Under the pieces are notes generated by a model. That model was given only the letters and a program-made list of their open reading frames with translations, ran no database searches and was not told where the DNA came from. DNA of 28,023 bases, taken from positions 1 to 28,023 of the forward strand of contig SUPR01000044.1 in NCBI GenBank assembly GCA_005191425.1, in the 5' to 3' direction. The translations under genes were made by a program, and so were the position numbers. This DNA comes from Candidatus Helarchaeota ASGARD archaeon Hel_GB_B. Lineage in GTDB: Archaea; Asgardarchaeota; Lokiarchaeia; Helarchaeales; HEL-GB-B. Each line of letters starts with the position of its first letter. Position 1 is the first letter of the stretch. Shown here one piece after another: positions 1-28,023 of the stretch.

Positions 1-165
1 TAATTCTTGGAAAATTCGGCCTCTTAAATGATACAAATTCAAATTTTTTGAGTCTTGAGAAATTGCTTCATTAATAATTTGAAGTGCTTCATCGAGCCTA
101 TTTTGTTCGTAAAGCGCTTTGGCTTTTAAAAATCTTTTTTCAGACATTTTATCGCTATTATGCAT
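1..165 (-). CDS. TPR-repeat protein, N-terminal part (runs off the window)
   Basis: Hand translation from ATG at 165 (alternative ATG 147): MHNSDKMSEKRFLKAKALYEQNRLDEALQIINEAISQDSKNLNLYHLRGRIFQEL, with no stop to base 1. The A-x-x-L-Y...EAL...AI..D..N...Y..RG pattern is TPR-like. Not in the ORF track. Confidence 0.75.
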   Translation of the reverse strand, partial: MHNSDKMSEKRFLKAKALYEQNRLDEALQIINEAISQDSKNLNLYHLRGRIFQEL

Positions 166-200
166 TTGATCACTTCTTGTAATATCACCGATTTAAAATT

Positions 201-917
201 TTAAAGAAGATTTTCATTACATTGTAATAATTTTTTATTTTCCATAATATATTTTACACCAATTCCCTTAATATTATTAAAAGGGCCTTTAAATCCTTTA
301 ACTTTACCTGTTTTTGTAAAAATAAATTTACATTTTACAATTGAGGTAAACACATTATATGGATTTTTAAAAGTATTAAGTAAGAGTTTTGCCTTTTTAG
401 GGCCGGTCTGGAATAGACCTTCAAGCAAATATTGGCATCTATCATCTAAAGTCATATTTTTTGGAGCCCTTCTGGCAAGTATGGGGTTTTCATCTTTAAT
501 TTGTTCTCTAATCGCTAATCTTTTTAGTAATATGACGCTGTCATACTCATTTCTAGTGGGAATAATTGGGATATTTAAGCGTGATGCAATATAACCCATT
601 ATTCCGTAAATTGAATTTAAATTGATTTGTCGTTTTTCAAAAATTGGTGTAATATTTTCCAAAATGAGAATAGGGTTTATATATGAGTTTTTTAATCTTA
701 TTAACTGCTCAAATAACCGATTATCTGCTACAGCAGAAACAAAATCATCTCCGCTTTTTCGTTCAACAGCTAACGTATTAGATAAAATATAGTCTCCAAT
801 ATCCAATCTTGTGATAGTAAGGTCAATTCCTTCTTTTTTAATTAATTCGGCAATTTTATTAGGTTCTCTATTGTCCATTACGATTTTAATTTTCTCATTC
901 ACAAAATTCCATCTCAA
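201..917 (-). CDS. xpf: XPF/ERCC4-family structure-specific endonuclease (short form, nuclease + HhH2, no helicase domain)
   Basis: Motifs DNRE, LDIGDYIL, VERKSGDDF and RLFEQ, plus C-terminal HhH-like GLFQTGPKKA...IKGIG. TTG start; the true start may be slightly downstream. Confidence 0.9.
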   Translation of the reverse strand: MRWNFVNEKIKIVMDNREPNKIAELIKKEGIDLTITRLDIGDYILSNTLAVERKSGDDFVSAVADNRLFEQLIRLKNSYINPILILENITPIFEKRQINLNSIYGIMGYIASRLNIPIIPTRNEYDSVILLKRLAIREQIKDENPILARRAPKNMTLDDRCQYLLEGLFQTGPKKAKLLLNTFKNPYNVFTSIVKCKFIFTKTGKVKGFKGPFNNIKGIGVKYIMENKKLLQCNENLL

Positions 918-1085
918 AAAGCATTTAATAATTTCTTTTATTAATTAATATTATTAGAAAATTAATTCTAAGGTAAAATTTGTAATTATTGTTTATAAAT
1001 ATTTGAAATTAAACAAATAGATTTTTAGGAAATTATTTATAGATATCTTAGTAAGCGTAAAATAAAAAAATAATAATATTAAAAC

Positions 1086-1703
1086 ATGAAAATGAAACAA
1101 TTTAGATGTTTAAGGTGTGGAGATTGTTGTGCTGCCAAATATTCGGGCAATAATATAGGACATATTCCAATTTATTTAGATGAAATTCAAAATTTAATTG
1201 AAAAAAGCAAAAAATTCGAGAAAAATATAAAAATTGAACCAGGGTTTGTATATGCAGATAATTTAAATAAACAATTAATAATAGCAACATTTGAAATGTC
1301 TATTAAGGGAAAATGTGAATTCTATGATGATGGATGCATAATATATAATGATAGACCCATTACATGTAAAGCATACCCGATAATGACATTTCACTTAGAC
1401 GGAAATAGAAAATTATTTTATATGAACAATAGCTGCAGGTTTGTTTTACAAAATCCAACTTTATATGATTATAAATATTCTGAACTAGTTGAAATCTTTA
1501 AAGAAGAGTATAAATATGCACAAGAATTATTGATTAAAATAAAGGATATTCAATTTAAAATTTTACAATTAGAGACCGATGGTATTATTGATATAGGATA
1601 TTTAAAAAATGATAAAGAATTATATGGACTTGAATTGAAAGATTTTGAAGATTTTAGATATGAAAATTGGCCCAAAGTTAAATTAACAGATTTAAAAATA
1701 TAA
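1086..1703 (+). CDS. YkgJ-family CxxCxxCC cysteine-cluster protein
   Basis: FRCLRCGDCC at the N-terminus and CEFY..GC.IY..RP..C..YP. Confidence 0.85.
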   Translation: MKMKQFRCLRCGDCCAAKYSGNNIGHIPIYLDEIQNLIEKSKKFEKNIKIEPGFVYADNLNKQLIIATFEMSIKGKCEFYDDGCIIYNDRPITCKAYPIMTFHLDGNRKLFYMNNSCRFVLQNPTLYDYKYSELVEIFKEEYKYAQELLIKIKDIQFKILQLETDGIIDIGYLKNDKELYGLELKDFEDFRYENWPKVKLTDLKI

Positions 1704-1983
1704 AATTATTATCATTTGTCCGACTATTTTTAAAATTAATGCGCTATAAATAAACCATATTAAATTATTTGATTAAATAATTTCTTATTATAAAATATAA
1801 AAAAAATTCTTCTATGTATTAACTCTAAAAAGCAAATAAATAATAATAATTGTTTTAAGATATTCGATTCCTTTTAAATGCTCTTTAAATATAGAAAAAA
1901 TTTATATTTCAAGAGTCAAAAAAATATATATCTTATAAGGACTTTAATTGTAGGTCAAATACAACTTTTTATGTGATTATATT

Positions 1984-2679
1984 ATGAAAGGAAAGGTGAT
2001 TTTAGTAGGACTTATTATTGCATTAATAATGATAATTGTAAAATTCTCAGTATATGCTGTAAGCACGCTTTCTTTTAATGCCATATTACCGATTTTTCAA
2101 GGCATGAATGTTGCAATTGAATATGTTTTAGATATTGTGTTCAGTTTAACTGGTTTTTTAATATTTGGAATTACATTTATTATCAAACCTCAAAAAATTG
2201 AATTAAAATGGAAAGATGAAGAAGGAAATATAAAATCTAAATCAACTAATAAATATTTAATAGGAGTGGTAGTTGGAATTTTGCTAATTTTTTTCTCACC
2301 ACTTACCCAATTAATAATGCTATTTTTTTATTATACAAATTCATTTTATACAATTTTATTAGTTTTAGGAATTATAGAAGGTATTGGATGGATGATTGCA
2401 GGATATGGGCTAGGTTCAAAGGTAATTTCAAGATGTTTTAATTGTAATAAAATTATTGAAAGTGGAAAAGAAATAAAATGTAAGGAATGCAAAAATAAGT
2501 TTTGTTCGGATAAATGTTATCAGGAACATATACTTTATACTCACGATAAATGTGCAATATGTGGAAAAGGATTTGGTAGGGGTGCCAAGTATGAAACTTG
2601 TCCCTATCCTGAATGTAAGAATTTAAAGTTCTGTTCTCCCAACTGCCTTGCTGAACATCAAAAGTTAAAACACTCTTAA
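1984..2679 (+). CDS. Multi-pass membrane protein with two C-terminal C6H2 zinc fingers
   Basis: About 4-5 hydrophobic segments, followed by two copies of C-x2-C-x11/12-C-x2/4-C-x4/5-CS-x2-C-x3-H-x4-H. Confidence 0.75.
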   Translation: MKGKVILVGLIIALIMIIVKFSVYAVSTLSFNAILPIFQGMNVAIEYVLDIVFSLTGFLIFGITFIIKPQKIELKWKDEEGNIKSKSTNKYLIGVVVGILLIFFSPLTQLIMLFFYYTNSFYTILLVLGIIEGIGWMIAGYGLGSKVISRCFNCNKIIESGKEIKCKECKNKFCSDKCYQEHILYTHDKCAICGKGFGRGAKYETCPYPECKNLKFCSPNCLAEHQKLKHS

Positions 2680-2716
2680 TTTACTTTTTTCTACCAATTT
2701 TATTCGTGATTAATAG

Positions 2717-3505
2717 ATGGAAAATAGAATAATTTTTTGTTCAGACCATATTACAAAAGAAATTACCCTTAAGGAAGCACTTAAATATTCGCAATCTAAA
2801 GGCGCATTATTAGAAGTACATAGTGCTCATTTTAAAGAGCTACTCGCTAAAAAAGATTTTAAATCAATAATATGTATTCACCCACATTGGCGAAATTATT
2901 CATTAAGCACCGATAACGATACATTTATGATTAAAAGTTTAAATTATTTATATAATCTGATAAATTTCATCGAAAGTAATGGTATCAAATATATAATTAT
3001 TCATCCAGAGGGTATGCCTGCTAACTTAGCGCGTGAATCGCGGTACATTAATGTTCTTAAATCATATAAAAAAATTTCTAAATATATAAAAAACAAAGAC
3101 GTTAGAATCTTAATAGAAAATATGCCACCTGCCCGAGTTTATCCACCTTCTGTCCTTCCAAATTATTTTATCGGAGAACAATTAGACGAATTATTTCCTA
3201 TTTTAAAAATTGATTCTAAATTTAATTTTATTTTTGATCTTGGACATTTCATTTGTGGACTCAATGTATATGGAAATAGGGAATTAAAAAGTCTAAAAAC
3301 ATTTGGAAAAAAATTAATTTATGTTCATGTCCATGATAATAATGGAAAAATAAATAATCACGAACCACTTAAGAGGAAAAAGTCAATTGATATTTTAAAA
3401 ATTATTGAAAAATTATACCACCCATTATATAGCCTTGAAATTGCACCATCTTTTGAAAATATAGATAAAACAATTAGAAATTTAAAAAAAATAATGAATA
3501 TATAA
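2717..3505 (+). CDS. Sugar phosphate isomerase/epimerase / AP-endonuclease-2 family TIM-barrel protein
   Basis: Metal-ligand pattern IIIHP, ILIENMP, FDLGH, VHVHDN and H-x-PL. Confidence 0.8.
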   Translation: MENRIIFCSDHITKEITLKEALKYSQSKGALLEVHSAHFKELLAKKDFKSIICIHPHWRNYSLSTDNDTFMIKSLNYLYNLINFIESNGIKYIIIHPEGMPANLARESRYINVLKSYKKISKYIKNKDVRILIENMPPARVYPPSVLPNYFIGEQLDELFPILKIDSKFNFIFDLGHFICGLNVYGNRELKSLKTFGKKLIYVHVHDNNGKINNHEPLKRKKSIDILKIIEKLYHPLYSLEIAPSFENIDKTIRNLKKIMNI

Positions 3506-3590
3506 ATTAAAAAATTAGATATTAAATTTAAACAAATTAACTTGTAAATCAAATTGATAAAATAGAAAAATTTTTTAAAGTGATTTAAGA

Positions 3591-3965
3591 ATGAAAAAGG
3601 AAGTATTTGTAGGTAAAGTGCCCCCGGCAGGGCCATATTCTCCAGCAATTAAAGTTGGAAATTTTCTTTTTATCAGTGGGCAGGAACCTTTTGATCCTAG
3701 TGGAAAGACTGTCCCGGAAGATATTAAAAAACAAACTGAATTATGCATTGAAAATTTGAAAAAAATAATAGAAAATGCAGGATTAACAATGGACAATATT
3801 GTTAAAACAACGGTATTTTTAAAAAATATGGATGATTTTAATAAAATGAATAGAATTTATAGAAAATTTTTTAAAACAGAACCTCCTGCGAGAAGTTGCG
3901 TTGAAGTTTCTCGATTGCCTTTAAATATTCAAATTGAAATAGAAGCTATTGCTTTTTTTCCCTAA
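3591..3965 (+). CDS. ridA: RidA/YjgF/UK114 family enamine/imine deaminase
   Basis: GPYSPA, LFISGQ, IVKTTVFL, N..Y..FF...PPARS.VEVSRLP and IEIEAIA. Confidence 0.93.
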   Translation: MKKEVFVGKVPPAGPYSPAIKVGNFLFISGQEPFDPSGKTVPEDIKKQTELCIENLKKIIENAGLTMDNIVKTTVFLKNMDDFNKMNRIYRKFFKTEPPARSCVEVSRLPLNIQIEIEAIAFFP

Positions 3966-3979
3966 ATAATAAATTCTTT

Positions 3980-4867
3980 TTATTTTTCCATTTCAGCATA
4001 TTTTTTAATTTCTTTTGCCCTATTTCTAAGTGTTACTTCTGAAATTTCACAGACTTTAGAAATTATTGATTGCGATTTAGATATTCCTGATTCTTTAGAA
4101 GTTATATAGAGTGCGGCTGCTGCAAGTCCTTTTGGGTCTTTACCAATAATTTGAAGACCATTTTCCTTAGCTTTATTTATTAATTTATTTGCAGCTATTT
4201 GAACGGGAGTAGGTAGACCTAGTTCGTTCCCAAATCGAGTAATAAATTGGACAATGGAAGTCGATGGCATAGGAATTTTAAGAGTTGAAACTATTAGGCG
4301 ATAGGCTTTTGTTATTGATTTTTCCGGAATTTGAGTTGCTAATGAAATTTCTTCAACAGTTCTTGGTAAGTTATTCAGTCGAATTGCAGCATAGATACTT
4401 CCAGCAACTAAATTATTAATTGATCGGCCCATTGTCAATTTTTTATTTACTACTTCTCGATAAATTCTGAGAGCTTCTTCTCGAATACTAGGTGGGAGTC
4501 CGAGTGCTGCAGCAAATCCCAGTAATTTGGGTTGAGCAATTGACATATTTCGCTCAAAAGTACTGGTGGTAGACCTTTGAATTTTGGATAATCGGTAATA
4601 TTTTTGTTTTTTATTAGCCGAGACATTTTTATCGAATCTTGGAATCACAGTCCTAGATCCACTGATATTATATACTGGTTCAGTCTGCCGACGTGCTTGT
4701 ATTTCTTCAGTGGTAAATGCTCTTCTAGGTATACCTTCGAACACTTGCCCATGCACCATTCCACAATTAGTACAGACTAAAATTCCTCTATATTCCTGTA
4801 CATTAGGATTATCACAGCAATCCCATTCTTTCTTTTTTTTACTTGTTTTTTCTAACTCATTAGACAA
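3980..4867 (-). CDS. tfb: Transcription initiation factor IIB (TFB)
   Basis: N-terminal Zn ribbon (CCDNP...VCTNCG.V) and two cyclin folds (GRSINNLVAGSIY, GKDPKGLAAAALY, ISEVTLRNR). TTG start. Confidence 0.93.
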   Translation of the reverse strand: MSNELEKTSKKKKEWDCCDNPNVQEYRGILVCTNCGMVHGQVFEGIPRRAFTTEEIQARRQTEPVYNISGSRTVIPRFDKNVSANKKQKYYRLSKIQRSTTSTFERNMSIAQPKLLGFAAALGLPPSIREEALRIYREVVNKKLTMGRSINNLVAGSIYAAIRLNNLPRTVEEISLATQIPEKSITKAYRLIVSTLKIPMPSTSIVQFITRFGNELGLPTPVQIAANKLINKAKENGLQIIGKDPKGLAAAALYITSKESGISKSQSIISKVCEISEVTLRNRAKEIKKYAEMEK

Positions 4868-5244
4868 TCAAAATCACGTGATTATATCAATTATTTACAT
4901 TATTTGTGAAAATTTTATAATTTTTTCAAACTAATTTTAATAGAAAAAAATATCTATCCTCAATAATAATTTATTCAGTATTTTTTAAATATTTTATTTA
5001 AATTTATTTTTTGTTTAAATCAAAAGTTAAATTTTCTAAATTTTTTATTGATTGCTTTATATTTTCAAATTTTGAAATTTAAAGTTTTAAAATTTTATTG
5101 TAAAATAAGCAAACTTATTTGGTAAGATTAAAGTTTAACAAAATTCTTGTAATTTTTTATTAATAAAAAAACTTTGCTCATTTGCAAATTTTTAAAAATT
5201 AAATGATATAGTTTTTCATAAAAAAGTAATTTAAGGTTAATAGA

Positions 5245-6768
5245 ATGACAGACACAAAAGAGGACAATTTTGGAGTAATAGTAATAGGAACTGGATTTGG
5301 TGGAGCGTCATGTGCTGCTTTATTAGCAAATAAAGGCATAAAAACGCTCCTTATAGATAAGAATAAATTTTTTGGTGGTAAAGCTTTTACAACGACCATT
5401 CATAAACACAAGGTAGACTTTTTCTCCCATTTACTTTGTATGGGCGGTGCTGGAGAAATTGGTGCTGTTTTAAAAGAAATTAATGCATTTGATCGTATAA
5501 AATTTTTACAAACTAAAATAGGTTCGCTTTTCATATACGATGAACGCCCTGTCGATATTAAAGCTAATATGAATTTTGGAACAATAATGAAACTGATTGA
5601 ATGGATGGATGTAAAAGAGCAAGCTCAATTACAACAAGTTATGGACGCTTTTGCGTTTTTAGTGAAGATGCAAGAGCATCAATTTGACCAAATATATAAT
5701 TTAACGGTTGAAGAATGGCTTGAAAAACAATTTCCTAACATACCGGTGACCTTCAAGGATTTTTTAACTCTTTGGTGTGGAATGATGTTTGTAAACCCAG
5801 CTAAATATTCTTCAGCTGGCGAATATGCTCGTTATTTTACCAGAATTTTAAATTCAAAAGCTGCAGGATATTGTAGTGGTGGAATAGGATATATACCTGA
5901 ATTAATGGCTAAAACAGTAGAGGAGAATGGGTCAGTAGTAAAAATGGGCGAAACTGTAGAAAAAATTCTGATTGAAGATGGTAGAGCTGTTGGTGTACAA
6001 ACTAAAGAAGGGAATATCTATAAGGCAGACGCAATAGTTTCAAATGTCGGAATTCAACCAACTGTTTTAAAATTAGTAGGACCAGAATATTTTTCAAAAG
6101 AATATCTTGCTTATGTTAAAAATTTAATTCCATCTTTCTCAGGTGTTAGGATAAGATACTTTTTAAGTCAAAAAGTAATTGATAAAAAATATGGCTCAAT
6201 TTTAGTATATGGTGCAAATCATAATGTCAAATTTGACTGGAATACTATGAGCAAAATGACCTTTGAAGAATTAATGGAACCAATAAATCTACCAGTTTTC
6301 ACGTCAATACCTTCTAATTTTGATCCAAATTTATCTCCACCAGGTGAACAAGCCATTTTAGCAACAGCTATTGCACCGCCCAATCCATCAAGGAAACAAT
6401 GGGATATTCTATTTGATAAAATTGAAGATAATTTGTTTAAAAGTTTTCCGCAAATTTCTCAATATATTGAATACACAGATAAAGCGAACCCAAAAGCTAT
6501 TTCGGAGATATCTGGGAGAAATATTGTCACAGAAATTTTACCTGGAGTTGGCGGAGAAGCTGTAGGACTTGCTCAGATACCTGAACAAGTTGGTTATAAT
6601 AAACCAAGCCCAAGATCACCAATTCCCGGACTTTTCTACGTAGGGTGCGATGCAAATGTCTATCCAGGGGGCGGCGGAGTCGGCCTAGAACAAGCAACAA
6701 ATAGTGGTAGAAATACTGCAAGATTGGTTTTTTCATATTTATTTGGTAAAAAATTAAGGACTCTTTAG
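5245..6768 (+). CDS. FAD-dependent oxidoreductase, phytoene desaturase (CrtI)/retinol saturase-like family
   Basis: Rossmann motif IVIGTGFGG..CAA.LA..G, GGIG.IPE.MA..VEENG, and C-terminal PIPGLFYVG...PGG.G. Substrate cannot be assigned. Confidence 0.8.
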   Translation: MTDTKEDNFGVIVIGTGFGGASCAALLANKGIKTLLIDKNKFFGGKAFTTTIHKHKVDFFSHLLCMGGAGEIGAVLKEINAFDRIKFLQTKIGSLFIYDERPVDIKANMNFGTIMKLIEWMDVKEQAQLQQVMDAFAFLVKMQEHQFDQIYNLTVEEWLEKQFPNIPVTFKDFLTLWCGMMFVNPAKYSSAGEYARYFTRILNSKAAGYCSGGIGYIPELMAKTVEENGSVVKMGETVEKILIEDGRAVGVQTKEGNIYKADAIVSNVGIQPTVLKLVGPEYFSKEYLAYVKNLIPSFSGVRIRYFLSQKVIDKKYGSILVYGANHNVKFDWNTMSKMTFEELMEPINLPVFTSIPSNFDPNLSPPGEQAILATAIAPPNPSRKQWDILFDKIEDNLFKSFPQISQYIEYTDKANPKAISEISGRNIVTEILPGVGGEAVGLAQIPEQVGYNKPSPRSPIPGLFYVGCDANVYPGGGGVGLEQATNSGRNTARLVFSYLFGKKLRTL

Positions 6769-6779
6769 AGTCTATTTTT

Positions 6780-6923
6780 TTATATTAGTATTAAAATTAT
6801 GGCTGGCTTTAAAAAATCAGAAATTGCATTAAGTGCTTGAATTATCAATGGAATTCCTATAGCACAAACAAATGCTAATGTAATTAATAATATTAAAATT
6901 CTTTCAAAAGTTAATTCTACCAT
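6780..6923 (-). CDS. Small hydrophobic membrane peptide (47 aa), unannotated
   Basis: Hand translation: MVELTFERILILLITLAFVCAIGIPLIIQALNAISDFLKPAIILILI*. ATG 6923, TAA 6782-6780; convergent with the oxidoreductase gene. Confidence 0.5.
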   Translation of the reverse strand: MVELTFERILILLITLAFVCAIGIPLIIQALNAISDFLKPAIILILI

Positions 6924-7055
6924 TTTTCTCTAAAATGATTATCAATTCTCATATTTAAACTACTTGTCAAAAATGAATTTTAAACCAAGATATTTCATGA
7001 ATATTACATGGATTAAAATTAAAATTTGATTAAAATAACCTAAAAAGGTGATATT

Positions 7056-7193
7056 ATGGAAGTACCAAAAGTTAAGACCAAAAAATTTGATTTTGAACCA
7101 GTTCAGATGGATTTAAGGATGTCATTTGTAGTACAAAAAAAGGACCTTATGACCTTTCTTTTAAGGTCAACTTTACGACTATTAAAAGAATGA
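7056..7193 (+). CDS. Small ORF (45 aa), unannotated
   Basis: AGGTGA (7046-7051) just upstream of ATG 7056. Translation: MEVPKVKTKKFDFEPVQMDLRMSFVVQKKDLMTFLLRSTLRLLKE*. Confidence 0.45.
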   Translation: MEVPKVKTKKFDFEPVQMDLRMSFVVQKKDLMTFLLRSTLRLLKE

Positions 7194-7305
7194 TTCTCTG
7201 ATTAATGCATGAAAATTAAGACTTCATAGCAATTTACTTCATTTATATAACTATTAAATAACATATAATAACTCGACAAAAAATATTCAATGTATATTAA
7301 AATTA

Positions 7306-8001
7306 TTAAGAACCATATTTTTTAATATAATTTTTAAATTGTTTATATTTTTCTGAGTTAATTACAATTTTATTTTCAATCGTTTTGTTATATAAAATAT
7401 CATAGATCTCTTTTATTTTTAAGATAGAATAACATTTTAATCCAGAATTTTCCAGGTATTTTTCGGCAGAAATATTATTTTCCATTTTTTCTTGGCGGTC
7501 AAGAAGAACAAGAATTCCTACAAATTCAAGATTATTTACATCAGAATTTTTTTTAATTTTTTCAATAATATTAATTTTAGTTAATCCTGTTGTTAATACA
7601 TCATCAACGATAAGGATTTGGTCATTATCCATAAATTTGCCTATGAGCCATTTCTCTTTTTTATCGCCATATTTTTTTATCTCTTTTCGGTCATAGCCCC
7701 ATCTTTTATTTACGTTATATAAATTATATAGTTGCATACAAATTGCTGCAGATAACGAAATACCTTTGTACGCAGGTCCAAAAATAAGGTCAAAAGAATC
7801 TAACCCAATATAATCATGAATAAAATTTGCAAAGACCCTGGATATAGATACTAAGCCCTCACCATCCATTACAATATTGGCTAAATTAAAGAAATATGGG
7901 CTAATCCTATTGCTTTTTAATCTAAAATTGCCAAATAATAACCCACCTTTCTTTATAATAAATTGAATGACTTCCAAATCTGAATTTTTCTTATTTTCCA
8001 T
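7306..8001 (-). CDS. pyrE: Orotate phosphoribosyltransferase
   Basis: FG.F.LKS.R.SPYFFN, GPAYKGI, DRKE.K.YG and PRPP-binding motif ILIVDDVLTTG. Confidence 0.95.
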   Translation of the reverse strand: MENKKNSDLEVIQFIIKKGGLLFGNFRLKSNRISPYFFNLANIVMDGEGLVSISRVFANFIHDYIGLDSFDLIFGPAYKGISLSAAICMQLYNLYNVNKRWGYDRKEIKKYGDKKEKWLIGKFMDNDQILIVDDVLTTGLTKINIIEKIKKNSDVNNLEFVGILVLLDRQEKMENNISAEKYLENSGLKCYSILKIKEIYDILYNKTIENKIVINSEKYKQFKNYIKKYGS

Positions 8002-8600
8002 TTAATTACCCAAACCATATTATTTGTTGGAGGAGTCCCATTTTCGGTATTTTTCTCCTTAACATCAAAACTTGAAATAACTAAGATAAACAGGAGTAAA
8101 ACGATAATAGAGATACCAATAACAGGATATTTGGTAAACATCAGAGATGCCCAACCTAGCCATGGAATTCTAAGAATTACTACACCCATAACACTACTTT
8201 GTGGTTGCCATCCATCAGGTATAGGATTATTATCACCCCATGTTTCAAATTCATAAATTCCACTTCCACTATAATTGTATCGAATTCCCGTGACTCTATG
8301 CACAATTAATAGATTATCATATGACCTTTTATAAACAATAACACTACCATTTCTTGTATTATGATCTCCACAGACAATATTAGAAACGGGTACTCCTTGT
8401 ACAATTAATATATCACCTTCATAATATGTAGGCTCCATACTCCTACCTGAAACAACAGTAATTGGAATTGATGTATTAAGACCTAATTGCATACAAAAAA
8501 AGAACAAATATACTCCACCAATTATTCCAGCAACCCAAACAATTGTAATAATTACTTTTTTAATGTTAGAATTTTTATTCTTTTTATTTTCCAATTGCAC
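7953..8600 (-). CDS. sec11: Signal peptidase I, archaeal/Sec11 type (S26)
   Basis: N-terminal TM, VVSGRSMEPT..EGDIL (Ser), IVHRV (His), GDNN and C-terminal TM. The last 49 nt overlap pyrE. Start is GTG 8600 or TTG 8594. Confidence 0.9.
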   Translation of the reverse strand: MQLENKKNKNSNIKKVIITIVWVAGIIGGVYLFFFCMQLGLNTSIPITVVSGRSMEPTYYEGDILIVQGVPVSNIVCGDHNTRNGSVIVYKRSYDNLLIVHRVTGIRYNYSGSGIYEFETWGDNNPIPDGWQPQSSVMGVVILRIPWLGWASLMFTKYPVIGISIIVLLLFILVISSFDVKEKNTENGTPPTNNMVWVIKWKIRKIQIWKSFNLL

Positions 8601-10034
8601 CTACTCCTTTTTATCTAATTCGATTGGGATTATCATATTTTTCATAATGTATACAGCTTTTTTGCCAATTTTTGAAACACCTAGATTGCTAATATGCTTA
8701 AAAGTAATTCCACTAAAAAGTTTATATCTTTTTACATGATCGGAAATTAAATCAATAGGGACGCAAAATTCCCTTTTTTGTATGATATATGCTCTATCTT
8801 TTTCAATAAAAAAGTTAGGGTGTTTATTTTTAAATCTATCAAAATTTATTTTATTTTTTATTGAAGGACCACGTCTTTTGAACGACTCAGAAATTCGTCC
8901 TTTTTTAGTATAAAAAATTACTACAAAATTTAGGTCTTCAAAATATACTTCAAATAAGGTTTTAGAGAATCTTGGTACTCTGGATGTTTCTAGTTCTAAT
9001 TGTTTTTTAAGAGAATTTGCCCATTTATATAGTTTATCTCTTACTTCAGTATAATGTCTGGAACCATCGCTTTCTAATTCAATTACAACAAATTTGTCTT
9101 TCTCTTCATTACTAATTGATACAGTGGTTGGAATTTCTTTACGAATAAAAAAGTCAAGGCTTGAATTAAATTTAAATTCATTTATTTTTTTAAGAGCAAA
9201 TTTAAAAGCTCGCGCTGATATACTTGATGCAACATTTCTGTTTTTATCAATGGGATCAATTAAAATAAGATAATCATTTTTAAAACGGGCTATTTTCTTA
9301 AAATAATCTGTAGGCCTTTTATAGTAATCAATAGGCTTTTTTGGGAGGTCTTCAAATTTATTAAATAAATTATCTAAATTATTAAAATAATAAATTAAAA
9401 GTTCCGCTGAAAATCCAGTAAATCCAAATCTCCCGATTGCACTTTTATCACCATAAATATGGTTTGCTCTAAAAAACGATTTCAAAATACGAACATCATT
9501 TTTCATTTCATTAGTTAGGTTATTATTAATAAATTTGGTATGATGAGGAGTTCTGTCCACTGCCGTAATTGGCCCGAATTCCTTAATAAATTCAAGATCA
9601 ATGTTAAAACATCCGACTATATCAATTGAAAATGTGTTTAATTCTGCAGAAATATATGGATGTTCAGCATATGTCAAGTTGATATTTTTTGCATTTATTA
9701 TATTAAGGGAAGGTATTATAATATCATTGCAAAGTCCTAAAAATAACTCTTTTATTTTTTTAATTCGTTCTTTTCTACTTTTTATATTAATCAAACTATT
9801 ATAATTCTCTGGATTTAGACCAATGAATAGATCAATATCACTATCACCTTTTAGTTGGGTCTGTTTTAGACCTGTAGAGCCATGTGGCTCAATAAAACTA
9901 ATATCATAAGTATTATTGTTTATTGTTTCCCAAAGTGATTTTGTTAGAAGATCTAAGGTGGCATTCAACTTCTGTTTTTCAGATTTATTTGGTAATATCT
10001 TCTCAAGTATTTTGTTTCGGAGCTCTATTTCCAA
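8601..10034 (-). CDS. cca: CCA-adding enzyme (archaeal class I tRNA nucleotidyltransferase)
   Basis: HGS....T.LKGDSDIDLF, AEHPY, DIVGC, TAVDRTPHH, GF.GFSAELL and IDPID..RNVA. Confidence 0.95.
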   Translation of the reverse strand: MEIELRNKILEKILPNKSEKQKLNATLDLLTKSLWETINNNTYDISFIEPHGSTGLKQTQLKGDSDIDLFIGLNPENYNSLINIKSRKERIKKIKELFLGLCNDIIIPSLNIINAKNINLTYAEHPYISAELNTFSIDIVGCFNIDLEFIKEFGPITAVDRTPHHTKFINNNLTNEMKNDVRILKSFFRANHIYGDKSAIGRFGFTGFSAELLIYYFNNLDNLFNKFEDLPKKPIDYYKRPTDYFKKIARFKNDYLILIDPIDKNRNVASSISARAFKFALKKINEFKFNSSLDFFIRKEIPTTVSISNEEKDKFVVIELESDGSRHYTEVRDKLYKWANSLKKQLELETSRVPRFSKTLFEVYFEDLNFVVIFYTKKGRISESFKRRGPSIKNKINFDRFKNKHPNFFIEKDRAYIIQKREFCVPIDLISDHVKRYKLFSGITFKHISNLGVSKIGKKAVYIMKNMIIPIELDKKE

Positions 10035-10423
10035 TTATATTAGACCTTCTTTAAATAATTATTATCAAAATATTTCATTATTATTTCATTATTATTAATT
10101 TAGAATTTCTTGTTTTAATTATTAGAAAAAAATTTAGGATGCTTTCAAAATGATATATACACTATTTAAAGACTTAGATTTAATCATTAGTTTAAAAATA
10201 ATTTTTTGTAATTGCACAATTTATTAATTTTATTACTAAAATTAGATGAGTAATTGGTCATTTAGTATATTTTATTAATTTTGTATTATTCTTCATTAAC
10301 AAAATTATAAAATTATAAAATGATTTTATTGCAAATTGGCTAATGTTTAAATTTCTCCTTTTATTATTTTAACATAAATTTTATCCAGTCAAAAAATAGC
10401 ATTTCAAATTTAGGTGAAATTTT

Positions 10424-11631
10424 TTGGACAATAATGAAAAAAAAGAAAACAACAGGAATTATCTGTGCTTCGAGAACTGGAAAATATAATTAATAAAAAA
10501 AATTTTAATATAAACGAACAACGAATTTTTAACAAAATTCATATCCAATCAAAATCTTTTATTTACATAGTAAAAAAGAATATAAATAAAAATGGTTTGA
10601 AAGTTTCAGAAAATATTAAAAAATTTAATAAAATCGTTGAACTTAATTTAAATAATTGTGGTTTAGACATTCTTCCAGATTCATTTGACAATTTAATTAA
10701 TCTTAAAAATCTTAATCTAAAGGAAAATAAATTAAAAACTCTTCCAGATTCATTTAGAGGACTTAAATCACTTAAAATACTTGATTTGGAAGATAATTAT
10801 TTGGCATCCCTTCCAAGATCTTTTAGCAAATTAAAATCACTCCAAATACTTAATTTGTGTGATAATCTCTTCACGGATTTCCCTGAACCAATATTAAAAA
10901 TGGAAAATCTTCAAACATTAGATTTAAGTAATAATAAGTTAACAGCGCTTCCAGATTTTTCGGGCAATTTAATAAATTTAAAAAAATTAAATTTAGAGAA
11001 TAACCGATTAACAGTTCTTTTGAAGTCATTTTGTGAATTACAATCACTTAAAAAATTAGATTTAAGTTTAAATAAATTAAAGACTCTTCCAAAATCTTTT
11101 GACCATCTAATAAAACTTAAAAAACTTTATTTAGAAGCTAATGAACTAATAAATCTTTCAGAGATCTTATGTAATTAACTTAACCTTAAAGAACTTGACT
11201 TAGAAGCAAATCATCTATTAACTCTACCAGATTCTATTGGTAATCTAATTAATCTCAAGAAACTTAATTTAAGAGAGAATCAACTAGTATCACTTCCAGA
11301 ATCTTTTGGTAATTTAATTAAACTCGAAAATCTCGATTTAAAGGGAAATAAATTAACAGTCCTTCCAAAATCTATTGGACAACTAATTAACCTAAAAATA
11401 CTTAATTTAGAAGCAAACCAACTATCAACTTTACCGGATTCATTTAGGAATTTAAAGTTAATACAAGAAATTAATTTAATTGATAACCAATTAAAAGCGC
11501 TCCCAAAATTCTTATTTAATTTGCCAAAATTAAAAAATTTATTTTTGAATGGAAATCCATTGAATGACAAATCTATTGTGATTTTAAAGGAATTAAAGAA
11601 TAAAGGAGTTAATATAGATACGATATCTTAA
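10424..11631 (+). pseudogene. Disrupted leucine-rich-repeat protein gene (about 14 x 23-aa LRRs)
   Basis: ORF 10465-11178 stops at TAA 11176-11178, but the same frame stays open for 150 more codons of in-register LRRs to TAA 11629-11631. A probable upstream start (SD AGGTGA 10412-10417, TTG 10424) is out of frame across an A8 run at 10437-10444. Confidence 0.8.
10633..11562 (+). repeat. Coding tandem repeat, 69-nt / 23-aa LRR units (LxxLxLxxNxLxxLPxxFxxLxx)
   Basis: Counted 13 full units plus a capping unit by hand. The period is unbroken across the internal stop. Confidence 0.9.
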
Positions 11632-11948
11632 TAATCTAATCTTTTTTTAATACATAACTTGGGATATCAAGTAAATGACTAATTTTATCGAACTTTTTAA
11701 ATATTTGTAATTTATTAGTTATCGCTGATTCTCAATAAGTTCAATTCAAATAAAAGTTAACTGAAAAATTTTGAGATTAACTCTAACATAATTTTATAGA
11801 TTCATTATAAATTATAATATTATTTCATATTTTATAAAAAAGAAACTTCGACAACTTTTTATGAGACAATTACTTATAAACTAAAAATAACTTTTAAAAA
11901 GAATAAAGTATATTTATTAATTAGATAAATAAAATAGAGGTTAGAAAT

Positions 11949-12158
11949 ATGCAAAAAGAAATTAATACAGAAGTAATAAATGTCCCAAGGGAAGTAATTG
12001 TAGAAAAAAAGATGACAGTGGACGATTTACTCAAGAAATTGGGCATTGCAAAAAATAAATACTTTGCTGTACTTGTTAATGGAAAAAAAGTTGACACTAA
12101 TGAAGAAATTGATGAAAATGACAAAATAATTATATTACCACTCATTGCTGGTGGTTAA
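11949..12158 (+). CDS. ThiS/MoaD/SAMP-type ubiquitin-like small protein
   Basis: 69 aa beta-grasp pattern TV.DLL..L, AVLVNG and D.I.ILP.IAGG, ending in a di-glycine. Confidence 0.9.
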   Translation: MQKEINTEVINVPREVIVEKKMTVDDLLKKLGIAKNKYFAVLVNGKKVDTNEEIDENDKIIILPLIAGG

Positions 12159-12183
12159 AAGAGGCAATTTAATCTTCGGAACC

Positions 12184-12220
12184 TTTTTTTCTCAATTATT
12201 GTCTCTCTTTTCTTTATTTA
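12184..12220 (+). terminator. Pyrimidine/T-rich tract, probable archaeal terminator of the ubiquitin-like gene
   Basis: T7 run plus a TC-rich stretch about 25 nt after the stop. Positional inference only. Confidence 0.35.
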
Positions 12221-12259
12221 TTTAAAAATTATTCGAATTTTTGGTTTTTATTAAGTTTT

Positions 12260-12574
12260 TCAATTTAAATTAAATGATAAATTGTGTTTTGAGTAGAATT
12301 GGTCGATTTTTTTAAAATGAATTAATATTTCTCTTAGGACATTATTATAATCAAATAATCCTTCCTGAGCCAAATTAATAATACCAATAATATATCCAAT
12401 CTCTTTTACAATATCATGAAAAATACTAACATTATTAGTTTTATTAAATATTATGTTAAAATCGTCATTTATTTTGTTTTTTACAATTTCAGCATGTTTT
12501 TTTATTTCTTTCAATTCAAGATTTTCTTTTTCTAATTTATCGATTAATTCTTTAAGGGTAGTAATAGAGGTCAT
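12260..12574 (-). CDS. Hypothetical helical protein (104 aa)
   Basis: ATG start, N-terminal coiled-coil-like segment, fills the gap and is divergent from the GTPase gene. No family recognised. Confidence 0.65.
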   Translation of the reverse strand: MTSITTLKELIDKLEKENLELKEIKKHAEIVKNKINDDFNIIFNKTNNVSIFHDIVKEIGYIIGIINLAQEGLFDYNNVLREILIHFKKIDQFYSKHNLSFNLN

Positions 12575-12686
12575 TAAATTCTCAACAAATTTTATATAAA
12601 TAAAATATTGAATAAATTTGAATATAATGATAATAATAACTATTTAAAATGTTTGAAACCATTAATTTAATTTGAGTTGACTAAGA

Positions 12687-13637
12687 TTGGAAGATAATTT
12701 TGATGAAGTTAATAAAAATGCTAAAAAAGTTTTGAAAATCGTATTTACCGGACTAGACAATGCTGGTAAAACATCTATTTTAAATATATTACAAAAGCAA
12801 TATTCTAAATTGGGCTCTTCCTTAAAACCTACGACAGGTATTAATCGCAATACAATAAATTTCTTGGGATATAATATAGTTAATTGGGATTTAGGTGGAC
12901 AAGAAAAATATAGAAATGAATACCTAGATGAAGAATCTCGAGTATTTGAAGATACAGACTTGCTTTTTTATATAGTAGATATTACATCCAGGGAAAGGTT
13001 TTATGAATCGCTTGAATATTTTAAGAATATATTGTGGACTGCTTTTGAGTCAACAGAATTAACCACTTATCCAAATATTATAATCTGTCTCCATAAAGTG
13101 GATCCAGATATTAAAGATGATGAGTTAATTGCAGAAAATATTGAACTGGCAAAAGGTTTATTCGAAGAAAATTCGAAAAATTATAAAGTTAAATTTTTTC
13201 TAACAAGTATTTATGACGAATGGTCAATTTTTAAAGCATTTTCTTATGGTATGCAGCAGTTATCGTCAAAATTAGAAATATTAGAAAATATTTTGAAGAC
13301 CTTTGCTGAAAATACTTTTAGTGACGCTATTCTTTTATTAGATGGAAGTGCACTACCAATTGGAGAATATTATAAAGAAAAATTAGCAAGTGATATTATT
13401 AATATTTTAGCTCCTAATTTTGCGCCTTTATATGAGAGACTTGCTAAATTAAATATAAATATTGATAATATTTGGACGGAGTTTGGTGGTAAATATTCAT
13501 TATTTACTAGAATTGAAGTAAATAAACAACCATATTTTATAATTATAGTGACATTAAAAGAAAATGTTTATGAAATTTTAAGTAAATTGCCGAAATTTTC
13601 TAATGCATTAGGAAATATCCTTAAAACATTCTTTTAA
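12687..13637 (+). CDS. Small GTPase (Arf/Rag-like) fused to a C-terminal roadblock/longin-like domain
   Basis: G1 GLDNAGKT, G2 PTTG, G3 WDLGGQ, G4 HKVD, G5 TSIYD. The C-terminal ~125 aa have the helix-ILLLD...helix-strands layout of roadblock/longin domains. TTG start. Confidence 0.88.
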   Translation: MEDNFDEVNKNAKKVLKIVFTGLDNAGKTSILNILQKQYSKLGSSLKPTTGINRNTINFLGYNIVNWDLGGQEKYRNEYLDEESRVFEDTDLLFYIVDITSRERFYESLEYFKNILWTAFESTELTTYPNIIICLHKVDPDIKDDELIAENIELAKGLFEENSKNYKVKFFLTSIYDEWSIFKAFSYGMQQLSSKLEILENILKTFAENTFSDAILLLDGSALPIGEYYKEKLASDIINILAPNFAPLYERLAKLNINIDNIWTEFGGKYSLFTRIEVNKQPYFIIIVTLKENVYEILSKLPKFSNALGNILKTFF

Positions 13638-13664
13638 CACGGGTCTAAAATATTATTATTTAAT

Positions 13665-16232
13665 TTACACAGATAATTTATCTAATTTAAATGAAATAAA
13701 GCGGGAAATATAAATTTTTTTCTCCGTTTCTTGGATTTTTAGATAGTTTAGTAAATATTCTACCTCATTTTCTGTCAAATCATATATTTTAAAGAAAATT
13801 ATATCCAAAATTGCTGTATACTTTTTTAAATCCATATTAGATGGCGAATTAACTGAATTATTCTTAATTTCAATTATTTTACTTACAATTTTATTAATTA
13901 TATTTACATATTCTTTTGAAAAATAAATTGGAAATTTTAACAAAACTTCTTTATCAATTTGTAATAAATTACCATGTGTTTTTGAATTTTTGAAATAAAA
14001 AAATGCCAATTTTGAATTAAAAAGACCTAAAAGATATAATGAATAGATTTTACTTCTTAATAAAATAAAGTTCACCCCTTGATCCATAAAATAAGAAATG
14101 GGTACTAATGAAAATTTCGGATAAGGGGTTTTTCTGACAGAAATTATTTTATTTTTTGACTCAAAAATCTCCATTTTTCTAGGCCTGTGGAGGCCATATG
14201 GTTTTTTATCAGAAGTAATAATTGCTTGGAATTGGTCAAGGTGCTTGATTAAATTCGGATAATTTAATTGTATTTCATTTTTTATTTTTAAAATAGCATT
14301 TTTGTTTTTAATTAAATTAATATCATTTTTATCATAATCGAAATAATGTTTTGATACATAAATTATCCACTTGTCATTTTTCTTTTTATAATAAAATGGT
14401 CCAATATCATGAGGTTCGTAGAATGGTTTTATAAATTTTAATTCTTTTTCAGTTAAATTTAATTTTTTTAATTCTTTATTGGAAATTACTTGAATTCCAT
14501 CACCGATATTAAATTTATAATTTAAATTATTATTTAAAGTTTTTAGATGCGATTTTTTAACATTTTTCTGTGGTATAACTAATCCTTGTATTATCTGGTT
14601 AGTAGGTATATTAAAATTCTTTTTTTCTTCCATTTTTTGTAGGATATTTAGTGTAATTTTATCTATAAATTGTATGTTATCTAAATTTGAGATTTTAAGT
14701 AGTTTAGTTTCACATTCAATTCCTTTGATATTTTTGCCGCTCATTAATACTTTTGATATATCATTAATTGAAACATTGGGGTTTAGTATGGAAATAATTT
14801 TAATGAAATAATTAGAGTTATTAAATAGATTTTGATATTTTTGAAGTATTAAAATAGAGTTATGCTGACCAGATGCATCACTAAATATTTTGTATTCGTT
14901 GAATTCTACTACCTTATGTATAATTGAGCTATGAAGTATTTTTTTTCTTAGTTTATTTCCAAATGTTCTATTTTTCCAGTAATCCATTACAATAAAGCCT
15001 AAATACCCTTTATTTTTAAGAATATCAAGACTTCGTTCTATAAAAAAATAAAAAATGTCCATCTTTTGTTCATAATAGTCCTTGACTACTGGTGAAAGTT
15101 TATAAAGTCTAAATTTTTCTTTATTACCTCTAATTTCTGTAAAATATGGGGGATTTCCTATTATAATATCGAAACCCTTATTTTTTTTATAATTAAGGTC
15201 GTTGCTTACTTGAAAATAATTATAAAAAAATTCAATACATGAAATTACAGGTTTATTTTTAATTAAAATATTGTAATTTAGATTGTTACTTAAAATATAA
15301 TTTTGAGATTTAGTTAATACTTTATTTTTTATCTTTTTTTTCATTCGTTGTAATTTTAATATTAAATTTTTATCTATATTTTCATTGTAATTATAAATTA
15401 TGGTTTGATATAATGAAAACAATTCTTTAAGTTCGTCAGAAAGATTTTCTATTATAAATTTAGAAATCTTAAAATCAATTAGAAAATCAGCATTTATTAA
15501 ATTCAAATCCAAGATTGGTAGTAATATGTTTATAAAATTGGTAATATCAGATAAATTCAATTTATTTTTAACAAACTTCAAAATTTTATATGATAAATTC
15601 AATTTTGTAAGAATTATTGCATTTGGATCTAAATCTATTCCATGGATATGTCTCATTATAATAAGATAAATCAAATTTTGGTCATTATTTAAGCCTAATT
15701 GCCTTTTATACTCGAAAATTTTTTGATTTAATGTTTTTAACGTAATGGCGTCCATCAAATTATTGTTATCATTTATTTTTTCAAATAATTTTTCAATTTT
15801 CTTATATTTATTCCATATCATATTAAAAGCTGATATTAAAAATGTCCCTGAACCACATGCGGGGTCTAAAATTTTAATATTTACAATTTTTTCAATTGTC
15901 TTATCACAATTTTTAAAATCATTATGATTAAATTCTTTTATAAGTATAGATATTAATTTATCAAATAGAATTCCAATGGTATTTTTAATAATATATTCAA
16001 TAATATATTTAGGAGTATAATAAATTCCCGAGTTTTTTCTTATATTTTCTGAATTTAAATAAAATTCATATAATTTTCCCAATATATCCTCATTTTTGCC
16101 AAAAATATTCTGGAATCTTTTATAAATTTCATCGACCTTTTTTAAATCCTTATCTAAGTCGATTGTAGGTAAAGAAATAAAAAAACGGTTAATAGCTTCA
16201 ATATCTTCCACTGATTTTATAGACAACTTCAT
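13665..16232 (-). CDS. N6-adenine DNA methyltransferase (Eco57I/TaqI-like, gamma class) with C-terminal target-recognition region
   Basis: GIYYTP, ILDPACGSGTFL (motif I), GIDLDPNA, FDIIIGNPPY (motif IV) and TaqI-C-like YLLGLFNSKL. No nuclease domain recognised. Confidence 0.9.
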   Translation of the reverse strand: MKLSIKSVEDIEAINRFFISLPTIDLDKDLKKVDEIYKRFQNIFGKNEDILGKLYEFYLNSENIRKNSGIYYTPKYIIEYIIKNTIGILFDKLISILIKEFNHNDFKNCDKTIEKIVNIKILDPACGSGTFLISAFNMIWNKYKKIEKLFEKINDNNNLMDAITLKTLNQKIFEYKRQLGLNNDQNLIYLIIMRHIHGIDLDPNAIILTKLNLSYKILKFVKNKLNLSDITNFINILLPILDLNLINADFLIDFKISKFIIENLSDELKELFSLYQTIIYNYNENIDKNLILKLQRMKKKIKNKVLTKSQNYILSNNLNYNILIKNKPVISCIEFFYNYFQVSNDLNYKKNKGFDIIIGNPPYFTEIRGNKEKFRLYKLSPVVKDYYEQKMDIFYFFIERSLDILKNKGYLGFIVMDYWKNRTFGNKLRKKILHSSIIHKVVEFNEYKIFSDASGQHNSILILQKYQNLFNNSNYFIKIISILNPNVSINDISKVLMSGKNIKGIECETKLLKISNLDNIQFIDKITLNILQKMEEKKNFNIPTNQIIQGLVIPQKNVKKSHLKTLNNNLNYKFNIGDGIQVISNKELKKLNLTEKELKFIKPFYEPHDIGPFYYKKKNDKWIIYVSKHYFDYDKNDINLIKNKNAILKIKNEIQLNYPNLIKHLDQFQAIITSDKKPYGLHRPRKMEIFESKNKIISVRKTPYPKFSLVPISYFMDQGVNFILLRSKIYSLYLLGLFNSKLAFFYFKNSKTHGNLLQIDKEVLLKFPIYFSKEYVNIINKIVSKIIEIKNNSVNSPSNMDLKKYTAILDIIFFKIYDLTENEVEYLLNYLKIQETEKKIYISRFISFKLDKLSV

Positions 16233-16390
16233 TTTGTTATTAAGTACTAATACTTTTTAATAATTCACTTATATTATTTACTAATTTTGTTAAACTAAAA
16301 AATTATGGAAAGAGATTTTTAGCAATTGCACGTAATTATATTTTAATAATTTTTCGATTTAGAAAATATTAGACTTGAGCTTGGATAATT

Positions 16391-16432
16391 CAGTCAGTAC
16401 ATTACAACGATTAATTTGAAAAGTACTGGCTG
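16391..16432 (+). promoter_or_regulatory. GC-enriched inverted repeat / leader hairpin upstream of mvhG
   Basis: CAGTCAGTAC (16391-16400) pairs with GTACTGGCTG (16423-16432): 10 bp with one T:G wobble, 22-nt inner segment, ending 34 nt before the ATG. Confidence 0.45.
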
Positions 16433-16466
16433 CATTTAAAAAGACAAAAATAAAAGTGATGTAAAC

Positions 16467-17828
16467 ATGCCACCAAAAGTATGTTTTATGCAGTTAAGTA
16501 GTTGCTGGGGCTGCTATCAGTCTCTATTTGATGACTACGGAACTGATCTAGTAAATATATTAACGAATATAGAAATAGTTTATTTTCCTGCGGTAGTAGA
16601 TATAAAACACAAAGATTTTGAAGCATTACCGGATGGTTCTGTTGATGTTGGTTTTATTGAAGGAAATATAAGGACTACAGAAGATCTTCATAATGCGAAG
16701 TTAGTCAGGCAAAAGTGTAAGGTAGTTGTTGCAATGGGAAGTTGTGCTTGTTTTGGAGGAGTTCCCAGCCTTGCAAATTTATACACTAAAGAGGAATTAA
16801 TTGAGCGAAAATATACAACTGCAGATACAATTGTAGAAACAAAAGGATACCCAACCGAAAATGTTCCAGATATTTTAGAGAGCATCCCAGCAGTTCATGA
16901 AGTTATTGATGTAGATATATGGATACCTGGATGCCCTCCAATAACAGATCATCTCGTTGCAGCTTTTAAGTACATTCTTGCTTTACCATCTACGACCCCA
17001 TCAGATAAAAATATTTGTGATATTTGTGAATTGAGAGGCGATAAATGTCTATTAAATAGAGGAATATTATGTTTTGGTGCTTTATCAAGTGCAACATGCG
17101 AATTAAAATGCCCAAATAAGGGCGAAGTATGTTATGGTTGTACAGGCGCTACTAAAAATATTGCAAAAGCTGAAGCTAAGAAATTAATAGATTTAGTTTC
17201 TACTAAAGAACTGACTGAAACGGAAGTAGGGGATATTCTTAAATTTATCACATTATATGCAAAGATCCCAAATCTTGGTTATATGTATGTTAAAGGTGAT
17301 CCACTCCAAGCTTTAGGGCATAAAAGAGCAGATTATACAATTAAAACTGTTGAAGGTACCGGCATTAAGGCATTTGATTTGAGTGGATTCCCAGAGGAAA
17401 TTGGAATTTTGTTATATGCTGTAAGTAAAAGCAAACATTTCCATTATACAGAGCAAACAGTCTGTGCAACATGTCCTAGAAATAAAGAAGATAAATCGTT
17501 GAAGGGGCTAAAAAGAGATTATGAAGGTGGGGTAAAAGACCAAGAAAGATGCCTTTTAGAACAAGGATATTTATGTATGGGAATTGTGACTAAAGGCGGA
17601 TGCGGGGCTTTATGCATTAAAGCAAATTGTCCATGTCTTGGTTGTTATGGGCCCTCTCCTAATATCGTAGATGCGGGGGGTAAATTTACCACATCAATTG
17701 CATCAATAAGTACTGCTCTAGGAGTGCCTGATATAATTGAAAAGATTCCTGATCCTGCAGGTCAATTTTATAGATTTATGACCTCAGTATCACCATTTAA
17801 AAAGAAACAAAATGATTCTGGGATGTGA
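16467..17828 (+). CDS. mvhG: Group 3c-type [NiFe]-hydrogenase small subunit (MvhG/VhuG-like) with duplicated Fe-S module
   Basis: SCWGC, GSCA.FGG.P.LANL and IPGCPP, followed by two 8-Cys modules and KIPDPAGQFYRF. Confidence 0.88.
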   Translation: MPPKVCFMQLSSCWGCYQSLFDDYGTDLVNILTNIEIVYFPAVVDIKHKDFEALPDGSVDVGFIEGNIRTTEDLHNAKLVRQKCKVVVAMGSCACFGGVPSLANLYTKEELIERKYTTADTIVETKGYPTENVPDILESIPAVHEVIDVDIWIPGCPPITDHLVAAFKYILALPSTTPSDKNICDICELRGDKCLLNRGILCFGALSSATCELKCPNKGEVCYGCTGATKNIAKAEAKKLIDLVSTKELTETEVGDILKFITLYAKIPNLGYMYVKGDPLQALGHKRADYTIKTVEGTGIKAFDLSGFPEEIGILLYAVSKSKHFHYTEQTVCATCPRNKEDKSLKGLKRDYEGGVKDQERCLLEQGYLCMGIVTKGGCGALCIKANCPCLGCYGPSPNIVDAGGKFTTSIASISTALGVPDIIEKIPDPAGQFYRFMTSVSPFKKKQNDSGM

Positions 17829-17832
17829 TTAA

Positions 17833-18330
17833 ATGTCTATGGATTTAGAATTTAGGAGAATAGTTCTTGGTAAATATATGGACTCAACTTTACATTATTG
17901 TTTACAATGTAGTAGATGTAATGATGTATGCCCTGTTAATGAAGTATCTGATGGCGCATATAACCCTCGTTCAGTAATTCTTAATGCATTTTTAGGGCTG
18001 AAAGAAAACCTTATAGGTAAACCAAATAATATCGCAGTATGGGGCTGTCAAATTTGCGATACTTGTAATTTAACTTGCCCACAAGATATAGAATTGACAG
18101 ATATATTTTATATAGTTAAAAATCTATCAGTTCAAGCAGGAGAAGCTCCCGAATATTATGTAATTCAAGCTAAGGCAATATTAGAAAGCGGAAAAGCTAT
18201 TCCACTACAGACAGCAATTGAAAGACGAAGAAGTCAAATGGGACTTCCTGAAGTACCAACTGGATTCGAAGATGACGTAAAAATAATACTAAAAGAAACT
18301 GAATTGGAGGAAAAATTATCAAAATATTAG
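17833..18330 (+). CDS. hdrC: Heterodisulfide reductase subunit C (2x[4Fe-4S])
   Basis: CLQCSRCNDVCP and WGCQICDTCNLTCPQDI; lies directly upstream of hdrB. Confidence 0.9.
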   Translation: MSMDLEFRRIVLGKYMDSTLHYCLQCSRCNDVCPVNEVSDGAYNPRSVILNAFLGLKENLIGKPNNIAVWGCQICDTCNLTCPQDIELTDIFYIVKNLSVQAGEAPEYYVIQAKAILESGKAIPLQTAIERRRSQMGLPEVPTGFEDDVKIILKETELEEKLSKY

Positions 18331-18340
18331 GGTGATAAAA

Positions 18341-19219
18341 ATGTCAGAATATAAATTATTTGCTGGGTGTGTAATTCCAAATAGATTACCGTTTCTAGAA
18401 CTTGCATCAAGAAAAGTTTTCGAAAAATTGGGCGTCCAGACTTCTGATGCACCATTTAGCTGTTGTCCAGACCCAGTAGGATTCCAAAGTACTGATAAAG
18501 AAAGTTGGCTTGCCTTAGGAGCCCGTAATTTATGTATTGCCGAAGAAGAGGGCAAAGATATAGTTTCACTCTGTAATGGTTGCACTCAAACTTTAAAAGC
18601 AGTTCAATATGATATCGCAAGAGCTTCTGAACTTGAAAAACAACGAATTTCAGATATTTTAGCAAAAGTAAATAAAGAATATAAAGGCTCAATTACAGTT
18701 AAACACTTTGTACAAGTTCTAATTGAAGATGTTGGTATTGATAAAATTAAAAGTATGATAAAAAAACCGATAGAACTTAAAATTGCATGCCATACAGGAT
18801 GCCATTATGCCAGACCAGCTGAAGTAATGAATTGGGACGATCCGGAACATCCAATTTATCTTAGACAATTGGTCGAAGCTTGCGGAGCTACCCCTGTTGA
18901 TTATGAAGAGGAAGTCTTATGCTGTGGGGCTGGAGCAGGTAATGCAAAAACAGAATATGGACTTGGCGTTCTGAAACGCAAATTGGATAGCGTAATTTCT
19001 GCTGGTGCTGATTGCATTTGTGTAGTCTGTCCAGCTTGTTTTACTCAATTCGATACTCAACAACGAGCTTTATCAAAAATGGTAGAAAAGGAATATAAAA
19101 TTCCAGTACTCTATCTAACAGAATTAATGGCGCTAGGAATGGGCTTTACTCCAAAAGATTTAAATTTAAAATATCATGGAGTAAAAACTAAAAATATCAT
19201 GGAAAAAATTGGACTTTAA
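18341..19219 (+). CDS. hdrB: Heterodisulfide reductase subunit B (two CCG domains)
   Basis: F.GC.IP, SCCP, LCNGC, HTGCHY.RP, CCGAG, CPAC..QFD and PVLY.TEL..L. ATG 18341 follows SD GGGTGA; the ORF track starts at GTG 18332. Confidence 0.93.
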   Translation: MSEYKLFAGCVIPNRLPFLELASRKVFEKLGVQTSDAPFSCCPDPVGFQSTDKESWLALGARNLCIAEEEGKDIVSLCNGCTQTLKAVQYDIARASELEKQRISDILAKVNKEYKGSITVKHFVQVLIEDVGIDKIKSMIKKPIELKIACHTGCHYARPAEVMNWDDPEHPIYLRQLVEACGATPVDYEEEVLCCGAGAGNAKTEYGLGVLKRKLDSVISAGADCICVVCPACFTQFDTQQRALSKMVEKEYKIPVLYLTELMALGMGFTPKDLNLKYHGVKTKNIMEKIGL

Positions 19220-19239
19220 TCATTTAAAAATAACATAGA

Positions 19240-19268
19240 TTTTCTATTCTTTTTTAAAACCTTTTTTT
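19240..19268 (+). terminator. T-rich tract, probable terminator of mvhG-hdrC-hdrB
   Basis: Successive T runs 20-50 nt after the hdrB stop. Confidence 0.35.
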
Positions 19269-19353
19269 GTTATTTGAATTATATTTATCCTGAAAATAAA
19301 TTTGATTTGATTTCTTCAAAATGTTTTTCTAATCGTATTTTTTATTATATACT

Positions 19354-20223
19354 ATGACATTTCCAGGAATGGAAAAATGGAGAGAAAAACTCCCAAATTA
19401 TCAAGGGAATAAAATATATCTTTTTCTTTTAAATAGCATATTATTTTTAAGTATTGGATTAATTTTTTAGGTCTTATTTGATATTATACCAAGAATATAC
19501 TTTTATATTAATTTTTTAGTTATTTTAGAGCCCATTTTTCCTATTATTGTCCCATTGATCACGGTTATAATTGGACTAAATATATTAAGAAGTATTTGGA
19601 AAAATAAAGAAAAGTATATAAAAGAAAATAAAAGAACCACTTATCAGCGAGCATTTAAAAAGTTTACTATTGGTCTGCCCTTTTTATTTTCTGTTATAGC
19701 CCATATTTTTATTCCAATTCGAAGCTTTTTTTTAATAACACCCATAAATAATTTTACGATAATATTATCCACTTCAATTTTTGCTTTTTCACCTTTTACA
19801 TCATTAATAGGTTTTTATATTCAAGTAATTTTATCATTATTTTATCTAATTTTAGGACTTTTAATTGTAAGAAAATCACTTCAAGTATTTGGAATAGATT
19901 ATATGACATTAGTTTATTTATTTTATCCAAACGAATCAAAAATACAAAATCACAGAATATATTCTATTTTACATCATCCCACTTATACAGGTGCCATTTG
20001 CATAACTCTTGGAGGTCTATTCATTAATTTTTCAATTTATTCTATTATACAATTTTTTATGATTTTTTTAGGATTAAATTGTCATATTCGATTTGTAGAA
20101 GAGCCCGAATTAATTGAAAGATTTGGAAAAAGCTATATTGAATATAGAAAAAATGTGCCCGCTTTTTTAATTAGGTTTAGGGATATTCCCGAATTATTCA
20201 AGTTCATTATTGGAAAAAGATAA
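19354..20223 (+). pseudogene. ICMT/PEMT-family membrane methyltransferase interrupted by one in-frame TAG (19468-19470); pseudogene or read-through gene
   Basis: ATG 19354 is in frame with the tracked ORF 19555-20223: MTFPGMEKWREKLPNYQGNKIYLFLLNSILFLSIGLIF*VLFDIIPRIYFYINFLVILEPIFPIIVPLITV.... The C-terminus has YSILHHPTY and EEPELIERFGKSY.EY...VP.F. Confidence 0.7.
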
Positions 20224-20407
20224 AAAATACAGTTTTTATGAAAAATCAGATAATTTTTCCCCATTATAAATTTTAATCGATTTTTAAACTCAAAGAAGTC
20301 GATAATAAAAAGGTTTTAAGAATAAAAAACATCTATTATAGATAATAAAATTAAAATTTAGTAATAATATATAATAAAGTATAAAATAAATAAAGTAATT
20401 TGTTATT

Positions 20408-20854
20408 TTAACTTTTTTCTTTTTCCCACTTTTCTCGTTTTTCTTTTTTCATAGGGTTTGGGCCCAATTCGCGTATTTCCTCAACATATTCTTTTACTAG
20501 TTCCGTTAATTCAACACTATCAGAAGCAGAAATCCATTGAAGCTTAACACGATTTGGATTAATTCCAAATTGAGAAATTAGCTTTTGAACGATAGGAATT
20601 TTGCGTTCTGTTTTATAATTGCCTTCCACATAATGACAATCACCAGGAAAGCATCCACAGATAAGAATCCCATCTGCACCATTAGCAAGAGCCTTTAAAA
20701 CAAATGTGGCATCAACTCTACCAGAACACATTACTCTAATTATTCTTAGATTTGCGGGACGTTGCATTCTTGATGTACCTGCTGCATCGGCTCCAGCATA
20801 GGAACACCAATTACAAAAAATTCCAAGGATGTAAGGATCAAACTCTTCAGGCAT
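20408..20854 (-). CDS. mvhD: Hydrogenase iron-sulfur subunit MvhD ([2Fe-2S])
   Basis: FCNWCSYAGAD.AG..R, RIIRVMCSGRVD and GC.PGDCHY.EGN. Confidence 0.95.
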   Translation of the reverse strand: MPEEFDPYILGIFCNWCSYAGADAAGTSRMQRPANLRIIRVMCSGRVDATFVLKALANGADGILICGCFPGDCHYVEGNYKTERKIPIVQKLISQFGINPNRVKLQWISASDSVELTELVKEYVEEIRELGPNPMKKEKREKWEKEKS

Positions 20855-21315
20855 TTATATCAACTACCAGTATAATTAAATAATTTAGTTTAATGCAGAG
20901 TTATTTATTTAATATTGATTTTTATTCATTATTATAATTTTTTAACAATCGAAGAAATTGTCAAATTAATTATATTAAAAATTAGTATTTATTTTTATCT
21001 CAGATATTAATAGAAATTTTATAGAAATTATATTAATAATAATATGAATTAATTATCAATAAGAAAAATAGACAACTAATTAATTTTTTTGTACCTAAAA
21101 TAACTTTCAAAATAAATTTTTTATTTTCAAAATTGTTTTAAAATATAATATTATACTTTTAAAAATGATATCAGAATGTAGAGATTAAAATTACAAGTTA
21201 TATATTGGCGGTGATTAGATTTTAAAAATAATAAATTAAACAATATTCGTATTATTTGGTATAAAAATGACTAAAAATTCAAAAATTATTTTATTTAAAT
21301 AAAAGAAAAAGTATC

Positions 21316-23754
21316 TTGGTGAGTAAATTAGAAGAACATAAAGAAAAATCAGAGAAATTGAAATTAAATATTCATGGAATGACTTGTGCATCATGTGCTG
21401 CAAAAATAGAAAATACATTAAACAATTTAGAGGGGATAGGAGTTGCAAATGTAAATTTAGGACTGGAAAATGCCTATATTGAATTTAATCCAAGTAAATT
21501 ATCTTATAAAGAAATTATAAATTCAATTAACAAGATTGGATATAAGGCAACTCTAAACAGAAGTGAATTATATTTAAAAAATGATATTAATATGAATGAG
21601 ATAGATAGTTTTAGAACGAAAATTAAGTCAATGAAAGGTATAGATGAAGTTTATTTTTTTCCAGAAAAGAAAAGTATTGTTGTGTACTATAATCCAGAGT
21701 TAATATCTAATTCTCAAATTAAAAGATCAATGAAGCAGATGGGGTATCTTGTAACTGAGAAACTGTCAGAATTAGAATTGAGAGAAAGAGAAAAAGACAT
21801 TGAAATTAAAAATATGAGAAATCGGTTTATAATTAGCGTAATTTTGGCTATTCCGATTATAATTTTAACTTACTTGAATATTATGCCTGAATATTTAAAT
21901 AGATGGATATTATTATTTCTAACAACACCATTAGAATTTATAGTTGGTTTTAGATTTCTTAAGGGAGCAGTTTTAGCATTAAGTCATAAATCTACAAATA
22001 TGGATGTCTTGATTTTTTTAGGTACTGGGACAGCCTATATTTATAGTACAATAATTACAATTATCGGACTTCCTTTTAGTGTATATTTTGATGCAGTTGC
22101 ATTAATTTTAAGTTTTATTTATTTGGGAAAGTATTTAGAAGCATATACTAAGAGAAAATCTTCAGATGCAATTAAAAAATTAATGAAATTACAGGCTAAA
22201 ACAGCGAGAATTATTCGGAACGGAATAGAGCTAGATATATCTATTGACGAAGTGGAAATTGGGGATATCATAATCATTAAACCTGGTGAAAAAGTTCCAG
22301 TTGATGGTACAATTATTGAAGGAAAATCATCTATCGATGAATCAATGATTACAGGTGAAAGTATTCCAGTAGAGAAAAATGTAGATGATAAAGTAATAGG
22401 TGGGACAATTAATCAGAGAGGACTACTAAAGATTAGGACTGATAAAATAGGAGAAAATACCATTTTATCACAAATAATTAAATTGGTAGAACAAGCTCAA
22501 TCTAGGAAAGCACCAATTCAAAAAATTGCAGATAAAGTAGCAAGTATTTTTGTTCCAATTGTTGTTGGAGTTGCTATTATCACTTTTTTCCTCTGGACTT
22601 TTTTTGGAGTAGGCATTGTTCTTAATCCATATACTTTTGCTTTAGAAAGATTCGTTGCGGTAGTTGTAGTTGCATGTCCGTGCGCTATGGGACTTGCAGT
22701 ACCGACCGCTATATTAGTAAGTTCGGGAAAAGGTGCGCAAAACGGGATTATAATTAAAGGAGGAGAGAGTCTTGAACTAGCTCATAAAATAAATACAATA
22801 GTATTTGATAAGACAGGTACTCTTACTAAAGGAGATCCAGAGGTTATTGATATTATTAATTTTAATTCGTCCGAGAAAGATATTATATTTTATGCAGGTT
22901 CAGCCGAGAAAGGTTCTGAGCACCCACTAGGTAATGCAATAATTAAGAAAGCAAAGGAATTAGGAGTTAGTTTAATTGAGCCCTCTGAATTAGAAGCATT
23001 TCCAGGACTGGGAATTAAATCTAAAATTAATGGCCATGAAATTCTTCTTGGAAATGAAAATTTAATACAAAAATACGGTATCAATTATTCAGAAATAAAA
23101 AATAACATAGAAAAACTACAACAAGAAGGTAAAACAGTAGTTGTATTATTACTTGATTATAAATTGATAGGATTAATAGCAATTGCAGACCCTGTTAAAA
23201 AATATTCAGAAATAGCGGTTAATGAATTAAAGAAGAAAGGTATTTCCATTGTCATGTTAACTGGAGATAATAAAATAACTGGAAATGCAATTGCTAGTAA
23301 ATTAGGTATAGACCACGTCCTATCGGAAGTCCTACCTTCTGAAAAAGCGGCTGAAATCAAGAAATTACAAGATGAAGGACAGATAGTTGCAATGGTCGGA
23401 GATGGTATTAACGATGCGCCCGCACTAGCTCAAGCCGATGTTGGTATTGCAATGGGTTCTGGAACAGATATTGCAATTGAAAGTGGCGATATAATTCTCA
23501 TAAATAATGATATAAGAAATGTTGTTTCTGCAATTAATCTAAGCAAAAAAACAATCATTAAAATTAAACAAAATTTGTTTTGGGCATTCATTTATAATAT
23601 TATCTTAATTCCTTTAGCTGCAGGTATAATTTATTCATCTACAGGGTTTATAATTCCTCCAGGACTCTCAGCAATGTTTATGGCATTTAGTTCAGTAACT
23701 GTTGTGTCAAATTCATTACTTTTAAAGCGTTATAACCCAAAATTAAAAGAATAA
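21316..23754 (+). CDS. copA: Cu(I)-translocating P1B-type ATPase
   Basis: [42 protein letters not shown] and MAFSS. Start is TTG 21316 or GTG 21319. Confidence 0.95.
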
Positions 23755-23757
23755 ATA

Positions 23758-24009
23758 ATGGATGCAAAATCTATAATGGAAGAAAAAATTTCAGTTTATG
23801 AGAAATATAAATATAAAAAATTTAAATTAAAATGTAAAAAATGTGGTAAAATACAAGATTTACCTCAGCATTGTGGGCGGGATATGATCCCATTTCACGA
23901 TAAATTAGTATGTTGGATGAATTTAGCCCCACAATTTGGGGGTAAAAATTGTGGACAAGCAGAAATTCCGTTTCATCATGGAGAAAGAATGGAAATAATA
24001 GAAGTATAA
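23758..24009 (+). CDS. Small Cys/His-rich putative metal-binding protein
   Basis: CKKCG, PQHCGRDM, VCWM, NCG and PFHHGERM. Starts 3 nt after the copA stop. Confidence 0.7.
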   Translation: MDAKSIMEEKISVYEKYKYKKFKLKCKKCGKIQDLPQHCGRDMIPFHDKLVCWMNLAPQFGGKNCGQAEIPFHHGERMEIIEV

Positions 24010-24168
24010 TTTAATATATTTTCTAAAGGATGTAATTTCTCTTTATTTTTTTTATATAACTAAATTGAGTTTCTCTATGATTCAATATCAGTGAAATTTT
24101 TTAAATTATATTAATAGATATTTTCTTGATTTTACAAAAAATAGTTAAATAATATAAATATTTAAAAT

Positions 24169-25065
24169 ATGTCTAATATGGCCATAGTAAAAAAGAATTT
24201 AAGAAAAGGCATAGCAAACTTTGTCTTAATAGTTGTATTATATATAGGAATTCCCATTTTATTTATTGTAATTGCCCCATTAATAATCCCAACTTTTAAA
24301 GTAAGTTTGGGTTTGATAATTGGAATAATAATAATTGGACTAACAAACAGCTTTTCTTTTTTTCTGAGAGGATATTTTCCGCCAAAAACCATGCCGCATA
24401 TATTAGGAGGATTAGTATTATGTATATTTAGTGGGATTTTCTTTATGTTTTGGTTGGTTATTGGAAGTGGAATTGAGATATCTACAGAATTCTATGTAGC
24501 TAAGGCTGATTTGGGTATAATTTCTCAATTATTTGTTTGGATATTAATAGGAACCTCAGTCGCATTTTTATTGGAATTGTTTCATTATTATAAAAAATTA
24601 AAAAATTATAAGATTATAAAAATTGCAAAAATCGGTTTTTTAATTGCAAATTTAATTGTAATTGGACTATTGGGGATTCTAATTTTTCAAATGGCTATGA
24701 CAAGATATGGTGTAGATGAAATAAATGTACATACTCAAATTATAGGGTCTAAAAAATATTATAATGTAGATACAACAATCTATTTATCTAACTCGGGTTT
24801 TATTCCAATAAAAGATGTTTCTATAGAAATAACAATTTATGTAGAAGATAGTTCTTATTTTGAAAAAGGATTTATACTTGGAAAAAACACCACTTCTTTG
24901 GAAGATTTATTTAATACAGGTATACATCATATAATTTGTAATGCCACTTCAATGAAATTAAATAATACATTACCTGTAAATTCAATTTTAATAAAAATTC
25001 TATTTTTTGGAAAATGTTTTGGTGCAGCAATGGAAATTCAATACATAGAAATAGAATATGTATAA
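24169..25065 (+). CDS. Hypothetical membrane protein (about 5 TM) with C-terminal beta-rich soluble domain
   Basis: Hydrophobic segments in the first ~175 aa, then alternating beta-strand patterns (TTIYLSNSGFIPIKDVSIEITIY). Confidence 0.7.
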   Translation: MSNMAIVKKNLRKGIANFVLIVVLYIGIPILFIVIAPLIIPTFKVSLGLIIGIIIIGLTNSFSFFLRGYFPPKTMPHILGGLVLCIFSGIFFMFWLVIGSGIEISTEFYVAKADLGIISQLFVWILIGTSVAFLLELFHYYKKLKNYKIIKIAKIGFLIANLIVIGLLGILIFQMAMTRYGVDEINVHTQIIGSKKYYNVDTTIYLSNSGFIPIKDVSIEITIYVEDSSYFEKGFILGKNTTSLEDLFNTGIHHIICNATSMKLNNTLPVNSILIKILFFGKCFGAAMEIQYIEIEYV

Positions 25066-25324
25066 TTTAAAAGATTAATATTAAAGAATGTAATTTGAAA
25101 ATATTTTTTTAATGTAGATATGGATAATAAATAATAGTACTAATTAATAAATTCAAAAATTTTCAATATTCGATTAATAAATTAATAGAATTAACAAAAT
25201 GACAAATAATATAATAAATTTAAATAAGAAACAATTTTAATTCAGATAAGATCTTAATTAATACAAATAAAAAAGGATATAAATGAATTGAGGAATTCAA
25301 TATTAGAAAATTTGAATTAAATCA

Positions 25325-26077
25325 TTGGAGTTTCAAATGGACGTAGAAAAAGAACTTTTAAAGGAAATAAAAAAATTAGAGAAGAATTTATCGGACTTGA
25401 ATTCTAAATATAAATCAAGATTGATAGAAAAAGCAAGTTATGAAAAATCGAAAAGAATGATAGAAGAAAAAATACAAGATTTGAAAGAAAGATTAAATTA
25501 TTTAAAAAGGGCACGAGATAAACTTTCGGGAAAAACGGAAAAAAAGGAACAGGATTACGAAACTATTAGAGAATTCGATTTACAGAAGGAAATGGAGCTT
25601 TTATTAAAACATTATCAAATAGAGTTAGAACAATCGATTATTACAATATTTATAACAATTTCAATTAATAGGACCGAAAAAATATTTCTTTCAATCAAAG
25701 ACAAATATCATCCAATATTAAAATTGAATAAAAATCTGCTTTATTTAGGAGATCCTTTTGAATATTTAGAAACATTAAAAATGTGGAAGCAAGGAAAACT
25801 CGTCCATATAGTAGATATTATTCAAGAGTTTGAGAGATATTTATTAGACATAATTGGGATGGGCTCTCAATCGACTTTTGATCTTTATCAAGAGCGTAAG
25901 CATATACTTGAAAGAGCAAGAAAATTTTTAAAAGAGAAGGAATTAGGAAAAGCGACATATTTATATGATTATGCGGCGGAATTATCGTCTAGATTAGGCG
26001 AGGATAAAGTTGCAGCAGCATATAGAAACAAAGTGCATAAGTTAAGGGCACATATGAAGGGTGAATTTATTCTTTGA
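25325..26077 (+). CDS. Hypothetical protein: coiled coil + possible E2/UEV/RWD-like domain + helical TPR/MIT-like tail
   Basis: Lys/Glu-rich N-terminal heptads, central ...P.L.L...L...LETLKMW....VHIVDIIQEFE, and C-terminal ARKFLKEKELGKA.YLY..AAELS..LG. Start is TTG 25325 or ATG 25337. The fold call is inference. Confidence 0.65.
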   Translation: MEFQMDVEKELLKEIKKLEKNLSDLNSKYKSRLIEKASYEKSKRMIEEKIQDLKERLNYLKRARDKLSGKTEKKEQDYETIREFDLQKEMELLLKHYQIELEQSIITIFITISINRTEKIFLSIKDKYHPILKLNKNLLYLGDPFEYLETLKMWKQGKLVHIVDIIQEFERYLLDIIGMGSQSTFDLYQERKHILERARKFLKEKELGKATYLYDYAAELSSRLGEDKVAAAYRNKVHKLRAHMKGEFIL

Positions 26078-26078
26078 A

Positions 26079-26864
26079 TTAAGGTAATTTAGGACCACTT
26101 TTTTCTTTTTCCAAAATACTCATAAAAAGGCATTGATCTTTAGGTATAAGCATATTTTCTTTACTTTTTTCGGTTAGCGTTATCTTAGCTCCTTGAATAA
26201 TAGCGACAGGGATTTGCTGATTAGTTTCACCAAATAAAAGTTGAGCAAGACTGGAGAGATCATCCGCAATAGCACGATATGTGTATTTTAATTTATACCC
26301 ATAAAGGTCTTCTTTATTTCTACAATCTTCAATAGGTTCCATTCCAGATACAGCAAGTGCACCACCGATTACCCCTTTTTTTAATGGTTGAGTTCTTGAA
26401 TCAGCTATGATTATTGCTAATTTTTTTTTGAAATGTCCCTGTAATTTTTTTCGGATATTATCAGCTGTTTCTTGTAAATTTTTTGGTAAAAGAACTACAA
26501 AGCCAGGTGGTGCATTAGATTTATCGACCCCAGCATTTGCGTGTATAAAACCGTTTTTCTCTGTTAATAATACACCATTTACACCGCCAAGTATTTTATC
26601 AGCTTCATTTAATATTAATTCAACAAAATTTGGTTCCATATAATATTTTTTAGCTAATTTTTCTGCTTCATCAGATGGTTTAACACTTTCAAGTTTTATA
26701 ATACGATTTTGAGAAATTGCTAAAGGTGTTTCAGCAATAACTATAACATCGCCGTCATTAATTTGAAGTTTATTTGTTTCAATTGTATCAATAATAATTT
26801 GGACAATATCATCCCCAGGTTGAATTATTGGCGTCTTTAATCCATAACAAATTATTTTTTCCAC
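26079..26864 (-). CDS. cofE: CofE-family gamma-glutamyl ligase (F420-0:glutamate ligase or folate glutamyl ligase FolC2)
   Basis: P.IQPGDD, GDVIVIAE, ANAGVD.SN, II.DS...PL..G, D.R...DLYG..L.....A.ADDL and E.....P.AII.G. Confidence 0.88.
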   Translation of the reverse strand: MEKIICYGLKTPIIQPGDDIVQIIIDTIETNKLQINDGDVIVIAETPLAISQNRIIKLESVKPSDEAEKLAKKYYMEPNFVELILNEADKILGGVNGVLLTEKNGFIHANAGVDKSNAPPGFVVLLPKNLQETADNIRKKLQGHFKKKLAIIIADSRTQPLKKGVIGGALAVSGMEPIEDCRNKEDLYGYKLKYTYRAIADDLSSLAQLLFGETNQQIPVAIIQGAKITLTEKSKENMLIPKDQCLFMSILEKEKSGPKLP

Positions 26865-26877
26865 GATATATCATCTA

Positions 26878-27735
26878 TCAAATTGATACTTTATCAAGAA
26901 ATTGGGCATAATTTTTAAGCTTCCAAGAGATATCAACAACATCTCTAGTTTCTTTAACATCATGAGTACGAATGATATGAGCCCCATTATATACGGCAAT
27001 ACTAGTACAAGCTAATGTCCCAATAAGTCTATCTTTAGGGTCAGGATAATTTAAAATATCACCAACAAAAGATTTTCTTGAAATAGAAACAAGAATGGGT
27101 TTATTTAATTGCCTGAATTTAGCAAGTTGGTCTAATAATTCTAAATTATACCAAGCAATCTTAGAAGGAACCCATCTACCAATACTTGGATCAATGACTA
27201 TCTTTTTTGAGTTATATCCTAATTTTTCTATTGCTGATATAGATTGTTGAAGTGCTTTAATAGAATCATTTATACCTAAACAATCTCCAGGTACTTTATT
27301 TGACGCCATAATAATTGTATCTGCATTATGGTCAATAATTGTACTCATTATTTTTGTGTCTGTCTTAAATCCACTTACATCATTTATAATATCTGCACCT
27401 AAAGAAAGAGATTTTTCAGCTATTTTAGAATATTGGGTATCAATTGAAATAGGGATATCATAATTATTACGAATAAATTTTAATATAGGTATCAATCGGT
27501 CCATTTCTTCCTGGACAGAAATAGGTTTGACACCAGGAGCAGTTGAACGAGCACCTATATCAATAAAGTCCACGCCTTCATTAATAAATTTTTCAACTTT
27601 TTTGGAAACTTCGGATTTTTTCGTAGTAATTGATTGTTTGTAAAATGATTCTCTACTTAAATTGATAATTCCAAGAATTTTTATTGGATGATTATCACCG
27701 ACTTTAAGACCGGAAAAAATAGTTTTAATCGACAT
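26878..27735 (-). CDS. folP: Dihydropteroate synthase
   Basis: GIINLS.ESF, DIGARST.PG, ISIDT, INDVSG, IDP.IG, SRKSF and GAHIIRTHDV. Confidence 0.93.
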   Translation of the reverse strand: MSIKTIFSGLKVGDNHPIKILGIINLSRESFYKQSITTKKSEVSKKVEKFINEGVDFIDIGARSTAPGVKPISVQEEMDRLIPILKFIRNNYDIPISIDTQYSKIAEKSLSLGADIINDVSGFKTDTKIMSTIIDHNADTIIMASNKVPGDCLGINDSIKALQQSISAIEKLGYNSKKIVIDPSIGRWVPSKIAWYNLELLDQLAKFRQLNKPILVSISRKSFVGDILNYPDPKDRLIGTLACTSIAVYNGAHIIRTHDVKETRDVVDISWKLKNYAQFLDKVSI

Positions 27736-27765
27736 ATTACCAAATCAACTAATTATTAGTAAAAA

Positions 27766-28023
27766 TTAATGTTTAAAACACCGGAATCCAGTAAATATTA
27801 ATGGTAAATTATGTTCATTCGCAGCTTCAATTACTTCTTCATCCCGGATAGAGCCGCCTGGTTCTATTATTGCTGTAATTCCAGCTTTAGCAGCGATATC
27901 AATACTATCACGGAAAGGGAAAAAAGCATCGGAAGCAAGTACACATCCTTTTACATTATTACCGCCTTTTTTAATTGCAAGTTCAACTGCATCAACTCTA
28001 CTCATTTGTCCAGCGCCTATACC
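27766..28023 (-). CDS. purH: Bifunctional AICAR transformylase/IMP cyclohydrolase, C-terminal end (partial)
   Basis: [38 protein letters not shown] and TG.R.F.H. The frame is open to the window edge. Confidence 0.95.

Follow-up and report, generated by a model that had tools for sequence, protein, structure and literature searches.

What does a hydrogenase small subunit gain from carrying its C-terminal iron-sulfur module twice? The question is raised by a gene at nt 16467-17828 (+ strand) of the 28,023-nt stretch of DNA analyzed here (the window), which encodes a long form, 453 aa, of MvhG/VhuG, the small subunit of a group 3c-type [NiFe(Se)] hydrogenase. In textbook accounts of flavin-based electron bifurcation, H2 enters through group 3c Mvh/Vhu hydrogenases. 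For Lokiarchaeia, whose syntrophic way of life has been connected with eukaryote origins, these hydrogenases have been proposed as the main H2-handling enzymes of that lifestyle. Searchable Asgard reconstructions have taken the enzyme as a plain MvhADG-HdrABC or have classified the large subunits alone.

The family assignment of the protein is supported by several lines of evidence. Pfam Oxidored_q6 (PF01058), the NuoB/hydrogenase small-subunit domain, is found at residues 13-168 (E 5.9e-26), and the best NCBIfam model for the 453-aa protein is VhuG (E 1.3e-73). The VhuG match is broken into three stretches because an insert splits it; there is no single collinear match, and the score of 247.7 bits falls below the curated cut-off of 450. 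The best match by sequence to a solved structure is MvhG 5ODC_E (E 7e-59), which covers the query in two stretches, residues 4-188 and residues 309-438, and bypasses the first of two eight-cysteine modules. The N-terminal domain aligns to 5ODC_E residues 3-181, and residues 309-438 align to 5ODC_E residues 153-288. Canonical forms of about 300 aa, when aligned with long forms, all lack the insert and show a single clean gap there, some 150 residues long.

The protein can be divided into three parts, all encoded on the + strand. An N-terminal flavodoxin-like domain (residues 1-173; nt 16467-16985) carries the proximal-cluster cysteines C13, C16, C93 and C156. It is followed by the insert (residues 174-328; nt 16986-17450), in which a diverged tandem duplicate of the C-terminal Fe-S domain is followed by a linker; the Fe-S copy occupies residues ~177-268, and the linker forms a subdomain of about 60 aa, a beta-hairpin and a helix, at residues 269-328. 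The canonical MvhG C-terminal domain (residues 329-453; nt 17451-17825) completes the chain. Module 1, in the insert, has its eight cysteines at C184, C187, C194, C202, C211, C215, C222 and C225 (nt 17016-17141), with the spacing C-x2-C-x6-C-x7-C-x8-C-x3-C-x6-C-x2-C. It comprises a distal-type four-cysteine site, D1 (C184-x2-C187-x6-C194-x7-C202; nt 17016-17072), and a medial-type site, M1 (C211-x3-C215-x6-C222-x2-C225; nt 17097-17141). Module 2 (nt 17463-17645) repeats this spacing, but with an x25 loop in place of x6 after the first CxxC, and provides sites D2 (C333, C336, C362, C370) and M2 (C379, C383, C390, C393).

Two eight-cysteine modules had been described in the initial annotation, and the cysteine positions mapped on the translated ORF reproduce its coordinates and spacings exactly. 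It had also held that a canonical MvhG measures about 300 aa and has a single module, which agrees with the 299 aa of the solved MvhG and with the absence of module 1 from that match. The present protein departs from the canonical pattern of about 300 aa and 12 ligand cysteines for three [4Fe-4S] clusters, having 453 aa and 20 cysteines at ligand positions. The 5ODC_E match includes module 2, along with the x25 loop and the tail, but skips module 1; module 2 is therefore the canonical C-terminal domain and module 1 is the extra, inserted copy. The protein is an MvhG/VhuG-type small subunit in which the two-cluster module is genuinely duplicated.

BLASTP aligns the two halves of the protein with each other (33% identity over 70 residues; E 4e-8), and both module copies are kept in more than 120 homologue clusters, which bears out the earlier view of the repeat as a duplication. 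In a module tree that combined module-1 copies, module-2 copies and canonical C-terminal domains over 107 columns, the module-1 copies formed one clade with a support of 99. A tree constrained to join modules 1 and 2 had a likelihood 68.9 lnL above that of a quick free tree (p-AU 0.988); given that difference, the free tree, in which the two modules stood apart, was rejected as the outcome of a poor search. The stem branch of the module-1 clade has a length of about 1.0, and module 1 evolves faster than module 2. These results are consistent with an internal tandem duplication within the lineage, though 107 columns fall short of proof.

The fate of the cluster ligands differs between the sites. 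Ligands were counted in an alignment of 121 long-form homologue clusters, in which the proximal cysteines C13, C16, C93 and C156 are kept in 120-121 of 121 and all eight module-2 cysteines are invariant (121/121). The D1 cysteines are also invariant (121/121) and are kept in eight divergent representatives (P0122-P0129), in the two G147 long-form genes and in G213. Each of the M1 cysteines is kept in 104-110 of the 121 homologues, and all four are lost together in 17. M1 is lost in P0005 and P0006, both 77% identical to the query, and 24 of the 76 long forms placed in a tree lack it. It is kept with exact spacing in most lineages, including both G147 paralogues. At the 50% level, 13 long forms were compared (the query, P0006, P0017, P0021, P0080 and P0122-P0129), and only five of them keep M1. 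An exact-spacing expression finds both modules in only 5 of the 121 homologues, the spacing varying by one residue. In a tree of the 76 long forms, the proteins lacking M1 fall into four separate lineages with an unresolved base, and the minimum number of changes is two. Because the re-gain of four cysteines in register is unlikely, we infer three or four independent losses of M1.

In group 1 hydrogenase small subunits, the ligands of the distal cluster come first in the chain and those of the medial cluster second. The homology to these subunits, together with the joint loss of the M1 cysteines, indicates two separate four-cysteine sites. Since all 20 ligand cysteines are present, five [4Fe-4S] clusters are predicted in this protein. 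The proposal of two extra clusters in the initial annotation therefore stands for this protein, in which 20 of 20 ligand cysteines are found, but not for the family, where the loss of M1 in 17 of 121 homologues makes the second cluster dispensable. Judged from the alignment, the family-wide constant would be four clusters, and the conserved gain would be one cluster (D1) rather than two. As M1 is lost even at 77% identity, the family can do without a five-cluster wire, and flux through the outer cluster may be small. An invariant D1 and a dispensable M1 also fit an arrangement with D1 as the inner and M1 as the outer cluster.

An AF2 model of the full protein, built from 62 homologues, reached a pLDDT of 84.8 and a pTM of 0.84. 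It superposes on 5ODC_E with a Z of 30.1 and an rmsd of 2.9 A over 290 of 298 target residues (39% identity; model residues 3-449). In this model, the N-terminal domain and module 2 are predicted to hold the canonical mutual arrangement, and the insert appears as an additional body. The insert modeled alone (residues 174-328; pLDDT 88.7, pTM 0.86) was compared exhaustively with 48,161 representative chains. Its best match is the C-terminal Fe-S domain of Pyrococcus furiosus HydD (9E15_A residues 158-244; Z 5.9, 86 aligned), followed by the MvhG C-terminal domain (5ODC_E residues 170-290; Z 5.5, 87 aligned). Both matches span residues 4-95 of the insert model, and the third-ranked match has a Z of 3.5. 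Z values of this size are modest, which is usual for a cysteine-rich domain so small, but the proteins matched are the anticipated relatives and are well separated from the background. The linker subdomain has no structural match among the 48,161 chains. A complex prediction of MvhG residues 172-453 with HdrC (score 0.01, mark 0.32) is uninformative in both directions.

The chain topology suggests a side arm on an otherwise conventional wire. The canonical path would remain intact, running from the NiFe site through the proximal, medial (M2) and distal (D2) clusters to MvhD/HdrA. The ancestral tandem duplication of the two-cluster C-terminal domain would have placed an extra Fe-S domain and a linker between the proximal and the medial/distal domains. 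The insert begins about 12 residues past the last helix of the N-terminal domain and ends about 11 residues ahead of the distal-cluster CxxC, and these entry and exit points suggest a location at the subunit's distal end, where D1 would adjoin D2 and M1 would lie further out. The extra domain would add an obligatory cluster, D1, and in this protein M1 as well, for a total of five. Such a domain probably provides a second site at which electrons enter or leave, which may serve a partner other than MvhD; candidates are a ferredoxin, a polyferredoxin or an Hdr/Fwd-type protein.

Alternatively, the insert could be mainly structural, with a role in docking, spacing or oligomerisation and an origin from an Fe-S domain that is incidental to it. 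The function of D1 would then be structural, M1 would be in decay, and catalytic electrons would pass along the canonical three-cluster wire alone. The repeated loss of M1 among the 121 homologues and the 76 tree rows, in several lineages, agrees with such a role, as do the faster evolution of module 1 and the linker at residues 269-328, which has no Fe-S ligands and is nevertheless confidently folded and conserved. We consider this explanation unlikely, however, for every long form examined keeps all four D1 cysteines, the M1 spacing is exact in most lineages and in both G147 paralogues, and a purely structural role gives no reason to conserve all eight ligands, as 104 of 121 clusters do.

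Downstream of mvhG lie an hdrC-like gene (nt 17833-18330, + strand; 165 aa), which starts 4 nt past mvhG and matches NCBIfam CoB_CoM_SS_C (E 2.3e-23) and Pfam Fer4_8, and, 1 nt further on, an hdrB-like gene (nt 18332-19219, + strand; 295 aa), with matches to NCBIfam CoB_CoM_SS_B (E 1.2e-88) and two stretches of Pfam CCG. A stand-alone mvhD (nt 20408-20854, - strand; 148 aa; Pfam FlpD E 4.8e-50; NCBIfam VhuD E 4.4e-38) is located 2.6 kb from mvhG. The window thus shows the genomic association with mvhD and hdr genes that marks mvhG/VhuG. No large-subunit gene and no hdrA were found within its 28,023 nt. Relatives show several other arrangements. In two of them (L011 and L013), mvhG-mvhA-hdrC-hdrB adjoins an mvhD-ferredoxin-fwdFDB-like cluster, and in a third (L015), the same four genes lie downstream of DsrE genes. 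The gene order is mvhG-hdrC-hdrB-mvhA in L016 and hdrCBA-mvhD-...-mvhG in L009.

Two hydrogenase large subunits are encoded elsewhere in the genome, on contigs C43 and C128. The C43 gene has as neighbors a gene for a small subunit of 248 aa and one for an HdrA-MvhD fusion. The C128 gene is VhuA-like (NCBIfam E 1e-145) and an orphan, with no small subunit alongside. This VhuA is without the C-terminal DPCxxC motif and is followed by a 48-codon VhuU-like ORF that reads IRSYDN-TGA-LSCSAH. The in-frame TGA in this ORF marks the C128 pair as being of the selenocysteine [NiFeSe] type. The C128 VhuA shares 50-54% identity with the large subunits that adjoin long mvhG in relatives and 26% with the C43 large subunit. 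We therefore infer, from sequence comparison within a genome that is 93.7% complete, that the C128 VhuA/VhuU pair is the partner of the long MvhG in the window. The large-subunit gene would have moved out of an ancestral mvhG-mvhA-hdrC-hdrB operon in this genome, and the long MvhG/VhuG would supply the Fe-S small subunit to a cytoplasmic [NiFeSe] hydrogenase of the group 3c type. The genome also holds at least eight HdrA paralogues and 11 MvhD domains; with so many HdrA paralogues elsewhere, the absence of hdrA from the window tells little.

The same gene order allows another interpretation, in which MvhG, HdrC and HdrB form a hydrogenase-independent, non-bifurcating disulfide reductase whose extra clusters replace MvhD/HdrA as the electron inlet. 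A window that has neither a large subunit nor hdrA, and in which the three genes are separated by 4 nt and 1 nt, could be read in this way, and HdrC-like genes accompany long mvhG in several gene orders. Set against this are the conservation of the proximal-cluster cysteines and of the whole N-terminal domain, the orphan VhuA/VhuU of the genome, whose orthologues in relatives are encoded next to long mvhG, and the many HdrA and MvhD copies, one MvhD being only 2.6 kb away. A function without a hydrogenase is therefore very unlikely in our judgment.

The long form has a well-defined distribution. A word-indexed search recovered at least 120 clusters of 448-491 aa at a coverage of at least 97% and 40-99% identity, and an exhaustive search of 1.84 billion representatives gave 12 long-form clusters at the 50% level. 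A gap in score, 284 versus 211 bits, separates the long forms from the canonical forms of about 300 aa, which match in two pieces. All named long-form members are Asgard MAGs. In a GTDB-based sample of 301 genomes of the phylum, full-length matches are found in 72 of the 77 genomes from Lokiarchaeia, often as two or three paralogues of about 470 aa and about 440 aa. No full-length match is found in the 224 genomes from other Asgard classes, where the best matches have an E of 7.4e-55 or weaker and, among the rows listed, cover the N-terminal domain only, in frames of up to 341 aa. The names given by submitters (Thor-, Hermod-, Hod- and Heimdall-archaeota) would imply a wider spread, but were set aside, because one 90% cluster bears three different such names and because the GTDB-based sample shows long forms in Lokiarchaeia only. 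Among 11 more distant matches of at least 380 aa, nine have one module by a loosened motif and two (P0221 and P0232) have none; the nine one-module proteins were rejected as instances of this duplication, being different fusions.

The long form is the standard of Lokiarchaeia sensu GTDB, including Helarchaeales-like genomes such as this one. The initial annotation had allowed that it might already be the described standard of its clade. It is indeed the standard there, but we found no paper that describes it: the openly accessible papers on Asgard hydrogenases that were searched contained no description of an extended MvhG. A chance pattern of cysteines, or an artefact of a collapsed or chimeric contig, can be dismissed as the source of the repeat: independent assemblies, closed genomes among them, supply more than 120 clusters with this architecture, and the copies, only 33% identical, cannot come from a recent assembly duplication.

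The explanation we favor, with some reserve, is that these features belong together as a Lokiarchaeia-type long MvhG with a duplicated C-terminal domain, an intact canonical wire, an extra side arm and the C128 VhuA/VhuU pair as partner. The long MvhG is a real, conserved, Lokiarchaeia-wide variant of a known subunit, for which a function as a branched or extended wire is plausible. With one or two additional [4Fe-4S] clusters across the class, the route taken by electrons may depart from the methanogen model, as may perhaps the partners of the enzyme and the direction in which it works. Cultured strains exist, and direct testing is therefore possible.

A more specific proposal is that the extra domain is a dedicated docking and electron-transfer site for ferredoxin or for a neighboring small ferredoxin or Fwd-type polyferredoxin. 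We offer this only tentatively and regard it as rather improbable. If ferredoxin docking were true, the Lokiarchaeial group 3c hydrogenase would have a second route past HdrA and could make H2 directly from reduced ferredoxin in syntrophic fermentation, besides its bifurcating Mvh-Hdr mode. M1 would in that case tune the choice of partner, and the duplication would count as an innovation, at the level of the class, in the H2 metabolism that is invoked for eukaryogenesis.

The closest known system is MvhG of Methanothermococcus thermolithotrophicus (5ODC chain E, from the MvhAGD-HdrABC complex), together with VhuG 9SFI_I and MvhG 9SW2_E. The methanogen protein and the long form have in common the N-terminal proximal-cluster domain and the C-terminal eight-cysteine domain with its x25 loop and tail. 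They also share the company of mvhD, hdrB and hdrC and, with the putative partner on C128, a large subunit of the selenocysteine VhuA/VhuU type. The long form differs in its 155-aa insert, with 20 versus 12 ligand cysteines and 453 versus about 300 aa, and in an operon of the form mvhG-(mvhA)-hdrC-hdrB, where the methanogen order is mvhDGAB.

A second point of comparison is HydD/ShyD, the delta subunit of the soluble hydrogenase I of P. furiosus (group 3b; 9NEZ_A, 9E15_A), which shares the short loop of module 1. By sequence, HydD is collinear with the long form over residues 4-259. On the full model, however, HydD superposes with the N-terminal domain and module 2 rather than module 1, and it has only a single module. 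The long form scores below both NCBIfam cut-offs (HydD 121.8 versus 500, ShyD 93.6 versus 460), and neighbors for sulfhydrogenase beta and gamma subunits, the context of HydD/ShyD, were not seen in the window. Against FrhG (group 3a), the long form has an NCBIfam score of 65.6, with a cut-off of 245.5, and matches in the N-terminal domain only (residues 4-100). The ferredoxin-type C-terminus of FrhG and the polyferredoxins MvhB and FmdF follow the same principle as the long form, in that extra [4Fe-4S] clusters lengthen or branch the path to a partner. In FrhG, MvhB and FmdF, the extra clusters are held by ferredoxin-fold (CxxCxxCxxxCP) domains or by separate proteins, whereas the long MvhG carries them in an internal duplicate of its own medial/distal domain.

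The orphan VhuA-type large subunit gene on contig C128 of the Hel_GB_B genome (locus L007, 7901-9211, minus strand) encodes a protein ending in IPDPIIPT, with no DPCxxC motif at this C-terminus, and is followed by a VhuU-like ORF of 48 codons (7740-7883, minus strand). The latter contains an in-frame TGA at 7821-7823, in the context IRSYDN-U-LSCSAH. Because a VhuA lacking DPCxxC precedes a VhuU-like ORF with an in-frame TGA, the pair is a split [NiFeSe] large subunit.

The same genome carries a second hydrogenase cluster on contig C43 (locus L008, 2583-7202, plus strand), comprising a large subunit of 448 aa whose C-terminus, DPCISCATH, is complete, a short small subunit of 248 aa, and an HdrA-MvhD fusion of 844 aa. 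In the fusion, roughly 100 extra N-terminal amino acids precede the HdrA match, which begins at about residue 100. Genome-wide, at least eight full-length HdrA paralogues and 11 MvhD domains are encoded, with loci on contigs C122, C26, C167, C41, and C118 (L020, L021, L023, L024, and L030-L032). Several of these HdrA/MvhD genes are probably selenoprotein genes, since they contain one to three in-frame TGA codons, and some frames, about 1000-1170 aa long, resemble HdrA units in tandem or fused.

Upstream of the window's long mvhG lies a divergent gene for an 855-aa Eco57I/MmeI-type restriction-modification methylase-like protein (13665-16232, minus strand), in a region where the G+C content is very low (0.21). 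The window also encodes two Asgard-typical eukaryote-like signature proteins, a small GTPase of the Gtr1/RagA-Arf family (12687-13637, plus strand) and one with leucine-rich repeats (10465-11178, plus strand), which are consistent with the taxonomic placement.

Several Lokiarchaeia with a long mvhG share a conserved cluster upstream of it (L011, 1041-5936; L012, 624-7131; L013, 1955-7077), encoding MvhD, a ferredoxin of 85-86 aa, a 236-aa polyferredoxin, Molydop_binding and Molybdopterin proteins, a GXGXG-like protein, and FdhD. This mvhD-ferredoxin-polyferredoxin cluster is a candidate source of a partner for the extra Fe-S domain of the long MvhG. Another Lokiarchaeion, G147, has two long-mvhG paralogues. 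One, of 463 aa, has no adjoining large subunit gene and is followed by genes for a 577-aa Amidohydro_3 protein, which we take to be FwdA-like, and a 186-aa HdrC-like protein (L014, contig C1, 8999-12755, plus strand, for the whole group). The other, of 435 aa (L015), begins an mvhG-mvhA-hdrC-hdrB order, with Sulf_transp and two DsrE genes upstream. At L015 and L016, mvhA is followed by VhuU-like selenocysteine ORFs (IVRCYDC-U-LSCAAH) comparable to that on C128.

Follow-up and report, generated by a model that had tools for sequence, protein, structure and literature searches.

The three genes at positions 16467-19219 of the window, that is, the whole 28,023-nucleotide stretch of Hel_GB_B DNA analysed here, may encode the electron-transferring half of a [NiFeSe] hydrogenase/disulfide reductase of the Lokiarchaeia type that is split over two loci, a proposal to which we give an even chance. 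The split-encoded VhuAUG-HdrCB complex would, with the same evenly balanced probability, carry electrons from H2 straight to a disulfide site, with no bifurcating MvhD/HdrA relay in between. This proposal builds on the genes present, their domain anatomy, the synteny across the class and a predicted interface, and from these we infer the VhuA pairing, the cluster occupancy, the electron flow, the HdrA independence and the substrate.

The locus consists of three intact plus-strand ORFs, which encode in order an MvhG-like small subunit, an HdrC-like protein and an HdrB-like protein. The tight packing described in an earlier note on this DNA was confirmed by the ORFs, with gaps of 4 nt between mvhG and hdrC and of 10 nt between hdrC and hdrB when ATG 18341 is taken as the hdrB start, and this start agrees with the N-termini of orthologues. 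A divergent MTase gene on the 5' side and T-runs 3' of hdrB, both mentioned in that note, were likewise seen in the sequence. The features of the locus and its flanks are listed below.

13665-16232, minus strand: Eco57I/N6-MTase of 855 aa, divergent, 5' of mvhG
16233-16466, no strand assigned: AT-rich intergenic stretch that separates mvhG from the divergent MTase gene; judged by its sequence, the presumed promoter region
16467-17828, plus strand: mvhG-like gene, 453 aa
16467-16994, plus strand: flavodoxin-like N-terminal domain of the long MvhG, spanning about residues 1-176; C13, C16, C93 and C156 are the ligands of the proximal cluster
17016-17396, plus strand: inserted duplicate Fe-S module and helical linker, about residues 184-310, flanked on both sides by sequence aligning to 5odc_E
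17463-17645, plus strand: canonical MvhG-type 8-Cys module, aligning to 5odc_E residues 153-288
17833-18330, plus strand: hdrC-like gene, 165 aa
ATG 18341 or GTG 18332 to 19219, plus strand: hdrB-like gene, 292 or 295 aa
19220-19275, plus strand: T-rich tract 3' of the hdrB stop, as read from the sequence (T-runs at about 19246-19270)
20408-20854, minus strand: stand-alone MvhD of the [2Fe-2S] FlpD family (FlpD 169 bits), intact

The T-rich tract is likely an archaeal oligo-T terminator. The mvhD gene, which lies 1.2 kb downstream of hdrB and is convergent with the operon, had been overlooked, and the gene content given in the earlier note was incomplete in this respect; the position of mvhD 3' of the operon is kept in both close relatives (L016 and L021). 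Neither HdrA nor a [NiFe] large subunit was found on the contig of the operon by phmmer against all ORFs of the genome, in line with the earlier statement that the window holds neither. The same arrangement was found for orthologues with 83-89% identity in independent metagenome-assembled genomes. Public runs with matching DNA were hydrothermal-vent and marine-sediment metagenomes, and no RNA runs with matching sequence were among the public runs listed.

The long MvhG departs from the usual MvhG in having two 8-Cys modules versus one and a length of 453 aa versus about 290-310 aa. It matched Oxidored_q6 (PF01058) in Pfam with 91 bits at residues 13-168, and its best NCBIfam match was VhuG NF045875 with 247.7 bits, under the cut-off of 450. 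In a phmmer comparison with the PDB, MvhG chain 5odc_E was aligned by residues 4-188 and 309-438, and the same chain was the top Foldseek match (E 1.9e-22, target-normalised TM 0.71) of an AF2 model with a pLDDT of 78.7. The insertion amounts to about 130-150 residues, and canonical MvhG is without it. The C-terminal Fe-S domain of the small subunit is present a second time at residues 180-260, and the inserted module shows homology to the C-terminal domain of SHI delta and to that of MvhG.

Twenty Cys are conserved in the long MvhG (16 of them at 98-100% and the other 4 at 75-86%), and five [4Fe-4S] sites are predicted from them. The four proximal-cluster Cys were conserved at 98-100% among MvhG homologues. 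The canonical module (C333, C336, C362, C370, C379, C383, C390 and C393), whose Cys were invariant in 44 homologues, presumably binds the medial and distal clusters. The inserted module carries C184, C187, C194, C202, C211, C215, C222 and C225. All 20 Cys are retained in Hel_GB_B, while four of the eight extra ones are missing in the relative G213; three or all four are gone throughout the G213 clade and in L014. A test for a tie between the loss of Cys 211-225 and a lost HdrC adjacency found none; these Cys are missing from the G213/G282 clade and L014 in any context.

In the HdrC-like protein, a conserved N-terminal helix accompanies a 4Fe-4S dicluster domain in which the CxxCxxCxxxCP motif occurs twice (C23/26/29/33 and C72/75/78/82). 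The protein reached 82.8 bits with HdrC TIGR03290, under the equivalog cut-off of 160, and matched the HdrC chains 8rvv_C and 5odc_C with E of about 1e-17 in phmmer. In the HdrB-like protein, two CCG domains (PF02754) were found with 95.9 bits and with both cysteine motifs intact, and ten Cys were invariant or nearly so in 22 orthologues. Its score of 297.2 bits with HdrB TIGR03288 is under the equivalog cut-off of 345. The CCG motifs are predicted to form a non-cubane [4Fe-4S] disulfide-reducing site.

A complex of three chains, MvhG 170-453, HdrB and HdrC, was then predicted. Because the HdrC homologue search gave only 8 matches, the HdrC and HdrB alignments were built from co-operonic orthologues. 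The score, which is the model's own confidence, had a median of 0.63 (runs 0.60-0.82), while the best of 3 controls gave 0.01 and the control with HdrB replaced gave 0.00. Of 80 solved complexes, 58 reach the mark set on this score, as do 2 of 110 mismatched pairs; these rates are approximate here, with own alignments and three chains. The runs shared at least 63% of contacts, and the partner pLDDT was at least 69. The predicted interface joins MvhG 195-226, 251-272, 280-284 and 322-335 with HdrC 3-26, 50-54 and 83-85; it surrounds the HdrC cluster-1 ligands C23, C26 and C82 and has invariant residues on both sides. On the strength of this model, the MvhG insertion, with its duplicated two-cluster module and helices, probably docks on HdrC at its N-terminal helix and its first [4Fe-4S] site.

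The missing catalytic subunit was sought elsewhere in the genome, which is 93.7% complete. A census of paralogues identified exactly two small (Oxidored_q6) and two large [NiFe] subunits and at least 12 HdrA paralogues, some of them without adjacent HdrBC, and mvhG is not the sole copy. On contig C43, a small and a large subunit are adjacent behind a fused HdrA-MvhD gene, and the small subunit there is a short MvhG. Hence, what is left over after this pair is the long MvhG on the operon's contig (C123) and a VhuA on contig C128, which is followed by a selenocysteine mini-gene:

C128:7901-9211, minus strand: VhuA, [NiFeSe] large subunit, intact; RICGIC is present and the C-terminal Ni-binding motif (DPxxxCxxH) is absent
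C128:7737-7883, minus strand: VhuU, selenocysteine mini-gene of 48 codons, intact, reading D-N-U(TGA)-L-S-C-S-A-H

The C-terminal motif missing from VhuA is supplied by the VhuU ORF, and the two genes on C128 thus represent a Vhu-type split large subunit, with a VhuA lacking the motif and a separate Sec VhuU. No SECIS or other RNA family was called 3' of vhuU with Rfam. ATGA...GA-type motifs were noticed by eye in the same place. That the large subunit is missing from the operon through an assembly artefact was rejected, since both loci lie inside their contigs among unrelated genes and the arrangement of mvhG, hdrC, hdrB and mvhD recurs in two independent relatives. Judged from the genes present, the long MvhG is likely to pair with the lone unpaired VhuA/VhuU, together with the HdrC and HdrB encoded beside mvhG. 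With this pairing, the operon is not a set of orphan genes, and annotation of vhuA and vhuU on C128 should place them with it. The earlier note had described a module without hydrogenase, which does not stand in view of the unpaired VhuA and Sec-VhuU on C128 and of their orthologues, which in relatives share an operon with long MvhG and HdrCB; its caveat that partners may be encoded elsewhere applies.

The gene orders of relatives are given with one letter per gene (G, long mvhG; A, vhuA; U, vhuU; C, hdrC; B, hdrB). In related Lokiarchaeia, vhuA and vhuU are co-operonic with long MvhG and HdrCB as G-A-U-C-B or G-C-B-A-U. VhuA and/or HdrC/HdrB lay directly 3' in 29 of the 37 distinct long-MvhG loci with readable flanks: 15 started with or included VhuA, 7 were G-C-B and 7 were G-B. 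Orthologues of the long MvhG adjoin the large subunit in at least 15 loci of relatives, and the Sec VhuU mini-ORF was present in all 8 VhuA-containing operons fetched with full flanks. HdrA and MvhD never occurred within the gene string of operons containing VhuA and/or HdrCB. In G213, a closed genome of 4.36 Mb, G-C-B-A-U is the only NiFe hydrogenase, and each HdrA and MvhD gene is at least 800 kb away from it.

Of the 76 other genomes sampled from the class of Hel_GB_B, 72 have a long MvhG (65 of 69 in f3 and 7 of 7 in f4); one further genome of Hel_GB_B's own order gave no match. No full-length long MvhG was found in the sampled genomes of other Asgard classes, where the best match (E 7e-55) covered the N-terminal domain alone. 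MvhG in these classes has 303-340 aa, with mvhD-mvhG-mvhA in 14 of 14 loci and an adjacent hdrA in 10 of them. The insertion was seen only where mvhG had left mvhD/hdrA and joined hdrC/hdrB. Hel_GB_B itself contains both situations, as its short MvhG follows HdrA-MvhD and its long MvhG precedes HdrCB. The suggestion of the earlier note that the extended MvhG may bridge directly to HdrC found computational support to this extent: long MvhG and hdrCB are adjacent in relatives, the insertion is confined to the rewired loci, and the complex with HdrC scored far above its controls. That the MvhD/HdrA relay is dispensable would follow only by inference.

The present proteins were compared with several known systems. 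The group 3c complexes MvhAGD-HdrABC and VhuAGDU-HdrABC of hydrogenotrophic methanogens (5odc, 9sw2, 9sfi) have a homologous MvhG N-domain, C-terminal two-cluster domain, HdrC and HdrB. As in Methanococcus Vhu, the large subunit is split into VhuA and a Sec-VhuU, and the HdrB CCG motifs are intact. Unlike in the methanogen complexes, the Lokiarchaeial MvhG is about 150 aa longer, with the duplicated 8-Cys module and helical linker, all three Hel_GB_B proteins score under the NCBIfam equivalog cut-offs, the VhuA/HdrCB gene string holds HdrC and HdrB without MvhD or HdrA, and MvhG is predicted to be in direct contact with HdrC. To our knowledge, a direct MvhG-HdrC contact has not been seen in solved complexes. 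As Hel_GB_B is no methanogen, CoM-S-S-CoB is not assumed to be the disulfide substrate.

Non-bifurcating electron flow from a [NiFe] hydrogenase to a CCG-type disulfide/sulfur site is known from HynSL-Isp1-Isp2 of purple sulfur bacteria and from Methanosarcina Vht/HdrDE. The former is encoded in the order hynS-isp1-isp2-hynL, where Isp2 is HdrD-like and Hdr-like genes stand between the small and large subunit genes. Both are membrane-bound group 1 enzymes with cytochrome b and quinone or methanophenazine, whereas VhuAUG-HdrCB is predicted to be soluble and a derivative of group 3c, with HdrC and HdrB separate. In other classes of Asgard archaea, the hdrCBA-mvhDGA clusters, which have been published as group 3c MvhADG-HdrABC (for instance in PMC11291895), encode a large subunit that reaches 530-580 bits to the VhuA of C128, and their HdrB, HdrC and MvhD belong to the same families. 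These clusters have a short MvhG with mvhD, while in Hel_GB_B the long MvhG stands apart from mvhD/hdrA and next to hdrCB. The MvhG of the G-C-B-A-U operon in G213 belongs to the long family too (42% identity over the full length) and is followed by the same paralogues of HdrC and HdrB, again as G-C-B. This operon differs in that vhuA-vhuU follow hdrB in it; in Hel_GB_B they are on another contig, and mvhD is beside the operon.

In the proposed mechanism, electrons would pass from the NiFeSe site through the proximal, medial and distal clusters of MvhG, and from the distal cluster through the extra cluster(s) of the insertion and the two HdrC clusters to the CCG site of HdrB. We consider it equally probable that this path from the NiFeSe site over the MvhG clusters and HdrC to HdrB is followed or not. 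The CCG site would then reduce some disulfide or persulfide with H2, bypassing the MvhD-HdrA flavin relay; at very low H2 pressure, the direction could be reversed, starting from a low-potential dithiol. Slightly below an even chance, in our estimate, is the wider reading that Lokiarchaeia rebuilt the group 3c hydrogenase, with the MvhG insertion replacing MvhD-HdrA, so that VhuAUG-HdrCB would be a self-contained, non-bifurcating H2:disulfide oxidoreductase (dithiol:H+ at very low H2).

Several observations argue against such a direct wire. An intact mvhD adjoins the operon and is kept in both close relatives, and we know of no role of MvhD other than linking MvhG to HdrA. Direct flow from H2 to a disulfide conserves no energy, while bifurcation would be an energetically sensible use of H2 and disulfide. 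The extra Cys are lost in the G213 clade and L014, which also counts against a direct wire, as do the hdrCBA-mvhD clusters adjoined by long MvhG in some relatives (co-directional in L014 and L070, divergent in L059 and L064). The fall of the complex score, itself a model confidence, to 0.00 on replacement of HdrB also weighs against it. In Methanothermobacter, hdrA and hdrCB are unlinked and their products are still in one complex; operon content therefore does not fix complex content. The locus might accordingly belong to an ordinary electron-bifurcating Vhu/Mvh-Hdr complex, with the adjoining MvhD and an HdrA paralogue acting in trans and with an insertion that acts as a structural tether or as a side wire, for instance to a polyferredoxin/Fwd-like partner, without bypassing HdrA. 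This is compatible with the many HdrA paralogues of the genome, with an mvhD-Fwd-like cluster located 6-7 kb 5' of long mvhG in several family-f3 genomes, and with the annotation of the Lokiarchaeial enzyme as MvhADG-HdrABC (PMC7015854) and group 3c (PMC11216029). Nevertheless, we regard this main alternative as less likely than the direct wire: HdrA and MvhD stay out of the gene strings described above and are far removed in the closed genome, the normal-length MvhG of other Asgard classes always keeps mvhD adjacent, and an insertion docked at HdrC cluster 1, as predicted, would short-circuit the bifurcating FAD.

It is also conceivable that the long MvhG works without any large subunit and, with its five clusters, feeds electrons from ferredoxin or some other donor into HdrCB in the manner of a polyferredoxin. 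No large subunit is encoded on the operon's contig or, in close relatives, within 8 kb of the operon; several family-f3 genomes have one long-MvhG paralogue without a large subunit of its own (G249, G192 and G030 have such a G-C-B or G-B paralogue), and no VhuA-type gene was found in G234 (95% complete). Pairing rules are thus not uniform. This explanation is nonetheless improbable for Hel_GB_B: a single VhuA/VhuU and a single long MvhG are left without a partner in its genome, conservation is complete for the proximal-cluster Cys and for the whole N-terminal domain that binds the large subunit, and many genomes have orthologues in one operon with VhuA. The incompleteness of the operon in comparison with relatives might even suggest decaying remnants of a former G-A-U-C-B operon whose large subunit was lost. 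Intact ORFs with every ligand Cys retained, the identical arrangement of the 83-89% orthologues in independent genomes, and the intact VhuA and VhuU elsewhere in the genome make such decay very improbable.

The literature searched contained no description of the long MvhG or of the G-A-U-C-B operon as such, which is not proof of absence. In cultured Lokiarchaeia, the main or sole H2 enzyme is reported to be a group 3c [NiFe] hydrogenase, and that of MK-D1 was published as MvhADG-HdrABC and assumed to produce H2 by confurcation (PMC7015854). Whether H2 is produced or consumed by the group 3c enzyme underlies syntrophy-based models of eukaryogenesis. If the VhuAUG-HdrCB reading is true, the 'electron-confurcating MvhADG-HdrABC' in the syntrophy models of cultured Asgard archaea would be mis-assigned, and Hel_GB_B would show the module working with its catalytic genes moved to another locus. 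The insertion of about 150 aa with two clusters in MvhG can be used as a marker of the rewired form, and the specific predicted MvhG-HdrC interface is open to mutagenesis or structure work. If H2 is indeed wired to HdrCB without HdrA, the thermodynamics, the direction and the disulfide partner of this hydrogenase would need to be rethought.

The operon lies on contig C123 of a 3.54-Mb, 28% GC, 93.7%-complete assembly and consists of three co-directional genes, assigned by Pfam and NCBIfam. They are listed here with an intact mvhD further downstream, which the earlier note had overlooked.

16467-17828, + strand: long MvhG, Oxidored_q6/VhuG-like small subunit, 453 aa
17833-18330, + strand: HdrC-like dicluster protein, 165 aa
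18341 (or 18332)-19219, + strand: HdrB-like double-CCG protein, 292 (or 295) aa
20408-20854, - strand: mvhD, intact

The tight packing described earlier was confirmed at the ORF level, with gaps of 4 nt and, taking the ATG at 18341 as the hdrB start, 10 nt. An Eco57I-type methyltransferase gene is divergent upstream of mvhG, and T-runs are located 3' of the hdrB stop. Between hdrB and mvhD, the only start called for a PEMT/ICMT-family gene (19354-20223) is an internal TTG (19555). When all ORFs of the genome were searched by phmmer, neither HdrA nor a NiFe large subunit was found on the whole of contig C123, in agreement with the reported lack of both in the window. The Lokiarchaeia enzyme has been annotated as group 3c 'MvhADG-HdrABC' (PMC7015854, PMC11216029, PMC11291895). 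None of the three operon proteins reaches its NCBIfam equivalog cut-off (VhuG, 247.7 against 450; HdrC, 82.8 against 160; HdrB, 297.2 against 345), and the long mvhG is joined to hdrCB without mvhD or hdrA in the gene string.

A module lacking any hydrogenase partner is made improbable by the paralogue search of the genome, which revealed exactly two small and two [NiFe] large subunits. Contig C43 (2583-7202) encodes a wHTH-HdrA-MvhD fusion (844 aa), then a small subunit that is very short (248 aa), then a large subunit of 448 aa that retains its DPCISCATH motif; the contig stops just past the large-subunit gene. On contig C128, VhuA (7901-9211, - strand, 436 aa) has no adjoining small subunit; its N-terminal RICGIC is kept and its C-terminal Ni-binding motif is missing. 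A 48-codon unannotated ORF (7737-7883, - strand) starting 18 nt past the vhuA stop reads D-N-TGA-L-S-C-S-A-H, the VhuU-type selenocysteine piece. VhuU has been mentioned as an Asgard selenoprotein (PMC11291895). No Rfam family was found in the region 3' of this vhuU, where ATGA...GA-like motifs could be a Loki-type SECIS. As the C43 pair is adjacent, one long MvhG and one split [NiFeSe] VhuA/VhuU are left unpaired. The long MvhG is likely the small subunit of this VhuA/VhuU, forming with the adjacent HdrC-HdrB a VhuAUG-HdrCB module encoded at two loci.

Comparison with solved structures matched residues 4-188 and 309-438 of the long MvhG to MvhG of MvhAGD-HdrABC (5odc_E), the segment between them being extra. 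Residues 180-260 share homology with the Fe-S domain at the C terminus of SHI delta and MvhG; hence the extra segment consists of a tandem copy of that domain and the helices after it. The AF2 model, based on 44 homologues, had a pLDDT of 78.7 and a pTM of 0.77, with 5odc_E as its best fold match. All 20 cysteines are retained in the window protein, and five [4Fe-4S] sites are therefore predicted.

Cysteines of the long MvhG and their conservation among 44 homologues
Proximal cluster: C13, C16, C93, C156; 98-100%
Extra module, first half: C184, C187, C194, C202; 100%
Extra module, second half: C211, C215, C222, C225; 75-86%
Canonical module: C333 to C393, eight Cys; 100%

Within each module, the first four cysteines presumably resemble distal-cluster ligands and the last four medial ones, by analogy with the ligand order of group 1 small subunits. 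All four second-half cysteines of the extra module have been lost in the MK-D1-like clade (G213/G282), which leaves 4/8 extra cysteines, and locus L014 retains one of the four.

Of 76 genomes sampled from the class of the window, the source genome excluded, 72 carry the long MvhG (435-492 aa, 36-49% identity over the full length); one further genome, from the window's own order, gave no match. The closest homologues are labelled by submitters as Helarchaeota, Lokiarchaeota or Promethearchaeota, and the source genome encodes ~25 CCG-domain proteins and at least 12 HdrA paralogues. The host is thus a member of the Asgard class Lokiarchaeia and not a methanogen. No sampled genome of other Asgard classes gave a full-length match; these matched residues 1-188 only, in ORFs of ~305 aa (best E 7e-55). 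Flanks were taken for ~40 distinct genes.

Gene order at the 37 long-mvhG (G) loci with readable flanks
G-VhuA-HdrC-HdrB: 6 loci
G-HdrC-HdrB-VhuA: 2 loci, including the closed genome G213
G-VhuA..., ended by the fetched stretch or contig end: 7 loci
G-HdrC-HdrB: 7 loci (the window, its close relatives L016 and L021, and four others)
G-HdrB without HdrC: 7 loci
G alone: 8 loci

A Sec VhuU mini-ORF was present in 8/8 VhuA-containing operons with full flanks, reading D-C-U-L-S-C-A-A-H, or D-P-U in one. In G213 the operon encodes the sole NiFe hydrogenase. At L066, L068, L069, L071, L017, L038 and L050 (Lokiarchaeia family f3), hdrB directly follows long mvhG after gaps of ~65-100 nt, which suggests that the extra two-cluster module may replace HdrC in these lineages. 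Many f3 genomes (G147, G040, G207, G249, G192, G030) carry two paralogues, one of ~438 aa in a full G-A-U-C-B operon (A, vhuA; U, vhuU; C, hdrC; B, hdrB) and one of ~465 aa in G-C-B, G-B or alone, without a large subunit of its own. Either one VhuA is common to two small subunits, or one paralogue is hydrogenase-independent. In several Lokiarchaeia (L017, at 567-4552; L053, L062, L066, L068, L069, L071), an mvhD-polyferredoxin-FwdD/B/C-like (molybdopterin) cluster is conserved ~6-7 kb upstream of long mvhG, hinting that MvhD is tied there to a formylmethanofuran-dehydrogenase-like enzyme rather than to hydrogenase.

As a control, 14 loci with MvhG of normal length (303-340 aa) were analysed, drawn from 13 Asgard genomes outside the window's class. 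All 14 read mvhD-mvhG-mvhA with mvhD immediately upstream, and hdrA adjoins in 10, typically as hdrCBA-mvhDGA. Their large subunits scored 530-580 bits against the C128 VhuA, indicating a catalytic subunit of the same kind. Thus the insertion in MvhG accompanies the departure of mvhG from mvhD/hdrA to hdrC/hdrB. The same contrast exists inside the source genome, with short MvhG beside HdrA-MvhD on C43 and long MvhG beside HdrCB on C123.

The three-chain prediction (MvhG 170-453, HdrB and HdrC, one orthologue alignment per chain, MvhG as the scored partner) gave a median score of 0.63 (runs 0.60, 0.63 and 0.82), compared with 0.01 for the best of three controls. It passes a mark reached by 58/80 solved complexes and 2/110 mismatched pairs, which is a rough guide for our own alignments and three chains. 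At least 63% of contacts agreed between runs, with partner pLDDT of at least 69. The contacts predicted with confidence involve MvhG 195-226 (the extra Cys module), 251-272, 280-284, 322-335 and 377-378, and HdrC 3-26 (N-terminal helix and C23/C26 ligand loop), 50-54 and 83-85 (beside C82), joined by a few HdrB residues (96-102). Both sides include invariant residues, namely F260, Q281 and L283 of MvhG, and Y22, C23, Q25, C26, G55 and P83 of HdrC. The score vanished in the control with HdrB replaced; HdrC may depend on HdrB for correct folding, or else the prediction is fragile. To our knowledge, an MvhG-HdrC contact is absent from all solved Mvh-Hdr complexes, so the pass is unlikely to reflect model memory. 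As the score is the model's own confidence, it supports binding of MvhG to HdrC-HdrB short of demonstration. The earlier suggestion that the extended MvhG bridges to HdrC thus gains model support, and the inserted module probably docks on HdrC.

Electrons might then pass from the hydrogenase clusters through the inserted module to HdrC cluster 1. Such a direct wire would short-circuit any bifurcating FAD, which makes a non-bifurcating reading coherent. We give about even chances to VhuAUG-HdrCB being a non-bifurcating H2:disulfide oxidoreductase in which MvhD and HdrA are not needed. Its main rival, an ordinary bifurcating complex supplied with HdrA-MvhD in trans, seems rather unlikely to us. 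In favour of this rival, one complex can arise from unlinked genes, as with hdrA and hdrCB of Methanothermobacter; the window's clade conserves mvhD next to the operon, and the source genome holds many HdrA paralogues. Some long-mvhG genes also adjoin hdrCBA-mvhD, lying downstream of it (the solitary L014 and L070) or divergent from it (the solitary L059 and the G-C-B locus L064), so the long form is not strictly divorced from HdrA. Against the rival, HdrA and MvhD never occurred within the VhuA- and/or HdrCB-containing strings at readable loci, and in G213 all their genes are at least 800 kb away from the operon. Against the direct wire stand the loss of half of the extra cysteines in the MK-D1-like clade and the f3 paralogue without its own large subunit. 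That MvhG acts without hydrogenase is improbable, and gene decay is very improbable.

If VhuAUG-HdrCB is indeed non-bifurcating, it could oxidize H2, or might instead form H2 from a low-potential dithiol where H2 is kept syntrophically low. Our literature search found no account of the long MvhG, the G-A-U-C-B operon or an MvhG-HdrC contact. New here are the split-locus form of the VhuAUG-HdrCB module, its class-wide survey with a control from other Asgard classes, and the predicted MvhG-HdrC interface.

Follow-up and report, generated by a model that had tools for sequence, protein, structure and literature searches.

A purH-folP-gene X array at the end of a Helarchaeales contig

The window analyzed here is the whole of contig C123, 28,023 nucleotides in length, from a 3.54-Mb Helarchaeales assembly (28% GC, 93.7% complete); the closest named homologs belong to Ca. 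Helarchaeota, which makes a Helarchaeales Asgard archaeon the most likely host. Three co-oriented minus-strand genes lie at its end (Table 1): a purH that is cut by the contig end, with the remainder beyond C123; folP; and a gene of the CofE family, hereafter gene X. The purH/folP and folP/X gaps are 30 nt and 13 nt, respectively, so that the arrangement described in the first-pass annotation is exact in the open reading frame coordinates, and an independent JGI gene call yields identical 285-aa and 261-aa products. The purH fragment shares 89% identity with the complete PurH (516 aa) encoded in a genome from the same genus (G001); the AICAR formyltransferase activity of PurH uses 10-formyl-THF. 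FolP belongs to the bacterial/TIGR01496 type, with just 33 bits for TIGR00284, and contains the SRKS pABA-site motif at residues 219-222. The order purH-folP-X is repeated in loci from other genomes (L032, L036, L080, L082, L235, and L236) and, because it recurs, is not a chance arrangement. A sigma-70 promoter and terminator scan, with a model that does not cover archaeal promoters, gave signals at background level.

Table 1. Features of the 28,023-nt window
Feature	Position	Strand	Description	Profile evidence
GTPase gene	12687-13637	+	Gtr1/RagA-family small GTPase; eukaryote-like, typical of Asgard archaea	PF04670, 105.9 bits
Methylase gene	13665-16232	-	Eco57I-type restriction-modification methylase	
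Redox gene group	16467-20854		Hydrogenase small-subunit-like gene, hdrC-hdrB, methyltransferase, mvhD-like gene	
Convergent gene	25325-26077	+	Protein of ~246 aa, convergent with gene X, 1 nt between stops	No Pfam match
Gene X	26079-26864	-	CofE family (COG1478), 261 aa, GTG start	PF01996, 244.9 bits
folP	26878-27735	-	Dihydropteroate synthase, 285 aa	TIGR01496, 229.5 bits (cut-off 162.6)
purH, partial	27766-28023	-	C-terminal 85 codons, AICAR formyltransferase domain	PRK00881/TIGR00355, model positions 424-510

Folate, F420, and methanopterin genes in the host genome

The first-pass annotation pointed to the lack of folC and of F420 biosynthesis genes in the window. Both statements hold for the window; across the genome, only the former does. 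No folC was found in a genome-wide search of the host assembly, whereas the F420 pathway is complete, with fbiE-like, cofD, and cofC genes on contig C128 and cofG and cofH on C143. The argument on the function of X therefore rests on the existence of a second cofE rather than on a lack of F420, unlike the case of Chlamydia, where the folate ligase argument was built on just such a lack.

The methanopterin genes of the host include mch, RFAP synthase, MptA, MptE, and a TIGR00284 DHPS-like gene, which we take to be a candidate for the methanopterin pathway. Folate-dependent enzymes are represented by glyA adjoining folD on C45, purH, and a purN-like gene, and a divergent ThyA is present. Profile searches of the host genome produced no match for Fhs, DHFR, or ThyX, and BLAST none for MetF or GcvT; a standalone Prd-like domain was not found in this genome (G000), and its matches to DmrX-like flavoproteins were all under the cut-off. 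This inventory fits the serine-fed, biosynthesis-only H4F pool of Methanosarcinaceae (PMC9012536), so that folate is probably used alongside methanopterin. The alternative considered at first, folate instead of methanopterin, does not agree with the presence of mch, RFAP synthase, and the TIGR00284 DHPS-like gene.

A canonical cofE across an assembly gap

Gene X is the sole CofE-family gene in this assembly, and most of 60 relatives carry two. In a genome of the same genus, the other cofE copy adjoins hypD, and the host hypD is truncated by the end of contig C166. Four other assemblies span this break with the order hypD-cofE-mobA; the two of these that were compared with C166 show 99.8-99.9% DNA identity over 7.8 kb. 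The recovered cofE contains the canonical DT-GRPFR motif and shares 41% identity with X; it reaches 291.7 bits for TIGR01916 and 281.2 for PRK13293 (above the cut-off). The second cofE that the first-pass annotation proposed to look for thus exists, just across the C166 gap, in near-identical assemblies, and the F420 role is therefore already filled. The possibility that X serves F420 as the only cofE of the assembly was accordingly ruled out.

In most f4 Lokiarchaeia, the canonical cofE is fused to an FbiE-like nitroreductase in an FbiB-like architecture (L053:6087-7499 and related loci) and is located before cofD and downstream of a LipS1-type lipoyl synthase.

X belongs to a distinct clade with altered F420-ring contacts

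The score of X on the F420 model TIGR01916 is 193.6 bits, a narrow pass over the cut-off of 180.65. It fails both PRK13293 (207 against 274) and the Chlamydia/Wolbachia model TIGR04132, ‘putative folate metabolism gamma-glutamate ligase’ (106.8 bits against 350), and thus falls outside this narrow model, on which other X members score 83-171 and canonical copies 82-90. The narrow pass on TIGR01916 combined with the failure on TIGR04132 explains the ‘cofE’ label in databases. Short homologs with a better score for TIGR04132 than for TIGR01916 fall inside the clade of X; these are proxies, and CT611 is not among them. Plasmid, phage, and viral searches for a CT611-type sequence returned only F420-type or other homologs, and a match to a DNA pattern derived from CT611 primers, on an unrelated contig, was discarded as fortuitous.

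Phylogenies were built with FastTree (294 sequences) and with IQ-TREE (69 sequences, shortened search). In both trees, X groups with every folate-linked copy in one clade (clade X) that contains none of the canonical CofEs, whether these come from bacteria, Methanosarcinales, or Asgard archaea; the comparison with bona fide CofE suggested at the outset thus sets the window protein apart from it. The support for clade X is moderate (SH 0.93 in FastTree; SH-aLRT 88 and UFBoot 75 in IQ-TREE); for clade X together with a Bacillus plasmid homolog, SH-aLRT and UFBoot are 98 and 99.

The AlphaFold model of X (pLDDT 90) superimposes on A. fulgidus CofE (AF2256; PDB 2PHN and 7ULD) with a TM score of 0.83 to 2PHN, and the likeness extends from the fold to the catalytic acidic residues; GTP/Mn acyl-phosphate chemistry is presumably common to both. 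In A. fulgidus numbering, D109, N112, D150, S/T151, D196, and E208 are retained in X. Among these, D109, D150, T151, and E208, which we take to be the catalytic and metal residues, correspond to D114, D155, S156, and E213 of the window protein and are 97-100% conserved in clade X. The position of Lys45, presumably a GTP contact of CofE, is lost. The contacts of CofE to the F420 ring are G153-C155, R234, and F92 (PMC10861534). G153 and R154, present in 95% and 100% of canonical copies, respectively, are replaced by T/V and Q in X, and R234, present in 89%, by I or S/P. The window protein has T158-Q159-P160 in place of G153-C155, no arginine at the R234 position, and no aromatic residue at 93-100, the F92 region, a stretch that aligns ambiguously. 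Clade X is characterized by the motif DSRxxPLxxG versus D[ST]xGRPFRxG in canonical CofE. The predicted catalytic core is intact and the predicted ring pocket is remodeled, a pattern in keeping with a new substrate.

X is linked to folate genes

Unlike canonical CofE, X is linked to folate genes rather than to cof genes. The 40 loci from Lokiarchaeia relatives comprise 25 copies of X and 15 canonical copies: folP lies within ~6 kb of 24 of the former, whether co-oriented, divergent, or spaced, and of none of the latter, nine of which belong to a cofE-nitroreductase-cofD unit. Outside Lokiarchaeia, 80 X loci include folP in 43 and cofD in none, so that cofD was not found beside X in any of 105 loci.

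The layouts vary across phyla, with partners that remain linked to folate: glyA-folD-purN-folP-X in Hydrothermarchaeota, glyA-folD-thiC-purH-folP-X in a genome labeled Methanocellales, gcvH-gcvT-folP-X in Baldrarchaeota, 5-formyl-THF cycloligase-purH-folP-X in Helarchaeota, glyA-folD-folP-metV-metF-thiC-X in a complete Methanolobus genome, glyA-folD-folP-X in a Halobacteriota genome, X with purH, purN, folD, and glyA in Aenigmatarchaeota, and, in additional Asgard families, X-folP or folP-X. In Odinarchaeota, X adjoins mptE. According to the account of the H4F cluster in PMC9012536 (citing Buchenau and Thauer 2004), this cluster of Methanosarcinaceae and ANME-2/3 consists of glyA, folD, folP, metV, metF, and purN, and the H4F-specific enzymes of Methanosarcina barkeri are encoded in such a cluster; that account lists no glutamylating enzyme and does not mention cofE. 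X is located within the H4F cluster, or at its end, in Methanolobus, Methanosarcina, and Methanoperedens.

One protein of 555 aa, P0134, is a fusion of X with FolP, the FolP part of which scores above the TIGR01496 cut-off; it is known from one 4.4-kb metagenomic contig, and a search with P0134 did not retrieve another protein of this kind. When longer proteins were screened for other fusions of X, only a canonical CofE-nitroreductase fusion emerged.

Many X-linked archaeal FolPs carry a C-terminal extension of ~130 aa (L090:2690-3106 and 30 other loci). The extension profile matches the FolC/FolP linker of a Haloarcula fusion (L214, residues 453-523) with 12.6 bits and an E-value of 4e-6 against one sequence. 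We take the FolC-FolP linker of haloarchaea to be the dihydropteroate reductase Prd, and the extension would supply the reduction step where DHFR is absent. A FolP-fused reductase of this kind is listed in PMC1971073. The window FolP lacks the extension.

X and folC have complementary distributions

The first-pass annotation also proposed to look for a canonical folC. None of 201 Asgard genomes and none of 51 X-bearing genomes gave a match above the cut-off; weak Asgard matches (<31 bits), mostly covering a short N-terminal stretch of ~880-aa open reading frames, were rejected as folC. The X profile matched at E<=1e-78 in 146 of the 201 Asgard genomes, and the X-type motif was seen in all 20 loci inspected. 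In four f5 Lokiarchaeia (one of them a single 4.36-Mb contig) and one Aenigmatarchaeota genome, X is the only CofE homolog, and cofD and cofG were not found in these five genomes.

For Halobacteriota, we requested 141 genomes at >=90% completeness and called X at E<=1e-70, a threshold that could miss very divergent copies. Of the 74 folD-positive genomes, 52 have X and 22 have folC, with neither overlap nor gap, a split that comes from related genomes and reflects few independent events, the folC genomes being mostly FolC-FolP fusions of one group. Among the 67 folD-negative genomes, folC occurs in two and a divergent X, with DSRILPLRRG, in three (L237, L238, and L239, all small genomes), one of which overlaps folP. 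A control search of M. acetivorans detected no folC.

FolC (DHFS/FPGS, TIGR01499) catalyzes the step that we propose for X and is distributed in a complementary manner in Halobacteriota; in haloarchaea it forms FolC-linker-FolP fusions, and X is likewise linked to FolP and, once, fused to it. FolC, however, has the Mur-ligase fold and depends on ATP, whereas X has an unrelated fold and presumably depends on GTP.

Predicted function of X and alternative readings

The precedent for such a replacement is FolC2 of Chlamydia: CT611 (COG1478) rescues an E. coli folC mutant (PMC1971073), and the gene for this member of the same family lies among folate genes, folP included, with folC missing and the same reaction proposed (PMC1971073, PMC4161248). 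X likewise is a COG1478 gene with folate genes as neighbors and no folC in its genome, which is the genomic setting of FolC2; it differs from FolC2 in being archaeal and in occurring in organisms that possess a second cofE and also produce F420. The assignment builds on gene content, clade membership, residue changes, neighborhoods, and phyletic complementarity, and we consider it likely that X is an archaeal pteroate/folate gamma-glutamyl ligase of the FolC2 type, with folate used alongside methanopterin. We infer the substrate, the nucleotide, and the order of reduction and glutamylation; dihydropteroate, tetrahydropteroate, and folate polyglutamates may all be candidate substrates.

Under this assignment, X would be a non-homologous replacement of FolC and the folate glutamylating enzyme of this archaeon. 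MptA/MptD/MptE-type enzymes would provide pterin diphosphate, a supply common to methanopterin synthesis, and FolP would condense it with pABA into dihydropteroate. X would then activate the terminal carboxylate of the pteroate through an acyl-phosphate, with a nucleoside triphosphate (GTP in CofE) and a divalent metal, and add L-glutamate, one or possibly several, in gamma linkage, by analogy with CofE chemistry (PMC10861534, PMC8498797). The reduced folate would carry C1 units from serine (GlyA) via FolD to PurH and the PurN-like enzyme for purine synthesis, while H4MPT would serve catabolism and the canonical cofE would finish F420.

The proposal of the first-pass annotation that the CofE homolog glutamylates folate and not F420 thus gains support from the second cofE, the lost ring contacts, the folate gene linkage, and the complementarity with folC; its putative FolC-independent archaeal THF route is in line with the lack of folC and with a clade whose distribution follows that of folate genes and complements that of folC. 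Counting against the assignment are the score of X on TIGR01916, which is above that on TIGR04132, the lack of any DHFR, Prd-like domain, or Fhs found in the host genome for the reduction step, and the three folD-negative Halobacteriota with a divergent X. The neighborhood of X in Thorarchaeota, the few independent lineages behind the phyletic split, the moderate support for clade X, and the loss of the Lys45 position also weigh against it.

An improbable alternative, albeit the best of those considered, is that X glutamylates a methanopterin-type or modified pterin, with a sarcinapterin-like tail, and that FolP feeds this pathway rather than folate. The genome makes H4MPT (mch, RFAP synthase), X adjoins mptE in Odinarchaeota, and three folD-negative genomes retain X; its position beside mtrH/mtrA-like and methanogenesis-marker-14 genes in Thorarchaeota could point to a methanopterin-type pterin as well. 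However, a separate TIGR00284 DHPS-like gene is present, and X is missing at E<=1e-70 from the majority of folD-negative Halobacteriota. The alpha-glutamate of sarcinapterin, furthermore, is added by the ATP-grasp protein MptN. The neighbors of X are mostly the H4F-specific enzymes PurH, PurN, and FolD (PMC3261824). Slightly less probable still is a back-up or dual-use role of X as an F420-0:glutamate ligase, in line with its database annotation, with an incidental adjacency to folP: X passes the TIGR01916 equivalog cut-off and shares the fold of A. fulgidus CofE in an organism that makes F420, but a canonical cofE already exists, the ring contacts are replaced, genomes in which neither cofD nor cofG was found still keep X, and none of 105 loci has it beside cofD. 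That X ligates an amino acid to a carboxylate unrelated to pterins, as the occurrence of COG1478 members in unrelated contexts might suggest, including the Bacillus plasmid homolog that branches next to X, is very unlikely, given that the folP linkage across phyla, the X-FolP fusion, and the folC complementarity would be left unexplained.

In the literature searched, we found no assignment of an archaeal CofE paralog to folate, although an earlier mention, also in SEED annotations, may exist. FolC2 of Chlamydia was already known; what is new here, as sequence comparison suggests, is an archaeal, folate-linked clade of CofE paralogs as a FolC2-like variant.

Implications

Methanosarcinaceae use H4F for biosynthesis (PMC9012536), and folate ligation by X would name a candidate for the missing glutamylation step in Methanosarcina, with M. 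acetivorans being genetically tractable, and in Asgard archaea; it would also provide a second example of a single ligase fold that switches between F420 and folate. More broadly, and with less assurance than for the function of X itself, we lean towards the view that X glutamylates folate by default in those archaea that use folate and are not halophilic (most Asgard lineages, Methanosarcinales, and the remaining Halobacteriota), closing the FolC hole of Methanosarcina, and that FolP-Prd and X together form a FolC-independent, often DHFR-independent archaeal THF route. If so, Asgard archaea would not have supplied the FolC-family enzymes of eukaryotes, and many archaeal ‘cofE’ annotations, with the F420 predictions built on them, would be wrong. 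The motifs DSRxxPLxxG and D[ST]xGRPFRxG separate the putative folate-type from the F420-type CofE homologs, which NCBI names identically, a split with consequences for predicting F420 in Asgard and DPANN genomes. The proposed function of X also bears on the C1 cofactors that the Asgard relatives of eukaryotes make themselves.

Further associations of X and its relatives

Several other arrangements were observed. P0159 is a fusion of X with a cytidine deaminase domain, and two Halobacteriota (L233 and L234) have X open reading frames of ~400 aa, similar to P0159, directly after folP. In the folate cluster of Methanosarcinales, a radical SAM gene of the thiC family directly precedes X (L090:4713-5969 and 21 other loci). 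Thorarchaeota and related genomes (L135, L154, and L128 in G246, G251, and G257) contain two or three CofE-family genes, with no cofD or cofG found; here, X follows metVF, mtrH/mtrA-like, and methanogenesis-marker-14 genes. The Bacillus thuringiensis plasmid COG1478 gene (L209:3968-4738), which branches beside clade X, lies next to shikimate dehydrogenase and TIM-barrel genes, with no F420 or folate genes nearby, and possibly has a third function. Finally, the ~246-aa protein encoded convergently with gene X in the window keeps its position beside X in several Helarchaeales (L032, L035, L039, L043, and L080).
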